Shown here in pieces: positions 1 to 64,000 of a stretch of DNA of 64,000 nucleotides (position 1 is its first letter; every line of letters starts with the position of its first letter). The position numbers and the translations under genes were made by a program. The stretch comes from Corallococcus caeni. GTDB taxonomy: Bacteria; Myxococcota; Myxococcia; Myxococcales; Myxococcaceae. The DNA lies in contig NZ_BTTW01000008.1 in assembly GCF_036245865.1 (NCBI RefSeq), forward strand, positions 224,396 to 288,395, written 5' to 3'. The notes under the pieces are model-generated. The model made no database searches, was not told the DNA's origin, and worked only from the letters and a program-made list of their open reading frames with translations.

Positions 1-114
1 GAGGAGGCGGCGGAGGCCCGTGCCGCGCTCGCTCGCACGCTGGAGCGCACCGTGGAGGGCCCGGAGGAGCAGGAGCCCCCGGAGCCTGACGGCGCCGCTG
101 AGCCGGCAGGGTGA
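1..114 (+). CDS. 3' end of an upstream gene (partial; frame 1 is open from base 1 to TGA at 112-114)
   Basis: Frame 1 reads EEAAEARAALARTLERTVEGPEEQEPPEPDGAAEPAG* with GC-rich third positions. This is only a fragment. Confidence 0.3.
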   Translation, partial: EEAAEARAALARTLERTVEGPEEQEPPEPDGAAEPAG

Positions 115-153
115 TGACGCCAGCCATCACCCCTCCAACGACAGTCATCAGCG

Positions 154-999
154 GTGAGGGCCTTCGCTGACGTGGACAGGCCCACGGGGCCTGGAATCAC
201 AGGGGGTTGGCGCTCACTCCAAGGCGCACGAGCGCTGGCACACGCCGTGCTCATGGGACCGACATCCCCGCTGTTTCCATCGAGGCCCTGTCCCATGGCG
301 ATCTCCTCCCTGCCGCGTCCGTCCTCAAACCCGTGCGCGATGCGTCCTTCCGAAGCCGCGCAGGCCCCTCGGAATGTCGTGGTGAAGGTCGTCACCCCCG
401 AGGGCAAGCCAGTGAAGACGGTGGACTCCGCGAAGCAGCCCCAGGAGTTCGCGAAGCTGCTGAAGGAGCTGGGCCTGACCAAGGAGGCCCTGCTGAAGGG
501 CGAGGGCGCGAAGGGCCCGGCCCCGAAGCCCACCCCCTCACAGAGCTTCCAGCAGGACCGGAACCGCGACAGCTTCGAGCCGTCCAAGCCGCAGGGCGCG
601 AAGGGCCCGTCCTCCGGCAAGAGCGCGGATCAGGTGGCCCAGGACATCGCGAAGGAGGCCACGTCCTGGAAGTACGACTACTCGGGCGGCAAGACGTGGG
701 ATGCCGCCATGAAGAACGCCGGTAACTTCGACGCGTCCAAGTCTGGCGTCTGCGTGGACATGGCCATCGAGGCCGAGCAGCGCTTCGAGCAGGCTGGCGT
801 GGAGGCGCGCGTCGCCTTCGGCAACACGGACCAGGGCCTTCACGCGTGGGTGGAGTTCAAGGACGACAAGGGCCAGTTCCAGGCCTTCGACCCCACCGCC
901 GCGGCCTGCACCAAGAAGGCCGACGACGCCATCACCCCGTACGACGGCGGCGCCTACAAGTACCAGGGCGTCACCGAGACCCACCAGGCCGTGGGCTGA
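154..999 (+). CDS. Transglutaminase-like (Cys-His-Asp) domain protein; start uncertain
   Basis: The C-terminal half carries GVCVDMA ... GLHAWVEF ... D, matching the transglutaminase-like cysteine-peptidase core (GxCxxxA ... HAWxE). The N-terminal part is low complexity with GAKGP repeats. Alternative in-frame starts at M34, M48 and M63 are possible. Confidence 0.5.
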   Translation: MRAFADVDRPTGPGITGGWRSLQGARALAHAVLMGPTSPLFPSRPCPMAISSLPRPSSNPCAMRPSEAAQAPRNVVVKVVTPEGKPVKTVDSAKQPQEFAKLLKELGLTKEALLKGEGAKGPAPKPTPSQSFQQDRNRDSFEPSKPQGAKGPSSGKSADQVAQDIAKEATSWKYDYSGGKTWDAAMKNAGNFDASKSGVCVDMAIEAEQRFEQAGVEARVAFGNTDQGLHAWVEFKDDKGQFQAFDPTAAACTKKADDAITPYDGGAYKYQGVTETHQAVG

Positions 1000-1013
1000 C
1001 GTCTCCCGCCGGG

Positions 1014-1751
1014 TCAGCGTGAGCGCCGCGCCGCGATCCCGTCGAGCACGCACTCCAGGCCCTGGTCGAACAGCGCGTCCAGGGGCGGGTGCGTCGCGTC
1101 CTGCATGACCCTCGCGAGCATCGGGAACTGGCCGGTGGCGAGCATCCGCTGGAGGTAGGGCCCCGTGGCGTTCTGCCACTCCGTCTTGGTCTTGCCGCTC
1201 TGGACTTCGGAGCGCAGCTCGCTGGCCTCGGACTGGATGGCGCCGATGACGTAGGCGTTGACCGTTCGCAGGGCGTGCATGACGGTGTCGATGTCCTCGA
1301 ACCCCGGCGTGTCCCCCAGCGCGGCCAGTGCCGCCTCGAGGTGCGCGAGTGCGTGGGGGCCCAGGTGGGGACGGCCGCCCAGCAGGCCGGTGAACCACGG
1401 GTGCTTGCGTGAAGCCCGCCGCATGCGGTGGGCGACGGCGCGCAGGGCCTTGCGCCAGTCCCCGCGCAGCCGGCCGTCCGCGGCCATCTCCCCGTAGACC
1501 TCGTCCACCATCAGCTCGAGCAGCTCCTCCTTCGTGGCCACGTAGCCGTAGAGCCGCATGGGGCCGGCCTCCAGCGCGGCCGCCACGTTGCGCAGCGACA
1601 CGGCGTCGAGCCCCTCCTTGTCGGCGAGCCCCATGGCCGCCTGCACGATGGCCTCCCGGCTCAGCGGGACCGGCGGGGGCCTCTGGGCGGGCTCGGGGCG
1701 CTCCCAGACCACGGGGGGCTTCTTCGCACTCGGTTTGCGTCCAGGGCTCAT
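1014..1751 (-). CDS. TetR/AcrR family transcriptional regulator
   Basis: N-terminal HTH (SREAIVQAAMGLADKEGLDAVSLRNVAAALEAGPMRLYGYV) is followed by a helical ligand-binding domain. It is divergent from the monooxygenase gene. Confidence 0.85.
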   Translation of the reverse strand: MSPGRKPSAKKPPVVWERPEPAQRPPPVPLSREAIVQAAMGLADKEGLDAVSLRNVAAALEAGPMRLYGYVATKEELLELMVDEVYGEMAADGRLRGDWRKALRAVAHRMRRASRKHPWFTGLLGGRPHLGPHALAHLEAALAALGDTPGFEDIDTVMHALRTVNAYVIGAIQSEASELRSEVQSGKTKTEWQNATGPYLQRMLATGQFPMLARVMQDATHPPLDALFDQGLECVLDGIAARRSR

Positions 1752-1789
1752 CGCCCTCCGTCTTGCCCATTTCCGGCCACATTGACAAC

Positions 1790-1824
1790 CCGTATCCGGA
1801 GATACACTGTATTGAAGGATACGG
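1790..1824. promoter_or_regulatory. Nested palindromic candidate TetR operator in the TetR/monooxygenase intergenic region
   Basis: CCGTATCC(1790-1797) ... ATACACTGTAT(1802-1812) ... GGATACGG(1817-1824) forms a perfect inverted repeat with an inner palindrome. TTGACA at 1782-1787 sits just upstream. Confidence 0.45.
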
Positions 1825-1834
1825 CGAATCGGAG

Positions 1835-3277
1835 ATGGCGATGGAGACGAAGTCGACGGCGGTGCTCGTGGTGGGTGGCAGTCTGGTGGGGTTGTCAGCC
1901 GCGGTGTTCCTCGCGTGGCGAGGTGTTCCGACCGTGGTGGTCGAGCGACATCCGGGGAGCCATCCGCATCCCCGCGCCATCGGCTTCACGCCCCGGACCC
2001 TGGAACTGTTCCGCGCCGTGGGCCTGGGCGCGCGCATCCCCCAGGCGCCTCCAGGAATGCGGCTGCGGCGGGTCCGGGCGGAGAGCCTGAGCGGACAGTG
2101 GTTCGAGGAGTCCGCCTGGACGCCGGAGGACCGGAACGTGCCCGACCTGGAGTTCTCGCCGTGCCGGGGTGCGGCGATGGCGCAGGATCGCCTGGAGCCC
2201 ATCCTCCGGGAGCAGGCGCTCGCGCTGGGCGCGGACCTGCGGCTGGGGACGGAGTTGGTCCGGTTCGAGCAGAGCGCTGACGGCGTCGTCGCGTGGTTGC
2301 GCGGCCGCGACGGCCAGGAGGAGCTGCTGCGGGCCGACTACCTGGTCGCGGCGGACGGACATCGAAGCCCGGTCCGCGAGGCGCTCGGCATTGGCCGGAG
2401 CGGGCGGGGGCTCATGCGCACCGCGCGCAGCGCCATCTTCCGGGCGCCGTTGCAGGAGTACCTGAAGGCGGGCGTCTCGCAGTTCAACATCGTGCAGCCG
2501 GACTTCGAGGCGTTCCTCACCACCTACGGTGACGGCCGCTGGCTGCTGATCCACCGGGAGGACCGCGAGCTGGATGACGCCGAGCTCCGGGCCATCATCG
2601 CCCGGGCGATTGGCCGGGACGACCTGCCGGTCGAGGTGCTCACCACGGGCCGCTGGGAGATCAGCGCGCTGATCGCGGACCGCTTCGCCTCCGGCCGGGT
2701 GTTCCTCGCGGGAGACGCCGCGCACACGCTGCCGCCCAACCGCGGCGGCTACGGGGCGAACACGGGCATCGACGATGCGCACAACCTGGCGTGGAAGCTG
2801 GCGGCGGTGCACTCCGGCGCGGCGTCGCCCCGGCTGCTCGACACGTATGACGCCGAACGGCGGCCCATCGCATGGTTGAGGCACCAGCAGATCTTCGCGC
2901 GCGACGACTTCAAGCCCATGGCGGCGCCGGGTAGCGACGCGCCAATTCTCGACGACGCGGCCATGGAGTTCGGTCAGCTCTACCGTTCGGACGCGGTGCT
3001 GGGCACGGACGCGACGCTGCCGCCCGCGGCCCGGCCCGACCAGTGGGCCGGTCAGCCCGGCACGCGCGCGCCCCATCTCTGGGTGGAGAAGGGCGGTGAG
3101 CGGGTGTCGACGCTCGACCTGCTCCAGCGGACGTGGGTGCTCCTCACCGAGGACGCGCGGTGGGAGTCGGCCGTGGCGCGCGTCGCAAGGGCGTCAGGCC
3201 TCGCGCTGGAGTGCGTGCGCATGGGCGGGGACGTGCGGCCGCTGGACGCGGGGCGTTCCGGAGCGCGTTCGGGCTGA
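1835..3277 (+). CDS. FAD-dependent aromatic-ring monooxygenase (PheA/TfdB-like)
   Basis: The start MAMETKSTAVLVVGGSLVGLSAAVFL is a GxGxxG FAD fingerprint. It also carries DGHRSPVR, GRVFLAGDAAH and GANTGIDDAHNLAWKL. The upstream part of ORF 1409..3277 is antisense to tetR and was trimmed to the ATG at 1835. Confidence 0.85.
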   Translation: MAMETKSTAVLVVGGSLVGLSAAVFLAWRGVPTVVVERHPGSHPHPRAIGFTPRTLELFRAVGLGARIPQAPPGMRLRRVRAESLSGQWFEESAWTPEDRNVPDLEFSPCRGAAMAQDRLEPILREQALALGADLRLGTELVRFEQSADGVVAWLRGRDGQEELLRADYLVAADGHRSPVREALGIGRSGRGLMRTARSAIFRAPLQEYLKAGVSQFNIVQPDFEAFLTTYGDGRWLLIHREDRELDDAELRAIIARAIGRDDLPVEVLTTGRWEISALIADRFASGRVFLAGDAAHTLPPNRGGYGANTGIDDAHNLAWKLAAVHSGAASPRLLDTYDAERRPIAWLRHQQIFARDDFKPMAAPGSDAPILDDAAMEFGQLYRSDAVLGTDATLPPAARPDQWAGQPGTRAPHLWVEKGGERVSTLDLLQRTWVLLTEDARWESAVARVARASGLALECVRMGGDVRPLDAGRSGARSG

Positions 3278-3414
3278 AGGCGGGAGGCGCGTCGTTGATC
3301 CGCCCGGATGGCTACGTGGCCTGGCGCTCGGTCGACCTTCCGGACTCGCCGCTCGATGCGCTCCGCGAGTCCCTGGCGAAGTGCGCTTCCTCGACGCGCA
3401 TGGGCTGAGCGCCG

Positions 3415-3993
3415 TTACCGGAGGTTCCGGATGACGCGGCAGGGGTTGCCGGCGGCGAAGACATACGGCGGGATGTCCCGGGTCACCACGCTGCCCGCGC
3501 CGATGGTGGAGCCCTCTCCGATGGTCACGCCCGGGCAGATGATGGAGCCGCCGCCAATCCACACCTTCGAGCCGATGGTGATGGCGCGGCCCAGTTCCGG
3601 GCCCTTGATGCGCTCATCCGGGTCCAGGGGATGCGTGGCCGCGTACACCTGCACGCCCGGTCCGAAGGACACGTCGTCGCCAATCGTCACCGTGTTGCAG
3701 TCCAGGATGACGCACTGGAAGTTCATGAAGACGCGCTCGCCCAGCCGGATGTGCTCGCCGTAGTCGCAATAGAAGGGCGGTTCGATCCACGTCCCCGCGC
3801 CCACCTTGCCCAGCAGCTCGGTGAGCAGGCTCTCCCGCTCCGGCAGCTCATCCTCGGTGGACTGGTTGTAGCGGCGCAGGAGCTTGCGGGCGCGGGCCCG
3901 CTCGGCCATCAGCTGTGGATCGGTGGCGAGGTACAGCTCCCCCGCGAGCATCTTCTCCTTCTCGGTCCGTGCCATGCCCTGGAGGGTAGTCAC
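3415..3993 (-). CDS. Maltose/galactoside O-acetyltransferase (left-handed beta-helix, hexapeptide repeats)
   Basis: Mac N-terminal domain (LAGELYLATDPQLMAERARARKLLRRYNQ) is followed by hexapeptide repeats (IGDDVSFGPGVQVY, IGSKVWIGGGSIICPGVTIGEGSTIGAGSVV). Confidence 0.8.
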   Translation of the reverse strand: MTTLQGMARTEKEKMLAGELYLATDPQLMAERARARKLLRRYNQSTEDELPERESLLTELLGKVGAGTWIEPPFYCDYGEHIRLGERVFMNFQCVILDCNTVTIGDDVSFGPGVQVYAATHPLDPDERIKGPELGRAITIGSKVWIGGGSIICPGVTIGEGSTIGAGSVVTRDIPPYVFAAGNPCRVIRNLR

Positions 3994-4070
3994 ACCTCCA
4001 CGTCGCTGGTGAACAGCCCGTGGCCCGGCTTCGCGGACCCGGATGACACTGGACAGTCAGGCCAGCGAGG

Positions 4071-4853
4071 ATGGCGCCCATGAGGATCGAGCGGGTCGAG
4101 GAGACGCTGGAGCGCATCCGTCGCGAGGTGGAGCGGACGCCGGACGGCGTGCTGGCCTTCGACGGGGACGGCACGTTGTGGAGCGGGGACGTGGGGGATG
4201 ACCTGTTCATGGCCCTGCTGGAGCACGGCGGCGTGCGGCCCGAGGCCCGCGTGGCGCTGGAGCGGCTGGGCGCCCACCATGGCGTGGAGGCGCATCCGGA
4301 CGCGGTGACGCTGGCGCACGCGCTGTTCAAGGCGTTCGAGGCCGGGCGGCTGCCGGAGAAGGCCACCTACGAGATGATGGCGTGGATCTTCGCGGGCTGG
4401 CACGCGGAGGAGATGCGCGGCTTCGCCCAGGAGGTGGTGGCCCGCAAGGACGTGGCCCGCCGCATCCACCCGGAGGCTCGCCGCGTGGTGGAGTGGGCCC
4501 GCGGGCAGGGCGTGGACTGCTACGTGGTCAGCGCGTCGCCGCGCGCGGTGGTGGAGGCGGCCGTGCGCGAGGTGGGGCTCACGTCCGAGTTCGTGCTGGC
4601 GTGCACGCCGAAGGAGGAGGGCGGACGGTTGCAGACGTCCGTCTTCGAGCCCGTGCCCTACGGCCCCGGCAAGGTGTCCTGCCTGAGGCAGCGCACGGAC
4701 CGGCCGCTCTACGCCGCCTTCGGCGACAACGTGTTCGACCTGGACCTGCTCGCGGCGGCCCGCGTTCCGGTGGCCATCCGCCCCAAGGTCCGGCTGCGGG
4801 ACCGCGCGGCGGAGCTGCCGGCGCTGGTGCAGCTGCATCCCGAAGAGGCCTGA
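4071..4853 (+). CDS. HAD-superfamily hydrolase (SerB-like subfamily IB)
   Basis: LAFDGDGTLWSGDVGDDLF supplies the DxDGT nucleophile motif, with a later GDNVFDLDLL motif. Confidence 0.7.
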   Translation: MAPMRIERVEETLERIRREVERTPDGVLAFDGDGTLWSGDVGDDLFMALLEHGGVRPEARVALERLGAHHGVEAHPDAVTLAHALFKAFEAGRLPEKATYEMMAWIFAGWHAEEMRGFAQEVVARKDVARRIHPEARRVVEWARGQGVDCYVVSASPRAVVEAAVREVGLTSEFVLACTPKEEGGRLQTSVFEPVPYGPGKVSCLRQRTDRPLYAAFGDNVFDLDLLAAARVPVAIRPKVRLRDRAAELPALVQLHPEEA

Positions 4854-4998
4854 AACGGCTGTGCGCCGCTTCGTGGGTGAACACGAAGCGGCGCACGTTG
4901 CTGCGTGCGGGAGTGTCAGCGCCCGGAGACGGGGACGAACTCCCGCGCGCCGCTTCGCGGGTGACCACGAAGCGGCGTCACGTCGATGCGGGCGGAGG

Positions 4999-6750
4999 TC
5001 AGCGCTCCGACACGGGCACGAACTCCACGCGGCGGTTCGCGCTGCGGCCTTCCGGCGTCTCGTTGGACACGCGCGGACGGTCGGGGCCGAAGCCCTTCGC
5101 CTCCATGCGCGAGCCCGCGATGCCCTTCTGGATGAGGTACGCGCGCACGCGGTTCGCGCGCTGCTGGCTCAGCGTGCGGTTGGCTTCCTCCGGACCGCTG
5201 TTGTCCGTGTGGCCTTCAATCCGGATGCTCAGCTTCGGATTCGCCTTCAGGTACGCCGCGATGGCATCCAGCTGCTGCTGCTCGTTCTCCTGGAACTCCG
5301 ACTGGTTCACCGGGAACTGGACGATGTGCTCCAGCGGCGACGTCGTCTCCTCCGCGGGCTTCTCCTCCTGCGGCTGGGGCTTGGGCTCCTCGGGCGGCTT
5401 CTGCTGCTTGGCGGGGCAGCCACGTTCGGACGCGGGACCGGCCTCGTTCGGGCAGGCGTCGTCCTTGTCCGGCACGCCGTCCTTGTCCGTGTCCTTCACG
5501 GGGCAGCCGCGCTCGGACGCGGGGCCGGCCTCGTTCGGGCAGGCATCGTCCTTGTCTGGCACGCCGTCCTTGTCGGTGTCCTTCACGGGGCAGCCACGCT
5601 CGGACGACGGACCGGCCTCGTTCGGGCACTGATCTTCACGGTCCACCACGCCGTCGCCGTCCGAGTCCTTGTCCGGGCAGCCGTTGTTCTCCACGGAGCC
5701 GGACTCCAGCGGGCAGCGGTCGTCCTTGTTCGCCACGCCGTCGCCGTCGTCATCCTCGTTGGGGCACTGCTCCGGCGTGTGGCTGCGGCCGGTGCGGCAG
5801 CGGTCCACGGGCTCGGGCTCGTTCGCGTACGCGATGCCCGCGCCCAGGCGGAACGACGGCGTGCCCGGGATGTCCGTGAAGCCGTGCCCGCCAATCGCGA
5901 ACGCCTCGAAGCCCGCGCCCACCGGCAGCCGCACGCCGCCCAGCAGCTCCAGCGCGAAGTCCGACTCCACGAGCGACTCGGCGGCCTGCAGCGCGATTTC
6001 GCCGCGCAGCCCCTTGCCGCGCGTGGCCACCACCACGCCCTGCTCCAGCTCCGTGCCGACGTCGCGGCCCGGCTCCACTTCCTTGGAGCGGATCCGCACG
6101 CCCGCGTTGGCGCCCAGCACCACGGGCCCCAGCTCGCGGCTCACCGACACGCGGGGCGCCACCTGGAACCCCGCCCAGCCCGCCTGACGGCCGAACGCGT
6201 CCGCCGTGCCGCCCGGCAGCCCGATGTCCAGGCCCAGGCCCAGGAACACCGGCGCGCCTTCCTCCCGCCGCAGCAGTTCGTAGCGCACGCCCAGCTCCGG
6301 CGTGCCCAGGCCGAACGAGTCCGGCTCGCTCACGCCGACCAGCTGCTCCGCGCCGTGGCCGCCCTGCGCGATGATGACGGGCAGCTTCGCGGAGAACTCC
6401 AACCGGTCCACCGGCGACCACGCGCCAGCCAGCCAGCCCGCGGTGCGGTAGTGGAGGATGGAGCGCTCCAGCCCGTCACTGCCCTGGAGCAGGAGGATGC
6501 CGCGCTCGTAGTTGACCATGAGGAGCAGGCGGTAGCCGCCCTCGGGGAGCACGCGGCCGGTGTCCACCAGCATCGAGTCCGTCGCCGCCGGCTGGAAGCG
6601 CAGGCGCTCCAGGTCCAGCGGCCTGAGCGGGCTCGTGGTGGTCTGTCCGAACGCGGCGGGGGAGACGGCGGTGGCCAGCAGCGCGGCCAGCGCCCAGCTC
6701 TGTGCCTTTGTACGCAAGGGAAGGTCCATTCGAGAAAAGAAGGAGCGCAT
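4999..6750 (-). CDS. OmpA-family outer-membrane protein with thrombospondin type-3 (TSP3) Ca-binding repeats
   Basis: Signal peptide MRSFF...ALAALLATAVSPAAFGQ, then beta-barrel-like alternating segments. Repeated DTDKDGVPDKDDACPNEAGP TSP3 units follow. The C-terminal OmpA domain reads IEGHTDNSGPEEANRTLSQQRANRVRAYLIQKGI...RMEAKGFGPDRP. Confidence 0.85.
   Translation of the reverse strand: MRSFFSRMDLPLRTKAQSWALAALLATAVSPAAFGQTTTSPLRPLDLERLRFQPAATDSMLVDTGRVLPEGGYRLLLMVNYERGILLLQGSDGLERSILHYRTAGWLAGAWSPVDRLEFSAKLPVIIAQGGHGAEQLVGVSEPDSFGLGTPELGVRYELLRREEGAPVFLGLGLDIGLPGGTADAFGRQAGWAGFQVAPRVSVSRELGPVVLGANAGVRIRSKEVEPGRDVGTELEQGVVVATRGKGLRGEIALQAAESLVESDFALELLGGVRLPVGAGFEAFAIGGHGFTDIPGTPSFRLGAGIAYANEPEPVDRCRTGRSHTPEQCPNEDDDGDGVANKDDRCPLESGSVENNGCPDKDSDGDGVVDREDQCPNEAGPSSERGCPVKDTDKDGVPDKDDACPNEAGPASERGCPVKDTDKDGVPDKDDACPNEAGPASERGCPAKQQKPPEEPKPQPQEEKPAEETTSPLEHIVQFPVNQSEFQENEQQQLDAIAAYLKANPKLSIRIEGHTDNSGPEEANRTLSQQRANRVRAYLIQKGIAGSRMEAKGFGPDRPRVSNETPEGRSANRRVEFVPVSER
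5412..5680. repeat. Tandem 87-nt (29-codon) DNA repeat, two near-identical copies plus a degenerate third, encoding the TSP3 units
   Basis: gtccttcacggggcagcc(a/g)cg(t/c)tcggacgcggg(a/g)ccggcctcgttcgggcaggc(g/a)tcgtccttgtc(c/t)ggcacgccgtccttgtc(c/g)gt is repeated in tandem. On the protein it appears as two exact DTDKDGVPDKDDACPNEAGPASERGCPVK copies. Confidence 0.7.
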
Positions 6751-6753
6751 GTC

Positions 6754-9700
6754 TCAGTTCTCCCCAGCCGGGTTCTGACGGCGGCGCGACTGACTCCAGG
6801 CCGCCAGCGCGGCGAGGAGCGCCAGCGCGGACGTGGTGCCGCCGGTGCTGTCACAGCCACCGCCGGCGATCTCCACGACCTCCGCCTGGACCCGGACCTG
6901 GAACGTGCACTGCGCGGTGTTGCCCGCGGCATCCGTGGCGGTGACGGTGACCTGCGTGGCGCCCGGCGCGAAGGTGCTGCCCGACGCGGGCGACGACGTC
7001 ACCGTCGGCGAGGCCGTCACCGCGTCCGTGGCCGTGGGGTTGAACGTCACCGGCTCGCCAGGGCCCACCAGGACGTCGGCGGGGCAGGTGAGCGCGGGAG
7101 CCGTGGTGTCCTGCACCGTCACCTGGAACGAACAGGTGAGGCCGCTGGAGGTCGCGGTGACCGTCGTGGTGCCCAGCGGGAAGCGCGAACCCGACGCCTG
7201 CGAGTAGATCACCGGGAGCCCCGCCGGCTCCAGGACCGCGGGGTCGTAGGTCACGTCGGCGCCGTCCGCACCGGTCGCCTCCGCGGTGACGTTCGCGGGA
7301 CAGGTGAGGGTCGGGACGGCATCCACCACGTTGAGGGTCACGGTCGCGAGGTTGCTGTCGTCGACGCAGTCCCGAACCCGGTAGGTGAAGCTGTCAGGGC
7401 CCACGTAGCCGGGCGCGGGCGTATACGCGAGGTGCCCCTGCGCGCTGGTGCCGAGCGTGCCGTGCTGCGGCTGGGTGACGATGGTCCAGGTCAACACCTG
7501 GCCGGGGTCCGGATCCGTGCCGTTCAGGCCGAGCTCCACCGCCGTGTCCTTCGGGACGGTGACCGTCTGGTCCGCCGCCGTCGGGGGGCGGTTGGCGACG
7601 ACGGTCACCGTGCGTCCGCCGGGGATGGCGTTGGCGAAGACGGAGAGGCCGTAGGTGCCCACCGGCGTGCCGGTGGGGACCGTCACCGTCGCGCGCGTGG
7701 CCGAGGTGTCGCTGCTGGGGAGCGTCCAGAGGCGCCCGCCCTCGGCGGCCCGCAGCCGCACCAGGGGGAAGTCGGTAGAGGAGTCGGCGCTGTTGCCAGA
7801 ACTCGCACCGGAGATGCCCCGGAACAGCAGGCCCTCCAGGACGGTGGGGCAGCCGGCGACGAAGGTCGGCGGGTTCGTCACGGTGGGCCGCCACGCGGGG
7901 AGGGCGCCGGTGTCATCGAACAGCTCCGCGTTGGGGGTGGCGAGGCCGCCCGTCAGCAGGACCTCACCCGAGGGCAGGGCGACGGTGACCAGCCCCCCCG
8001 CGGTGGTGGGGTCCGCGACGTTGAGCCAGCGGCGGAGCATGGGGTCGTAGACCTCCGCCGTGTTGGCGTAGTCACCATTCGTGGTGATGCCGCCCGCGGC
8101 CAGCACCTTGCCGTTGGGCATCAGCGTGGCGGAGTGCAGCCAGCGGGGCTGCGTGAGCGCGCCCACCGAGGCCCAGGAGTTCGTGCCGGGCGTGTACAGC
8201 TCCGAGGTCGTCAGCTCCGTGAAGGCCGCGATGCCGCCCGCCGCGAGCACCTGGCCCGACGGCAGCAGCGTCAGCGTCAGCTCGTCGCGGGCGCCCGCGA
8301 GGCTCGCCGCCGCGGCCCAGGTGTTGGTGGCGGGGTCATAGATCTCCGCCGAGGCCAGCTCCGAGCCGCCGCCGCCGTGTCCGCCGACGACGAGCACCCG
8401 GCCGTTCTGGAGCAGCACGGCGCGATGTCCGGCGCGCGCCGTGGCGAGCGAGCCGGCCGGGGTCCACGTATTCGTGTCGGGCGCGTACACCTCCGCGCTT
8501 CCGAGCACCGTGGTGTTGCTCTGGCCACCGACGACGAGCACCCGGCCATCCGGCAGGAGCGTGGCGGTGTGCAGGTGGCGCGTGCCCAACAGCGTCGCGG
8601 TGGGCAGCCAGGTGTTGGTGGTGGGATCGAAGCGCTCCACGGAGGCCGTGGAGGTGTTGGTGTTGCGGCCGCCCACGATCAGGACCTGCCCCGAAGGCAG
8701 CACGGTGGCGGTGGCGCGCTCGCGCGGCGTGGCGAGCGCGGGCAGGGCGGTCCACGAGTTGCTCGCGCGGTCATACAGCTCCGCCGCGGACGACGAGGTG
8801 AACTGGCCGCGGCCGCCCGCGACGAGCACCTGACCCGACGGCAGCAGCGCCACCGCCGCGTCGGTCCGGGGCGTGCCCATGGCGCCCGCGGGCGACCACC
8901 GGCTCAGGGCGGGATCGTAGACCTCCGTCTCCGCGTAGAAGGTCAGGGCGGGGGCCGAGGCGAAGCCGCCCGCGATGAACACCTTGCCGTTCGGCAGCAG
9001 CGTCGCGGTGTGGTTCTCGCGGGCGACGTTCATCGTGCCCGCGGCGGCCCAGGTGCCGGTGGCGGGATCATAGATTTCCGATTCGATCTGCGGCACCGAG
9101 TTGGAGACGCTACCCCCGGTGACGAGGACGCGGCCGTCGGGAAGCAGCGTGGCCATGTGGCCGGCGCGCGGGAACGCGAGGCTGCCCGTGGCGGTCCAGG
9201 TGTTGGCCACCGGGTCGTAGAGCTCCGACTGGGTCGTCGCGCCGCCCGCCGCGAAGCCGCCCGCGACGAGCACGCGGCCGTCGGGGAGCAGGGTGCTGGT
9301 GAAGTAGTGACGGGCGACCAGCGGGGCCGCGGCGGCGGTCCAGGTGCCGGTCGCGGGGTTGTAGCGGTCCGCGCCGGGCACCTCGCCGGCCCCGCTGAAG
9401 CCGCTCACCGCGAGCACCTGCCCGTCGCGCAGCCGCGTGGCGGTGTGCGCGTTGCGGCCCAGGGTCATGGCGCCGGTGGGGACGAAGGCGTTGGCGACCG
9501 GGTCATACAGCTCCGCCGACGTGAGCCGGACGCCGCCAGCGCCGGTGCCGCCCGCGACCAGCGCCTGCCCCGTGCCCAGCAGCGTGAGCGTGGGCGTGCT
9601 GCGAGTGGTGGACATGTTGCCCGTGGCGGTCCAGGCGCCCGTCGCGGGGTCGTAGAGACGTCCCGCGGCGGAGCCGTCGGTCAACACCAGCACCTTGCCG

Positions 9701-10044
9701 GTGGGCAGCAGCACGGCCTGCGTGATGTTGCCCTGGATGCCGGTGGCGCCCGCGGAGGTCCAGGCGCCGGTGGCCGGGTCATACAGGTCCGCCGTGGTCA
9801 CGAACCCGGTCCGGTTGACGCCGTTGATGATCAACAGCTTCCCGTCCGGGAGCAGGACGGCCGCGTGTTGCGCGCGGGGCCCCGCCATGGACGCGGTGGC
9901 GTACCAGGCCGGCGCCGTCGCGAGACGGGAGGTCGCGGCGCCGGCGCCCTCCGGTGCCGGGCGCTCGTTGCCGCCGCACGACAGAAGGCCCAGGCTCGCG
10001 CAGAACACCAGGAGCCCGCTCCAGACAGCGCGTTGTGATCGCAT
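6754..10044 (-). CDS. Giant Kelch-repeat lipoprotein with HYR/Ig-like domains and a MYXO-CTERM-like sorting tail
   Basis: Lipoprotein signal LLVFCASLGLLSCGG, then more than 15 Kelch units (LLPDGKVLVxGG ... AELYDPATxTW). HYR-like segments follow (TCPANVTAEATGADGADVTYDP; LTCSFQVTVQDTTAPALTCPADV). The C-terminus GGGCDSTGGTTSALALLAALAAWSQSRRRQ has the Cys, hydrophobic stretch and Arg run of a MYXO-CTERM signal. Confidence 0.8.
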   Translation of the reverse strand: MRSQRAVWSGLLVFCASLGLLSCGGNERPAPEGAGAATSRLATAPAWYATASMAGPRAQHAAVLLPDGKLLIINGVNRTGFVTTADLYDPATGAWTSAGATGIQGNITQAVLLPTGKVLVLTDGSAAGRLYDPATGAWTATGNMSTTRSTPTLTLLGTGQALVAGGTGAGGVRLTSAELYDPVANAFVPTGAMTLGRNAHTATRLRDGQVLAVSGFSGAGEVPGADRYNPATGTWTAAAAPLVARHYFTSTLLPDGRVLVAGGFAAGGATTQSELYDPVANTWTATGSLAFPRAGHMATLLPDGRVLVTGGSVSNSVPQIESEIYDPATGTWAAAGTMNVARENHTATLLPNGKVFIAGGFASAPALTFYAETEVYDPALSRWSPAGAMGTPRTDAAVALLPSGQVLVAGGRGQFTSSSAAELYDRASNSWTALPALATPRERATATVLPSGQVLIVGGRNTNTSTASVERFDPTTNTWLPTATLLGTRHLHTATLLPDGRVLVVGGQSNTTVLGSAEVYAPDTNTWTPAGSLATARAGHRAVLLQNGRVLVVGGHGGGGSELASAEIYDPATNTWAAAASLAGARDELTLTLLPSGQVLAAGGIAAFTELTTSELYTPGTNSWASVGALTQPRWLHSATLMPNGKVLAAGGITTNGDYANTAEVYDPMLRRWLNVADPTTAGGLVTVALPSGEVLLTGGLATPNAELFDDTGALPAWRPTVTNPPTFVAGCPTVLEGLLFRGISGASSGNSADSSTDFPLVRLRAAEGGRLWTLPSSDTSATRATVTVPTGTPVGTYGLSVFANAIPGGRTVTVVANRPPTAADQTVTVPKDTAVELGLNGTDPDPGQVLTWTIVTQPQHGTLGTSAQGHLAYTPAPGYVGPDSFTYRVRDCVDDSNLATVTLNVVDAVPTLTCPANVTAEATGADGADVTYDPAVLEPAGLPVIYSQASGSRFPLGTTTVTATSSGLTCSFQVTVQDTTAPALTCPADVLVGPGEPVTFNPTATDAVTASPTVTSSPASGSTFAPGATQVTVTATDAAGNTAQCTFQVRVQAEVVEIAGGGCDSTGGTTSALALLAALAAWSQSRRRQNPAGEN

Positions 10045-10173
10045 CGATGAAACCCCGATCCGCGAGGGCTGGCGCGAACGTGACCGTTGGCCCGCCGCTC
10101 GACGTGAACACTCCGGATGGCGGATTATCAGCGGGCCGGGTGGTGGGGCAATGCGTGAAAAAATCCGGTGCGG

Positions 10174-10503
10174 TCATCCATCCCGTGGATCGGAGATGGG
10201 CGTCGGGGGAGGCTCCAGGAAGCGGCGCCACCAGTGGCGGGTCTCCTCTTCGGAGTAGCCGTCCCAGGTGTCGGAGCGGGTGAAGGGCAGGAGCCAGGGT
10301 TCCAGGAACCCTGCCAGTTCGCGATACGCCGGCAGCGTTTCGCCCAGTTTCGTGTCTCCCGCCAGTGGCGCGGGGCCCAGGCGGATCAGGGCACGGCCCC
10401 CGGTGAGTTCCTGGACGGTGGTCTCCGGATGTTTCAATGGCGAAAGCATCCATGGGTCGCGGAGTCCGTCGTCTGCGCATAGCGCGTGGGTGCCGAAGCG
10501 CAC
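10174..10503 (-). CDS. Hypothetical protein, possibly a frameshifted continuation or operon partner of the upstream gene
   Basis: The translation looks protein-like (DTWDGYSEEETRHWWRRFLEPPP). It lies 42 nt downstream of the 10546..11535 gene in another frame. Confidence 0.35.
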   Translation of the reverse strand: MRFGTHALCADDGLRDPWMLSPLKHPETTVQELTGGRALIRLGPAPLAGDTKLGETLPAYRELAGFLEPWLLPFTRSDTWDGYSEEETRHWWRRFLEPPPTPISDPRDG

Positions 10504-10545
10504 GACAGGCTCAGCAGGGCCATCACCCCGCCCGGCAGTCGCCCC

Positions 10546-11535
10546 TCAATCATCGTCCTCGCCCACGTCATGCGCCGCCGCGTTGAACAGGCCGAAGCCT
10601 CCCGCCTCCTCGCTCGAAATGTCCGCCCGGCGCAGCGCGGGGGAATCCCGTGTCTGTCCCACCGCCATCCAGCGGGGCGCGGCCAGCAGCACGCCGTCCT
10701 TCGGCAGCTCCGGCAAGAGGTGCTCCAGGTCCCCGAGGATGAACTCCGCGTGCCCCACGTCCTTGGGCTCCGCCAGGCCTTCCGGTGGATGCCACGGCCC
10801 TCCGTCCAGGTGGCCGAAGGGGAAGCTCCCCGTGCCGCTCGCGCCCCCGTACCCGCCCTCCAGGAGCTGCCGCGTCCGCTCCTCGCCCCCCGTCACCGAC
10901 GGCAGACAGACGCGCGTCAGCCACTCCCAGGTCGCCGTGCCCTGCTCCACGGGCCAGTCCAGCTCCACCGTGTCGTCCGCCTTCGCCAGCAGCGCGTCGA
11001 CGTACGCGCACGCCGCGCGCGGTCCCAGCACTCCGCCCCGGCGCGCCTCCTCCACCGCCGCGGGCCACAGCTCCTCGCGGTAGTAGTGCGCGAAGTAGAA
11101 CCCCGGCTCCTCCCACTCCGGCCGCGCGCCCCGGGGCAGCTTCGCCAGCACCAGCCCGCTCGACAGGTACGCCGGCCCGGTGGCCCGGGGATGGAACTGG
11201 CTGAACGCGAGGCGGAACACCCGCACCGCCAGCCCCGCCTCCTCCGTCGCCTCCAGCCCCTCCGGACAGCCCGCCCGCAGGTGGAAGTCGTCGAAGCGCA
11301 GGAACACGTCCACCCCGATGCCCACCGCGTTCTGGCACAGCGACTCCAGGCACGCCGCCAGCGGATGCCCCGCGGCCACCGAGCCAGGGGCCTCCCACGC
11401 GGCCTCCTGGATGAGCCGCGTCCCGGTCTCCACCCGGAGCGACAGCCGCACCCGGCCTCCCGGAGAGGGCGCCTCCCCGTGCCGCACGTCCTCTCCGTGA
11501 AGCGCGCCGCGATGTTCCTGCCCTGGGGTCCTCAT
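10546..11535 (-). CDS. Hypothetical protein (family not recognised)
   Basis: I trimmed the 478-aa ORF to the Met at 11535 because its 5' part is antisense to the MnmC-like gene. The remaining 329 aa look protein-like (GFYFAHYYREELWPAAVEEARRGG, acidic C-tail). Confidence 0.5.
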   Translation of the reverse strand: MRTPGQEHRGALHGEDVRHGEAPSPGGRVRLSLRVETGTRLIQEAAWEAPGSVAAGHPLAACLESLCQNAVGIGVDVFLRFDDFHLRAGCPEGLEATEEAGLAVRVFRLAFSQFHPRATGPAYLSSGLVLAKLPRGARPEWEEPGFYFAHYYREELWPAAVEEARRGGVLGPRAACAYVDALLAKADDTVELDWPVEQGTATWEWLTRVCLPSVTGGEERTRQLLEGGYGGASGTGSFPFGHLDGGPWHPPEGLAEPKDVGHAEFILGDLEHLLPELPKDGVLLAAPRWMAVGQTRDSPALRRADISSEEAGGFGLFNAAAHDVGEDDD

Positions 11536-11583
11536 GCTAGGCACCCATCCTTTCCCACACGTCCCCTCCAGGCCAGGAGCCCC

Positions 11584-12429
11584 ATGTCCGAGCCCTCCCA
11601 TCCGCGCGACGGCGACTTCGAACTCGTCACCCTGCGCAACGGCCACCGCGCCGTGCGCCACCTGGGCCATGGCGAGGTCATGCACCCCGCTGTCGGCCCG
11701 TGGCAGGAGGCCCTGCGCCTCTACGTGGACCAGCCCGGCCTCGCGGACCGCCTGCGCAAGCCCGGACCGCCGCTCGTCATCCACGACGTGGGCCTGGGCG
11801 CCGCCACCAACGCCGTCGCCGCGCTCACCCGCGCCCGCGAGCTGGGCCCCCAGCGCGCCCGCGACCTGCACGTCGTCAGCTTCGAGGTGGACCTGGCCCC
11901 GCTGCGCCTGGCGCTCGCGGACGCGGAGGGCTTCCCGTTCCTCCAGCCGTTCCGCGAGGCCTGTGAGGGCCTCATGAAGCACGGCACCTGGTCCGAGCCC
12001 GGCATCCGGTGGGAGCTCAAGCTGGGGGACGCGGTGCCCTTCCTGGATGCGGCGCTGCCCCCGGCCGACCTCGTCTTCTTCGACCCGTTCTCACCCGCGT
12101 CCAACCCGGACATGTGGACCGAAGCGGTGCTCGCCCGGGTGCGCCGACACTGCCGGGAGGACGGGGAGGGCGCCCTGCTGATGACCTACAGCGCGGCCAC
12201 GCCCACCCGCGTCACGCTGCTGCTCGCGGGGTTCTACGTGGGCGCCGGCGTGTCCACCGGCGCCAAGGGGGAGACCACCGTGGCCTCGACCCGCTACGAA
12301 ACCCTGGCCGCCCCGCTGGGGACCCGGTGGCTGGAGCGCTGGGAGCGCTCGTCCTCCCGGGCCCCGCATGGGGCCACCCTCACGCCTGAGGTCGAGCGTC
12401 GCCTGCGGACCCATCCTCAGTGGCGCTGA
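11584..12429 (+). CDS. Standalone MnmC-type SAM-dependent tRNA (mnm5s2U34) methyltransferase domain (PF05430-like)
   Basis: LVIHDVGLGAATNAVAAL and DLVFFDPFSPASNPDMWTE match the MnmC methyltransferase-domain signatures (DGFSPxxNPxLW). No FAD oxidase domain is attached. The 5' part of ORF 10486..12429 was rejected. Confidence 0.7.
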   Translation: MSEPSHPRDGDFELVTLRNGHRAVRHLGHGEVMHPAVGPWQEALRLYVDQPGLADRLRKPGPPLVIHDVGLGAATNAVAALTRARELGPQRARDLHVVSFEVDLAPLRLALADAEGFPFLQPFREACEGLMKHGTWSEPGIRWELKLGDAVPFLDAALPPADLVFFDPFSPASNPDMWTEAVLARVRRHCREDGEGALLMTYSAATPTRVTLLLAGFYVGAGVSTGAKGETTVASTRYETLAAPLGTRWLERWERSSSRAPHGATLTPEVERRLRTHPQWR

Positions 12430-13006
12430 GCGCCGTCTCGACGGGGGCCTCGCTCCAGCGCAGGTGGAACGTCGCCGCCGTGCCGTCGAACTCCTCCGGC
12501 AGCGCCACCACCCGCCAGCCCCCGCACAGCTGCACCGCGCGCGCCAGCAACCCCGCCGCGAACGTCGGCTGATCCGCCAGCACGTCGTTCATCCACAGCT
12601 CCAGCGACGTCGCGCCGCGCTCCACGATTTTGACTTCACTGAAGTTGTTGCCGGCGCGAAAGCCCACGTCCGCCCGCAGCAGCATCCGCCGGGGACCGGC
12701 CAGCCGGCCCACGCCCAGGAGGGCGCGGCCAAAGAAGGTGCCGAAGTAGGCGTCCATGAAGCGCTCGCCCAGGGAGTAGTACGCGGCCTCCGCGGGCACG
12801 CCGCCATAGACGTGGCCGGCCGCGATGCGCAGGAACTCCCGCCACTGTTCCAGCGAATACGTGCGTTCCAGCTTGCGGTCGAGGTCCAGCCCCGCCCGCT
12901 TCAGGTGCTCGCGGCACGCGGGCGTCAGGCGGTTCTCCAGCGCTCGGACGAAGAGCGCGTCGACGGTCTGGGCGAAGACAAGCTTCTCAGGATTCATGCG
13001 AAGCAC
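12380..13006 (-). CDS. Myxococcales-restricted paralogous family protein (TIGR02265/DUF2378-like)
   Basis: FVRALENRLTPACREHLKRAGLDLDRKL ... SLGERFMDAYFGTFFG ... GWRVVALPEEFDGTAATFHLRWSE resembles the Myxococcus paralogous family. It overlaps the end of the MnmC-like gene convergently by about 50 nt. Confidence 0.5.
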   Translation of the reverse strand: MLRMNPEKLVFAQTVDALFVRALENRLTPACREHLKRAGLDLDRKLERTYSLEQWREFLRIAAGHVYGGVPAEAAYYSLGERFMDAYFGTFFGRALLGVGRLAGPRRMLLRADVGFRAGNNFSEVKIVERGATSLELWMNDVLADQPTFAAGLLARAVQLCGGWRVVALPEEFDGTAATFHLRWSEAPVETALSATEDGSAGDARPQA

Positions 13007-13076
13007 CCTACACGAAGCCCCCCATGCGATGCTCCCCCACCTGTGTACTGACGTTCAGTGCCGCGCCCCCCGAGTG

Positions 13077-14078
13077 TCAGGAAGCTGGCGCGCGCCGCAC
13101 CCTTCGTGAACTCCGGGTGTTTTCAGACCCCGCGCTGACGGCGCGCGCCACGAGCCCGCGCAGCCACTGGTGGGCGGGGTCGCCGTCGAAGCGCTCGTGC
13201 CAGACCTGGAGGATGTCGAAGGTCGGCACCGGGATGGGCGGGGGGAACACCTGGAGCGCGTACGCCTCGCGGAACGCGGCGATGAGGCGGCGGGGCGCGG
13301 TGAGGACGTAATCCGAGCGCGACACCGCCAGCGGGGCGATGAGGAAGTAGGGCACCCGCAGGGCGATGCGGCGCGGGGGCAGGCCGCGCCTGGCCAGGAC
13401 CATGTCCACCGCGCCCACTCCGTCGCCGCGGGGGCTGATGAGGATGTGGGACAGCTTCAGGTAGGTGTCCAGGTCCAGCGTGCGGCGCACGGTGGGGTGG
13501 TCCTTGCGCACCACGCAGACGAAGTCCTCGGTGAGCAGCTTCTTCTGGCGAAGCCCCGGCCCGGCCTCCACCGGCGGCGAGACGACGGTCAGGTCCACGG
13601 CGCCCGTCTCCAGGAGCGCGGGGTAGGTGTGGCCGTCCACGTGCAGCACGGACAGGTCCACGCCGGGGGCCTCGCGGCCCAGCAGCTCCAGCGCGCCCGG
13701 CAGCAGCACGGTCCCGAAGTAGTCGCGAGTGGCCACGGTGAAGCGGCGCGACGCGGTGGCGGGTTCGAAGGGGGGCTCGTGGCGCAGGGCCCGCCGCAGC
13801 TCCGCCAGCCCCCGTTGCAGCGGCGCGGCCAGCTGCTGCGCGCGCGGCGTCAGCACCATGCCGCCCCGCCCCCGGATGAGGAGCGCGTCACCCAAGAGCT
13901 CCCGCAGCTGGGCGAGCGCATGGCTCATGGCGGACTGGGTGAGGCCCACGCGGGCGGCGGCGCGGGTGACGTGCGCCTCCTGGAGCAGCGCGTCCAGCGC
14001 CACCATCAGGTTCAGGTTGATGCCGGAGAGGTCGACCTCGGCGGGAAGCGGGGCCGGGGTTTCATGAGCGCGGCGCAT
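13077..14078 (-). CDS. LysR-family transcriptional regulator
   Basis: HTH (INLNLMVALDALLQEAHVTRAAARVGLTQSAMSHALAQLRELLGDALLIR) plus a substrate-binding domain. Only the 3' 333 codons of the 1506-aa antisense ORF are credible. The start is the ATG at 14078. Confidence 0.85.
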   Translation of the reverse strand: MRRAHETPAPLPAEVDLSGINLNLMVALDALLQEAHVTRAAARVGLTQSAMSHALAQLRELLGDALLIRGRGGMVLTPRAQQLAAPLQRGLAELRRALRHEPPFEPATASRRFTVATRDYFGTVLLPGALELLGREAPGVDLSVLHVDGHTYPALLETGAVDLTVVSPPVEAGPGLRQKKLLTEDFVCVVRKDHPTVRRTLDLDTYLKLSHILISPRGDGVGAVDMVLARRGLPPRRIALRVPYFLIAPLAVSRSDYVLTAPRRLIAAFREAYALQVFPPPIPVPTFDILQVWHERFDGDPAHQWLRGLVARAVSAGSENTRSSRRVRRAPAS

Positions 14079-14159
14079 GGGGACATGAATAGCATGCAGT
14101 GGCCTCATGCAGGGCGCGGGGGCACTGTTGCGCCATCTCGCTGTCGCCGGAGGCACCCC

Positions 14160-15053
14160 ATGTCCATCGTCATCAACACCCCGAATGGCAACATCGGCCG
14201 TTCCCTCGTCCAGAAGCTGCTGAAGGCCGGCCACAAGGTCACGGTCATCTCCCGCACGCCGGAGAAGGTGGCGGACCTGGTGAAGCAGGGCGCGAAGTGG
14301 GTGCAGGGCTCCATCGACGCGCAGGCCACGCTGGACGCGGCACTCCCGGGCGCGGAGGCGCTGTTCTGGCTCACGCCGTCCGCGCCCCGTCCGGACTTCG
14401 TGGAGTGGGCCACGGCCACCGGGCGGATGGCCGCGGAGCGCGTGAAGGCGCACGGCGTGAAGCGCGTGGTGCTCATCTCCAGCGTCGGCGCGCAGAACGG
14501 GCCGGGGTCGGGGCCGGTGTCCTCGCTGAAGGCCATTGAAGAGGCCTTCCAGGCGGCGGCGCCCAACGTCGTCAGCCTGCGCGCGGGCTTCTTCATGGAG
14601 AACCTGCTGCGCGACGTGCAGGGCCTGGCGAAGACGGGCGCCATCTTCAGCCCGAACCCGGAGACGAAGCGCTTCCCGATGGTCGCGACGGCGGACATCG
14701 CGGCCAAGGCCGCCGGGTTCCTGACGGACGCGTCGTGGACGGGCCACCGCTACGTGGGCGTGCACGGCCCGCAGGACCTCACCTATCCGGAGGTCGCGAG
14801 CATCCTCACCCAGGTGCTGGGCCTGCCCGTGAAGTACGTGCGGGTGGGGCTGGAGGACGCGCGCAACAGCATGACGGGCGCGGGCATGCCCTCGTGGATG
14901 GCGGACAGCTTCGTGGAGATGTACGGCGCCATCCAGGACGGGCGCATGGACCCCGCGGAGCCGCGCTCGAAGGAGACGACCACGCCCACCACGCTGGCGG
15001 AGTTCGCCAGCACCGTGCTCAAGCCGGTGTTGGAGCAGGCGCGCGCGTCGTAA
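14160..15053 (+). CDS. NmrA-like NAD(P)H-binding protein (atypical SDR)
   Basis: MSIVINTPNGNIGRSLVQKLLKAGHKVTVISR is a Rossmann GxxGxxG motif, with NmrA-like downstream sequence. It is divergent from the LysR gene. Confidence 0.8.
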   Translation: MSIVINTPNGNIGRSLVQKLLKAGHKVTVISRTPEKVADLVKQGAKWVQGSIDAQATLDAALPGAEALFWLTPSAPRPDFVEWATATGRMAAERVKAHGVKRVVLISSVGAQNGPGSGPVSSLKAIEEAFQAAAPNVVSLRAGFFMENLLRDVQGLAKTGAIFSPNPETKRFPMVATADIAAKAAGFLTDASWTGHRYVGVHGPQDLTYPEVASILTQVLGLPVKYVRVGLEDARNSMTGAGMPSWMADSFVEMYGAIQDGRMDPAEPRSKETTTPTTLAEFASTVLKPVLEQARAS

Positions 15054-15143
15054 GGGGAACCCCGCGTCCGCCTGGCCGTCCGCCCGCGGAAACGGACGGG
15101 GGAACGTCCGCCACCCCGTCCTCTTCCTCCCGACTGGTGCACG

Positions 15144-17969
15144 ATGGGGGCCGACCGGAGATTCACCCGGTACGGCCACCCCACCGAACACGAGCGCACC
15201 ATGGACGAGCAACGCCCCGCCACGCCCCCGGCCCGGACGGACCCCTCCATCGACCTGCTTCACCAGCGCACGCGCCAGCCGCTGGAGGTCCTCTTCTCTC
15301 CCCGCAGCGTCGCGGTGGTGGGGGCGAGCGAGCGCCCCGGCAGCGTGGGCCGCACCGTCCTCTGGAACCTCATCAGCAGCCCGTTCGGCGGCACCGTCTA
15401 TCCCGTCAACCCGCAGCGCCCCAACGTGCTGGGCATCAAGGCGTGGCCCTCCCTGCGCGCGCTGCCGGAGGCGGTGGACCTGGCCGTCATCGTCACCCCG
15501 GCGAAGTCCGTGCCGGCCGTCATCCGCGAGTGCGCGGAGGTCGGCGTCAAGGGCGCCATCATCATCTCCGCGGGCTTCAAGGAGACGGGCCCGGAGGGCG
15601 TGAAGCTGGAGCAGGAGGTGCTGCGCATCGCGCAGGCCGCGAACCTGCGCATCATCGGGCCCAACTGCCTGGGCGTGATGCGCCCCACGGGCGGCTTCAA
15701 CGCCACCTTCGCCAAGGGCATGGCCCGCCCCGGCAACGTGGCCTTCATCAGCCAGTCCGGCGCGCTGCTCACCTCCATCCTGGACTGGAGCCTGCGCGAG
15801 GCCGTGGGCTTCAGCGCCTTCGTCTCCGTGGGCTCCATGCTGGACGTGGGCTGGGGAGACCTCATCGACTTCCTCGCGGATGATCCGATGACGCGCTCCA
15901 TCCTGCTCTACATGGAGTCCATCGGCGACGCGCGCGCCTTCCTGTCCGCCGCGCGCGAGGTGGCGCTCACCAAGCCCATCATCGTCATCAAGGCCGGCCG
16001 CACCGCGCAGGCCGCGCAGGCCGCCGCGTCGCACACCGGCACGCTGGCCGGCAGCGACGAGGTGCTCTCCGCCGCCTTCCGCCGCGCGGGCGTGCTGCGC
16101 GTGGACTCCATCGAGGACCTCTTCCACATGGCGGAGGTGCTGGCCCGCCAGCCCCGGCCCTCCGGCCGCAGGCTCACGCTGCTCACCAACGCGGGCGGCC
16201 CCGCGGTGCTCGCCACGGACGCGCTGGTGTCCGGCGGCGGAGAGCTGGCCGTGCTGTCCGACGACACGCGCGCGCGGCTGGACGCCTTCCTGCCGCCGCC
16301 GTGGAGCCACGCCAACCCGGTGGACATCCTGGGAGACGCGGACGCGGAGCGCTACGCGAAGGCGCTGGAGACCACCGGCGCGGACCCCAACAGCGACGGC
16401 CTGCTCGTCATCCTCACCCCGCAGGACATGACGGAGCCCACCCAGACGGCGGACCGCCTCAAGGGCTACGCGAAGCTGCCCGGCAAGCCCGTGCTCGCGA
16501 GCTGGATGGGCGGCTCCGAAGTGGCCGCCGGCGAGCGCATCCTCAACGACGCGGGCATCCCGACCTTCGGCTACCCGGACACCGCGGCCCGGGTCTTCAA
16601 CTACATGTGGCGCTACTCGGACAACATCGCCGGGCTCTATGAGACGCCCACGCTGGCGGAGGAGCCCACCGGCGGTGGCCGTGACGTGGCGCGCGCGCTG
16701 GTGGACGAGGCCCGCGCCGCCGGCCGCACCCTCCTGTCCGAGTACGAGTCCAAGCGCCTGCTGGCCGCCTACGGCATCCCCACCGTGGAGACGTGGCTGG
16801 CGACGAGCGAGGACGAGGCGGTGGAGAAGGCCCGCGCGCTGGGCTTCCCCGTGGTGCTCAAGCTGCACTCGCTCACGGTGACGCACAAGACGGACGTGGG
16901 CGGCGTGCGGCTGGACCTGCGCGACGAACCCCAGGTGCGGGAGGCCTTCCGCGCCATCCGCGACGCGCTCACGGAGCGGGGGCTGGCGGACGCGTTCGAC
17001 GGCGTCACCGTGCAGCCCATGGCGAAGCTGGACGGCTACGAGCTGATTCTGGGCAGCAGCCTGGACGCGCAGTTCGGCCCGGTGCTGCTCTTTGGCGCGG
17101 GCGGCACGCTGGTGGAGGTGATGCAGGACCGGGCCCTGGGCCTGCCGCCCCTCAACACCACGCTGGCGCGCCGGATGATGGAGCGCACGCGCATCCACCA
17201 CGCGCTCAAGGGCGTGCGCGGCCGGGCGCCCGTGGACCTGGGCGCGCTGGAGCGGCTGATGGTGCGCTTCAGCCAGTTGGTGGTGGAGCAGCCCTTCATC
17301 CGCGAGCTGGACATCAACCCGCTGCTCGTCTCCGCGGAGCGCATCATCGCGCTGGACGCGCGCGTGGTGCTGCACCCGCCGGACGTCACCGCCGCGTCGC
17401 TGCCGAAGCTCGCCATCGAACCGTACCCGCACCAGTACGCGCAGCTGCTCACGCTGAAGAACGGCGAGCAGCTGCTCGTGCGCCCCATCCGCCCGGAAGA
17501 CGAGCCCGCCATGGGCCGCTTCCACCAGGCCCTGTCCGAACAGACGGTGTTCATGCGCTACGCGGGCCTGATGAAGCTCAGCCAGCGCGTGGCCCACGAG
17601 CGCCTGGCGCGCATCTGCTTCAACGACTACGCGCGGGAGATGGCGCTCGTCGCGGAGCGGCCGTCACCGGACGGGAAGGGTGGGGGAGAGATATTGGCGG
17701 TGGGCCGGCTCACGCGCCTGCGCGGCACGAAGGACGCGGAGTTCGCCATCACCGTCAGCGACAAGGCGCAGCGGCTGGGCCTGGGCACGGAGCTGCTCCG
17801 GCGGCTGGTGGACGTCGGCCGGGACTGGGGCCTGCGCCGCATCGTCGCGGACATCCTCACGCGCAACCGCGGCATGCAGGCCGTCAGCAAGAAGCTGGGG
17901 TTCACCCTCGTGGAACACGAGGAGCTGGCCCCGGACATGGTGAAGGCCGTGAAGGTGCTCAACGGCTGA
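15144..17969 (+). CDS. Pat-type protein lysine acetyltransferase: NDP-forming acyl-CoA synthetase-like (CoA-binding, ligase-CoA, ATP-grasp) fused to a C-terminal GNAT
   Basis: CoA-binding fold ([15 protein letters not shown] ... [12 protein letters not shown]), succinyl-CoA-synthetase-like flavodoxin domain, ATP-grasp, and a C-terminal GNAT ([13 protein letters not shown]...[12 protein letters not shown]). The start may instead be MDEQRP at 15201. Confidence 0.8.
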
Positions 17970-17999
17970 CCGTGCCCGGGGCCCTACTGCCTCACGGCA

Positions 18000-18818
18000 C
18001 TACACGTCGTCGCAGGGCGTGCCCAGCCGCGCGCCCGTGTAGACGCCCAGCTCGTTGTAGATGAACGGCAGGTTCTCCCCTACCGGCACCGCGCGCAGCT
18101 TCTGGCGCTTGCTCTTGACCACCCAGAACGACGGCTCCTCGCGGTCCACCACGAGGCGCAGGTCGCCGCCCTGCGTGGAGAAGATCTCCCCCTGCGAGTC
18201 GGTGACGACGTTGAGCATCTTCTGCTGCTTCACCTGGCCGCGCTGGCCCGTGAAGATGCGGAAGCTCTTGTTGTCCGCGCCGATGCCGCGCTCCACCAGG
18301 TAGTACGTGCCCTTGTCGTCGCGCAGCAGCGCGTACGGCTGGAACTTCGTCGGGCTGGGCTGGTAGGCGGCCTTGCGCAGGAGCTCCTTCGCCTGATCCG
18401 CCGGCACCGGCTGCTGCGGCAGGCTCTTCTCACCGCAGCGCAGCGCGCACGTCTTGAAGTCGTCGCTCAGCTTCACGTCGGAGACGACCCGGTAGTCCAT
18501 GCCGCGGAAGTTGTCGTTGGCCTTGGGGTTGAAGAAGCGGGGCTCGAAGAAGGCACCGTCCGTGGCGGTGGGATAGCCCACGGGCCGCACCTGCGTGAAC
18601 GTCTTGCCGTCCCCGTAGTACAGGTCTCCGCCGTCGTGCTCCGGCGAGTGGGGGACGAGGACCGTGTAGTGGCCCTTGCCGTCCGCGCAGACCTTCGCGG
18701 ACTCCAGCACCATGCGCTCACGCAGCTTCTGTTCCTTCCCCCAGGGGGGATCCAGCGCGAGCGCGGCTTGCGGGGCCAGGACGAGCCCCAGGGCGATGAC
18801 CATGTGTCGAAGCGTCAT
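18000..18818 (-). CDS. Secreted hypothetical protein
   Basis: Signal peptide MTLRHMVIALGLVLAPQAALALD. The upstream 65 codons of the ORF begin at GTG and look non-coding. It is last in a kinase-lipoprotein operon on the minus strand. Confidence 0.5.
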   Translation of the reverse strand: MTLRHMVIALGLVLAPQAALALDPPWGKEQKLRERMVLESAKVCADGKGHYTVLVPHSPEHDGGDLYYGDGKTFTQVRPVGYPTATDGAFFEPRFFNPKANDNFRGMDYRVVSDVKLSDDFKTCALRCGEKSLPQQPVPADQAKELLRKAAYQPSPTKFQPYALLRDDKGTYYLVERGIGADNKSFRIFTGQRGQVKQQKMLNVVTDSQGEIFSTQGGDLRLVVDREEPSFWVVKSKRQKLRAVPVGENLPFIYNELGVYTGARLGTPCDDV

Positions 18819-18835
18819 GTCGGTGGGCTTTCGTT

Positions 18836-19666
18836 CTAGAGGGTGTCGGTGAAGTAGGTGGTGGCCGCGTCGGGCTGGACCTGGTCGCCGTCCGTCACAG
18901 CCCAGATGACCTTGCGCGCTTCCAGCTTCAGCGCGGCTTGCGCGTCCATGCGGCACTCCACCGTCTGGACCTTCTCCTGGACGGCGCGCTTGGCCTCGTC
19001 GGAGCGCTCGCACAGCTTCTGGAGCGTCTCCAGCGGGCGCGCGCAGTAGCTGCCGTAGGAGATGTCATTGAGCTGCTTGTCCGTGACGGAGTCCCAGGCC
19101 ACGGTGGATGTCAGCTTGGAGCCGCACGCCTTGTTCGTCTCGGCGAGCGCCTCACCCAGCTGCGCCTCCGCCTGGTTCGTCCAGAACTTGCGGTCGAACG
19201 CGAGCAGCGCCTGGTACTTCTTGTCGCCCTCCAGGTCCTGGTAGCGCTCGAAGACCTTTTCCACCTTGAGCGCGCCCGTCTTCCCCGTGTCCGGCTTCAG
19301 GTGCGTGTAGCCCGTGTGGTTCACGTCGCTGAAGACGAGGTCCTCGTAGCCGCCCCGGTCCTCCACGGAGACGAAGCGCTGGCTGTGGCCGCGCCACTTC
19401 GTCCAGTACTCCGTCCGGCGCCGCTCCTCGCCCACCGACGCGACTAGCACCTGGCCGTCCAGCTCGCTCTTCGTGCCTTCGAACATCACCAGCGCCTTGT
19501 GCGCGTCACCGGGCTCCAGCCCGATGAGGGTGATCTTCTCGCCGGCCTCGTTGGAATACACCTTGCCGGTGACGGGCTTCGTGCCCGCCACGGCGCTGTC
19601 GGGCCGCACGCCCCGGGAACACCCCAGGGACAGCGCCACGACCCCCACTGCAAGTAGGACTCTCAC
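18836..19666 (-). CDS. Lipoprotein, hypothetical
   Basis: Lipobox MRVLLAVGVVALSLGCS. Confidence 0.6.
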   Translation of the reverse strand: MRVLLAVGVVALSLGCSRGVRPDSAVAGTKPVTGKVYSNEAGEKITLIGLEPGDAHKALVMFEGTKSELDGQVLVASVGEERRRTEYWTKWRGHSQRFVSVEDRGGYEDLVFSDVNHTGYTHLKPDTGKTGALKVEKVFERYQDLEGDKKYQALLAFDRKFWTNQAEAQLGEALAETNKACGSKLTSTVAWDSVTDKQLNDISYGSYCARPLETLQKLCERSDEAKRAVQEKVQTVECRMDAQAALKLEARKVIWAVTDGDQVQPDAATTYFTDTL

Positions 19667-19726
19667 GACGACTCCTTGAATTGAGGGCGCGCCCCCGCTC
19701 TGGAGCTTCCGCGCGCCCGGACGACC

Positions 19727-21382
19727 CTAGAGGTCGATATCGTACTGCGAACAGTATTGTCGGACCCTTGGACGTTCCGTTGCCGGGACCCGGGTCCATT
19801 GCGCCCGCGCATTCGCCAGGTCGTGCTGATGGCAGTACACGCGGGTGAGCAGCGAGAACGACAGGCCGGTAATCTTCGTGCGCTGGCTGCGCCGGATGTG
19901 ACGCAACGCTTCCGACGAGTTCGACGCGTCCAGCGCCTTCTGCGCGGACGCCAGGTCCTCGCGCACGCTGTCCGGCATCGACTCCGGGACGCCGCCACCG
20001 CGCGGCGCCTTCGCCCGGGTCGTGACGGCGGGCGGGTCCGTGGGCTCCACGGCCGGCCGCTTCTCCTCGGGAGCCGTCGGCTGCGGCGGCTGGGCAGCCG
20101 GTTCCACCACGGGCGGCTTCTGCTCCACGGGCGGCGTCACGGCCGCGACGGGCGCCGCCGCGACGGGGGCCGTGGGCGCCGGCGGATTCGCCGCGACGAG
20201 GGTGGGCGGGGGCGTGGCCGCGCCCTTCCAGAAGAAGGCGACGGCGAACGCGATGATGACCGCCAGGCCCACGGCCACGGCCACCGGCCACTTCGGGCGG
20301 GGGCGGGACAGGGGCTGCGCGGGCAGGGAGGCGGTCTGTGGCCCGGTGGGGGAGGCCTCGTGGCCGGCGTGGGGGCGCATGCCCACCGTGGGGATGTGCT
20401 CCTCCTGATCCGGCGGGCGCGACGCGGGCGGCGGGGACGTGGGGGCGGAGGGGCGCGTGCGCTCGTGCTTCGCCTCCGCGAGCGTCTGGAGCGGGCTGCC
20501 CGTCAGCTCCAGGATGAAGCTGCCCACGTCCGGGTAGCGGTCCTCCGGCTTCTTCGCCATCGCGCGGGTGATGGCCGCCACCACGTGCGGCGGCGTGCCC
20601 GGTGCCAGCGAAAGGAGCGGCGGCGGCTCCAGGTGGACGATTTGATAGATGAGTTCCGCGATGTTGTCGCCGGAGTAGGGCGGCCGTCCGGCGAGCATCT
20701 CGTAGACGATGCAGCCGAACGCGAACAGGTCCGTGCGCGCGTCCACGTTGCTGTTCTGGCCCATGGCCTGCTCAGGGGCCATGTACTGCGGCGTCCCCAT
20801 CAGCACCGAGTCCAGCGTCTGCACGGTGCGAGAGTCCACGAGCTTGGAGATGCCGAAGTCGAGCAGCTTCACGCGCTCGCCCACGACGCCGCCGGCCTCC
20901 GTGGGCACGAGGAACACGTTGCCCGGCTTCAGGTCGCGGTGCACCACGCCCGCGCGGTGCGCCGCCTGCAACGCCGCGCCCATCTGCCGCGCGATGGAGA
21001 GGACCTCCTCCAGCGGCAACTGCTTCTGCTTGCGCAGCCGGCGCGACAGGCCCTCGCCGCGCAGGTACTCCATCACCATGAAGGGCGTGCCGTCCTCCAG
21101 GGTGTCGAAGTCCAGCACCTCCACGATGTTCGGGTGCCCCAGCCGGGAGGCGATCTCCGCCTCGCGCCGGAAGCGCACCGCCACCTCTTCCGACAGCGCC
21201 TCCGCGCCGTGCAGCACCTTGATGGCGACCTGCTTGCCCGGCAGACGCAGGTGGCGGGCCAGGAACACCGCCCCCATGCCGCCCTTGCCCAGCACGGTGC
21301 CAATCTCATACGTGGCACGCAGGATCCGTCCCGTCGTCAACGGCTCGGACTGCACGGAGGTCGGTTCGGTGGGCTTTTGCAT
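19727..21382 (-). CDS. Ser/Thr protein kinase (Hanks-type) with Pro-rich linker, transmembrane segment and extracytoplasmic C-terminal domain
   Basis: GTVLGKGGMGAVFLARH ... AIKVL ... HRDLKPGNVFL ... DFGISKL ... APE. A transmembrane segment follows (WPVAVAVGLAVIIAFAVAFFW), then a C-terminal domain. Confidence 0.9.
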   Translation of the reverse strand: MQKPTEPTSVQSEPLTTGRILRATYEIGTVLGKGGMGAVFLARHLRLPGKQVAIKVLHGAEALSEEVAVRFRREAEIASRLGHPNIVEVLDFDTLEDGTPFMVMEYLRGEGLSRRLRKQKQLPLEEVLSIARQMGAALQAAHRAGVVHRDLKPGNVFLVPTEAGGVVGERVKLLDFGISKLVDSRTVQTLDSVLMGTPQYMAPEQAMGQNSNVDARTDLFAFGCIVYEMLAGRPPYSGDNIAELIYQIVHLEPPPLLSLAPGTPPHVVAAITRAMAKKPEDRYPDVGSFILELTGSPLQTLAEAKHERTRPSAPTSPPPASRPPDQEEHIPTVGMRPHAGHEASPTGPQTASLPAQPLSRPRPKWPVAVAVGLAVIIAFAVAFFWKGAATPPPTLVAANPPAPTAPVAAAPVAAVTPPVEQKPPVVEPAAQPPQPTAPEEKRPAVEPTDPPAVTTRAKAPRGGGVPESMPDSVREDLASAQKALDASNSSEALRHIRRSQRTKITGLSFSLLTRVYCHQHDLANARAQWTRVPATERPRVRQYCSQYDIDL

Positions 21383-21465
21383 CGGCGGTCCGATTTCCTA
21401 CTAAACCGGGCCGACACGATTGGAAAGCACCTGGGTCGAATCCTCCCCCACGGGTCATGCGCAGA

Positions 21466-21498
21466 GGCTCGGGCTCTCATGTTTTGAGAGCCCGAGCC
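21466..21498 (-). terminator. Perfect 14-bp stem hairpin between DUF4142 gene stop and kinase start
   Basis: GGCTCGGGCTCTCA tgttt TGAGAGCCCGAGCC. The U-tract is weak on either strand, which is common in high-GC taxa. Confidence 0.5.
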
Positions 21499-21523
21499 GA
21501 TTTCCAACCAGGGGTGGAGCGCG

Positions 21524-22156
21524 CTACGGCGTCGCGGGGGGCAGCACCAGTCCGGACTGGAGGTTCGTCGCCTCATCGAGGTGCGTCTGCACCGCCTGCC
21601 GCTCGGTGAGCAGCTCCTGCTGGAGGGCCGGGTTGGTGACCTGCGTCGTCAGCAGGCTGTCGCCGATGAAGGCGACGCGCGCGTGCGCGGCGGCCTGCGC
21701 GCTGATCAGCGCCAGGTCGCGCGCGGTGCCCGCGGGCGGCGCGTTCGGGCCGCTGAGCACCTCCATCATCTGCTGGACCTCCTGCTGCAACTGGAGGCTC
21801 AGCGCGGAGTCCTCGGGCACGATGCCCTCGGTCGCGAGCAGCGCATCCAGCCGTTGTTTGACGGCGGTGTGCTCCGTCTCCATCTTCTGGTTGAAGGCCT
21901 GGATGGCCGGGTCCGTGGAGAGCGGCGCGGCGTACTGGCCGAGCATCACCTCACCGGCGTTCGCCACCTGCAGGACGCGGGCGATCTGCGCGTCGGTGAG
22001 CGTGAGCAGCACGCCCGCGTCGGTCCCCGCGTCCGGGTTCTGCTGCGTTGCCTCCTGCGGGGTGGGGTTCTGCGAGTTGCTCCCGCACCCGTAGCCAAGC
22101 GCCAGCGCGCCCGCCAGCCCCGTCCCCACCCAGAATTTCGCTGTCCGCATGTTCAA
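21524..22156 (-). CDS. DUF4142-family lipoprotein
   Basis: Lipobox LALGYGCGS. The helical domain carries paired motifs (LTDAQIARVLQVANAGEVMLGQYA ... DLALISAQAAAHARVAF) typical of DUF4142. Confidence 0.6.
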   Translation of the reverse strand: MNMRTAKFWVGTGLAGALALGYGCGSNSQNPTPQEATQQNPDAGTDAGVLLTLTDAQIARVLQVANAGEVMLGQYAAPLSTDPAIQAFNQKMETEHTAVKQRLDALLATEGIVPEDSALSLQLQQEVQQMMEVLSGPNAPPAGTARDLALISAQAAAHARVAFIGDSLLTTQVTNPALQQELLTERQAVQTHLDEATNLQSGLVLPPATP

Positions 22157-22442
22157 ACCCCCGTGAATGTCGCGGGGGCAGGATGGGGAGGACCTCCGTT
22201 CACGGCCATGCGCGACTCAGCCGTTGCCACTGTGCCCGGCTGCACAGGCCGGGCAGGCAGGAGGCTAGGTAACGCCAGTCCTGACGCTCCGGAATGACTC
22301 ACGGCGTGTTTCACCGTTCCGCGTCATGACGCAGGAGGTGGGGTGTGGGGTGGAGACTGGATCTTTCTCATACATTGACAAAGGCATTGCGCCCCCGCGC
22401 ATCGTTGACAGTGAAACACCCGATGGTGTTTCGTGTTTCAAG

Positions 22443-23525
22443 ATGAACGGTTCACGGCGCGTCACTGTTCTCTCCCTGCACCGGGGTTCCGCGAGCATCG
22501 TTCGCGCCCTCGTGCCCCACTTCGATCTGCCTCCGGCGGAGCTCGCCGCGCGGCTGTTCCGCGCCCCCGCCGTGCTGGCGGGAGGGCTGCCCGAGGAGCT
22601 CGCCAGCAGCCTGTCGGAGGTGTTGGGCAACGCGGGCCTGCGCGTGGTCGTGGAGCCGGATGACGCGCCCCTTCCTCCACCCGCCGCGCGGACCTACGAC
22701 GTGGCGCTGTACCTGCGGGACGGCGGGCGCTTCCGCGACGTCTGCACGGAGCTGGCCGCCGTCCTGGGGTGTCCCCTGACGGACGCCGCCGCGGCGCTCT
22801 GCGCCACGCCTCCCACGGTGCTCGGCTCCGTCTCCCAGGCCACCGTGGACGCGCTCCAGGAGCGCTTCTCTCCGCTGGGCGCTGAGGTGGACGCCAGCCA
22901 CCCGCCCACGGCCCTCTATGACGTCTTCTCCACGGACACGGCCAGCCTCTCGGTGATCCGCCCGGTGCTGGAGTCGCAGGGCGTGACTCCGGCGGCGGTC
23001 CCCCTGGTGGCCCGGGACCTGTCGCACGAACAGGCGGAGCGCGTGTGGAGGGAGCTGGGCCCGCGGGGTGGGGTGCGGCTGTTGGACCATGCCTTCCAGC
23101 GGTTCGACGTGAGCCTCCTCGAGGCCCCCGCGGACGCTGGCTTCACGGAGCTGCTGGTGCGTGAGACGGGCATGCCGCTGGCGCTGGTGCCCAAGGTGCT
23201 CAAGCGTCTGCCGGTGGTGCTGCACACGGGGCTGTCGCGCGCGGACGTGGTGGCGCGCACCGCCCCGCTGGAGGCCGCGGGCGCGAAGCTGGCCGTGCAG
23301 CTCATCAACTTCCGCAGCTTCCGCCTGACGGTGGAGGACTCGAAGGACCCCGCCGGGGCCGCGGAGCTGCTGTCCACGGCGCTGGGCCTGCCCGCCAACG
23401 AGACGCGCACCGCGCTCTCCCGGCTGCCGCACACCTTCCATCCCGCGGTGGGGGACACGCGCGCGCGCTGGCTCGTCGCGGAGCTGCGGGCGCGTGGCAC
23501 GCGGACCTCCCTGGTGTCGCATTGA
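22443..23525 (+). CDS. Protein built from about five tandem ribosomal L7/L12 C-terminal-domain-like repeats; first gene of the candidate operon
   Basis: Repeats of LxxxLGxPxxxAxxLxxxxPxxVxxxVSxxxAxxLxxxLxxxGAxV(x)L (for example TELLVRETGMPLALVPKVLKRLPVVLHTGLSRADVVARTAPLEAAGAKLAVQL). The region 22326-22442 is lower GC and holds two TTGACA boxes and inverted repeats, so the start is placed at MNGSRRV (22443). The alternative start is 22326. Confidence 0.5.
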   Translation: MNGSRRVTVLSLHRGSASIVRALVPHFDLPPAELAARLFRAPAVLAGGLPEELASSLSEVLGNAGLRVVVEPDDAPLPPPAARTYDVALYLRDGGRFRDVCTELAAVLGCPLTDAAAALCATPPTVLGSVSQATVDALQERFSPLGAEVDASHPPTALYDVFSTDTASLSVIRPVLESQGVTPAAVPLVARDLSHEQAERVWRELGPRGGVRLLDHAFQRFDVSLLEAPADAGFTELLVRETGMPLALVPKVLKRLPVVLHTGLSRADVVARTAPLEAAGAKLAVQLINFRSFRLTVEDSKDPAGAAELLSTALGLPANETRTALSRLPHTFHPAVGDTRARWLVAELRARGTRTSLVSH

Positions 23526-24070
23526 GCGTCCCGGCGCTGCACTTCCGCGTGGCCGAACAGGGCAAGGTGTTCGCGCTGGCCGGCCGGCATGACGAGGCGC
23601 TGCGCCACTACCGCGAAGCGCTGCGGCTGGCCGCGCTCCAGGGCGGCTCCGACGTCTGCCAGCGTCACTATGCGTGGTGCGTGCTCGAGTCGCTGGAGCG
23701 CTCGGGGGCCCACGAGGCCGTCATCTCCTTCTGCCTGCGCGTGGAGGCCCACTACCAGCAACAGCCTCCCACGAGCGAGCTGGCCCTCCAGGACCTGGCC
23801 GCGCACCACGAGCGGCACGGGCTGGCGCTGGCGAAGCTGGGGCGCCTGTCCGAGGCGCGCACCCGGCTGGAGTCCGCGGTGGCGCTGGCTGGCGCGGGGC
23901 GCCTCCCGCTGTCGGAGCGGGTGCTGGGGTGGACGCGCGCCGGGCTGCACGTGGACGCGCGCCGCATCACGCTGGAGCAGGACCGTCACGCCTACTGGGT
24001 CGTCCGGCCCGACACCGTTCGTCCCGACGTCGCTGTCGCACTTCCTCCCGTTGCCTCACCACTGGGGTAG
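23522..24070 (+). CDS. TPR-like helical repeat protein
   Basis: EALRHYREALRLAALQGG ... LGRLSEARTRLESAVALA. The TTG start overlaps the upstream stop (ATTGA), suggesting translational coupling. Confidence 0.5.
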   Translation: MSVPALHFRVAEQGKVFALAGRHDEALRHYREALRLAALQGGSDVCQRHYAWCVLESLERSGAHEAVISFCLRVEAHYQQQPPTSELALQDLAAHHERHGLALAKLGRLSEARTRLESAVALAGAGRLPLSERVLGWTRAGLHVDARRITLEQDRHAYWVVRPDTVRPDVAVALPPVASPLG

Positions 24071-24073
24071 ACC

Positions 24074-26170
24074 ATGCCGAAAGCAGGGAAGATCCTCGCG
24101 GATCTCAACATCTCCGACTTCATCCGGGACATGGGGCTCGCCATCGCCGAGGCCCAGGCCAAGCTGGACACCAACAGCGTGGATCAGACGCTGCGCATGG
24201 GGCAGACCGTCCTGCCGGGCATGACGCAGAACCTGCTGTCGCTGGGGCTGCGGCCGGCCTTCTACCACTTCCAGTACGCCGACCTGGAGGTGAACCTCAA
24301 CGTCTACTACTCGACCACCGTCGACGTGGGCGTCAACTTCAACTACGACAACGAGAACGAGTCGAGCGAGTACAGCCTCGAGACGTCCTCCGCCAGCGGC
24401 AGCGCCACCATCACGGTGCAGGACGGTGAAGGCATTCCGCCCTACGCCTGTCTGGCATTGGTCGCCAACGCGCCGGGCCACCTCACGGTGGGCACCACCA
24501 GCTACGCGCTGGACGGCGGCGTGGGCCCCAACAGCACCGGCCTGCCCGTCGCCCGTCAGGACACGCTGTGGGAGACGGCGCAGGAGCTGCTCGTGGCCCT
24601 GCGCAACAACTCCGTCTGGACCAACCAGGCCACGGGGGACCTGCAGGGCATCTTCATGGACTGGGAGATGCAGTCGGGCGTCACCGCCAGCACCAACCGC
24701 CCCGACCTCTACGCCATCAACCGCTCCGTCATCACCGTGCGCACCTCGCCGCAGGCGGCGCCCGGCGACAACCTGGTGATCGCGCGGCTGGGCAGCGTGA
24801 CGCCCGCGCCCGCGCTGCTGCTGCCGGCCACCAACGGCACGCGCTACACCAGCGCCGCGGCGACGGTGGGCGCGGCGCTGGCGGACATCGGCCAGCAGGT
24901 GGACCCGGCGGCCTTCGTCGTCGTGTCGGGCGGTGACTGCAACCGGGCCATCTACTTCGACACCGACATCCACGACGTGCCCACCACCACCTACGGCACG
25001 GACCGCGAGCCCTCCGCCGTCCTCGACGCGGTGGCGGCGCTCCTGGCGGAGCACCCGTCCGCCTCGCTGACGCTGGAGGGCTGGGCGGACCAGCGCTCCC
25101 CGCCGGCCCCCGGCTACAACCAGCGGCTGTCCCAGAAGCGCGCTGACTTCGTCCTGCGTGCGCTGACGTCGCGGGGCGTGGCGGCCAGCAGGCTCACGGC
25201 CCGGGGCATGGGCGCGACGGTCAGCTTCAGCAGCTCGGACCTGGCGGCCAACCGGCGCGTCGTCTTCCAGTTCTCCGGCGTGCCCGCGGCGCTGGTGGCC
25301 CGCACCGTCGCGGCCACGGCCGCCTTCGACCCCACGGGGACGGACCGGGAGGCCCGCATCGTCCCGCGCACGCGCGCCCCGGCGAACGCGCCCACCACGG
25401 CCGTCGTCACCTTCCGCGGCACGGACTTCACGCAAGGCACCGCCTCCCAGGGCACCACCTTCGCGGTGGGCGCCACCGCCGAGTCCACCGCCGCCAACCT
25501 GGCCCGCGCCATCCGCGACGCCAACGCCAACACCGCCTTCGGCGCCTTCGCGCGCGGGGACCGCGTCTACCTGTACGGCACCGGCGACCACGCCCTGTTC
25601 ACCCTGTTCGCGCGCACGCCCACCGCGCCGGCCCTGTCCGCCGCGGGCTCCATCCGCGTGGCCCGCCGCTTCGGCGACGGCCGCCCACCGGCCACGCCCC
25701 AGCCGCGCGACACCCTCGTCATCGACAACGTGCAGCTGGTGGCCGTGGAGGCCGGCGTCGCCCCGCAGCCAGGGCAGTTCACGCTGGGGGTGACGGGCGC
25801 GGACACGGCCCGCAACCTGGCCGCCGCCATCACGGCGGGCTCCAGCTCCGGCCTGCTGGCCGCGGGCCTCCAGGCCCAGTCCGCGGGCAACATCGTCACC
25901 GTCTCCGGCCCCTCCGGCACCATGCTGGGCACCAGCAACCCCGCCGCCTTCCTGCTGTCGGGGACGCGCATCGGCGGCAGGCCGTCCGCGGACCGCGAGG
26001 AGAGCTCCGAGCGCGAGCTTCGCGCCCTCAACGTGGATGCGCACCTGGCGGTGAAGTACGAGCTGAGCGTGTCCGGCAGCTCCACCATCAAGGCCCGCCT
26101 CGTGGCCGTGCCCGCGCCGCCCCAGTTCCTCCAGGCCATCGGCGACTACCTCGAGCGCTGGTACCCGTAA
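24074..26170 (+). CDS. Paralog A (698 aa) of a novel small-protein family, with an OmpA-like peptidoglycan-binding domain and a large Ala/Gly/Thr-rich region inserted between the family core and the family C-terminal strand
   Basis: Family N-terminal block (LADLNISDFIRDMGLAIAEAQAKLDTNSVDQ ... LLSLGLRPAFYHFQYADLEVNLNVYYSTT). Mid-region OmpA-like motif (LTLEGWADQRSPPAPGYNQRLSQKRADFVLRALTSRGVAASRLTARGMG). The extreme C-terminus carries the family strand (HLAVKYELSVSGSSTIKARLVAVPAPPQFLQ). No signal peptide. Confidence 0.75.
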   Translation: MPKAGKILADLNISDFIRDMGLAIAEAQAKLDTNSVDQTLRMGQTVLPGMTQNLLSLGLRPAFYHFQYADLEVNLNVYYSTTVDVGVNFNYDNENESSEYSLETSSASGSATITVQDGEGIPPYACLALVANAPGHLTVGTTSYALDGGVGPNSTGLPVARQDTLWETAQELLVALRNNSVWTNQATGDLQGIFMDWEMQSGVTASTNRPDLYAINRSVITVRTSPQAAPGDNLVIARLGSVTPAPALLLPATNGTRYTSAAATVGAALADIGQQVDPAAFVVVSGGDCNRAIYFDTDIHDVPTTTYGTDREPSAVLDAVAALLAEHPSASLTLEGWADQRSPPAPGYNQRLSQKRADFVLRALTSRGVAASRLTARGMGATVSFSSSDLAANRRVVFQFSGVPAALVARTVAATAAFDPTGTDREARIVPRTRAPANAPTTAVVTFRGTDFTQGTASQGTTFAVGATAESTAANLARAIRDANANTAFGAFARGDRVYLYGTGDHALFTLFARTPTAPALSAAGSIRVARRFGDGRPPATPQPRDTLVIDNVQLVAVEAGVAPQPGQFTLGVTGADTARNLAAAITAGSSSGLLAAGLQAQSAGNIVTVSGPSGTMLGTSNPAAFLLSGTRIGGRPSADREESSERELRALNVDAHLAVKYELSVSGSSTIKARLVAVPAPPQFLQAIGDYLERWYP

Positions 26171-26179
26171 GGATCCTCC

Positions 26180-26683
26180 ATGCCCGGAAACAACACCACG
26201 CAGGGCCAGCGCGCGATGATGACGGTGCTGGACGCGCCGCTGCCGGAGCTCATCGAGAGGCTCGGGCGCGCGGTGGCGGACGCGCAGCACGCGCTGGACG
26301 TCAACTCGCTCGACATCGCGAAGCGCATGTCCGAGCGCACCGTGGACCTGGGCGACGGGCAGCTGTGGAGCCTGCTCGCGCTCGGCTTCACGCCCACGTT
26401 CTACGCCTTCGCCGAGGCCACGTTGGAGGCGAAGCTCACCTTCACCATCCGCGAGTCCACGGAGTTCTCCGTGGGCGGCGGCGCGACGGGCGGCATGGCC
26501 GGCATCTTCTCCGTGACGGTGAACGCCGAGTACAGCCGCAAGTACGGCTTCGAGGTGCAGGGCGCCAGCTCCATCGCCGCGCGGCTGGTGTCGCTGCCCC
26601 CGCCTGCCCGCCTGCACCAGCTGCTCAACGAGCTCGCCGCCCAGCCGCCCGCCCCCGCGGCCTCCACCAACACTTCCGCCTGA
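26180..26683 (+). CDS. Paralog B (167 aa) of the novel family (minimal core form)
   Basis: VLDAPLPELIERLGRAVADAQHALDVNSLD ... LLALGFTPTFYAFAEATLEAKLTFTIREST ... YSRKYGFEVQGASSIAARLVSLPPPARL. Confidence 0.75.
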   Translation: MPGNNTTQGQRAMMTVLDAPLPELIERLGRAVADAQHALDVNSLDIAKRMSERTVDLGDGQLWSLLALGFTPTFYAFAEATLEAKLTFTIRESTEFSVGGGATGGMAGIFSVTVNAEYSRKYGFEVQGASSIAARLVSLPPPARLHQLLNELAAQPPAPAASTNTSA

Positions 26684-26705
26684 AGCGCGCAAGGACCCAG
26701 ACACC

Positions 26706-27278
26706 ATGCCCAACGTCGGTCAGGAACTGCTGAACGTCCCCATGGGGGACATGATTCGTGAGATGGCGACCGCCATCGCCGAGGCGCAGCTTGAGCTGGA
26801 CAAGAGCGGGATGCTCGTCGCGGAGATGATGAGCGGCGAGGCGCTGCTGCGGGACGCGGACGGGAACATCCAACTGGACGGCTCCGGCAAGCCCATCCGC
26901 GTGGACACCAAGGTGTCCTTCGCGGGCACGCCCTCGTCCATGATGGAGCTGGGGTTCGCGCCGAACTTCTACCAGTTCGTGGACACCATCATCGAGGTGA
27001 AGATCGCCATCAAGATGACGGAGAGCGTGGAGAGCAAGGTGGCGACGCAGACCACGCGCCAGACGGCCGGCGGGCTGCGCCTCTTCAAGCGCGGCGGCGC
27101 GCCCCAGGCCGTGGTGACGACGGTGGATGCCAGCTACACGCGCAAGTACGACTACAGCGTGGAGGGCTCCAGCCTGCTGCGCACGAAGCTGGTGCCCGTG
27201 CCTCCTCCGGCCCTCTTCGAGGAGCGGGTGCGCGCGCTCATCGCGGCCAGGGCCGGCACCGTCACCCCCACGAAGTAG
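26706..27278 (+). CDS. Paralog C (190 aa) of the novel family
   Basis: LLNVPMGDMIREMATAIAEAQLELDKSGM ... ELGFAPNFYQFVDTIIEVKIAIKMTES ... YTRKYDYSVEGSSLLRTKLVPVPPPALFEE. Confidence 0.75.
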   Translation: MPNVGQELLNVPMGDMIREMATAIAEAQLELDKSGMLVAEMMSGEALLRDADGNIQLDGSGKPIRVDTKVSFAGTPSSMMELGFAPNFYQFVDTIIEVKIAIKMTESVESKVATQTTRQTAGGLRLFKRGGAPQAVVTTVDASYTRKYDYSVEGSSLLRTKLVPVPPPALFEERVRALIAARAGTVTPTK

Positions 27279-27296
27279 CTCCGGAAAGCGCGCACC

Positions 27297-27887
27297 ATGT
27301 CCACCAACTCCATTGGTCAGGATCTGCTCAACGTCCCCTTCGGGGAGATGGTCCGCAACCTGGGCAACGCCATCGCGGATGCCCAGTACGCGCTGGACAG
27401 CTCGTCGCTGAAGATCGCCCAGCTCATGGCGGGCTACCGCATCGACGACAGCGGCAACGCCGTGCGGGACGGGGCCGGCTTCGTGAAGCTGGGGACCACC
27501 GAGTACCCGCTGCTGCTGCTCGGCTTCACGCCCACGTTCTACCAGTTCGTGGAGACCATCATCGAAGTGAAGATGGAGATCTCCATGCACGAGTCCACCG
27601 ACGACTCGACCCAGACGCGGGACCGCAAGGTGGACCGCGACAAGGGTATCCTCACCACGCTGGTGAAGGGCCACAAGAGCCACGTCACCACGGTCACGGC
27701 CAAGCACTCGCAGAAGTACAGTTACTCCGCCGAGGGCTCCAGCCTCATCCGCACCAAGCTGGTGCCCATCCCTCCACCGGCGGCGCTCCAGCAGATCTGC
27801 GCGGAGATCGCCAAGGGCCTCAAGGGCACCGCGGAAGGCCAGGCCGTCAGCGGGAAGATCGACACCGCCGTGGGCAACGTCACCTGA
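27297..27887 (+). CDS. Paralog D (196 aa) of the novel family
   Basis: LLNVPFGEMVRNLGNAIADAQYALDSSSL ... LLLGFTPTFYQFVETIIEVKMEISMHES ... HSQKYSYSAEGSSLIRTKLVPIPPPAALQQ. Confidence 0.75.
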   Translation: MSTNSIGQDLLNVPFGEMVRNLGNAIADAQYALDSSSLKIAQLMAGYRIDDSGNAVRDGAGFVKLGTTEYPLLLLGFTPTFYQFVETIIEVKMEISMHESTDDSTQTRDRKVDRDKGILTTLVKGHKSHVTTVTAKHSQKYSYSAEGSSLIRTKLVPIPPPAALQQICAEIAKGLKGTAEGQAVSGKIDTAVGNVT

Positions 27888-27906
27888 CGGAAGAGGGTCG
27901 CCGCGC

Positions 27907-28860
27907 ATGTCACACGTCCGTTGGGAAGACCTGCTGGAGGAGGACGCCGCCGAGGCCGCCGGCAACGCGGGCGCGTCCGCTCCGGTTCCGGGAGCGGGGG
28001 CATCCGCCGCGGCGTCCGTGGTGCCCTCCCTTGAGCAGGTGGCCGCCAGCGACCCGGCGTTGGCGGAGCTGCTGAAGGAGCGCCGGCAGCTCGAAGACAC
28101 GATGAAGGCGCTGAGCGGCGTGCAGGAGGCGCCCGTCGACGAGCGGCTGGCGAAGCAGTTCCCCGTCGTCCAGCACACGCCGGAGTCGCGCATCGCGGAG
28201 CGCAAGCAGCACGAGCGGGACACCGCGCGGCGGCTGCTGGAGCAGAAGCTGTACGCCCGGCGCCGGACGGAGGCGGAGGAGGCGGAGCGGGTGGAGCAGC
28301 TGCGCCGCGAGCGCCTGGAGGCGGGCAAGGCGGGCCGGCGCAAGGCGCAGCGGCAGCAGACGCTGCGCCAGCAGTGGGCGACCAAGGCACGCGAGCGCGC
28401 GAAGCTCGCGACGCGGCTGGCGGAGCGCGTCCTGGAGACTCCGGGCAGGGGCCGCATGAAGCTCGGAGACGTGGGCTCCGCGACGAGGGACGCGGCCCGG
28501 CGGCTGTCGCACGCGGCGGAGGAGGCGCGCTCCGCGGCGCGCAAGCCGATGTCGCTGGTGAAGGGCCAGGCGCTGCCCTCCCTGGGAAACCTGGGACGGC
28601 GCGGCGGGCTCCAGGTTGGGAAGGTGGAGAAGGGGGTGGCGGTGGCGCGCGAGCTGTGGGGCATGAACCCCCGCTCGCTGGACACCGAGGCCCTGATGAT
28701 GCGCGGGCTGGCGATGGCCGGCATGGACATGGAGTCCATGGAGCAGCGGATGGACATGGAGATGGAGCGCGCCGGCATGGGCATGGACGACATGGACGCG
28801 CGCGACACGGCACGTGACGCGCAGCGGGCTCGCGGGCGCCAGGGAGCGCGGGATGAGTGA
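27907..28860 (+). CDS. Charged coiled-coil protein (Glu/Arg/Ala-rich) with Met-rich C-terminal tail
   Basis: Long heptad-like charged helix (KLYARRRTEAEEAERVEQLRRERLEAGKAGRRKAQRQQTLRQQWATKARERAKLATRLAERV). The C-terminus reads GLAMAGMDMESMEQRMDMEMERAGMGMDDMDARD (MxM motifs). Confidence 0.65.
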   Translation: MSHVRWEDLLEEDAAEAAGNAGASAPVPGAGASAAASVVPSLEQVAASDPALAELLKERRQLEDTMKALSGVQEAPVDERLAKQFPVVQHTPESRIAERKQHERDTARRLLEQKLYARRRTEAEEAERVEQLRRERLEAGKAGRRKAQRQQTLRQQWATKARERAKLATRLAERVLETPGRGRMKLGDVGSATRDAARRLSHAAEEARSAARKPMSLVKGQALPSLGNLGRRGGLQVGKVEKGVAVARELWGMNPRSLDTEALMMRGLAMAGMDMESMEQRMDMEMERAGMGMDDMDARDTARDAQRARGRQGARDE

Positions 28861-29518
28861 CACGACACAACAGGCGCAGGAGCTGTTCGGCACCCTGGAC
28901 GAGTACCTGCTGGAGCTGGCCGACGGCCTGGCGAAGGCCCAGGAGGAGCTGGGGGGCCTCTCCGCGGCCGGCGCGCCCGGCCGCCAGTTCACCTACTACG
29001 TGCCGAAGCTGGAGTTCGAGCTGCGCATGGACCTGCGGGTGGAGACGTCCAGCACCACCTCCGGAGCGCCGGTCAACGCGAAGATCCTGAAGATGCGGCC
29101 CGTGCGGCTGGCGGACGTGGCCTCGTCGCAGACGCAGACGGAGATTGTCAGCGTGATTCGCGGCAGCTTCGTCGCGGTGCCGGCCAACGAGGGCCTCCCT
29201 CCGGTGGTGCTCGACGCCCGCTGCGTCATCGGCGCCGGGGGCGTGCCGGGCGTGGTGGTGCGCGTGCGCAACGCGGCGGGGGAAGCCCTGCCGGGCGTGG
29301 AGGTGGAGTTCAACCTGGACCGGCGGACGACGCAGTCGCTGTCCGGCGTGGCGCCGCTGGCGGGCACGGACGTGGTGCTCGCGGTGGTGCGGACGGATGC
29401 TGCGGGTGAGGCGCGCACGACGCTGCGCCTGGCGGCCGGCGAGCGGGCCCGCTTCCTGGCGATCACGGTGGACGCGGCGTCGCGGACGCTGGCGCTGTCC
29501 TGCGAGGTGAGCCCGTGA
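28853..29518 (+). CDS. Paralog E (221 aa) of the novel family with a C-terminal beta-sandwich (CarboxypepD_reg/Big-like) domain
   Basis: LDEYLLELADGLAKAQEELGG ... RQFTYYVPKLEFELRMDLRVETSS ... TEIVSVIRGSFVAVPANEGLPP. A Big-like tail follows (VVRVRNAAGEALPGVEVEFNLD). The start ATG overlaps the upstream stop (ATGAGTGA). Confidence 0.65.
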   Translation: MSDTTQQAQELFGTLDEYLLELADGLAKAQEELGGLSAAGAPGRQFTYYVPKLEFELRMDLRVETSSTTSGAPVNAKILKMRPVRLADVASSQTQTEIVSVIRGSFVAVPANEGLPPVVLDARCVIGAGGVPGVVVRVRNAAGEALPGVEVEFNLDRRTTQSLSGVAPLAGTDVVLAVVRTDAAGEARTTLRLAAGERARFLAITVDAASRTLALSCEVSP

Positions 29519-30249
29519 AGGTCCGGGCCGTGTTCCTCAAGTCCACCGGAGTGCCCGCCGGCGGCATGAAGGTGGCGTGGTGGGTCCCGGCGAAGGCGGG
29601 GACGTTCGAGCTGCGCGACACCGGGGTGACGAACGCGGAGGGCGTGCTGGAGCTGGAGGTCAGCAGCGCCACCTTCGGCTCACACCTGCGGCTGGACTCC
29701 GCCGGGGTGGCCACCTTCCCGGTGAAGATGAGCAGCACCCTCATCGACTACGGGACGCTGGTGCTCCTGGAGCCCGCGCGCGAGGGCATCCGCGCCGTGT
29801 CTTCCGGCGCGATTCGGTCCGCCGTTACGGAGCCCACCCAGGAGACGGCCACGCCGCTCGTGCTCTCCGATCGCCTGAAGACGGCGGGGCAGCAGATCGA
29901 GTCGGTGCGCGCGTCGCTGACGACGGTGCGGCTGAGCACCGTCCGCGTGCGGTGGACCGAGACGACCCCCGATGGCGTGACTGAGGCGGAGGCGCAGTTC
30001 GTCGAGCAGTCTCCCACCGCGCCCGCGACGGGCGACGCGCCCGCTCGCGAGGTGCCGGACTTCCGGGGGCTGACGGCCTCGGCGGCCCGCCGGCGCGCGG
30101 CGGAGGCGGGGGTCCGGGTGGGGCTGGCGCCCGTCTTCGTCAAGGAGGCCGGCCAGTACGGCCGCGTGCTGCGGCAGGTGCCGGAGTCCGGCGCCATTCA
30201 GGCCTCGGCTTCCGTGCAGTTGTTCATCGGCCAGGCAATGGAGGGCTGA
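29515..30249 (+). CDS. Beta-sandwich (CarboxypepD_reg-like) plus C-terminal PASTA-domain protein
   Basis: N-terminal KVRAVFLKSTGVPAGGMKVAWWVPAKAGTFELRDTGVTNAEGVLELEV. C-terminal PASTA-like REVPDFRGLTASAARRRAAEAGVRVGLAPVFVKEAGQYGRVLRQVPESGAIQASASVQLFIGQA. The GTG start overlaps the upstream stop (GTGA). Confidence 0.65.
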   Translation: MKVRAVFLKSTGVPAGGMKVAWWVPAKAGTFELRDTGVTNAEGVLELEVSSATFGSHLRLDSAGVATFPVKMSSTLIDYGTLVLLEPAREGIRAVSSGAIRSAVTEPTQETATPLVLSDRLKTAGQQIESVRASLTTVRLSTVRVRWTETTPDGVTEAEAQFVEQSPTAPATGDAPAREVPDFRGLTASAARRRAAEAGVRVGLAPVFVKEAGQYGRVLRQVPESGAIQASASVQLFIGQAMEG

Positions 30250-30252
30250 ACC

Positions 30253-30921
30253 ATGGCGGATTCGAATGACGTCCCCCAGTTGGAGGCACTGAGCGCACCG
30301 CTGGGCGCGTTGATCTCCGCGGTGGGCCGCGGCGTGGCGGAGGCCCAGCGGGAGCTGGATGCGGAGACCATCGAGCGGATCCGCGAGCTCTACGCCTCGG
30401 ACGAGGACCTGGCGGTGGAGCTGCAGCGCATCGGCTACCGGCCGACCTGGTACCACATCCCCGAGGCCGAGGCGGAGATCGCCGTGGCGCTGTCCATCAC
30501 CTCGGAGGAGCGCTCGGAGGGGAGGACGCGGCTGAAGATGTACGGCGCGCCCCTGGACGCCAGCTACACCAACCGCTTCGCCTACAGCCTGACGGCGCAG
30601 TCGCGGCTGAAGTTCCGCGTGGTGCCGGTGCCGCCCTCGCCCCAGGCGGAGGCGCTGGTGGTGGTGCCGGCGGTGGTGGGCAGGACGGTGGCCGACGCGC
30701 GGGCGCTGCTGTCCGCCATCGGCGTGCCGCACCGGTTCCCCAACGGCGCGGCGGACGCCGCGGTGGTCACCTCGGCCTCGGTCGGGCCGGGGGCGCTGCT
30801 GCCGCGCGGCACGGAGCTGGTGCTCACCGTGCAAGCGACCGGGGGAGGGAAGCTGCCTCCCACCAGCACGCCCACCCGCTCGCCGGTCCTGGAGCCCTCG
30901 ACGGCGGGGACGTTGAAGTGA
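30253..30921 (+). CDS. Paralog F (222 aa) of the novel family with a C-terminal PASTA-like domain
   Basis: LGALISAVGRGVAEAQRELDAETIERI ... IGYRPTWYHIPEAEAEIAVALSITSEE ... DASYTNRFAYSLTAQSRLKFRVVPVPPSPQAE. A PASTA-like domain follows (VVPAVVGRTVADARALLSAIGVPHRF...GTELVLTVQ). Confidence 0.7.
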   Translation: MADSNDVPQLEALSAPLGALISAVGRGVAEAQRELDAETIERIRELYASDEDLAVELQRIGYRPTWYHIPEAEAEIAVALSITSEERSEGRTRLKMYGAPLDASYTNRFAYSLTAQSRLKFRVVPVPPSPQAEALVVVPAVVGRTVADARALLSAIGVPHRFPNGAADAAVVTSASVGPGALLPRGTELVLTVQATGGGKLPPTSTPTRSPVLEPSTAGTLK

Positions 30922-30958
30922 GCCGGCGCTCCACTCCGCGGAGGGGTCTTCTGGCGCG

Positions 30959-31375
30959 ATGAGCGACGCCCTCGACTTGGATGCCCTGCTGGTGGACCTG
31001 CGTGAGTCGCTCGCGCGGGTCCACGCGCGGCTCGGGGCCGGCCCTTTCGTGCTGGGGCCGGTGGAGCTGGAGCTGCGCGGGCAGGTTACCGCGAGCGGGA
31101 CGGGCATGCGGTTCACGCCCGGGGGCTCCGGCGAGGTGCGGGCCGTCTTCGTCCAGACGGGCCCCGAGGCGGCGCCACCCACCGCGCCGGAGTTGCTGGG
31201 ACTGACGCGGAGTGCCGCCGTGCGCAGGGCGCGCCTGGCCGGCGCCTCGCTGGAGGTGACGGACGTGCCCTGCTTGTCGCCGGAGCAGGCCGGACGGGTG
31301 TGCTGGCAGCGCCCCGCGGCGGGCGGGCCCCTGCGGGAGGGCCGCATGTCCGTGGGACTCTACGTCTCCCGGTGA
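30959..31375 (+). CDS. Small PASTA-domain protein (138 aa)
   Basis: The C-terminus ELLGLTRSAAVRRARLAGASLEVTDVPCLSPEQAGRVCWQRPAAGGPLREGRMSVGLYVS matches the PASTA pattern. No signal peptide. Confidence 0.6.
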   Translation: MSDALDLDALLVDLRESLARVHARLGAGPFVLGPVELELRGQVTASGTGMRFTPGGSGEVRAVFVQTGPEAAPPTAPELLGLTRSAAVRRARLAGASLEVTDVPCLSPEQAGRVCWQRPAAGGPLREGRMSVGLYVSR

Positions 31376-31481
31376 GCGCGGCCCCTGAACGCCGGGACGG
31401 TGGTCGCGTCCGAACACCTTGAGGCCGCCGCCGCGCGATTTTTCACGGTGGCCCCAGCGCCAACCCCTAGAGTCGGGCCCG

Positions 31482-34043
31482 ATGAGTGCCTCCGCCGACA
31501 CCCGCGCCCCGCTCGCCGCCCTGCTGCCGAAGCCCGGCGAGCCCCCTCTCGATGCCGACGAGATCCTCAACCGCTTCGTGAGCTACGTCGCCACGAATGG
31601 CCTGAGCCTGTACTCCGCCCAGGAGGAGGCCATCCTGGAGCTCTTGAGCGACAAGCACCTGTTCCTCAAGACGCCCACGGGCTCCGGCAAGTCGCTGGTG
31701 GCCATGGCGCTCCACTTCAAGGCCATGGCCGAGGGCAAGGTGTCGTTCTACACGTGCCCCATCAAGGCGCTGGTGAACGAGAAGTTCTTCGCGCTCTCCA
31801 AGGCGTTCGGCCCGGAGAACGTGGGCATGCTCACGGGCGACGCGTCCATCAACCGCGAGGCGCCCATCCTCTGCTGCACGGCGGAGATTTTGTCGAACCT
31901 CGCGCTGCGCGACGCCTCCGCGCGCGTGGACGCGGTGGTGATGGACGAGTTCCACTACTACTCCGACAAGGACCGCGGAGTGGCCTGGCAGATTCCGCTG
32001 CTGGCGCTGCCGAAGACGCAGTTCCTGCTGATGTCCGCCACGCTGGGCGACACGCACGTCATCGAGCAGAGCCTGGAGAAGCTCACCGGCCGCGAGGTGG
32101 CCACGGTGCGCAGCTCCGAGCGCCCCGTGCCGCTGGACTTCGACTACCGCGAGGTGCCGCTGCACGAGACCATCCAGGACCTCATCGCGCGCGGGAAGTA
32201 CCCCGTGTACCTGGTGAACTTCACGCAGCGGGCCGCGGCCGAGCAGGCGCAAAACCTGATGTCCGTGGACTTCAACACCAAGGAGGAGAAGGAGGAGATC
32301 CGCCAGGCCCTCCTGGACGCCCCCTTCGACACGCCCTACGGCAAGGACTTCCAGCGCTACCTGCGCCACGGCATCGGCATGCACCACGCGGGCCTCTTGC
32401 CCAAGTACCGGCTGCTGGTGGAGAAGCTGGCGCAGCAGGGCCTGCTCAAGGTCATCAGCGGCACGGACACGCTGGGCGTGGGCGTGAACATCCCCATCCG
32501 CACGGTGCTCTTCACGCAGCTGTTCAAGTTCAACGGCGAGAAGCTGGCGACCTTGAGCGTGCGCGACTTCAAGCAGATCGCCGGCCGCGCGGGCCGCAAG
32601 GGCTTCGACACCGAGGGCAGCGTGGTGGCGCAGGCCCCGGAGTACATGATCGAGAACATCCGCCAGGCGGCGAAGGAGGCCGCGGGCAAGAAGAAGTCTC
32701 CCAAGGCGAAGCCGCCGCAGAAGGGCTTCGTGCAGTACGACAAGAGCACCTTCGAGCGGCTCCAGAACGGACTGCCGGAGCCGCTGGAGTCGCGCTTCGA
32801 CGTGAGCCACGGCCTCCTGCTCAACCTGCTCCAGAGCGACAAGACCGAGGGCAGCGGCGGCTACAAGCGGCTGGTGCAGTTGGTGATGCGCTCGCACAGC
32901 TCCGACTACACGAAGAAGAAGCTGCTCAAGGACGCGGCGATGTACTTCCGCACGCTGCGCGACGCGGGCATCGTGAAGGTCGTCCAGTGGGAGAAGCACT
33001 CCGCCACGGTGGAGGTGTCCGAGGACCTGCAGCGCGACTTCAGCCTCAACCACACGCTGTCCCTGTACCTGCACGAGACGCTGGAGCTGCTGGACCCCAC
33101 GCTGGAGACGTACGCGCTGGACGTCGTCACGCTGGTGGAGTCCATCCTGGAGAACCCGGACGTGGTGCTGTACGCGCAGCTGCACCAGTTGAAGGGGGAG
33201 AAGATCCAGGAGATGAAGGCGCGGGGCGTGGAGTACGACGACCGCATGGAGGAGCTGGAGAAGCTGGAGTGGCCCAAGCCGAACCGCGAGTTCGTCTATG
33301 GCACCTTCAACGCCTTCGCCAAGAAGCACCCGTGGGTGGGCGAGGAGAACATCCGGCCCAAGTCCATCGTCCGGGACATGTTCGAGCGCTTCATGTCCTT
33401 CCACGACTACGTGCGCGAGTACGGCCTGCAGCGCAGCGAGGGCGTGCTCCTTCGCTACGTGGGAGACGTCTACAAGTCGCTGGTGCAGACGGTGCCGGAG
33501 AAGTTCCGCAACGAGGACCTGGACGACATCATCGACCACCTGCGCGCGACGCTGCGGCAGGTGGACTCCAGCCTCCTGGACGAGTGGGAGCGGATGCGCA
33601 ACCCGGAGGCCCCGGTCGAAGTGAAGCCGGTGGTGGACCTCAAGCCCAAGGAGCTCACGGAGGACCCCAAGGCCTTCGCCGCGCGCGTGCGCGAGGAGCT
33701 GCACCGGCTGCTGCGCGCGCTGGGCCAGCGCCGCTATCTGGACGCGCTGGGCATGCTGGACAACGCGCTGGGCGAGTGGACCGCGCCGAAGCTGGAGCAG
33801 GCCATGGCGCCGTACTTCGAGGAGCACAAGCTGGTGGTGCTCACGCCCCAGGCGCGCAAGCCGGCGAACACACAGCTCAAGGAGGCGGGCACGCGTCAGT
33901 GGGAGGCCCAGCAGCGCATCATGGACCCCGAGGGCCATGGGGACTGGGTCATCGACTGCGAGATCGACCTGCGCGGCCGGCGCATGGACGACGGCCCCAT
34001 CCTGATGCTGCGCCGCATTGGCGGCATGGCCGCCTGGTCGTAG
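31482..34043 (+). CDS. DEAD/DEAH-box helicase with a C-terminal DUF3516-type extension
   Basis: Walker A (KTPTGSGKSLVA), DEAH-like DEFH box (VVMDEFHYY), SAT (LMSATLG), and motif VI (QIAGRAGRKGFD). A long C-terminal helical region follows. It lies 106 nt downstream of the paralog operon on the same strand. The start was trimmed to the ATG at 31482. Confidence 0.9.
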   Translation: MSASADTRAPLAALLPKPGEPPLDADEILNRFVSYVATNGLSLYSAQEEAILELLSDKHLFLKTPTGSGKSLVAMALHFKAMAEGKVSFYTCPIKALVNEKFFALSKAFGPENVGMLTGDASINREAPILCCTAEILSNLALRDASARVDAVVMDEFHYYSDKDRGVAWQIPLLALPKTQFLLMSATLGDTHVIEQSLEKLTGREVATVRSSERPVPLDFDYREVPLHETIQDLIARGKYPVYLVNFTQRAAAEQAQNLMSVDFNTKEEKEEIRQALLDAPFDTPYGKDFQRYLRHGIGMHHAGLLPKYRLLVEKLAQQGLLKVISGTDTLGVGVNIPIRTVLFTQLFKFNGEKLATLSVRDFKQIAGRAGRKGFDTEGSVVAQAPEYMIENIRQAAKEAAGKKKSPKAKPPQKGFVQYDKSTFERLQNGLPEPLESRFDVSHGLLLNLLQSDKTEGSGGYKRLVQLVMRSHSSDYTKKKLLKDAAMYFRTLRDAGIVKVVQWEKHSATVEVSEDLQRDFSLNHTLSLYLHETLELLDPTLETYALDVVTLVESILENPDVVLYAQLHQLKGEKIQEMKARGVEYDDRMEELEKLEWPKPNREFVYGTFNAFAKKHPWVGEENIRPKSIVRDMFERFMSFHDYVREYGLQRSEGVLLRYVGDVYKSLVQTVPEKFRNEDLDDIIDHLRATLRQVDSSLLDEWERMRNPEAPVEVKPVVDLKPKELTEDPKAFAARVREELHRLLRALGQRRYLDALGMLDNALGEWTAPKLEQAMAPYFEEHKLVVLTPQARKPANTQLKEAGTRQWEAQQRIMDPEGHGDWVIDCEIDLRGRRMDDGPILMLRRIGGMAAWS

Positions 34044-34046
34044 GCC

Positions 34047-34341
34047 TCAGACGGGAGGTGGCTTGGAGGCTCCGGAGCCTTGGGCCGCCTCGCGCACCGT
34101 GCGGGCGGCGACCTCCACCTCTTCGAGGATGCGGCGCGCGTGCTGGAGCAGGGCCTCGCCGGTAGGCAGCAGGCGCATGCCCTTGGGGACGCGCTCGAAG
34201 AGGGGCGTGCCCAGCTCGTCCTCCAGCGCGAGGATGTGACGGCTGAGCGGCGGCTGGGTGAGGTGCAGCCGGCGCGCGGCCCGGCCCACGTGGCCCTCTT
34301 CCGCCACCGCGACGAAGGACTGGAGGTGCGTGATGCTCACG
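34047..34341 (-). CDS. LysR-type HTH domain only (about 98 aa), either a truncated remnant or a standalone HTH protein
   Basis: VSITHLQSFVAVAEEGHVGRAARRLHLTQPPLSRHILALEDELGTPLFERVPKGMRLLPTGEALLQHARRILE, then a stop 4 nt from the helicase stop. No substrate-binding domain in any frame downstream. GTG start. Divergent from map. Confidence 0.4.
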
Positions 34342-34431
34342 CGCGTGAGGCTAGCGCGAGACGCGCGCGCCGTGCACGCGCCCGCGTGATGCCAGAACAG
34401 CATTGGACGTTCCGGAAGGGCGGGTGCCACC

Positions 34432-35232
34432 TTGCCCGGCATGGGCATTCCCCTCTTCAAGGGCAGTGAAGTGGAGCGGTTGCGGCTCGCGGGCCGCGCG
34501 GCGGCGGGCACGTTGGAGCACGTGGCCTCCCGGCTGCGGCCGGGCGTGACGACGGCGGACATCGATTCTTGGGTTCGCGAGGACACGGCGCGGCGCGGCG
34601 GCACGCCCAGCCAGCTGGGATACAAGGGCTTCCCCTCCACGGTGTGCACCAGCCGCAACCAGGTGGTGTGCCATGGCATCCCGCGCGTGGATGAAGTGCT
34701 GAAGCCCGGGGACATCCTCAACGTGGACGTGACGACGCACCTGGACGGCTTCCACGGCGACACGTCCGCCACGTTCATGATTGGCGAGGTGTCCGCCGAT
34801 GCCCGGCACGTGGTGGACGTGGCGCGGCGGTGCCGGGACGTGGGCGTGTCGGTGGTGCGGCACGGCGCGCGGCTGGGGGACATTGGCGCGGCGGTCATGG
34901 CGCTGGCGAAGGCGGAAGGGTGCAGCATCGTGGAGGAGTTCGGCGGCCACGGCATCGGCCGGCAGATGCACGGGGAGCCGCACGTGCCGCACATGGCGAA
35001 GGCGGGCACGGGCATCACGCTGAAGTCGGGGATGGTCATCACCATCGAGCCCATGGTGAACCTGGGGCGCCCGGAGATCCGGATGATGCCGGACGGGTGG
35101 ACCGTCGTGACCGCGGACGGCAGCCTGTCCGCCCAGTTCGAACACACCGTGCTCGTCACCCGCGACGGCTGTGAAGTCCTCACTCCGAGCGAGCTGTCCC
35201 TGCACATCTCCGGGAGCCATCCAGAAAGCTGA
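34432..35232 (+). CDS. map: Type I methionine aminopeptidase
   Basis: ASRLRPGVTTADIDSWV ... VCHGIP ... DILNVDVTTHLDGFHGDTSATF ... EEFGGHGIG ... ITIEPM ... FEHTVLVT, carrying the M24A metal-ligand motifs. Confidence 0.9.
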   Translation: MPGMGIPLFKGSEVERLRLAGRAAAGTLEHVASRLRPGVTTADIDSWVREDTARRGGTPSQLGYKGFPSTVCTSRNQVVCHGIPRVDEVLKPGDILNVDVTTHLDGFHGDTSATFMIGEVSADARHVVDVARRCRDVGVSVVRHGARLGDIGAAVMALAKAEGCSIVEEFGGHGIGRQMHGEPHVPHMAKAGTGITLKSGMVITIEPMVNLGRPEIRMMPDGWTVVTADGSLSAQFEHTVLVTRDGCEVLTPSELSLHISGSHPES

Positions 35233-35277
35233 TAGCCCATCGCTTCTGCCATCTGGTGTCCGGAGGCCGCCAGGGGC

Positions 35278-36270
35278 ATGTCCTGGCGCATGGAAACGCC
35301 TCCGCTGGCCCCTGTCGCCCGGTCCCGGTCGTGGACGCCCGGGCACGTCCTCCTGCCGCTGGGCGCGGCGGTGTGCCTGCTTCCCGTTGTCTCCACGGGC
35401 CTGGCGCTGCTCGCGGGGCTGGGCGTCGCCATGACGGTGGGCAATCCGTTCGTCGCGACGACGCGCAAGCTGACGCCCCGGCTGTTGTCCCTGGCGGTGG
35501 TGGGGTTGGGCGCGGGCATGGACCTGGGCGCCGTCCTCTCCGCGGGACGCGAGGGGCTGGGCTACACGGTGGTGGGCATCGCGCTGTGCCTGACGCTGGG
35601 GGTGGGGCTCGCCCGGCTGCTGGGCGTCCCCCGGGTGACGGGGCTGCTCATCAGCGTGGGCACGGCCATCTGCGGCGGGAGCGCCATCGCGGCGGTGGTG
35701 CCGGTGCTGCGGCCCCAGGAGCATGAGACGTCCGTGGCGCTGGGTACGGTGTTCCTGCTCAACGCGGTGGCGCTGGTCGTCTTCCCCGTCGTGGGCCACG
35801 CGGTGGGGCTGACGCCGCACCAGTTCGGGCTGTGGTGCGCGATGGCCATCCACGACACCAGCTCCGTGGTGGGCGCGGCGCTGCGCTACGGCCCCGAGGC
35901 CCTCGCGGTGGCCACCCCCGTGAAGCTGGCGCGCGCCCTGTGGATCCTCCCGCTGACGGTAGGCCTGGCGGCATGGAAGCGCCGTGAAGGCGATGCGGTG
36001 ACGGGCAAGGTGCGCCGGCCGTGGTTCATCGCCGGGTTCCTGGGCGCGGCCGCGGTGGTGACAGTGTTCCCGGTGCTCAAGCCGGTGGGGCAGGGCGTGG
36101 CCGCCGTCGCGCGGCAGGTGCTCGTCGTGACGCTGTTCCTGCTGGGCGCGGGGCTGACGCGCGACACGCTGCGCGCCGTGGGGCTCCGGCCGCTCGCGCA
36201 GGCGGTGGCGCTGTGGCTGCTCATGGCGGGCCTGTGCCTGGGGGCGCTGCACCTGGGCTGGGTCGGCTGA
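35278..36270 (+). CDS. YeiH/UPF0324-family membrane protein (putative sulfate exporter family)
   Basis: About 10 transmembrane segments with the characteristic LISVGTAICGGSAIAAVVPVL motif. It is convergent with a LysR (YeiE-like) regulator. Confidence 0.75.
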   Translation: MSWRMETPPLAPVARSRSWTPGHVLLPLGAAVCLLPVVSTGLALLAGLGVAMTVGNPFVATTRKLTPRLLSLAVVGLGAGMDLGAVLSAGREGLGYTVVGIALCLTLGVGLARLLGVPRVTGLLISVGTAICGGSAIAAVVPVLRPQEHETSVALGTVFLLNAVALVVFPVVGHAVGLTPHQFGLWCAMAIHDTSSVVGAALRYGPEALAVATPVKLARALWILPLTVGLAAWKRREGDAVTGKVRRPWFIAGFLGAAAVVTVFPVLKPVGQGVAAVARQVLVVTLFLLGAGLTRDTLRAVGLRPLAQAVALWLLMAGLCLGALHLGWVG

Positions 36271-36326
36271 GCCCATACGCTCAAGCCGGTGGTGCCGGGG
36301 CCACGGCCGGTCGCACCGCGAGGGCT

Positions 36327-37241
36327 TCAGGGCAACAGCACGGGCGGCGCGGCGCGCGCGTGGCGCAGGAAGCGGCCCGCGACGCCCGACGGTTCGTCCA
36401 CGGGCAGGGCCCAGGAGAACGCGCGCGCGATGCGCAGCCCCGGCACGGGCAGCACCTGGAAGCGCCCCAGGGACAGCTCGCCGTGGATGCTCCAGCGCGA
36501 CAGCAGTGCCACGCCCAGGCCCAGCGCCAGGGCCTTCTTGATGGCCTCGGTGCTCCCCAACTGGAGGTCTCCCGGCTGGGGCCCCTTGCGCACGCCCGCC
36601 TTGCGCAGGGCCCGGTCCAGCACCGCGCGGGTGCCGGAGCCCTGCTCCCTCCAGAGCAGCGGCACTCTCTTCAGGGCGTCGAGCGTGCGGATGCGCAACC
36701 ACTCCGGCGGCCCCTGTGACGCGACGACCGGCACCAGCTCGTCGTCCAGGTACCGCTCCAGCCGGATGCGCGGCGCCCGCGCGTGCCCCTCCACGAGCCC
36801 GAGCGGCACCCGGCCCTCCGCGAGCCACGCCAGCACCTCACGCGTATTGCCCACTTCCAGACGGACCTGGAGATCCCGGTGGGTCCGCAGGAACGACGCC
36901 AGGAGGCCGGGCACGATGGCGCCGGCGATGGTGGTGCTGGCCGCCAGCGCCAGCTCGCCCGTGAGCGTCTCTTCCGCCGCGATGGCGAGCGCCGCCTCGT
37001 CCAGCAGGCCGTGGATGCGCTGGGCGTAATCGAGGAGCACGCGCCCCGCCGCGTTCAAGCGCACGCCTCGCGCGGTGCGCACGAGGAGCGGCTGGCCGCA
37101 GTCCGCTTCCAACTGGCGGATCTGCGCCGTCACGGCGGGCTGCGACAGGTGGAGCAAGCGCGAGGCGGCGGAGACCTGCCCGGTCGTCGCGACGACACGG
37201 AAGGTTTCGAGCCGGCGGGGATCGACGAACAAGGCCGCCAT
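36327..37241 (-). CDS. LysR-family transcriptional regulator (YeiE-like)
   Basis: HTH (LETFRVVATTGQVSAASRLLHLSQPAVTAQIRQLEADCGQPLLVR) plus a periplasmic-binding-protein-fold effector domain. Confidence 0.85.
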   Translation of the reverse strand: MAALFVDPRRLETFRVVATTGQVSAASRLLHLSQPAVTAQIRQLEADCGQPLLVRTARGVRLNAAGRVLLDYAQRIHGLLDEAALAIAAEETLTGELALAASTTIAGAIVPGLLASFLRTHRDLQVRLEVGNTREVLAWLAEGRVPLGLVEGHARAPRIRLERYLDDELVPVVASQGPPEWLRIRTLDALKRVPLLWREQGSGTRAVLDRALRKAGVRKGPQPGDLQLGSTEAIKKALALGLGVALLSRWSIHGELSLGRFQVLPVPGLRIARAFSWALPVDEPSGVAGRFLRHARAAPPVLLP

Positions 37242-37374
37242 CCTAGACGACGTCCAGAGGCAGGGGCCCCCTCATCGGTGGGTGTTGAGAAGGGGGCGCT
37301 TGCGTCCGCCTGCCCGGCCGCGCGGCAGGTGGTTCTCATTGGAAGCGTCAGGGCCTTTGATAGGTTGCCGCCCC

Positions 37375-38391
37375 ATGAAGAAGATCCTGGTCGCGCTCCT
37401 CGTGCTCATCGTCCTGGCGGTCGCGGGTGTGGGCGGAGCGTTCATGCATTTCCAGAACGCCACCACCGCGCCGCACGCCGCGGCGGACCCGGCGCCCAAG
37501 GAGTTCATCGTGAAGAAGGGCGCGTCCGCGCGCTCGCTGGGCCAGCAGCTCCAGGCCCAGGGCTTCCTGGACGACCCCACCGTGTGGCGCTTCCACCTGT
37601 GGCGCCGGGGCAGCCTCAACGTGAAGGCCGGCCGCTTCATGCTGAGCCCCACCGCGTCCGTGGCGGAGCTGGCCACCGCGCTGGAAGGCCCGCCGCTGCC
37701 GGAGGACGTGCCCTTCGCCATGATTGAAGGCTGGCGCCTGCGCGACACCGACCAGGTGCTCGCCGCGCAGGGCCTCATCAAGCCGGGCGAGTACATCGCC
37801 GCGGCCAGCCGTCCGGACCGCTTCGCCGCGCCGTTCCCGCTGCCCACGCGCAGCCTGGAGGGCTACCTGTACCCGGAGACGTACGGCATCGTCGCGGAGA
37901 ACTTCAAGGTGGAGGCGTTCATCCAGCGGCAGATCGACACCTTCCGCGCCCGCTTCTACGACGCGCACCAGGAGGAGATCGCCAAGAGCGGCCGGTCGCT
38001 GCACGACATCGTCGTGATGGCCTCCATGCTGGAGCGCGAGGAGCCGGTGCCGTCCCAGCGCGCGCTCGTGGCGGGCATCCTCTGGAAGCGCGTGGACAAG
38101 GGCTTCCCGCTGGGCGTGGACGCGACCAGCCGCTACGAACTCGCGGAGTGGAACGACCGCAAGGCGTTCCTCAAGCGGCTGCGGGACAACTCGGATCCGT
38201 GGAACTCGCGCACCCGCGCGGGCCTGCCGCCGGGTCCGATTGGCGCGCCCACGGTGGACTCGCTGCTCGCCGCGCTGCGGCCGGTGAAGAGCGACTTCTG
38301 GTACTACCTGCACGACGCGCAGAAGGTCCTGCACCCGTCTCGCAACGCGCAGGAACACGAAGCACTGCGGGCCAAGTACAACGTGTACTGA
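37375..38391 (+). CDS. mltG: Endolytic murein transglycosylase MltG (YceG-like)
   Basis: N-terminal transmembrane segment (MKKILVALLVLIVLAVAGVGGAF), then the YceG domain (GRFMLSPTASVAELATAL ... SLEGYLYPETY ... ASMLEREE ... LPPGPIGAP). The upstream 100 codons of the ORF were trimmed. Confidence 0.85.
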   Translation: MKKILVALLVLIVLAVAGVGGAFMHFQNATTAPHAAADPAPKEFIVKKGASARSLGQQLQAQGFLDDPTVWRFHLWRRGSLNVKAGRFMLSPTASVAELATALEGPPLPEDVPFAMIEGWRLRDTDQVLAAQGLIKPGEYIAAASRPDRFAAPFPLPTRSLEGYLYPETYGIVAENFKVEAFIQRQIDTFRARFYDAHQEEIAKSGRSLHDIVVMASMLEREEPVPSQRALVAGILWKRVDKGFPLGVDATSRYELAEWNDRKAFLKRLRDNSDPWNSRTRAGLPPGPIGAPTVDSLLAALRPVKSDFWYYLHDAQKVLHPSRNAQEHEALRAKYNVY

Positions 38392-38400
38392 GGCCCGCCG

Positions 38401-40092
38401 ATGACGTCCCCCCTCGTCAAGCCAGACGGTCCCTCCGCTCCCGCCACCAGCGCGGAGGCGGCGTTGCGCGAGGAGGTGGCGCTGCTGCGCCAGGAGACCG
38501 AACGGCTCCGCCGGCTGCTGGAGACCGCGGCGACCGTGACCTGGACGGACCGCCTGGACGACGCGCGGTCGCCCCTCTCGCCCTCGTGGACGGCCTTCAC
38601 GGGGCAGCCCACGGAGCAGCTGCGCAACGGGGGCTGGCTCCATGCCGTGCATCCGGACGACCGGGAAGGGGCGCTGGCGGCGTGGGAGCAGGCCACGGCC
38701 AGCAACCAGCGCTTCTCCACGCGCTACCGGCTGCGCCGCGCGGACGGCACCTACGTGTGGATGCTCGCCCGGGGCATGCCGGTGCTGGGGCCGGACGGCG
38801 CCGTGCGCGAGTGGGTGGGCACCTGCATCGACATCCAGGCGCAGGCCCTGGGCGAGGAGCGCGCCGCGTTCCTGGCGCGGGCCAGCGAGCTGTTCTCGTC
38901 GTCGCTGGACGCTGGCGCCACGCTCGCGTCGCTGGCGAACCTGTCGGTGGGGAAGCTCGCGGACTGGTGCATCGTGGACGTGCTGCATCCGGACGGGCAC
39001 TTCGAGCGCGTCCAGGTGGTGACGGAGGATCCGGCGCTGACTTCGCTCGCGGCGGCGGTGCAACAGCTGCCGCCGGTGCCCCGGGAGCGGCCCGTCTATC
39101 CTCCCGCGGTGGCGCTGGCCACCGGCCGGTCCACCGTCGTGCCGGAGGTCACCGACGCGCTGATGCAGGCCGTGGCGCAGGACGTGAACCATCTGGCGGC
39201 CATGCGCACGTTGGGCATCCGGTCGTTGCTCACGGTGCCGCTGCTGGCCCGGGGCCACATCCTGGGGGCGCTGACCTTCCTGGTCACCACCTCCGGGCGC
39301 CGCTATGGCGACGAGGATCTCCAGTTCGCCCAGGAGTTGGCGAACCTGGCCGGGCTCGCGGTGGACAACGCGCGGCTGCTCCAGGGCGCGCGCGACGCCA
39401 TCCGCCTGCGCGACGAGTTCCTGTCCGTCGCGAGCCATGAGCTGAAGACGCCGCTGACGCCGCTGAGCCTGAAGCTCCAGGCGCTCTCGCGCGCGGTGAA
39501 GGCGCACCCGGACTCGCCGCTCGCGCCCGTCATCGAGGCGCACGTGGAGACGGGGCACCGCCAGGTCCGCCGGCTCACGGAGCTGATGAACGACCTGCTG
39601 GACGTGTCGCGCATCAGCGCCGGCACCTTCCGCCTGCAGCGCGAGGACGTGGACGTCGCGGAGGTGGTGCGCGAGGCGGCCGCGCGGTTCGCGCCCAGGT
39701 TCGCCGTGGAGCACTGCGACTTCCGCGTGGAGGCCCCGGAGCCGGTGCACGGCAGCTTCGACCGGTCACGCCTGGCGCAGGTGTTGGATCACCTGCTGGA
39801 CAACGCCCTCAAGTACGGCGCCGGCACGCCGGTGTCCGTGGGGCTCGTGGTGGATGGGTCCAGGGTCCGGATCACGGTGCGCGACGGCGGCATCGGCATC
39901 TCGAAGGAGCAGCGGCCCCGCCTCTTCGAGCGCTACGGCCGCGCGGTGTCCGAGCGCCACTACGGCGGACTGGGGCTGGGGCTCTACCTCACCCGCACCA
40001 TCGTGGAGGCCGAGGGCGGCAGCGTGTCCGTGGACAGCCGCCTGGGCGAGGGCGCGACGTTCGAGGTGGAGCTGCCGCTCACGCGGCCCTGA
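38401..40092 (+). CDS. Sensor histidine kinase (PAS-GAF-HisKA-HATPase_c, cytoplasmic)
   Basis: PAS (WTAFTGQPTEQLRNGGWLHAVHPDDRE ... YRLRRADGTYVWMLARGMPV), GAF, H-box (SVASHELKTPLTPL), and G-boxes (RDGGIGI ... GGLGLGLYL). It starts 10 nt after mltG. Confidence 0.85.
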   Translation: MTSPLVKPDGPSAPATSAEAALREEVALLRQETERLRRLLETAATVTWTDRLDDARSPLSPSWTAFTGQPTEQLRNGGWLHAVHPDDREGALAAWEQATASNQRFSTRYRLRRADGTYVWMLARGMPVLGPDGAVREWVGTCIDIQAQALGEERAAFLARASELFSSSLDAGATLASLANLSVGKLADWCIVDVLHPDGHFERVQVVTEDPALTSLAAAVQQLPPVPRERPVYPPAVALATGRSTVVPEVTDALMQAVAQDVNHLAAMRTLGIRSLLTVPLLARGHILGALTFLVTTSGRRYGDEDLQFAQELANLAGLAVDNARLLQGARDAIRLRDEFLSVASHELKTPLTPLSLKLQALSRAVKAHPDSPLAPVIEAHVETGHRQVRRLTELMNDLLDVSRISAGTFRLQREDVDVAEVVREAAARFAPRFAVEHCDFRVEAPEPVHGSFDRSRLAQVLDHLLDNALKYGAGTPVSVGLVVDGSRVRITVRDGGIGISKEQRPRLFERYGRAVSERHYGGLGLGLYLTRTIVEAEGGSVSVDSRLGEGATFEVELPLTRP

Positions 40093-40096
40093 GCCA

Positions 40097-41074
40097 CTAC
40101 GGCGTGCTCGTGCCGGGCGGCTGGGGCGACGTGTGGAACATGTCCGCGAGGATTCGCTCGGCCGCGTCCGCGAGCAGGTCCCGGGCCATGCGCGTCTCCT
40201 CGCCGAAGATGCCGCGCGACGTGCGCGCGTCCAGCACGTGCGTGGCGAGCAGCGAGAACGCCGCGGGCTCGTCGAACGTCGCCTCCGAGGAGAGGACGCG
40301 CTTGCCGGGCTGCGGATCCTCCTCGTGGAAGCGCCCCTCCCAGGTGTCGCCCAGGGTGATGGAGAAGTACTGCGCCGCCACGTTGCCGGGCCGCGACATG
40401 TGCGAGGCGGCCACCACCGCGCGAAGCTGGCCGCGCTCCTCGGCGGTCATCTGGCGCTTCCAGGCTTCGACCGACGCGTGCATCGTGTCGATTTGATCCC
40501 TCGCCGAGTCCTCCGCGTTCTTCAGGAGGTCCGGCACCTGGGCGTGGATGAACGTGGAGAGCTGGTCCCGCGTCACGCGGTTCGCGGCCAGCACGGAGTC
40601 CACGAGCGCGAGCGACGCGCCGAGCATCCGGTGCTGCCGCGCCAGCGCTTCGGCCGGGAGGCCGCGGGTGTCCAGGCTCGTGGCCGACGCGGTGATGAGG
40701 CCGCGCAGTGTGGTGAGGCGCGTGCGGGTGTCGTCGTCGAGCGCGTCCTGCTGGCTGGCGAGCAGGACGTGGAGCGCGAGGGGGACGTGCGTGACGGCCT
40801 TGTATTCGTGGTAGCGGCGCGTGCGCGCGGGGGCCTCGAAGCGCTGGCCGCCCTTGCGCAGGATGAGCACGTCGTCGATCTGCGCGATGACGGGGCCCAT
40901 GCGGGACAGCACCGCCTCACGGCGCGCGGCGTACGCGTCGCGGAAGGCCTGGTTGAGCACGGAGAGCGGATCCGCGGGCTCCAGCGCCACGGTGCGCGCG
41001 ACCTCGGAGGGCGGTTCGGGAGGAGGGGAAGGGGAGGCGGGACCGCCCACGGGGCACTCGGCCATGGGCGGCAC
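40097..41074 (-). CDS. Hypothetical protein
   Basis: Protein-like composition. Convergent with the histidine kinase (4-nt gap). No recognisable family. Confidence 0.45.
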   Translation of the reverse strand: MPPMAECPVGGPASPSPPPEPPSEVARTVALEPADPLSVLNQAFRDAYAARREAVLSRMGPVIAQIDDVLILRKGGQRFEAPARTRRYHEYKAVTHVPLALHVLLASQQDALDDDTRTRLTTLRGLITASATSLDTRGLPAEALARQHRMLGASLALVDSVLAANRVTRDQLSTFIHAQVPDLLKNAEDSARDQIDTMHASVEAWKRQMTAEERGQLRAVVAASHMSRPGNVAAQYFSITLGDTWEGRFHEEDPQPGKRVLSSEATFDEPAAFSLLATHVLDARTSRGIFGEETRMARDLLADAAERILADMFHTSPQPPGTSTP

Positions 41075-41257
41075 CGTAGCGCCCTCCGCGCGTCCGTCAG
41101 CCGCGGGCTCGGGCCGGGTGTCCGGATTCCTTCAACCCGCACGGGCGGTTCGTGCACACAGGCATCAGGTGTGGACCCCGTGGGGGCGCACCTCACGAAC
41201 CGGTCCGACTGTCGGACAGGTTTGGAAGCCTGCGTGGGCCAGCAGGGCTGCCGGGGG

Positions 41258-43606
41258 TCAGGGCAGGGGCGTGACGCTGGGCGGCGGTGGCACCGCGATG
41301 CCCGAGGGGGTCGCCGCCGTCAGGTCCCGGGCGGCTCGCGCGAGCCCCGCGTCCTTCGGGGAGAGCGCGGAGGCCCGTGCGTACAGCTCACGCGCCAGCT
41401 CCAGTCGTCCCGCGCGCAGGTGGTGCTCCGCGGCGATGGCCACCACCCGCCAATCCTCCGGCGCCTCCGCGAGCCCTGCCGCCACCGCCCCCTCCATGGG
41501 CGCGGTGGGGAACGCGGCGGTCGGCGTGCGCTGGAGCGCGGCGGTATAGGCCCGAAGCGCCTCCGCGTTCCGCCCCAGCGCGGCCAGGGCCCGGGCCCGG
41601 AGGTACTCCGTGGGCGCCAGGTCCGGGAAGAGGGCGAGCACCTCCGAAGCGTCCACCAGCGCTCCCGCCGCGTTGCCCCAGGCCAGCCGCTCGGAGGCCC
41701 GCGCATGCCGGGCATCCAGCGAGTCGTGCAGCGCGAACAGCTCCTCGCTCCACGCGTCGCGGCGAGGATCCCCCAACGCCTCCGCCCCCGCGACCGCGAA
41801 CGCCAGCGCGTCCAGCGTGCCGCCGCGCCGCTTCAGCGACTCCGCCGCATCCGCAAGGGCCTGCTCCCGCTCACCGCCGGCCAGCCGGCACCGCGCGGAC
41901 ACCAGCAGGGGATCCAGCGAGGTGTCGTAGAGCACGCTCCGGAACCCCGCCTCCGCCGCGGCCTCCGCAGCGGGCAGCGCCTGCTCGCAGTGCCCCGCGC
42001 GCCGCGCCAGCTCCGCCATGAAGAAGAGGTCCATGGGCGTGTCCGCGCCAAACCGCTGGAGCGACAGCGCCGCCGAGCGCGCCGCCACCTCGGGAGACTC
42101 GAACGGCACGCCGCGCAGCGGGCGCAGCAGCGCCGTGAAGGGCTGCGCCGCCTGGATCCGCTCGAACGCGCGCGTGGCCTCGTCGTAGCGCCCCGCAGCC
42201 AGCGCGGAGGCCATCGCGGACGCATCCGCCGCGTTCGTCTCACCGCGCTCGAACTGCCGCTGCACGTCCCGCACGAAGGGAAACAACACCGGCAGCGCGA
42301 AGACCGCCGCCGTCAGCCCGCCATACACTGCCAGCGCCCGCGGCTGCCGTCGCGCCTGGAACACCACCGCCACGCCCACCCCCGCGAACAGGGCCCACGC
42401 CGGCAGCGCGGCGACGCGATAGCGGCTCACCACGTAGAACCCCAGCGCGAGCACGGAGCTGGCGAACAGGTACAGCACGCCCCAACCCACGCGCACCCGG
42501 CGGAGCAGCGCGATGAGCAGGCCCGCCAGTCCCATCAGCCCCAATGCCTGCGCGCTCACCAGCGGCCACTCCGCCAGCCGCGCCTCCGCGCGACGGACCT
42601 CCACCAGGTCGTGCCCGTCCGGCCCGAACAGGAAGAAGGCGAGCTTGCGGCGGATGAGTCCCAGGAACGTGCCGGGCTCCCATGCCGCGAAGGCCAGCGT
42701 CTTCTTCACCCAGAACAGCTCCGCGTCCGCCGGGGACAGCGCATGGCCGGTGTCCGCGCGCGCGAACTCCCGGTAGAGGTGGTGGGCATAGTCCGGACGG
42801 TCCTTGGAGCGCAGTTGCGCCTCGTACTGCTTCACGAGCGTGGGCGGCTGCGCACCCAGGCCCGTGCCCTCCGGCCGGTTGCCCATGTGCAGCACCGCGC
42901 CCGCGCTCATTGTCGCTCCCACCTGCGAGCCCACCCGCGCGCGCACCACGAGCGTCGGCAGCGCGGAGGCCCCGAACCCCACGGCCAGCAGGAGCCCCGG
43001 CGCCAGCCAGCGCCGTCCGGGGTGCCCCCAGGCCTCGCGCACCATCCACAGCGCCGCGAGCCCCAGGATGAACAACCCCGTGGGCCGCGTCGCCCCCGAC
43101 AGCCCCAGCAGCACGCCCGCGCCCACCACGGAAGGCGTCCGGAAGCCCGGGCTCGCGGCGGCCAGCAGCGCCAGCGCCGCCAGGTTGAACACCATCACCA
43201 GCAGGTCGGGCTCCAGCGTGGCTTCGTACAGCAGCACCGGCACCGTCACCGCCAGCAGCCCCGCCGCCAGCAGCCCCGCCGCGCGAGACAGCATCCGGGA
43301 GCCCAGCACGTACACGGCCCACAGCCCCACCGCGCCCGCGAGGCTCTGGAGGACGCGCAGGGGCCCGGGCGCGAGCACCCCGTTGAGCAGCAGGTAGAGC
43401 GGGCTGAAGTCCGCGCCCTGCTCCGGGGACAGCGTCCCCAGGGTCAGCATGCGGGCGCTGTCCGGATACTTCCCGAACATCCACGCCGGCAGCAGGGTCA
43501 GCCCCAGGGCGACGTGAAGCAGGCACAGGAGCCCGAGCATCCCCGGAACGAACCAGGGGCGGGACACGAGGGACGGCGCGGACGGAGCATTCACGAGCGG
43601 CCCCAT
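41258..43606 (-). CDS. Polytopic membrane glycosyltransferase-like (GT39/ArnT-PMT fold) protein with C-terminal TPR repeats
   Basis: At least 10 N-terminal transmembrane helices with a periplasmic-loop pattern typical of GT-C enzymes. C-terminal TPR-like repeats follow (EALRAYTAALQRTP, RAGRLELARELYARASALSP). The start is placed at MGPLVNAP. Alternatives are 43684 and 43540. Confidence 0.55.
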   Translation of the reverse strand: MGPLVNAPSAPSLVSRPWFVPGMLGLLCLLHVALGLTLLPAWMFGKYPDSARMLTLGTLSPEQGADFSPLYLLLNGVLAPGPLRVLQSLAGAVGLWAVYVLGSRMLSRAAGLLAAGLLAVTVPVLLYEATLEPDLLVMVFNLAALALLAAASPGFRTPSVVGAGVLLGLSGATRPTGLFILGLAALWMVREAWGHPGRRWLAPGLLLAVGFGASALPTLVVRARVGSQVGATMSAGAVLHMGNRPEGTGLGAQPPTLVKQYEAQLRSKDRPDYAHHLYREFARADTGHALSPADAELFWVKKTLAFAAWEPGTFLGLIRRKLAFFLFGPDGHDLVEVRRAEARLAEWPLVSAQALGLMGLAGLLIALLRRVRVGWGVLYLFASSVLALGFYVVSRYRVAALPAWALFAGVGVAVVFQARRQPRALAVYGGLTAAVFALPVLFPFVRDVQRQFERGETNAADASAMASALAAGRYDEATRAFERIQAAQPFTALLRPLRGVPFESPEVAARSAALSLQRFGADTPMDLFFMAELARRAGHCEQALPAAEAAAEAGFRSVLYDTSLDPLLVSARCRLAGGEREQALADAAESLKRRGGTLDALAFAVAGAEALGDPRRDAWSEELFALHDSLDARHARASERLAWGNAAGALVDASEVLALFPDLAPTEYLRARALAALGRNAEALRAYTAALQRTPTAAFPTAPMEGAVAAGLAEAPEDWRVVAIAAEHHLRAGRLELARELYARASALSPKDAGLARAARDLTAATPSGIAVPPPPSVTPLP

Positions 43607-43719
43607 CCTACAGGCCCGCTGGCCCCTGTCCCCCGGACAGAAAAAGGCCGGCCCCGCGTCGAAGCGGGACCGGCCTTCCTTCACGACTCAGCGTTGAAGC
43701 TCAGGTGAGGCTCAGGCGC

Positions 43720-46077
43720 TCACTCGACCGGACGCACCTGGACCTGCATCACGGTGTCGTTCTTGTTCGTCGACAGCACCTCGATGATGGTGCCCGTCTT
43801 CGGGACCTTCACGCCGCCGTACGGCTGCGTGGAGTACCAGAACTCGTTCGTGTCGTTGAACACCGGCACCGCGGGCTGCGAGGGGTACTCGTTGCGCGGG
43901 AAGCCGTTGGGCTTGATGGACAGCGGGAAGCTGGGCTCCAGGCCGAACGTCGCGTCGTGCGTCTGCACGCGGCCGGACCAGTAGCGGCCGTCGCTGCGCT
44001 GCAGGGGCTGCGGGCGCGAGTCGATGGGCAGGATGCGGCCCGCACCGGGGTGCTGGGACACGTTGTTGTTCGACTGGGAGGTGTCCCAGTACGTGACGAG
44101 CAGGCCGGGGTTGTACGGGTAGCGCTCCGCCCAGTCGTACAGGCCGTCCGCGCTGAAGCCGTAGTTGTACGGGCCCGTGGCCAGCGTCTCGTCGTAGCCG
44201 CGGAACTGGCGCCACTCGGCCAGGTAGTAGTGGTCGTAGAGGGTGTTGGTGCCGTCCGTCACGAAGAACGTGGACTTGTCCCACCACTTGTGGCCCCACT
44301 CGCCGTCGTCACCGAAGACGTAGGTGTTCTTCGCGAACAGCTGCACGAAGTCCACCAGGAAGCCCTTGCCGAACTCCGCCCCGTCCGTCTTGTAGCGGAT
44401 CTTCAGCGTGACCTTCTTGCCCGCGTAGGCCGACAGGTCGAACGACAGCGGCACCCAGCCGTTGGACGTGCCGGTGATGCCGTTGCCCAGGTTGTTGCCC
44501 CAGGGGTTCGTGTCGCGGCTCACCGGGCTGGGCAGGTTGACGAACGGGCCACCCTCCACGGACAGCGCGACGTAGGCGTAGTCCCAGTCCTCCTCGATGT
44601 CGAACCACGTCTGGAACGAGAAGGTGATGGGCGTCTTGTTCGGCAGCTTGACCGTCTTCTCCAGCACGCGGTCCAGGTTGTTGCCCTGGCCGCCCTGCCA
44701 CATGCCCTGACCCTCGAACGGCGCGGTCGTGGGCTGCACGATGGGCTTGCCGGGCAGCTTCACCAGCAGCGCCTGCTTCGCGTTCTGCGACGTGAACTCC
44801 GCGGGGCCCAGCCGGTGGTACGAGTACAGGCCCGCCGACGTGGTGGCGTAGTCCAGCCAGCCCAGCTGCAGCTTGTCCCAGGCGAAGAAGTCACCCGGAC
44901 GGCTGCCGATGTCCGTGGTGCCGTCGTTCAGGTACGAGCCGGACGACATGATGGTCCAGAAGCCCGTCCCGTTGTCCGCCGCGTTCGTCGTGTCGTAGTG
45001 GTCCGGCAGGCCCAGGTCGTGGCCGAACTCGTGCGCGAACACGCCCAGTCCGCCGTTCTCCGGCTGGATGGTGTAGTCGCCCACCCACTTGTCCACGTTC
45101 GCGTTGAAGCGCGTGCCGCCGTTCGGGTTGTACGCGGGGCCGGTGCCGTCCGCGCTCCCGCCCGTGCTGTACGCGAACCAGCGGTGGCTCCACACGGCGT
45201 TGGTGCCCTGCGCGCCGCCGCCGACTTCCTCGCCCATGCCGGCGTGGACGATCTGGAAGTGGTCGATGTAGCCGTCCGGCTCGTCGAAGTTGCCGTCGCC
45301 GTCGTAGTCGTACCGGTCCCACGTGTCGAACGTGTCCAGGTACGCCTTGATCTCCGCGGGCGTCTTGCCGGCGGCCAGCTGGGCGTTGGTCCACGCCTTG
45401 ATGGCGTCGCTGATCAGCGGCCACACGGAGTTGGAGCAGCTGGAGCTGCCGCACAGGTTGTTGCCGTAGCGGGCGGCGTTGTACGGCACCTTCACCCACT
45501 CGGACACCGTGCCGGACACGGTGTAGCGGCCGGAGGACGCGGCCTTGTAGTAGTTCGCCACCGAGTCCGCGCCCGGCGTCGTGTCGAAGTAGAGCTTCTC
45601 GAAGTGCGCGCGGTCGTAGTTCGGCTGCCAGATGGTGGTGTTGTCCACCGCCCGGTCAGGGGCCGGAATTTCGTTGTGCAGCGGGCCCGGGATGTTGCCG
45701 CCCGGGTTGGTGGCGGGGTTGCCGTACACCGGGTGGATCTGCGTGCCGTACTCCACGAGGATCACGAAGATGCGGTCCGTGCGCTCCAGCTCCAGCTCCA
45801 CGAACTTCCCGTTCGCCAGCTTCTGCACCTTGCCGGGCTGACCACGGCCCTCCAGGCGCTCCCGCAGGGCCTGCGCCTTCAGCTCCTTCTGCTGCTCACC
45901 CAGCCGGTGCGGCAGGTCGTCCGTGACGTCCTGCACAACGGACTTGCGCAGCGACGCGGCCGGCGCGGCGACGTCGGATTGCGGCTTCTCGTACCAAGCC
46001 CGCTCCGCGTACGCGGACGGCGCCGCGAGCGCGAGCAGGCCCAGGGCCAGCCAAGACGGATTCTTCCGCATTGCCAC
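43720..46077 (-). CDS. Secreted M6-family (immune inhibitor A-like) zinc metalloprotease
   Basis: Signal peptide MAMRKNPSWLALGLLALAAPSAYA. HEFGHDLGLPDHYD is an HExxH zincin motif in M6-like context. Confidence 0.85.
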   Translation of the reverse strand: MAMRKNPSWLALGLLALAAPSAYAERAWYEKPQSDVAAPAASLRKSVVQDVTDDLPHRLGEQQKELKAQALRERLEGRGQPGKVQKLANGKFVELELERTDRIFVILVEYGTQIHPVYGNPATNPGGNIPGPLHNEIPAPDRAVDNTTIWQPNYDRAHFEKLYFDTTPGADSVANYYKAASSGRYTVSGTVSEWVKVPYNAARYGNNLCGSSSCSNSVWPLISDAIKAWTNAQLAAGKTPAEIKAYLDTFDTWDRYDYDGDGNFDEPDGYIDHFQIVHAGMGEEVGGGAQGTNAVWSHRWFAYSTGGSADGTGPAYNPNGGTRFNANVDKWVGDYTIQPENGGLGVFAHEFGHDLGLPDHYDTTNAADNGTGFWTIMSSGSYLNDGTTDIGSRPGDFFAWDKLQLGWLDYATTSAGLYSYHRLGPAEFTSQNAKQALLVKLPGKPIVQPTTAPFEGQGMWQGGQGNNLDRVLEKTVKLPNKTPITFSFQTWFDIEEDWDYAYVALSVEGGPFVNLPSPVSRDTNPWGNNLGNGITGTSNGWVPLSFDLSAYAGKKVTLKIRYKTDGAEFGKGFLVDFVQLFAKNTYVFGDDGEWGHKWWDKSTFFVTDGTNTLYDHYYLAEWRQFRGYDETLATGPYNYGFSADGLYDWAERYPYNPGLLVTYWDTSQSNNNVSQHPGAGRILPIDSRPQPLQRSDGRYWSGRVQTHDATFGLEPSFPLSIKPNGFPRNEYPSQPAVPVFNDTNEFWYSTQPYGGVKVPKTGTIIEVLSTNKNDTVMQVQVRPVE

Positions 46078-46272
46078 TCCTTCAGGGTCAGGTCAGACAT
46101 CCCGGCGGGTCCGGGAGCGCTCACTTTCTAATGGAAGCCATGTCCTCAAGGGAAGACCGGGAGGCTAAATTTTTCCTGCAAGGACGGAGAGAGTCTTCCG
46201 TTCGACGTTGGTCGAAAATCCGAGATTGGGTAGGGGAGGGCGGGGGGCGAAGGACTACGGTTCCGGTCCGTT

Positions 46273-48942
46273 ATGGCGCGTTCACGTCCCGTGGATCCCC
46301 CGCTGCGGCGGGATGTCCGGCTCTTGGGCCGGCTGTTGGGTGAGGTGTTGGTGGAACAGGAGGGACAGGCCCTGTTCGACAAGGAGGAGGAGGTCCGCCT
46401 CCTGGCCATCCAGCGCCGGCGCGGTCCTGTGGCCGGACGACGCGCCGCGGCGGCGGAGCTGGCGGCGGTGCTGCGGCGGCTGCCGTCGGAGCAGGTGGAG
46501 CCGGTGCTGCGCGCCTTCTCCGTCTACTTCCAGCTGGTGAACCTGGCGGAGCAGCACCACCGCATCCGCCGCGCCCGGGCCCACGCGAGCCCCACCGCCA
46601 CCCGGCCCCAGAAGGGGTCGCTGGAGGCGACGCTCTTGACGCTGAAGGCCGCGGGCGTGAGCGCCGACAAGGTGCGTGAGACGCTGGGGACGCTGAAGGT
46701 GACGCTGACGTTCACCGCGCACCCGACCCAGGCGGTGCGCCGGACGCTGCTGGAGAAGCTCTACCGGCTGGCGCGGCTGTTGGAGGAGCGCGACCGGTGC
46801 GCGCTCACCCCGCGCGAGTCCGCCGCGAACCTCACGGCGATGCGCGAGGAGATCACCGCGCTCTGGCAGACGGACGAGCTGCGCCGCGAGCGCCCCACCG
46901 TGGGCGACGAGGTGAAGAACGTCCACTGGTACGTGGAGGAGATGCTGTCGGAGCCGGTGGCCCGGCTGCCGGAGGCGCTGGACTGGGCCTTCGAGCGCGC
47001 CTACGGCGAGCCCCTGGGCGTGCTGGACACGCCCGTGCGCGTGCACTCGTGGGTGGGTGGCGACATGGACGGCAACCCGCTGGTGACGCCGGAGGTGTTC
47101 GCGGACACGCTGCGCGCGCACCGCGCCCGGGGGCTGAGGCTGCTCCTGCGCGACGTGGAGCAGCTGGGCGGCATGCTGTCGCAGTCGGAGCGGCACGCGC
47201 GCCCCACCCAGGAGCTGGAGCGCTCGCTGGAGGAGGACGCGAAGGCGCTGCCGGACGTGGCGAAGCAGCAGGGCCCGCGCACGCTGGGCGAGCCGTGGCG
47301 CCGCAAGCTGCGCTTCATGGAGGAGCGCCTGTCGCTGGCGCTGGCGCACGTGCTGGCGCGGCGGCAGGGGCAGGACTCCACGCTGCCGCCCGGGGCCTAC
47401 CGCTCCCCGGAGGCGCTGTTGGAGGACCTCGCGGTGCTGGAGCGGTCGCTCTTCGCGGCGCGCGCGGAGAACGCGGGGCTGCGCGAGGTGCGCCGCATGT
47501 CCGAGCGCGTCCGCGCGCTGGGCCTGGGCCTGGGCGAGCTGGAGGTGCGGGCGCCCGCGGAGGACGCGGTGAGCGCGGCGGCGTCCTTCGACGGCGGACC
47601 GCCCCCCACCGAGGGCGGCAAGCGGCTCCTGGAGGTGCTGGCCCGGCTGCGCGAGGGCCAGGACGAGGGCGGCGAGTCCGTCTGCCGCACGCTCATCCTC
47701 TCCATGGCCTCCACGGCGGACGACGTGCTGGCGGCCTTCCAGTGCCTGAAGCACGCGGGCCTCTGGGACAACGCGCGGCAGTGCGCCACCGTGGACGTGG
47801 CGCCCCTCTTCGAGCAGCTGGGCGCGCTGGACGGCGGGCCGGAGGTGCTGCGCCAGCTCTTCGCGCACCCGGAGTACCGCCAGCACCTGAAGGGCCGGGG
47901 CGTGCAGGAGGTGATGGTGGGCTACAGCGACTCCGGCAAGGAGGTGGGCCTGCTCGCCGCGGCCGCGGCGCTGTACCGCGCCCAGGCGGCGCTCACCCAC
48001 GTGGCTGACGAGCACGACGTGCCCCTGCGCCTGTTCCACGGCCGCGGTGAGACGGTGGCGCGCGGCGGCGGCCCCGCCCAGACGGCCATCCTCGCGCTGC
48101 CGCCGGGCACGGTGGCCGGGGCCTACAAGGCCACCGAACAGGGCGAGGCGATGGACCACAAGTACGCGCGCCCGGAGCTCACCCAGCGCACGCTGGAGCT
48201 GGTGGTGGGCGGCGTGCTCCTGCACACGCTGGACGCGCAGCCGCGTCCGTCCCCGGAGGACGAGTCCGCCTTCCGCGCCGCCTTCGACGTGCTGGCGGAG
48301 GAGGGGCGCAAGGCGTACCGCGGGCTCGTCTGGGAGGACCCGCGCTTCGTGGAGTTCTTCATGACGGGCACGCCGGTGGAGGAGATCGCCGCGCTGCCCA
48401 TCGGCTCGCGCCCCAGCAAGCGCAAGGCGGGTGGGCTGGACACGCTGCGCGCCATCCCCTGGAGCTTCGCCTGGACGCAGACGCGCGCAATCCTCCCGGC
48501 CTGGTACGGCGTGGGCAGCGCGCTGGAGGCGTACGCGGCCACGCCGGAGGGCGCGGCGCTCTTGCAGCGCATGTACAAGGAGTGGCCCTTCTTCCACACG
48601 GTCATCGACAACGTGACCATGGTGCTGGCCAAGACGGACATGGCCATCGCGGCGCGGTACGCGAAGCTGGCCCCCGCGTCCACGCGGCCCCTGTGGCTGC
48701 GCATCCAGCAGGAGCACTCGCGCACGCGCCGCGCGGTGAAGTCGCTCACCGGGGAGGCGAAGCTCCTGGACAACAACCCGCAGCTGCAGCGGAGCATCGC
48801 GCTGAGAAACCCCTACGTGGACCCCATGTCCTTCCTCCAGGTGGAGCTGCTCAAGCGCAAGCGCGAAGGGGACGCGGAGTGCGACCGGCCGCTGCTGCTG
48901 GCGCTCAACGGCATCGCTGCGGGCATGCGGAACACCGGTTAG
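46273..48942 (+). CDS. ppc: Phosphoenolpyruvate carboxylase
   Basis: VGYSDSGKEVG and FHGRGETVARGGGP signatures. TAHPTQ. Full length 889 aa. Confidence 0.92.
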   Translation: MARSRPVDPPLRRDVRLLGRLLGEVLVEQEGQALFDKEEEVRLLAIQRRRGPVAGRRAAAAELAAVLRRLPSEQVEPVLRAFSVYFQLVNLAEQHHRIRRARAHASPTATRPQKGSLEATLLTLKAAGVSADKVRETLGTLKVTLTFTAHPTQAVRRTLLEKLYRLARLLEERDRCALTPRESAANLTAMREEITALWQTDELRRERPTVGDEVKNVHWYVEEMLSEPVARLPEALDWAFERAYGEPLGVLDTPVRVHSWVGGDMDGNPLVTPEVFADTLRAHRARGLRLLLRDVEQLGGMLSQSERHARPTQELERSLEEDAKALPDVAKQQGPRTLGEPWRRKLRFMEERLSLALAHVLARRQGQDSTLPPGAYRSPEALLEDLAVLERSLFAARAENAGLREVRRMSERVRALGLGLGELEVRAPAEDAVSAAASFDGGPPPTEGGKRLLEVLARLREGQDEGGESVCRTLILSMASTADDVLAAFQCLKHAGLWDNARQCATVDVAPLFEQLGALDGGPEVLRQLFAHPEYRQHLKGRGVQEVMVGYSDSGKEVGLLAAAAALYRAQAALTHVADEHDVPLRLFHGRGETVARGGGPAQTAILALPPGTVAGAYKATEQGEAMDHKYARPELTQRTLELVVGGVLLHTLDAQPRPSPEDESAFRAAFDVLAEEGRKAYRGLVWEDPRFVEFFMTGTPVEEIAALPIGSRPSKRKAGGLDTLRAIPWSFAWTQTRAILPAWYGVGSALEAYAATPEGAALLQRMYKEWPFFHTVIDNVTMVLAKTDMAIAARYAKLAPASTRPLWLRIQQEHSRTRRAVKSLTGEAKLLDNNPQLQRSIALRNPYVDPMSFLQVELLKRKREGDAECDRPLLLALNGIAAGMRNTG

Positions 48943-48952
48943 AGAAGAGACC

Positions 48953-49675
48953 ATGGCCCAGGAGACGTTCGTCGTGGAGGAGATCAACCCCAAGCACGGC
49001 TTCGCGCGCGTGCGCCCGGAAGCGGGGACGGGGTTGCTGCACACCGCCCTCTATCCGGATCCGGAGTTCACCCAGGCGCCGCCCTTCCAGCTGCGCAAGG
49101 GGGACCGGGTGACGGGCCTTCGCCGGGGGCAGACGGTGGCGGAGGTGGCCTGGCTCACGCGCGTGGAGCCGCCGTGGGAGGAGGTGGAGCGCGTGGCGGA
49201 GCTGCTCGCGCTCCTGGAGCGCTGGGAGATCCGCATCCCCCACGAGGCCCGCGTCCTGGCCGAGCACGCCTGGCGCGACAGCAAGGAGGACCCGCTGCGC
49301 GACGAGCTCCAGGCGCAGCTGCCCACCTTCTTCGACCTGGAGGGCGCCCACCCCTTCGAGGACCCGACGCTGCTGGATCGGCTCTCCGCCGCCATGCAGC
49401 CGTACCTGCCGGGCTTCGCCATCCAACCGGTGCAGGGCCAGCCCGCGGTGCGCGTGGAGCCCGGCGCCGTGGAGGTCCAGGCGGGCGTGGGGAGCTGGGA
49501 CGTGCCCCAGCCCACCTTCGCGCCGATGATCGCGGAGGTGAACGCGCGGCTCGCCGCCGCCGGGGCCCCCGTGCGCTGGGTGCCCACGCGCGAGGACTGG
49601 ATGCTCGCGCCGCCCGCGCTGGCCGCGCTGCTCCAGAAGCACGGCCTGCTGGAGTCCGCCGCGCTCCCCGGGTGA
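48953..49675 (+). CDS. Hypothetical protein
   Basis: Protein-like. It starts 11 nt after ppc. Confidence 0.5.
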   Translation: MAQETFVVEEINPKHGFARVRPEAGTGLLHTALYPDPEFTQAPPFQLRKGDRVTGLRRGQTVAEVAWLTRVEPPWEEVERVAELLALLERWEIRIPHEARVLAEHAWRDSKEDPLRDELQAQLPTFFDLEGAHPFEDPTLLDRLSAAMQPYLPGFAIQPVQGQPAVRVEPGAVEVQAGVGSWDVPQPTFAPMIAEVNARLAAAGAPVRWVPTREDWMLAPPALAALLQKHGLLESAALPG

Positions 49676-49740
49676 TGGACCAGGGCCTCCCGCCGCGCTG
49701 TGTCAGCAAGCGGTGTGAGGTCAAAGGGTTGTCTGGTACA

Positions 49741-49768
49741 GGACGAAGACCGCCATGGTTCTTCGTCC
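49741..49768 (+). promoter_or_regulatory. 9-bp perfect hairpin enclosing the CotH-like gene start codon
   Basis: GGACGAAGA c cgccATGgt TCTTCGTCC. The ATG at 49755 sits in the loop. Confidence 0.4.
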
Positions 49769-51695
49769 GCGTGTCGCCCTCCTCATTGGCCTCCTCGTCC
49801 TTTCCGCCTCCGCCTGCGGGCCTGAACCCGAACGGCGGCTGAGCGAGGCCGAGCTTCCGGCGCCCTTGCAGCCGCGCGTCACCCTCGACGGGCATGAACC
49901 GGACACGCACCGGCTGTTCGGCACGGTGGCGAGCGACGCGGGCGGGGTGCGGGTGGAGGTGTTCGAGGACGGGCGCTTCCTGGGGCATGCCGACGTGGGC
50001 GGCGGCCGCTGGAGCCTGCCCTGGTGGCCGGGGCGCCGCGCGCTGGCGCTGGAGGTGGTGGCGCGCGACAGGCAAGGCGCCGAGGCGCGGGCCCGCGTCG
50101 ACTTCCAGCACCTGACGTTCGACGCGCGGCCCGGGCTCTACCAGCCGGAGACGCTGCTGGCGTTGCCCACGGCCCCGGGCCTGCGGACGTACTTCACGCG
50201 GGACGGCTCGACGCCCACGCCCGCGTCGTCGCGCTACACCGGCCCCATCGCGCTGCTGAGGCGCTCCACGCCGCCGGTGCGGTGGGCCTTCGTCCCCACG
50301 ACGGCGCCCAGCGCCGTTGAAGGCTCGCGGTGGGTGACGCCGCTGGAGGAGCCGCCCCAGGCCGCGGTGGTGCGCTACCGGCAGTACGCGGGCACGGAGC
50401 CGGTGGGCCCGGTGCGCACCCGCACGTTAGTCATCGGCCGGACGCCGTACACGCTGCCGGTGCTGTCGCTCGTCAGCGACGCGGCGAACTTCTTCGACCC
50501 GGCGACGGGCATCTACGTCCCCGGCCTCCTCTCCCAGGCGCAGCCCGACAACCCGGAGGCGGCCAACTACACGCAGGACGGCAAGGAGTGGGAGCGCCCC
50601 GTCCACGTGGAGTGGTTCGAGTCCTCCGGCGACCGCGTGTTCGCCCAGGACGCGGGCGTGCGCATCCACGGCTCGGGCAGCGCGGTGCTGCCGCAGAAGA
50701 GCCTGCGGCTGTACGCGAAGGAGGACTACGGCCCGAAGTCGTTCGCGGGCGCGGTGTTCCCCGGCTCGGGGGTGACGGAGTTCACGCGGCTGGTGGTGCG
50801 CACGTCCGGACAGGATCAGGGCATCACGAAGCTGCGCGACTGCGCGCTGCAGGGGCTGCTGGCCCAGACGCGGCTCGCGCTCCAGGCCTGCCGTCCCACG
50901 CTCGTGTTCATCGACGGTGAGTACTGGGGCCTGCACGAAATGCGCGAGCGCCTGGACGAGTACTACCTGGCGTCGCACTACGGCGTGGACCGCAAGAAGG
51001 CCGTCATCCTGGAGGGCGGCGGGGCGCTGGACGTGGGGGAGGCGGGGGACGAGCAGCCCTATCAGGCCCTCATCGACTTCGTGGCGACGCACGACCTTGC
51101 GGTGCCGGAGCACTTCGCCTGGGTGCGCACGCAGATCGACGTGGAGGACTTCATCGACTTCCAGGTCGCGCAGCTCTACCTGGCCAACGTGGACTGGCCG
51201 GAGAACAACGTGAAGTTCTGGCGGCTGCGCACGAAGAAGCTCGAACCGGCCGCGCCCTACGGACACGACGGCCGCTGGCGCTGGCTCGTGTATGACCTGG
51301 ACTTCGCCCTGCGCTTCGGCCCGGACTTCGACAGCCTGGGGCGCGTGCTGGACGAACCGTCGCCGGTGGCGGCCTGGTCGACGTTGCTGCTGAAGGGGCT
51401 GCTCCAGTCGCCGGAGTTCAAGGCCCGCTTCATCGAGCGCTTCCTCTGGCACCTCGAGCACACCTTCGCCGCGGAGCGGGTGACGGCGGCCCTGGACGCG
51501 GTGGCGGAGGCGCTCGCGCCGGAGATGCCCGACCACGTGGCGCGCTGGAGCCAGCCCGCCTCCGTGGAGGCGTGGAACGGGCACGTCCAGTACCTGCGGG
51601 AGACGCTGGTTCAGCGTCCGGCGTTCATGCGCCAGCTGCTGGAGCAGCACCTGGGGCCGCTGGAGCACGCGGCCCTGGGGCAACCGCCTCAGTAG
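49755..51695 (+). CDS. CotH-family (atypical protein kinase-like) lipoprotein with N-terminal chitobiase/hexosaminidase-C-like domain
   Basis: Lipobox LLVLSASACG. LRTYFTRDGSTPTPASSRYTGPIAL is CHB_HEX_C-like. The CotH core reads LRLYAKEDYG ... FIDGEYWGLHEMRERLDEYY ... DWPENNVKFWR. Confidence 0.8.
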   Translation: MVLRPRVALLIGLLVLSASACGPEPERRLSEAELPAPLQPRVTLDGHEPDTHRLFGTVASDAGGVRVEVFEDGRFLGHADVGGGRWSLPWWPGRRALALEVVARDRQGAEARARVDFQHLTFDARPGLYQPETLLALPTAPGLRTYFTRDGSTPTPASSRYTGPIALLRRSTPPVRWAFVPTTAPSAVEGSRWVTPLEEPPQAAVVRYRQYAGTEPVGPVRTRTLVIGRTPYTLPVLSLVSDAANFFDPATGIYVPGLLSQAQPDNPEAANYTQDGKEWERPVHVEWFESSGDRVFAQDAGVRIHGSGSAVLPQKSLRLYAKEDYGPKSFAGAVFPGSGVTEFTRLVVRTSGQDQGITKLRDCALQGLLAQTRLALQACRPTLVFIDGEYWGLHEMRERLDEYYLASHYGVDRKKAVILEGGGALDVGEAGDEQPYQALIDFVATHDLAVPEHFAWVRTQIDVEDFIDFQVAQLYLANVDWPENNVKFWRLRTKKLEPAAPYGHDGRWRWLVYDLDFALRFGPDFDSLGRVLDEPSPVAAWSTLLLKGLLQSPEFKARFIERFLWHLEHTFAAERVTAALDAVAEALAPEMPDHVARWSQPASVEAWNGHVQYLRETLVQRPAFMRQLLEQHLGPLEHAALGQPPQ

Positions 51696-52030
51696 CCGTA
51701 GGAGCCGCTGCGCACGTCCACGAGGCGGCCGTCGCGGAAGATGGCGACCTGGAGGAGCCGGTGGGGCCCGAAGTTGTAGGTCCACTCGTCCACGGTGGTG
51801 GAGGACGTCACCTCCGTGGAGTCCTCCTCGGTGGGCGTCTTGGCCTTGACCTTCCGGGTCACGTACTCCGTGCGGCTCTCCCGCGAAACCGGTTCACCGC
51901 ACTTGGCCAGCGCGTCCGTCTTGGAGGCGCCTTCGGAGACGATCTTGTTGTCGCAGCGGAGCGCGGACGCGTACGCGAGGGAGGGCAGGGCGAGGCAGGC
52001 GATGACGAGGGCGGCGGGGTGGGCACGCAC
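51689..52030 (-). CDS. DUF2845-family small secreted protein
   Basis: Signal peptide. C...KCGEP...EWTYNFGPHRLLQVAIFRDGRLVDV pattern. Confidence 0.55.
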   Translation of the reverse strand: MRAHPAALVIACLALPSLAYASALRCDNKIVSEGASKTDALAKCGEPVSRESRTEYVTRKVKAKTPTEEDSTEVTSSTTVDEWTYNFGPHRLLQVAIFRDGRLVDVRSGSYGY

Positions 52031-52128
52031 GGGGGAGCTCCGGAGAAGATGGAAGACGGGAACACCGCAGGGACGCAGGGCTCCCCAACCTATTCAAACC
52101 CCTCGCACGCTTTCCAGCCGGACAGGGG

Positions 52129-53394
52129 CTACAGGCCGCCCTTCTCCTTGAGGACCCGCGCCACCTCGGCCGCCATGACGCGGTGGCCCTCCGCGGAGGG
52201 ATGGATGCCATCCACCTCCAGTCCATCGATGAAGAGGTCCGCATTGCCCGGCTGGCGCATCACCGCCTCCAGGTCGATGACCTCCGCGCGCGTCAGCTTG
52301 CGGACCCAGTCATTGAACGCGCGGCGCTGGAGCTTCACCGCGTCGTAGCTGCCCTCGTTCGTCTTCTCCTTGGGCAGCAGCGTGCTCACCCACAGCCGGC
52401 ACCTGGGCTGGAGCTGATCCAGGATCTGGTTCATCCGCTGCTCCAGCTTCTCCACCGTCATGTCGGCGGCGCCCAGGTCATTGGTGCCCAGGAGCACGAT
52501 GCAGTCCGTGACGCCCTGGAGCGCGAGCACCTCCTGCGGCAGCTGGAGGTTCGCGTCCCAGAACCCCTGCCCGGACACGCCCGAGTTCACCACCGGCACG
52601 CCCAGCTGCTTCTCCACCAGGGCCGGCCACGCATTGCGCGTGTCGTTGAACGTGTCCATGTAGCCCTCGGTGATGCTGTCGCCGATGGCCACGAACGCGC
52701 GTCCCGGCGCGCCCTCCACGTCCACCGTGGCCACGGCCAGGGACCGCTGCCACTGCTGGCCGCCCAGCGCCCCCTGCGTGGTCGCGAAGGCGCCGGTCTT
52801 CATCCAGCTGTCCGGGAACGCGTCGATCATGCTCTGGGCCACCTCTCCCTTCACCTCGAAGGAGAGGGCCAGCTCGTCGCGGAACCCCACCGGGAACGCG
52901 ACCGGATCCGACGTCACCAGCGTGCGGGCGTTCGCGGTGAAGCCTGCGTTGCCGTTGAACGTGAGCGTCACCGGCGCGGACGCCAGCGCGCCGTTGGCGC
53001 CCGCCTTCGCCACCGTGGCCCGCTGCAGCGTCATGCCGCCATCCCCCGAGCGGAAGGTGACGCGCACCCGGCTGCCCGCGCGCCCCACCGGTATCTTCAA
53101 CCGGTAGGTGGTGATGCTGCCCACGGCGCCGGACAGGCGCAGCGCCTGGTGGAAGCCGGGCTGGAACTGGGAGGGGAGGGGCGCCACGGGCGGCGTGGCC
53201 TGCACCCGGTGCCCGTCATGCAGCGTCAGCGCGGGCGCGGCCTCCACGGCCTCCGCCGGCGCGGTGACCTGGGCGTCCGTGTGGCCCGGGCCAGAGGCCT
53301 CCTCCGGGGCGCCGCCGTCGTCCATGCCGCCGCACCCCGCCAGCAGGCCCAGGACCCCGAAACACCCCCAGCGCAGCGCCTTTGTCAGACCCAT
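52129..53394 (-). CDS. SGNH/GDSL hydrolase lipoprotein with N-terminal beta-rich domain
   Basis: Lipobox GLLAGCGG. VAIGDSITEGY (block I Ser), LLGTNDL, and DGIHP (catalytic His). Confidence 0.75.
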   Translation of the reverse strand: MGLTKALRWGCFGVLGLLAGCGGMDDGGAPEEASGPGHTDAQVTAPAEAVEAAPALTLHDGHRVQATPPVAPLPSQFQPGFHQALRLSGAVGSITTYRLKIPVGRAGSRVRVTFRSGDGGMTLQRATVAKAGANGALASAPVTLTFNGNAGFTANARTLVTSDPVAFPVGFRDELALSFEVKGEVAQSMIDAFPDSWMKTGAFATTQGALGGQQWQRSLAVATVDVEGAPGRAFVAIGDSITEGYMDTFNDTRNAWPALVEKQLGVPVVNSGVSGQGFWDANLQLPQEVLALQGVTDCIVLLGTNDLGAADMTVEKLEQRMNQILDQLQPRCRLWVSTLLPKEKTNEGSYDAVKLQRRAFNDWVRKLTRAEVIDLEAVMRQPGNADLFIDGLEVDGIHPSAEGHRVMAAEVARVLKEKGGL

Positions 53395-53609
53395 GCCCAC
53401 GACCTCCCGGCGCAAGACAATGTGCACGATGTGCCTTCGCGGCGACCCGGGGATTCATGGCGCGCGCCAATCCCCGGAGGCCGTGAACATCCCCGCGCCG
53501 GGAACGGACGGCGCAGGGCCCGCCCCATGAGGTGGCGGGCCGGGGCCCTGGGGGACCCGCGCGCTCGCCACCCCGGGCCGGCGGCTTCCTTCCGTGGGCA
53601 ATCCCTTGC

Positions 53610-54500
53610 CTACGGGACGCAGGCTCCCACGTCGCCGTTGTTGTTGATGGGCCGGCAGGCCACGCCGTTCGCGCACCCCGGAGAACCGGCGGGCGTGCGG
53701 CACAGCGTCCGGCACGTGCCGCTGCCGTCGGCCATCACGCAGGTGCTTCCCCGTGAACACTGGTTGCTGAAGTCGCACGCGGCGCCTTCGCTCCGCGACC
53801 CCTGTCCCGCGCACACCGGTCCGTTGGCGGCCGGGTAGCAGCCCAGCGGGCTCTCGCAGTCCTGCGCGAACGCATCGCACGACGCGGAGGCCGGGCCGCA
53901 CACCAGCGGCAGCTCCCGCGTGCCGGCCAGGCGCAGCACGGTGTTGCACTCGCCGGAGCCGCAGTCGGACGTCGTGTGGCACAGCTTGCGGCAGAAGAAC
54001 CCGGTGCCGCCGTCGCCCTGCGCCTCGTCCTTGCAGTAGAGGCCCGCCGCGCACGTGTCGTACGTCTGTCCCGGAGGTGACTCGGCCAGCGTGCACGGCG
54101 CGCCCTCAAGGGCGGTGCCCGCCGCGACGCACTGGCGCTGCGTGGCCCCGCCGTCCTGCCCCACGTAGGTGCACCGCTGCCCGGACGGACAGTCCTGGCG
54201 GACCACGTCGCACGCGCCCGCGAAGCACTGGCTGCCAGTGCCGCCATCCGCGAGGTCCGTGTACAGACAGCCCTGGCCCGCGGCGCAGCCCTCCTGCTTC
54301 CCCACGTTGCAGGCGAAGTCGGAGCTTCCGCCGCCCCCGCCGTCACCGGCATCGACAACCCCGGAATCACCGGCGTCCGTCCCGGAATCCAGGGTGGTGC
54401 CCGCATCCGTTGGCGGCCGGACAGTTGGTTCGTCGTCGCAGCCCGCCACCCACAGCCCCAGCATCAGGGCTCCACCCAACAACACGAGACGTGCACGCAT
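53610..54500 (-). CDS. Cysteine-rich secreted lipoprotein (Gly/Asp-rich, about 30 Cys)
   Basis: Lipobox LGLWVAGCDD, then repeated CxxGQxC and CxxGxxC modules. Confidence 0.6.
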   Translation of the reverse strand: MRARLVLLGGALMLGLWVAGCDDEPTVRPPTDAGTTLDSGTDAGDSGVVDAGDGGGGGSSDFACNVGKQEGCAAGQGCLYTDLADGGTGSQCFAGACDVVRQDCPSGQRCTYVGQDGGATQRQCVAAGTALEGAPCTLAESPPGQTYDTCAAGLYCKDEAQGDGGTGFFCRKLCHTTSDCGSGECNTVLRLAGTRELPLVCGPASASCDAFAQDCESPLGCYPAANGPVCAGQGSRSEGAACDFSNQCSRGSTCVMADGSGTCRTLCRTPAGSPGCANGVACRPINNNGDVGACVP

Positions 54501-54627
54501 CCGGAAACTCCTGGCGTCGAAGTAGCCTGGGACTTACACGAGGCGTTCCGTCGTCCGGGGGCCCTTGAACCGGGCCTGGAAACCAGCCGACACTTCCGGT
54601 CCGAGAACCGAGGGGGTCAGGGTGCGC

Positions 54628-54984
54628 ATGAACACGAAGTTGGATGGGCCGGTGGAGCCAGACCCGTACATGAACCGCCGCGCCGAGGAGCGCGTGGCGG
54701 CGCGGTTCGAGGTGCGCTTCGAGCAGGCGGAGGACGCGGCGCGTGCGCTGCGGGCCTACTCGCTGAACCTGTCCGCCGGTGGGCTGTGCCTGCGCACGCG
54801 CAAGTCCTACGACGTGGGCTCGCAGGTGCGGCTGGCCATGGTGGTGGACGGCGAGGAGTTCCACCTCACCGGCATCGTCGCCTGGGTGCGCGACGAGGCG
54901 GAGGCCATCGGCGTGCGCTTCATCGACGTGAGCGAAGAGGACCACGAGCGCCTGCGCCGCGTCATCGCGAGCTTCAAGCGCTGA
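54628..54984 (+). CDS. PilZ-domain (c-di-GMP-binding) protein
   Basis: RRAEERVAARFEV (RxxxR) ... YSLNLSAGGLCL (DxSxGG-like). Start ambiguous (54565, 54628 or 54670). Confidence 0.6.
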   Translation: MNTKLDGPVEPDPYMNRRAEERVAARFEVRFEQAEDAARALRAYSLNLSAGGLCLRTRKSYDVGSQVRLAMVVDGEEFHLTGIVAWVRDEAEAIGVRFIDVSEEDHERLRRVIASFKR

Positions 54985-55044
54985 ACCGCTTCCACCGCGA
55001 AGCGGCCCGGGCGTGAGCACCGGGCCCTCGCGGCACCCCCACCG

Positions 55045-55515
55045 CTACTTCTGGGGCTGCTCGTACTCCGCGTGGCGGAACACCCCGGAGTCACCCTCCA
55101 CGTAGCCGCACGCGCGGTAGAAGGCGCGCGTCTCGTCGGTGACGTTGATGGGGGCGATGAGCTGGAGCTGCTTCACGCTCAGCACCTTGCCGCGCTGGGC
55201 CACCTGCGCGAGCAGCGCGCGGCCCACGCCCCGGCGGCGCCAGCCCTCGGACACGACGAGCTCGTCCACGGTGGCCACGCGCCCGCGCAGCCGCAGCTGG
55301 GGCCGGTGGGAAAAGGACACCATGCCCACCGCGCGGTCCTGCGGATCTCCCGCGACGAAGATCTCAATCTCCGGATGGCTGATGACCCAGTGCACCGTCT
55401 GCTGGTCGGTGCCCTGGGGGTAGCCCAGCTCGCGCAGCAGCTGGGCCATGACCTCTGCGTCGCCACGGCGCGCGCGGCGGATACGGAAGGCGTTGGCGTC
55501 TGGGGCAGGGGTCAT
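55045..55515 (-). CDS. GNAT-family N-acetyltransferase
   Basis: VVSEGWRRRGVGRALLAQV (motif A, Q/RxxGxG/A). Confidence 0.7.
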   Translation of the reverse strand: MTPAPDANAFRIRRARRGDAEVMAQLLRELGYPQGTDQQTVHWVISHPEIEIFVAGDPQDRAVGMVSFSHRPQLRLRGRVATVDELVVSEGWRRRGVGRALLAQVAQRGKVLSVKQLQLIAPINVTDETRAFYRACGYVEGDSGVFRHAEYEQPQK

Positions 55516-55629
55516 GGTGCGGACGATGGGCTGGGACACGGAAGTTGGGATTCTAACGACAGGGCCGCCGGCCTCCAAAGAGGAACGGCGGCCCGTGTGA
55601 CTTTCCGCGCTCGGTGGAACGAGGGCGGC

Positions 55630-56685
55630 TTACGGCTGCTCGCGGCAGAGGTTGCGCAGGGCGGTGGTGATGTCGTTCTGCTGCGGCACCGACGCCATCT
55701 CCAGCGCGTCCGCCAGGCCGATGCCCGGGATGAACTTGCCGGCGACCAGCCGGGGAGGCGCGAGCAGCGAGTAGAACAGCTCCTCCACGGTGCGCCGGAC
55801 CAGGTGCTCGCCGAAGTTCGTCACCTCGGTGTCCTCGTTGACGTAGAGCACGCGGCCCGTCTTCTGGACGGAGGCCTTGATGAGCTCCCAGTCGTAAGGC
55901 CAGAGCGAGCGCAGGTCGATGACCTCCACGCTCAGGCCTTCCTCCGCCAGCTGTGCCGCGGCCTTGATGCACAGGGGCATCGTGCGGCCGTAGCTGATGA
56001 CGGTGGCCTGGGTGCCCTCGCGCACCACCTTGCCCTTGCCGATGGGGACCGCGAACGCCTCCAGCGTGGGCCACTGGGGCTTCCACTGCGAGCGGTCACC
56101 CAGCGGCGCGTCGATCATCTTCGACAGCGCGCGGTCGTCCTCGGGCTCGCCCGGGATGCGCTCCTCGCCCTTCACGCGCAAGAGCGCCTTGGGCTCCAGG
56201 AACATGACGGGGTTGGGGTCCTGGCAGGCGGAGATGAGCAGGCCGTACGCGTCCAGCGGCGTGGAGGGCATGACGATCTTCCAGCCCGGGATGTGCGTCA
56301 TCGTCGCGTCGAACGAATGCGAGTGGTACAGCGACCCGCGGATGCCGCTGCCCACGGGCGTGCGCACCACCATGGGCATGGCCCAGTCACCGTTCGTCGC
56401 CCAGTGCGTGTTGCCCGCGAGCTTGAGCAGGTCGATGGTGTTGTAGATGTAGTCGCAGAACTGGATCTCCGCGACGGGACGGTTGCCTGCCATCGCCAGG
56501 CCCATGGCCGTGCCGATGATGCCGCGCTCGTCCAGGGGGCTGTTCCACGCCGTCTTCAGGCCCTGCGTGCAGGTGAAGACGCCGCCCAGCGGGGCGCCCA
56601 CGTCCTCGCCGAAGATGTCGGTGACGCCCAGGTTCTCTTCCGCGTAGTGCAGGGCCATGCGGATGGCCTGTGCCATGTTCGCCAT
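55630..56685 (-). CDS. 2-oxoacid (pyruvate/branched-chain/acetoin) dehydrogenase E1 component beta subunit
   Basis: Transketolase-like Pyr and C-terminal domains. EIQFCDYIYNTID ... VRTPVGSG. Confidence 0.9.
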   Translation of the reverse strand: MANMAQAIRMALHYAEENLGVTDIFGEDVGAPLGGVFTCTQGLKTAWNSPLDERGIIGTAMGLAMAGNRPVAEIQFCDYIYNTIDLLKLAGNTHWATNGDWAMPMVVRTPVGSGIRGSLYHSHSFDATMTHIPGWKIVMPSTPLDAYGLLISACQDPNPVMFLEPKALLRVKGEERIPGEPEDDRALSKMIDAPLGDRSQWKPQWPTLEAFAVPIGKGKVVREGTQATVISYGRTMPLCIKAAAQLAEEGLSVEVIDLRSLWPYDWELIKASVQKTGRVLYVNEDTEVTNFGEHLVRRTVEELFYSLLAPPRLVAGKFIPGIGLADALEMASVPQQNDITTALRNLCREQP

Positions 56686-56687
56686 GG

Positions 56688-57695
56688 TTATTTCTTCTCC
56701 GCGTAGATGTGTTCCCAGATGGAGTCGCCCGAGGGCTGCGGCTCGTCACGCACGGTGCGCGCCGCGGCGGCCAGCTCCTCCGTGTAGCGGTTGCGCACGT
56801 CGTCCATCTGCTTGCGGTCGAGCACGCCCTCCTGCTCCAGCCGCGCCTCGAACAGGCGCAGGCAGTCCTGCTCCTCGTTCACGAAGTTGGCGCCTGACGC
56901 GGACGAGTGCCCGTACAGGCGCGACACGCGCGCTTCAATGAAGAAGGGCTTGCGCTCCTTGCGCACGTACTCCATCGCGGCCTGGAGCTCCTGGTAGGAC
57001 TCCACCGGATCATTGCCGTTGATGGTCTTCGCCTGGATGTTGAAGGCGCGCGCGCGGTCGCTGATGTTCGTCTCGCCGTGCTGGCCGTCCGAAGTGGTGG
57101 AGATGCCCCACTTGTTGTTGGTGACGATGATCAGGATGGGCAGCGGGTTGGCCGGGCGGCTGCTCCAGATGAGGCAGCTGGCGAAGTCGCCCTCGGCCGT
57201 GCCCGCGTCGCCGCCGGTGACGATGGTGATGGCGTCGCCGCCGTGGCGCTTCTGGGCCATGGCCGTGCCCGGCGCGATGGCGTACTGCACCTCGATGGGG
57301 GAGGTGACCGGCGCGATGTTCTTCGAGCGCCGGCTGAAGTGGCCCGCGAAGTTGCGGCCGCCGGAGTAGGGGTCCGTGGCCGTGTTCTTCATCTGCCGCA
57401 GCGCCCCGATGGGCTCCTCGCCCATGGCCAGCAGCGTCGCGGACTGGCGGTAGTGCGCGTGCAGGTAGTCGTAGGCCGGGCCCTCGCCCACCTTCATGAG
57501 CATGCCCAGGGGGACGTTGAACGCCTCCTCACCGGGGCCGCCAATCCAGAAGTAGCCGTGGCCCTGCTTGTACATCTGGATCAGGCGCTCCTCCAGGACG
57601 CGCGCCTTCACCATCAGGTCATGGATGCGGATGAGCTGCTCTCGGGCGAGCGAAAGCGGCGCGGAGTTTTCTTTGATCAACCGGGGCCGTGACAC
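56688..57695 (-). CDS. 2-oxoacid dehydrogenase E1 component alpha subunit (TPP-binding)
   Basis: TPP motif GDAITIVTGGDAGTAEGDFASCLIW ... IVTNNKWGIST. Confidence 0.9.
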   Translation of the reverse strand: MSRPRLIKENSAPLSLAREQLIRIHDLMVKARVLEERLIQMYKQGHGYFWIGGPGEEAFNVPLGMLMKVGEGPAYDYLHAHYRQSATLLAMGEEPIGALRQMKNTATDPYSGGRNFAGHFSRRSKNIAPVTSPIEVQYAIAPGTAMAQKRHGGDAITIVTGGDAGTAEGDFASCLIWSSRPANPLPILIIVTNNKWGISTTSDGQHGETNISDRARAFNIQAKTINGNDPVESYQELQAAMEYVRKERKPFFIEARVSRLYGHSSASGANFVNEEQDCLRLFEARLEQEGVLDRKQMDDVRNRYTEELAAAARTVRDEPQPSGDSIWEHIYAEKK

Positions 57696-58188
57696 GGGCG
57701 GAGGACCTCGAAGGGAAAGGAAGGGACGCCCCTATACTCCGAACGCGGCCTCCCGACTCAAGGACCCTGATGTCACCGGTGTTCGCCGCCACCGTTTGGG
57801 CCCCCGGGTGGCGCGACGCGGCAATGAGCGGAACTCATCCATCCCCTGTGACGTGCTGCTTCCCGCGACCGGGAACACCTCCGGTAGAGGCTGATCGCAC
57901 GGCCGCTGGGGGGCCGGGAGGAGAGGCGCCCCCCGGGAATACGTCGATAGGTGGACTCCTCGCGTCAATCAGGAAGTGAGATACAGTCCGCCCCGCCCCG
58001 ACCGCGTCCCCACGCGCGCTCCCCCAGGTCTGCCTTTGTCCCGTACGAATACGCGCCTCGACCCTGCCCCTGAGTCCCCTGACGCGCCTGACGACGCAGG
58101 GCCCGGCACTCCGCCCCCTCCGCCGGAGTACACGGGCACCCACTCCCGGGACCTCACCGCCCTGCGCGGGGAGAACACGGCCACCCGG

Positions 58189-59838
58189 ATGACCGGGACG
58201 CTGGGGCTGCCGGCCACGGAGCCCACGAGCACGGTCATCGCGCCCATGGAGGCCGGCGAGCTGCCCAACGTGGCGGCCATCCGCGGCCTCCGCCTGGATC
58301 AGCTGCTGCTGCTCACCACGGGCGCGCTGGTCATCGTCATCGTGGGCCTGCTGGCCGCGCTGTCGGCGAAGACGACGGAGGCGCAGCTCACCGCGACGTC
58401 GGACCGCTTCACGCAGCGGCTCCAGTCCCAGGCGCGCGAGCTGGGCCAGACGGTGAGCCACACGCTGGCGCTCACCTCCGCCACCAGCCTGCGCGACAAC
58501 AACTATGCGTTCCTCACGGAGGTCGCGCGCTCCATCATCGCGGACAACCGCAACATCCTGCGCGTGCAGATGTTCGACGCGGACGGGCAGCTCGTCGCGG
58601 ACAGCGACCCGGCCGCGAAGCTGGGCGAGTCCTCCGGGGGCCGCACCGCGGAGCGCCGCTGGGCCAGCGCCTTCTTCCAGGGCCAGCCCGTCTTCGAGTT
58701 CCAGGAGCCGCTCGACTACGGCTCGCAGGGCGGCAAGGGCGTGGTCGTCATCAGCTACTCGCTGGAGGACCTGCAGAAGCAGCTGCACGAGCTGGAGGAG
58801 ACCAACCGCGCCGCGGTGCGCGCCAACACGCTGCGCATCGTGGGATTGGGCGTGGGCTTCGTGGTGCTGGCCGGCGTGCTGGCCGCCTTCCAGAGCCGCC
58901 GCATCACCAAGCCGCTGGGCGTGCTCACCCACCGCGTGATGCAACTGGCCGCCGGTGACCTGGGCGCGCGCGCGGGCACGGCGCCGGGCGCGGGCCGCGA
59001 GGTGACGACGTTGGGCGTGGTGTTCAACCACATGGCGGAGCGCATCAAGGTCCTGCTGGAGGACGTGCGCGCCAAGGCGCAGCTGGAGCGCGAGGTGTCG
59101 CTCGCGCGCACCGTGCAGGAGACGCTCCTGCCGGGCCGCGAGGCCGTGACGGTGGGCCCGCTGCGGCTGGCCGGACTGGTGGTGCCCGCGGACGCGTGCG
59201 GCGGCGACTGGTGGTTCCGCGCCGCGCTGGACGACCGGCGCGTGGTCATCGGCATCGGGGACGTGACGGGCCACGGCCTGTCCACGTCGCTGGTCGCCAC
59301 CAGCGCCACCAGCGGCTTCGCCTCCGCGATGACGCTGCGCGAGCCGTCGCAGGTGCACGCGCAGATGCTCATCACCGCGCTCAACGTGACGCTGGCCAAC
59401 GTGGGCCGCGGCGAGCACCAGATGTCCAGCGCGCTCGCGGTCATCGACGTGTACAGCGGCAGCATCGACTACGCGGCGGGCGCCCACCCGGCCGCGGCCA
59501 TCTACAACCGCAACACGCGGCAGATGGCGTCCCTGCCGGCGCGCGGCCCGCTGCTGGGCGCGAACGTCGCCTCGCAGTTCACGTCGCGCCAGGCGCAGCT
59601 GAGCCCCGGCGACATCATCGTCTGGTACACGGACGGCCTCACCGAGGCGCGCGACGGCGCCAACCGCCTCTACGGCACGCAGCGCCTGGCCGCCGCGCTC
59701 CAGACCCACGCCCACCTCCCCGCCGACGCCCTTCGCGACGCGCTCCTCGCGGACGTGCGCGCGTACAGCGCCGGCCAGCCCCAGCGCGACGACATCACCG
59801 TCATCGTCGCCGAATTCAGCCCCGCCCCCTCGCCGTGA
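58189..59838 (+). CDS. Membrane-anchored HAMP-domain PP2C (SpoIIE/RsbU-type) Ser/Thr phosphatase
   Basis: Transmembrane segment (LLLLTTGALVIVIVGLLAAL), a periplasmic-like sensor segment, second transmembrane segment and HAMP (ITKPLGVLTHRVMQLAAGDLGAR), then PP2C (GGDWWF ... IGIGDVTGHG ... VWYTDGLTE). Start ambiguous (57976, 58189 or 58246). Confidence 0.8.
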   Translation: MTGTLGLPATEPTSTVIAPMEAGELPNVAAIRGLRLDQLLLLTTGALVIVIVGLLAALSAKTTEAQLTATSDRFTQRLQSQARELGQTVSHTLALTSATSLRDNNYAFLTEVARSIIADNRNILRVQMFDADGQLVADSDPAAKLGESSGGRTAERRWASAFFQGQPVFEFQEPLDYGSQGGKGVVVISYSLEDLQKQLHELEETNRAAVRANTLRIVGLGVGFVVLAGVLAAFQSRRITKPLGVLTHRVMQLAAGDLGARAGTAPGAGREVTTLGVVFNHMAERIKVLLEDVRAKAQLEREVSLARTVQETLLPGREAVTVGPLRLAGLVVPADACGGDWWFRAALDDRRVVIGIGDVTGHGLSTSLVATSATSGFASAMTLREPSQVHAQMLITALNVTLANVGRGEHQMSSALAVIDVYSGSIDYAAGAHPAAAIYNRNTRQMASLPARGPLLGANVASQFTSRQAQLSPGDIIVWYTDGLTEARDGANRLYGTQRLAAALQTHAHLPADALRDALLADVRAYSAGQPQRDDITVIVAEFSPAPSP

Positions 59839-59846
59839 CGAACCGC

Positions 59847-62360
59847 ATGCGCCCATTTATCCGCTCCCCGCGCCGCGTCTCCACCGCGCTCGCCCTGCTG
59901 GCCACCCTGGCCGGCCCGCCGACGGCGCTCGCCCAGTTCCGCCCGCCGCCCGCCACCGAGGCGCAGCGCATGACGGAGCAGGGAGAGCAGTCGCTCGTGT
60001 CCGCCAACGCCGCCCTCGCCAAGGGCGACAAGAAGGAGGCGGAGGAGAAGTTCAAGAAGGCGCTCCAGCTCTTCGAGCAGGCGCTCACGCAGGAGCCGCA
60101 GTCCGTGTACGCCGCCGCGGGCCTGGGCAGCGCCGCAAACGCGCTCCAGGACTTCCAGCGCACGGTGGCGCGCGTTGCGCCGGTGTTCGCGCAGAACCCG
60201 TCGGAGCTGTCGCTCGCGTACCCGCTGGGCACCGCGTACTTCAAGCTGCGCCGCTTCGCGGAGGCCGTGCCGGTGCTGGAGCAGGTGGCCGCCGCGGATC
60301 AGCCCGACCACCTCATCGTCCACTACTACCTGGCCAGCTACTACCTCTACGTCCAGGACGGGAACCGCGCCGTGACGCGGCTGCAGCGCTACCTGGCGCT
60401 GCGCCCGGAGAAGCTCGCGGGCAACGACTTCCAGATCCACGAGCTGCTGGGCAAGGCGCACCTCATCCGCCGCGACGCCGTCGCCGCGCGCGCCTCGTTC
60501 GAGAAGGCGCAGGCCGGCCGCGCCGAGTCCGCGACCGCGCAGATTGGCCTCGCCGCCGTGCTGGAGCTGGAGGGCCGCGTGCCGGAGGCCCGCGCGCTCT
60601 TGGAGCGGCTGGTGACGAAGTACCCGCAGGTGGCGGAGCCGAAGGAGCGCCTCGCGCGCCAGTACCTCGCCGCGGGCGACGTGCCGCGCGCGGACATCCA
60701 GGCCACCGCCCTGATGAAGCTGGGCTCCACGCCCGCCGCGCACCTGTTGCTGGGTGACGTGCGGCTCGCGCAGAAGCAGCCCGCGCAGGCGGAGGCGGAG
60801 TTCCGCAAGGTGCTGGAGCTGCAGCCGGGCCTGCTCATGGGGCAGATCGCCGTGGGCAAGGCGCTCCAGGCGCAGGCGCGCCACGAGGAGGCCATCCAGT
60901 TCCTGGAGTCCGCCGTGAAGTCGGGCGGCGGCAGCCTGGAGCTGTGGGCGACGCTGGGCTCCGTCAACCGCCGCGCCGGCCGCTACCAGCGCGCGGTGGA
61001 GGTGCACCGGCGCGTGGTGGAGATGGCCCCGCGCCAGGCGCTGGGCTGGATGCTGCTGGGCGCGGATCACTTCGCCACCGGCCAGTGGGACCAGGCCATC
61101 GAGGACTACGGCAGCGCGCTCCAGGTCGAACCCGGCCACCCCGGCGCCAAGCAGTGGCTGGCCCGGGCACTGGCGCACCGCGCACGTGACCGCGCCGGCA
61201 CGCAGCGCCTGGACGACGCCGTGCGCGACCTGCGCCGGGCGTACGACCTGGACCGCTCCGTGGCCATGGCCCGCCGCCTGGGCGCGGCGCTGCTGGACAG
61301 CCACCAGTACGCGGAGGCCCGCAAGGTGATGGAGGGCGCGGTGACGCTGCCGGGCGCGACCTGGCGCGAGCACCTGCTCCTGGGCTACTCGCGGCTGGGC
61401 AGCGGCGACGCGCAGGCCGCGCTCGCCGCGTTCACCCAGTCCGGTGAGTCCACGCAGGAGCCGGATCAGCGCGCGGAGGCGTCCGCGGGCGCCGCGCTCG
61501 CGGAGGTGGAGCTGGGTCAGGTGGACGCCGCCGTGCAGCGGCTGACGGACGCGGGGCCCTCCAAGACGGCCTCGAAGGTGGCGGAGGCGAACCTGCCGCG
61601 CGTGCTGGTGCGCCGGGCCCTGGCGAAGCTGGAGTCCGGAGACGCGGCCGCCGCGAACCGGGACCTGGACGCGGTGGACCGCCTGGGCACCGGCAAGCGC
61701 GCGGACCTGGCGAAGCTGGCCACCTTCGCCCGGGCGCTCACGCGCGCGGAGGAGGGCCGGTTCGCGGAGGCCTCCGCGGGCCTCAAGCGCTCGCTCACCC
61801 CGGCGCCGGAGTGGGCGTGGCCCAACACGCGCGCGCTCGCGGACGCGTGGGTGCTCTACCGCCAGGGCAAGGTCGCGCCCTCGCGCAAGCTGCTCACCGC
61901 CGCGCAGAAGAAGCCCATGCCCGGACAGCCGAAGTGGATGGGCAACCTCACCGGCGCGCTGCTGCGCCGCGAGGCCGCGCTCGCCTACGCCTCCGGCAAC
62001 ATGAAGGCGTCGGAGAAGGCGCTGAAGGCCGCGCTCGCCGCGACGCCCGACGACGCGCTGGTGCAGCACAACCTGGCGTGCGTGGACTGGCGCCAGGGCG
62101 ACGCGGCCTCCGCGCTCGCGACGTGGAAGCGCCTGGAGACCGCCGTGCCCGTCGCCTCGCTCAACCTGGGCATCGACGCGCAGGAGCGCCGGCACGAACC
62201 CGCCGAGGCCGTGGACGCCTGGCGCCGCTACCTGGCCTCCGGCGCGGGCTCCCGCGCCGCCCAGGTGCGTGAATGGAAGGACCGCTTGCAGGGCCTCTAT
62301 GGACTGGGTGACGCGCAGGGCGCCACGCCGGCCACCGGGGTCGCGGAGGAGACGCCGTGA
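59847..62360 (+). CDS. Secreted multi-TPR repeat protein (837 aa)
   Basis: Signal peptide MRPFIRSPRRVSTALALLATLAGPPTALAQ. More than 12 TPR-like repeats. It lies 8 nt after the PP2C gene. Confidence 0.75.
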   Translation: MRPFIRSPRRVSTALALLATLAGPPTALAQFRPPPATEAQRMTEQGEQSLVSANAALAKGDKKEAEEKFKKALQLFEQALTQEPQSVYAAAGLGSAANALQDFQRTVARVAPVFAQNPSELSLAYPLGTAYFKLRRFAEAVPVLEQVAAADQPDHLIVHYYLASYYLYVQDGNRAVTRLQRYLALRPEKLAGNDFQIHELLGKAHLIRRDAVAARASFEKAQAGRAESATAQIGLAAVLELEGRVPEARALLERLVTKYPQVAEPKERLARQYLAAGDVPRADIQATALMKLGSTPAAHLLLGDVRLAQKQPAQAEAEFRKVLELQPGLLMGQIAVGKALQAQARHEEAIQFLESAVKSGGGSLELWATLGSVNRRAGRYQRAVEVHRRVVEMAPRQALGWMLLGADHFATGQWDQAIEDYGSALQVEPGHPGAKQWLARALAHRARDRAGTQRLDDAVRDLRRAYDLDRSVAMARRLGAALLDSHQYAEARKVMEGAVTLPGATWREHLLLGYSRLGSGDAQAALAAFTQSGESTQEPDQRAEASAGAALAEVELGQVDAAVQRLTDAGPSKTASKVAEANLPRVLVRRALAKLESGDAAAANRDLDAVDRLGTGKRADLAKLATFARALTRAEEGRFAEASAGLKRSLTPAPEWAWPNTRALADAWVLYRQGKVAPSRKLLTAAQKKPMPGQPKWMGNLTGALLRREAALAYASGNMKASEKALKAALAATPDDALVQHNLACVDWRQGDAASALATWKRLETAVPVASLNLGIDAQERRHEPAEAVDAWRRYLASGAGSRAAQVREWKDRLQGLYGLGDAQGATPATGVAEETP

Positions 62361-63274
62361 AGACGCCATCCCTTGTCGCGCGGTGGAGCCTCCTGCTCGC
62401 CGCCGTGTTGTTCGTCGCCATCCCCGCGTCCGCCGCGCCGAAGAAGGCCACGCTGGGCGTGTTCCTCGCCACCACGCTGTCGGACGGCCAGGAGCGCTTC
62501 CAGTACGCGGAGGCCCTGGCCCAGAAGCTGGAGGCCAGCCTGGGCCGCCCCGTCGCCGCCAAGAGCTTCGGCCGCTACGAGGACTTCTCCAAGGCGGTGG
62601 GGGAGGGGCAGATCGACTTCGCCGTGGTGGACGGCTGGGCCGCGGTGCAGCTGGGCGCCAAGGCGCAGGCCGTGGCGTACGCGCCGCGCGCCGGTGAGAC
62701 GCAGCAGCGCTGGGCCATCATCTCCACCCAGAAGGGCAGCGTGAAGGACCTCGCCGGCAAGCGCATGGCGCTGGTCAAGGGCGCGGGCCCCGCGGACCCC
62801 AAGTTCGTCTCCCACGTCGTGCTGGGCGGCGACCTGGATGCCCAGAAGCACTTCAAGCTGGTGCCGGTGCCCAACGTGGAGTCGGCGGTGAAGATGCTGG
62901 AGGCCAAGGGCGCGGAGGCCGCGCTCGTGCCGGTGGCGCACGTGCCCAGGGACATGCGGGTGCTCTTCAAGAGCGCCCGGGTGCCGGGCGCCGTGCTGGT
63001 GGACCTGAAGGGCGGGGGGGACGCGCTGTCCCAGGCCCTGTCCGCCGTGGGGGTGGTGGCCCCGTTCGACGCCTTCGCCCGCATCCAGGGCCGCGAGTTC
63101 GAGGACTTCCGCAAGCTCGTCACCCAGGGCCCCCCGCGCCGCCAGCCCGTCCTCGCGGACGCACCCGACCTGCGGGTGGAGACGCCCGTGCTGGTGCAGT
63201 CGGAGTCGCTGGGTCCCGCGCTGCCGCCCTTCGCGGACGACCTGGCCGTGTCCGCTGAACAGCCGGATGACTGA
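62357..63274 (+). CDS. PhnD/SsuA-like periplasmic substrate-binding protein
   Basis: Signal peptide. ATLGVFLATT ... RYEDFSKAVGEGQIDFAVVDGWAAVQ resembles PhnD-type binding proteins. The GTG start overlaps the TPR stop (GTGA). Confidence 0.5.
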   Translation: MKTPSLVARWSLLLAAVLFVAIPASAAPKKATLGVFLATTLSDGQERFQYAEALAQKLEASLGRPVAAKSFGRYEDFSKAVGEGQIDFAVVDGWAAVQLGAKAQAVAYAPRAGETQQRWAIISTQKGSVKDLAGKRMALVKGAGPADPKFVSHVVLGGDLDAQKHFKLVPVPNVESAVKMLEAKGAEAALVPVAHVPRDMRVLFKSARVPGAVLVDLKGGGDALSQALSAVGVVAPFDAFARIQGREFEDFRKLVTQGPPRRQPVLADAPDLRVETPVLVQSESLGPALPPFADDLAVSAEQPDD

Positions 63275-63508
63275 TTGCGCCGTGGCTGATCCGCGCACGG
63301 CGCTCCCGTCGCCGTTCGCGTGATTTGCCCGGATCGACAGCCACGACTTGGCCTTAGGCGAGTTATTGCGGTAATTTAAGAAGTCGAGCGGACCGCCACC
63401 GTTCAGGGGTGGAAACTCGCCCCTGTGGACGATTGCCAGTCGCACCGGCTCTGGATCCTGGCGCACGGACCGCGGACATCCCTGCTTCCCCTCGTGGAAT
63501 TGAGAACG

Positions 63509-64000
63509 ATGGACTCGACTGAGTACGGTGGGCCGCGCACCAACGCGGTGAAGGGGTTTGCCGGCCGGCTGAACGCGCGCGCATGCCTCACGCTGGTTGT
63601 CTGCGCGCTGTCGCTGTTCGTGGTGGAGACGGCCCGGGCCCAGGAGGCCCAGGACCCGGCTCCCAAGACCCGGACGAAGGCCTCGCGCAAGCGCGCGGCC
63701 ACCACGCCGGGCACGAAGGCCGCCACCCCGGGCGCGAAGTCCGCGGCGCCGGGGACGAAGCCTCCGCGCACGGCGAAGACGCGCCGGGGCGCGAAGACGC
63801 CGCCTCCGCCGGTGGAGCCGGAGCCCATTCCCGGAGAGGACCCCGCCGCGCAGGAGCCGGTGCTCGCCACCGAGCCGCCGCCCGCGCAGCCCGCTCCCGT
63901 GGCCGGCCCTGCCGTCGGCCCGTCCGTGGCGGATCCGATGCCCGTGGCCTCGCCCGGGACGCCCGCCTCGACGTCGCCCTATGACGGGCCGTTGACCTCC
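63509..64000 (+). CDS. Secreted Pro/Ala/Lys-rich protein, 5' partial (runs off window; missing from the ORF track)
   Basis: My own frame-2 translation reads MDSTEYGGPRTNAVKGFAGRLNARACLTLVVCALSLFVVETARAQEAQDPAPKTRTKASRKRAATTPGTKAATPG... with a clear signal peptide. The two listed ORFs here (63583, 63597) are other frames. Confidence 0.5.
   Translation, partial: MDSTEYGGPRTNAVKGFAGRLNARACLTLVVCALSLFVVETARAQEAQDPAPKTRTKASRKRAATTPGTKAATPGAKSAAPGTKPPRTAKTRRGAKTPPPPVEPEPIPGEDPAAQEPVLATEPPPAQPAPVAGPAVGPSVADPMPVASPGTPASTSPYDGPLTS

Follow-up and report, generated by a model that had tools for sequence, protein, structure and literature searches.

Gene A of Corallococcus caeni, which lies in the 64,000-nucleotide stretch of contig NZ_BTTW01000008.1 analyzed here (the window), codes for a protein in which the small helix/β-hairpin core of a paralogous family is split by a large inserted module containing an OmpA-like domain (Table 1). 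The protein is genuine and widely conserved, and the domain insertion is strongly supported. In our main reading, to which we assign a probability of about 0.55, A is the subunit that bears a peptidoglycan-binding domain in an assembly of several paralogs. The gene belongs to a conserved ten-gene operon with six or seven paralogs of a single family, whose products appear in the databases only as "OmpA family protein" or "hypothetical."

Table 1. Genes of the operon and segments of protein A, with positions in the window
Feature	Position	Strand	Length	Remarks
g1, first conserved operon gene	22326..23525	+	399 aa	L7/L12-CTD-like repeats, subthreshold
TPR protein, second conserved operon gene	23522..24070	+	182 aa	
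A	24074..26170	+	698 aa	ATG start; split helix/β-hairpin core carrying an inserted module of ~545 aa
A, N-terminal half of family core	24074..24388	+	residues 1-105	Amphipathic helix ~13-41; strand β1 from ~62
A, R1 and R2	24386..24973	+	residues 105-300	Two folded α/β domains upstream of the OmpA-like domain; pLDDT ~70-88
A, OmpA-like/Pal-like domain (putatively peptidoglycan binding)	24974..25288	+	residues 301-405	Pfam, Foldseek, phmmer
A, repeat R3	25289..25633	+	residues 406-520	hhalign with R4; pLDDT ~80-89
A, repeat R4	25634..25978	+	residues 521-635	hhalign with R3; pLDDT; shared motif F.xGxTAxxTAxNLAxAI
A, C-terminal half of family core	26018..26170	+	residues 649-698	Strand β2, VPAPP motif, terminal helix
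B, paralog	26180..26683	+	167 aa	hhalign B-C and B-D, 100%
C, paralog, most conserved member	26706..27278	+	190 aa	1648 homologs
D, paralog	27297..27887	+	196 aa	hhalign C-D, 100%, E 3e-90
Charged coiled-coil-type protein	27907..28860	+	317 aa	Positionally conserved
F, paralog: family core and C-terminal Ig-like domain	28853..29518	+		hhalign E-F, 97.2%; B-F, 93%
G: Ig-like domain and C-terminal PASTA	29515..30249	+		In orthologs, a variable coiled coil separates these domains
E, paralog: family core and C-terminal PASTA	30253..30921	+	222 aa	hhalign to A2, 98%, E 2.7e-13; PASTA, E 1e-6
H: weak Trypco2-like N terminus and PASTA	30959..31375	+	138 aa	Only ~16 loci

The two ends of A form a split family core

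Both ends of A are homologous to the small paralogs encoded immediately downstream. In BLASTP comparisons, residues 1 to 87 matched the N termini of B, C, and D (E values of 3e-11 to 2e-7), and residues 651 to 691 matched their C termini (2e-6 to 2e-5). Against the family profile A2, hhalign gave 98.8% (E value of 5.6e-17) for the N-terminal part and 97% (8.4e-11) for the C-terminal part, the latter aligning with residues 135 to 180 of C. With residues 1 to 105 and 649 to 694 matching the respective halves of B, C, and D, the protein opens with the family helix and hairpin and ends with the family strand, as an earlier note on this DNA had read it: the N-terminal part has the helix and strand 1 homology by which members are recognized and the C-terminal part has the homology to strand 2, the VPxPP motif, and the final helix.

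The AF2 model of C (pLDDT of 75.8) has a helix at residues 13 to 42, two hairpin strands of about 30 residues each (88 to 118 and 136 to 165), and a second helix at residues 169 to 185. On the basis of this model, the family is predicted to adopt a fold with an N-terminal amphipathic helix, a very long amphipathic two-stranded hairpin, a Pro-rich turn (VPxPP), and a short C-terminal helix. Hydrophobic and polar faces alternate along the strands of both A and C, and the tip loop of B is Gly rich. In the AF2 model of full-length A, the core has a pLDDT of 20 to 45 and is not resolved, so that a confident hairpin is predicted for C only and the pairing of the two halves of A is not directly modeled. 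Searches with the cores of A, B, C, and D retrieved no match in Pfam, NCBIfam, PADLOC, or PHROGs, and the core family as a whole is represented neither in the first three of these nor in the PDB. Big_1 was found in 26 of 48 members of the F group.

The insertion maps to the predicted hairpin tip

Comparison with proteins in the same operon slot delimits the insert. In a 173-aa ortholog from Oceanobacter, residues 12 to 125 correspond to residues 5 to 105 of A and residues 123 to 163 to residues 651 to 693. The N- and C-terminal segments abut in this protein, and residues ~106 to 650 of A are therefore an insertion. Insert-free orthologs with abutting segments occupy the slot in other phyla as well, and when mapped by hhalign onto the AF2 model of C, the insertion point falls in the low-confidence tip loop (residues 119 to 135) of the hairpin. 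The earlier proposal of a domain insertion preserving both halves of the fold is upheld by both observations. Proteins of the A slot have a bimodal length distribution, with 36 small (109 to 282 aa) and 43 giant (403 to 872 aa) versions, and among the paralog slots loops of more than 300 aa occur only in this one. About half of the systems are without the OmpA insert, and the inserts found in the tip loop across the orthologs are of at least two kinds.

The unusual length of A is the one feature that by itself would speak for a sequencing or assembly artifact that had fused two or three genes, namely, those for a small paralog and for an OmpA protein and a further fragment. However, GC3 is 0.95 to 0.98 across all segments of the gene, indicating one frame with no frameshift, and 14 full-length homologs of 686 to 698 aa share the architecture in independent assemblies, including complete genomes. 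Further, the 43 giants of the A slot come from other genomes, and of the 150 top-ranking representative clusters, 106 are at least 500 aa long; giants of 524 to 872 aa are spread over Alpha- and Gammaproteobacteria, Bacteroidota, and Myxococcota. Together, these findings exclude a gene fusion or sequencing error, and we give an artifact practically no credence.

The insert contains an OmpA-like domain and further folded domains

The OmpA-like peptidoglycan-binding motif that had been noticed inside A is confirmed by profile and structure searches: PF00691 matches residues 314 to 393 with 44.3 bits against a cutoff of 27.2 (E value of 2.4e-11), and a Foldseek search of the A model against the PDB returned 77 matches with E values of at most 1e-3, with TM scores of 0.80 to 0.84 to Pal structures (0.80 for Pal 4g4v). 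The segment has a pLDDT of 74 to 89, and phmmer matched it to YiaD, PorE, and Pal. Like the domains of Escherichia coli Pal, YiaD, and the C-terminal domain of Acinetobacter baumannii OmpA, residues 301 to 405 retain the fold and the GxxD...NxxLSxxRA...NRRV motif, in which G336, D339, N349, L352, and R356, together with NRRV, vary little or not at all. The putative ligand-binding residues D339 and R356 correspond to the Asp and Arg that contact the diaminopimelate moiety in OmpA-like domains (AbOmpA structures 3td3-3td5); they are invariant in 15 close homologs, show at least 90% conservation among 30 distant homologs, and are aligned to YiaD and PorE. The domain probably binds peptidoglycan. 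Among 30 nonredundant giants, 26 matched PF00691, always at residues ~290 to 400. The domain of A does not form the C terminus of a secreted lipoprotein, a porin, or a stator but is nested in a hairpin loop.

The rest of the insert is also predicted to be folded, with regular secondary structure and a pLDDT of ~70 to 90 over residues 109 to 620. R3 and R4 align with each other in hhalign (96.9%; E value of 1.5e-10), revealing a tandemly duplicated domain of ~110 aa, to which R1 is weakly similar (2-3e-3); the R1/R2 segment is conserved in the alignment A1. The earlier note had described ~400 aa of A as a long low-complexity T/A/G-rich region, which would amount to an intrinsically disordered spacer. 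Residues 406 to 645 do contain 20% Ala, 12% Thr, and 11% Gly (43% in all), and their entropy of 3.63 bits is somewhat reduced. However, the entropy drops under 2.5 bits in just a single window of 20 aa, the segment is ~67% identical between Corallococcus and Archangium, and the pLDDT values and the R3/R4 homology likewise speak against a spacer. Orthologous inserts of lower-GC hosts are not rich in these residues (a fraction of 0.19 to 0.25, versus 0.34 here), and the Ala/Gly/Thr richness of the insert reflects a genomic GC content of 72%. A disordered spacer is therefore very improbable; of the architecture first described, the split core, the OmpA-like motif, and the insertion stand, and the low-complexity label has to be dropped.

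In a Foldseek search of the A model against the PDB and BFVD, the OmpA domain was the sole match, leaving R1 to R4 without an assignment. The idea that R3/R4 are Flagellin_IN modules found no support: Pfam Flagellin_IN gave no match, and the best PDB matches of the R-domain profile (A4), to "IN-motif" regions of FliD (9gsx and 6sih), were nonsignificant (E value of 0.026).

The operon products lack export signals

No signal peptide, lipobox, or transmembrane helix was found in any operon product, A included. The N terminus of A is the family helix; the maximal 19-residue Kyte-Doolittle score of the protein is 1.47, there is no signal-peptide-like segment, and the protein shows none of the marks of the extracytoplasmic location of OmpA-like domains. 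How the OmpA and PASTA domains would reach the sacculus has no ready explanation, which is a difficulty for the wall-binding arm suggested in the earlier note. This combination of putative peptidoglycan-binding domains and no export route constitutes a puzzle of topology.

A conserved and undescribed operon of paralogs

The ten genes of the operon code, in order, for g1, the TPR protein, A, B, C, D, the coiled-coil protein, F, G, and E. Orthologs fill each of the paralog slots, in this fixed order, in at least 72 of 84 loci from many phyla, and A keeps its place after the TPR gene and before B-C-D in at least 72 loci. The first gene, g1, is present in 74 to 75 loci (Ribosomal_L12, 24.5 bits against a GA of 25.9), and PASTA domains occur on E and G together in 52 of 67 loci. 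The operon is found in at least 238 bacterial species from more than eight phyla, and none of its products is an enzyme. Strict co-occurrence suggests that A coassembles with its paralogs. A flanking kinase and helicase were considered as members of the system and rejected, being conserved in only two to three loci; a phage or plasmid origin of the operon was also rejected, with no phage match and a single plasmid match. Literature searches on Trypco2, or on PASTA plus OmpA plus defense, yielded no description of the operon. Its function is unassigned in the databases, and the system is conserved yet undescribed.

One could conceive of the products as a weapon that is assembled in the cytoplasm and released by lysis or another route, with the OmpA, PASTA, and Ig-like domains binding exposed foreign peptidoglycan and the amphipathic hairpins attacking the membrane. 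The lack of signal peptides recalls tailocins, these modules are typical surface-binding decorations, and the operon is overrepresented among taxa that prey on other cells or degrade polymers, for example, Myxococcota and Saccharophagus; in Nitrincola, moreover, a gene coding for Amidase_2 and SH3_3 lies directly downstream. But the amidase is not conserved at other loci, many hosts are not predators, the products have no similarity to phage proteins, and the 64-kb window has no lysis cassette. We consider an extracellular weapon quite unlikely.

Relationship to the Pepco/Trypco2 proteins

The closest analog of the core family is Pepco/Trypco2, although homology is not demonstrable. Pepco consists of a helix, a hairpin, and a Pro/charged tail and forms β-barrel oligomers, experimentally observed as stable, SDS-resistant 9- to 10-mers (doi:10.1101/2025.11.14.688446). 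The AF2 model of C agrees with this published description in its amphipathic helix, long amphipathic hairpin, and Pro/charged tail, and the order of elements in the family is that of Pepco (Trypco1/Trypco2; PF19631), namely, an N-terminal amphipathic helix, two amphipathic strands of ~25 to 30 residues, a tip loop, and the tail. In contrast to Pepco, the operon core has an additional loop separating the helix from strand 1, the proteins bear Ig-like and putative peptidoglycan-binding appendages, six to seven dedicated paralogs take the place of one gene, and no sensor NTPase is encoded. Likewise, no adjacent trypsin- or caspase-like protease was found among the conserved neighbors in the 84 loci.

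A to E have no significant sequence or profile similarity to Pepco. The PF19631 profile matched none of A, B, C, D, E, 90 orthologs of C, and 30 giants, and H reached 18.3 bits against a GA of 24.2. When compared by hhalign with SsPepco (from the supplement of the above-cited study) and 92 homologs, an alignment of limited sensitivity given that it is Streptomyces only, B, C, D, and E scored below 1%, F scored 7.7%, and H scored 2.6%. Homology of A to E to Pepco is thus not detectable. There is a chain of weak similarity, from the family to F (97%), from F to H (60%), and from F and H to Trypco2 by the above hhalign scores and a best Pfam E value of 5.5e-4.

One alternative is a cytoplasmic, Pepco-like latent pore or effector in which the OmpA-like insert (in A) and the PASTA domains (in E, G, and H) would serve not as anchors but as sensors, binding soluble muropeptides or peptidoglycan precursors in the cytoplasm and so gating the assembly, for example upon envelope damage or phage lysis. 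It would account for the missing export signals, and fusions of Pepco-associated proteases with sensor domains that bind peptidoglycan have been reported (doi:10.1101/2025.11.14.688446). Moreover, UDP-MurNAc-pentapeptide, a soluble precursor, is a ligand of Pal-type domains (PDB 2aiz), and the sporadic phyletic distribution, shaped by horizontal transfer, is like that of accessory or conflict systems. Against it, there is no PADLOC match, the flanks examined are not defense islands, the operon does not code for a protease or another trigger, the recycling of muropeptides in the cytoplasm of Gram-negative bacteria is constitutive, and half of the systems are devoid of the OmpA insert. Such a sensor is on balance unlikely.

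Proposed assembly

Returning to the main reading, A as a subunit of a multiparalog assembly, we infer the oligomerization, ligand, cellular location, and biological role of that assembly as follows. The hairpin of A, though split, would be intact, with strand 1 at residues ~62 to 95 and strand 2 at residues ~650 to 680, and its distal tip loop would hold the folded module of ~545 residues, comprising the two α/β domains, the OmpA-like domain, and the two ~110-aa repeats. The hairpins of A, B, C, D, E, and F may pair laterally to form a hetero-oligomeric β-sheet or β-barrel resembling that of Pepco/Trypco2, to which A would contribute two ordinary strands while projecting the OmpA-like arm from the distal rim. 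This arm and the PASTA domains of E and G might tether or target the assembly to peptidoglycan or muropeptide ligands. In the predicted geometry, the insert of A is at the hairpin tip and the PASTA domain of E at the opposite (base) end, an arrangement that is awkward for a membrane-spanning barrel.

A more specific version, which we put forward only tentatively, is that the ten-gene operon codes for an undescribed nanostructure, a hetero-oligomeric β-barrel or tube of six to seven helix/hairpin paralogs lacking export signals, enzymes, and NTPases. It would be tied to peptidoglycan by the OmpA arm nested in the hairpin tip of A and by the PASTA arms of G and E, borne on coiled-coil stalks that differ in length. 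It could be either a new envelope-associated machine or a protease-independent, multisubunit relative of the Pepco pore. Working out the system could extend the newly described Pepco class of β-barrel formers or bring to light an envelope structure of a new kind.

If the assembly model is true, a small self-assembling β-hairpin subunit carries a 545-residue module at its tip with its assembly competence kept, and the tip loop, given the different inserts it holds among orthologs, would be a natural display site. In this respect, A is reminiscent of flagellin and the hook-associated proteins, in which the conserved termini of the chain together make up the polymer core and the large variable domains inserted between them face outward. 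As in flagellin, the insertion may be present, absent, or of another type among the orthologs of A, but the core is a β-hairpin rather than a coiled coil and the operon is not accompanied by an export apparatus.

The split core of gene A

The 698-aa protein A is the product of a single gene, neither fused nor mis-sequenced: signs of frameshift or fusion are absent, and GC3 is uniform at 0.95-0.98 in all segments. The window (GC content ~72%) matches Corallococcus, as the gene for paralog C is 100% identical to that of C. exercitus and 96-97% identical to those of other Corallococcus. The stop codon of a TPR gene lies 4 nt upstream of gene A. Among the long antisense ORFs of the region, the 885-aa one that covers gene A is a shadow ORF produced by the high GC content, recognizable as such by a codon signature mirroring that of A. 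Databases already hold A under the label "OmpA family protein," and we found no description in the literature of its split architecture, host family, or operon.

BLASTP aligned residues 1-87 of A to the N termini of B, C, and D, helix/β-hairpin paralogs from the same operon, and residues 651-691 to their C termini. Comparison of an alignment of A homologues (A1; 15 sequences) with a family profile (A2; 90 sequences) placed residues 1-81 of A on 1-106 of C (98.8%, E = 5.6e-17) and residues 649-694 on 135-180 (97%, E = 8.4e-11). Both ends of A thus belong to the family core, as the earlier note had proposed. In the AF2 model of C (pLDDT 75.8), a helix (13-42) and small excursions (45-77) precede two strands of ~30 residues each (88-118 and 136-165), which are connected by a low-confidence loop (119-135) and followed by a helix (169-185). 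On both strands of C and A, hydrophobic residues alternate with polar or charged ones. On the basis of this model and the alignments, the tip loop of the C-type hairpin is predicted to be the site replaced by the insert in A. In the AF2 model of full-length A the core is at pLDDT 20-45, so it is the homology to C that supports the pairing of its halves. Family members also vary in length at a second site, which lies between the N-terminal helix and strand 1 and owing to which the C-slot proteins of loci L014-L080 range from 159 to 323 aa.

Domains of the insert

The OmpA-like domain of A scores 44.3 bits against a Pfam cut-off of 27.2, has sequence matches in YiaD, PorE, and Pal, and resembles the Pal fold (TM 0.80-0.84), confirming the OmpA-like motif originally noticed in the sequence. 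Residues G336, D339, N349, L352, S353, and R356, together with the NRRV motif, are invariant in the close homologues of A1 and near-invariant in 30 distant homologues.

The only part of the earlier observation on A that does not hold is the description of the Ala/Gly/Thr-rich region as low complexity. The bias of residues 406-645 is mild (20% Ala, 12% Thr, and 11% Gly; entropy, 3.63 bits), with only one 20-aa window under 2.5 bits, and the region is ~67% identical between Corallococcus and Archangium. Regular α/β domains are predicted by AF2 across residues 109-620 (pLDDT 70-90). Segments R3 (406-520) and R4 (521-635) are repeats that are homologous to each other (96.9%, E = 1.5e-10), and residues 105-200 are weakly similar to both. 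The combined Ala, Gly, and Thr fraction is 0.19-0.25 in orthologous inserts from lower-GC hosts versus 0.34 in A. The insert thus consists of two α/β domains, the OmpA-like domain, and, after it, the two R repeats. The best PDB matches of the R profile fell in the IN-motif regions of FliD, the flagellar cap protein, and were not significant (E = 0.026).

Distribution and age of the insertion

Full-length homologues of A number 14 (686-698 aa, identity down to 31%), and 238 species were found to have a relative of C when each GTDB species was represented by a single genome. At the 79 loci where the gene preceding B (the A slot) was readable, it is small in 36 (109-282 aa) and giant in 43 (403-872 aa, mostly 575-600 aa). 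In the small orthologues, the counterparts of A 5-105 and A 651-693 either abut or overlap, e.g., residues 12-125 and 123-163 in Oceanobacter (L011). Both halves of the core were detected in 386 family ORFs, and among these, loops of >300 aa are confined to A-slot genes. A whole-library search with residues 1-108 of A retrieved 206 clusters at 50% identity; in 106 of the best 150 of these, the protein has at least 500 aa and is matched at its N terminus. The small orthologues with abutting ends and the 14 full-length homologues bear out the proposal of a domain insertion that preserves both core halves. Insertion into the family core is well supported by these sequence comparisons, and the event is an old one.

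Pfam OmpA was detected in 26 of 30 nonredundant giants, always at approximately residues 290-400. In a neighbor-joining tree of the concatenated core, the OmpA giants form one clade, the small forms another, and giants without OmpA (L019, L026, and L043; 411-560 aa) a third. The separation of the two kinds of giants suggests that the tip loop has taken at least two kinds of insert, and conflict between the tree and taxonomy points to horizontal transfer. The giants of the third clade appear to hold a second insert type at the same site.

Relationship to Pepco

The nearest described counterpart of the operon system is Pepco (Trypco1/2), whose 117 aa comprise an amphipathic helix, then a long hairpin and a Pro/charged tail; it is activated through protease cleavage, and its barrels are SDS-resistant 9-10-mers (10.1101/2025.11.14.688446). 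We took the SsPepco sequence from the supplement of that study and gathered 92 Trypco2 homologues. Profile comparison with these revealed no similarity for B, C, D, or the PASTA-bearing paralog E (<1%) and weak similarity for F (7.7%) and the PASTA protein H (2.6%); Pfam Trypco2 weakly matched 7 of 48 F/H orthologues (best E = 5.5e-4). Hence, membership in Pepco/Trypco2 is not established. The resemblance is architectural, and the transitive connection of the A-E family with Trypco2, which runs via F and H, is tenuous.

Operon organization

The conserved order of genes is g1, TPR, A, B, C, D, a charged coiled-coil protein, F, G, and E. The first product, g1 (~375 aa), has a subthreshold L7/L12-CTD match; in the window it seems to be built of repeated units resembling that C-terminal domain, and its L084 orthologue likewise matches the Pfam Ribosomal_L12 family faintly. 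F is a sixth helix/hairpin family member (hhalign: E-F, 97.2%; B-F, 93%). Its listed GTG start at 28814 probably overextends the ORF; with the ATG at 28853 as the start, F overlaps the gene before it by 8 nt. The coiled-coil protein, which is highly charged, is conserved in position and, only within clades, in sequence. H was found in only ~16 of 84 loci.

Coassembly of A with its paralogs and wall binding are plausible, and we infer both. The operon products include no enzyme, whether NTPase, protease, or other, and none has a signal peptide or TM helix; the lack of any export signal is an open contradiction for wall binding by A.

The operon flanks vary between genomes, and the Nitrincola endolysin-like gene is not conserved at other loci. 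E combines the family core with PASTA, and G an Ig-like domain, a coiled coil of 0-500 aa, and PASTA. PASTA on both E and G accompanies small-A and giant-A systems alike, which makes peptidoglycan-type binding modules general to the system and the OmpA arm of A an optional extra. In other phyla, the coiled coil of G spans 100-500 aa between the Ig-like domain and PASTA, like a stalk of variable length ending in PASTA.

Features of the operon and related loci (window positions unless a locus is named)
Feature	Position	Strand	Remarks
Ser/Thr kinase	19727-21382	-	Flanks operon; adjacent in only 2-3 closely related genomes
g1	22326-23525	+	399 aa; Ribosomal_L12 24.5 bits vs 25.9 (just below)
Antisense shadow ORF	24056-26713	-	885 aa; GC1 0.965, GC3 0.659
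Gene A	24074-26170	+	ORF, 698 aa
R3 + R4	25289-25978	+	Common motif F.xGxTAxxTAxNLAxAI
Charged protein	27907-28860	+	317 aa; Met/Asp/Glu-rich tail MDMESMEQRMDMEMERAGMGMDDMD
F	28853-29518	+	Family member fused to Ig-like (Big_1-like) domain
G	29515-30249	+	244 aa; Ig-like + PASTA
H	30959-31375	+	138 aa; N-terminal Trypco2 (Pepco) 18.3 bits, GA 24.2, subthreshold; C-terminal PASTA
Large helicase	31419-34043	+	Flanks operon; adjacent in only 2-3 closely related genomes
G orthologue	L001 10101-11351		With coiled coil
G orthologue	L002 13150-15333		With coiled coil
Amidase_2+SH3_3 (endolysin-like) gene, Nitrincola	L001 11843-12706		Directly after operon
A-slot giant	L019 8231-9466		No detectable OmpA; separate clade
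A-slot giant	L026 7763-9445		No detectable OmpA; separate clade
A-slot giant	L043 7743-9425		No detectable OmpA; separate clade
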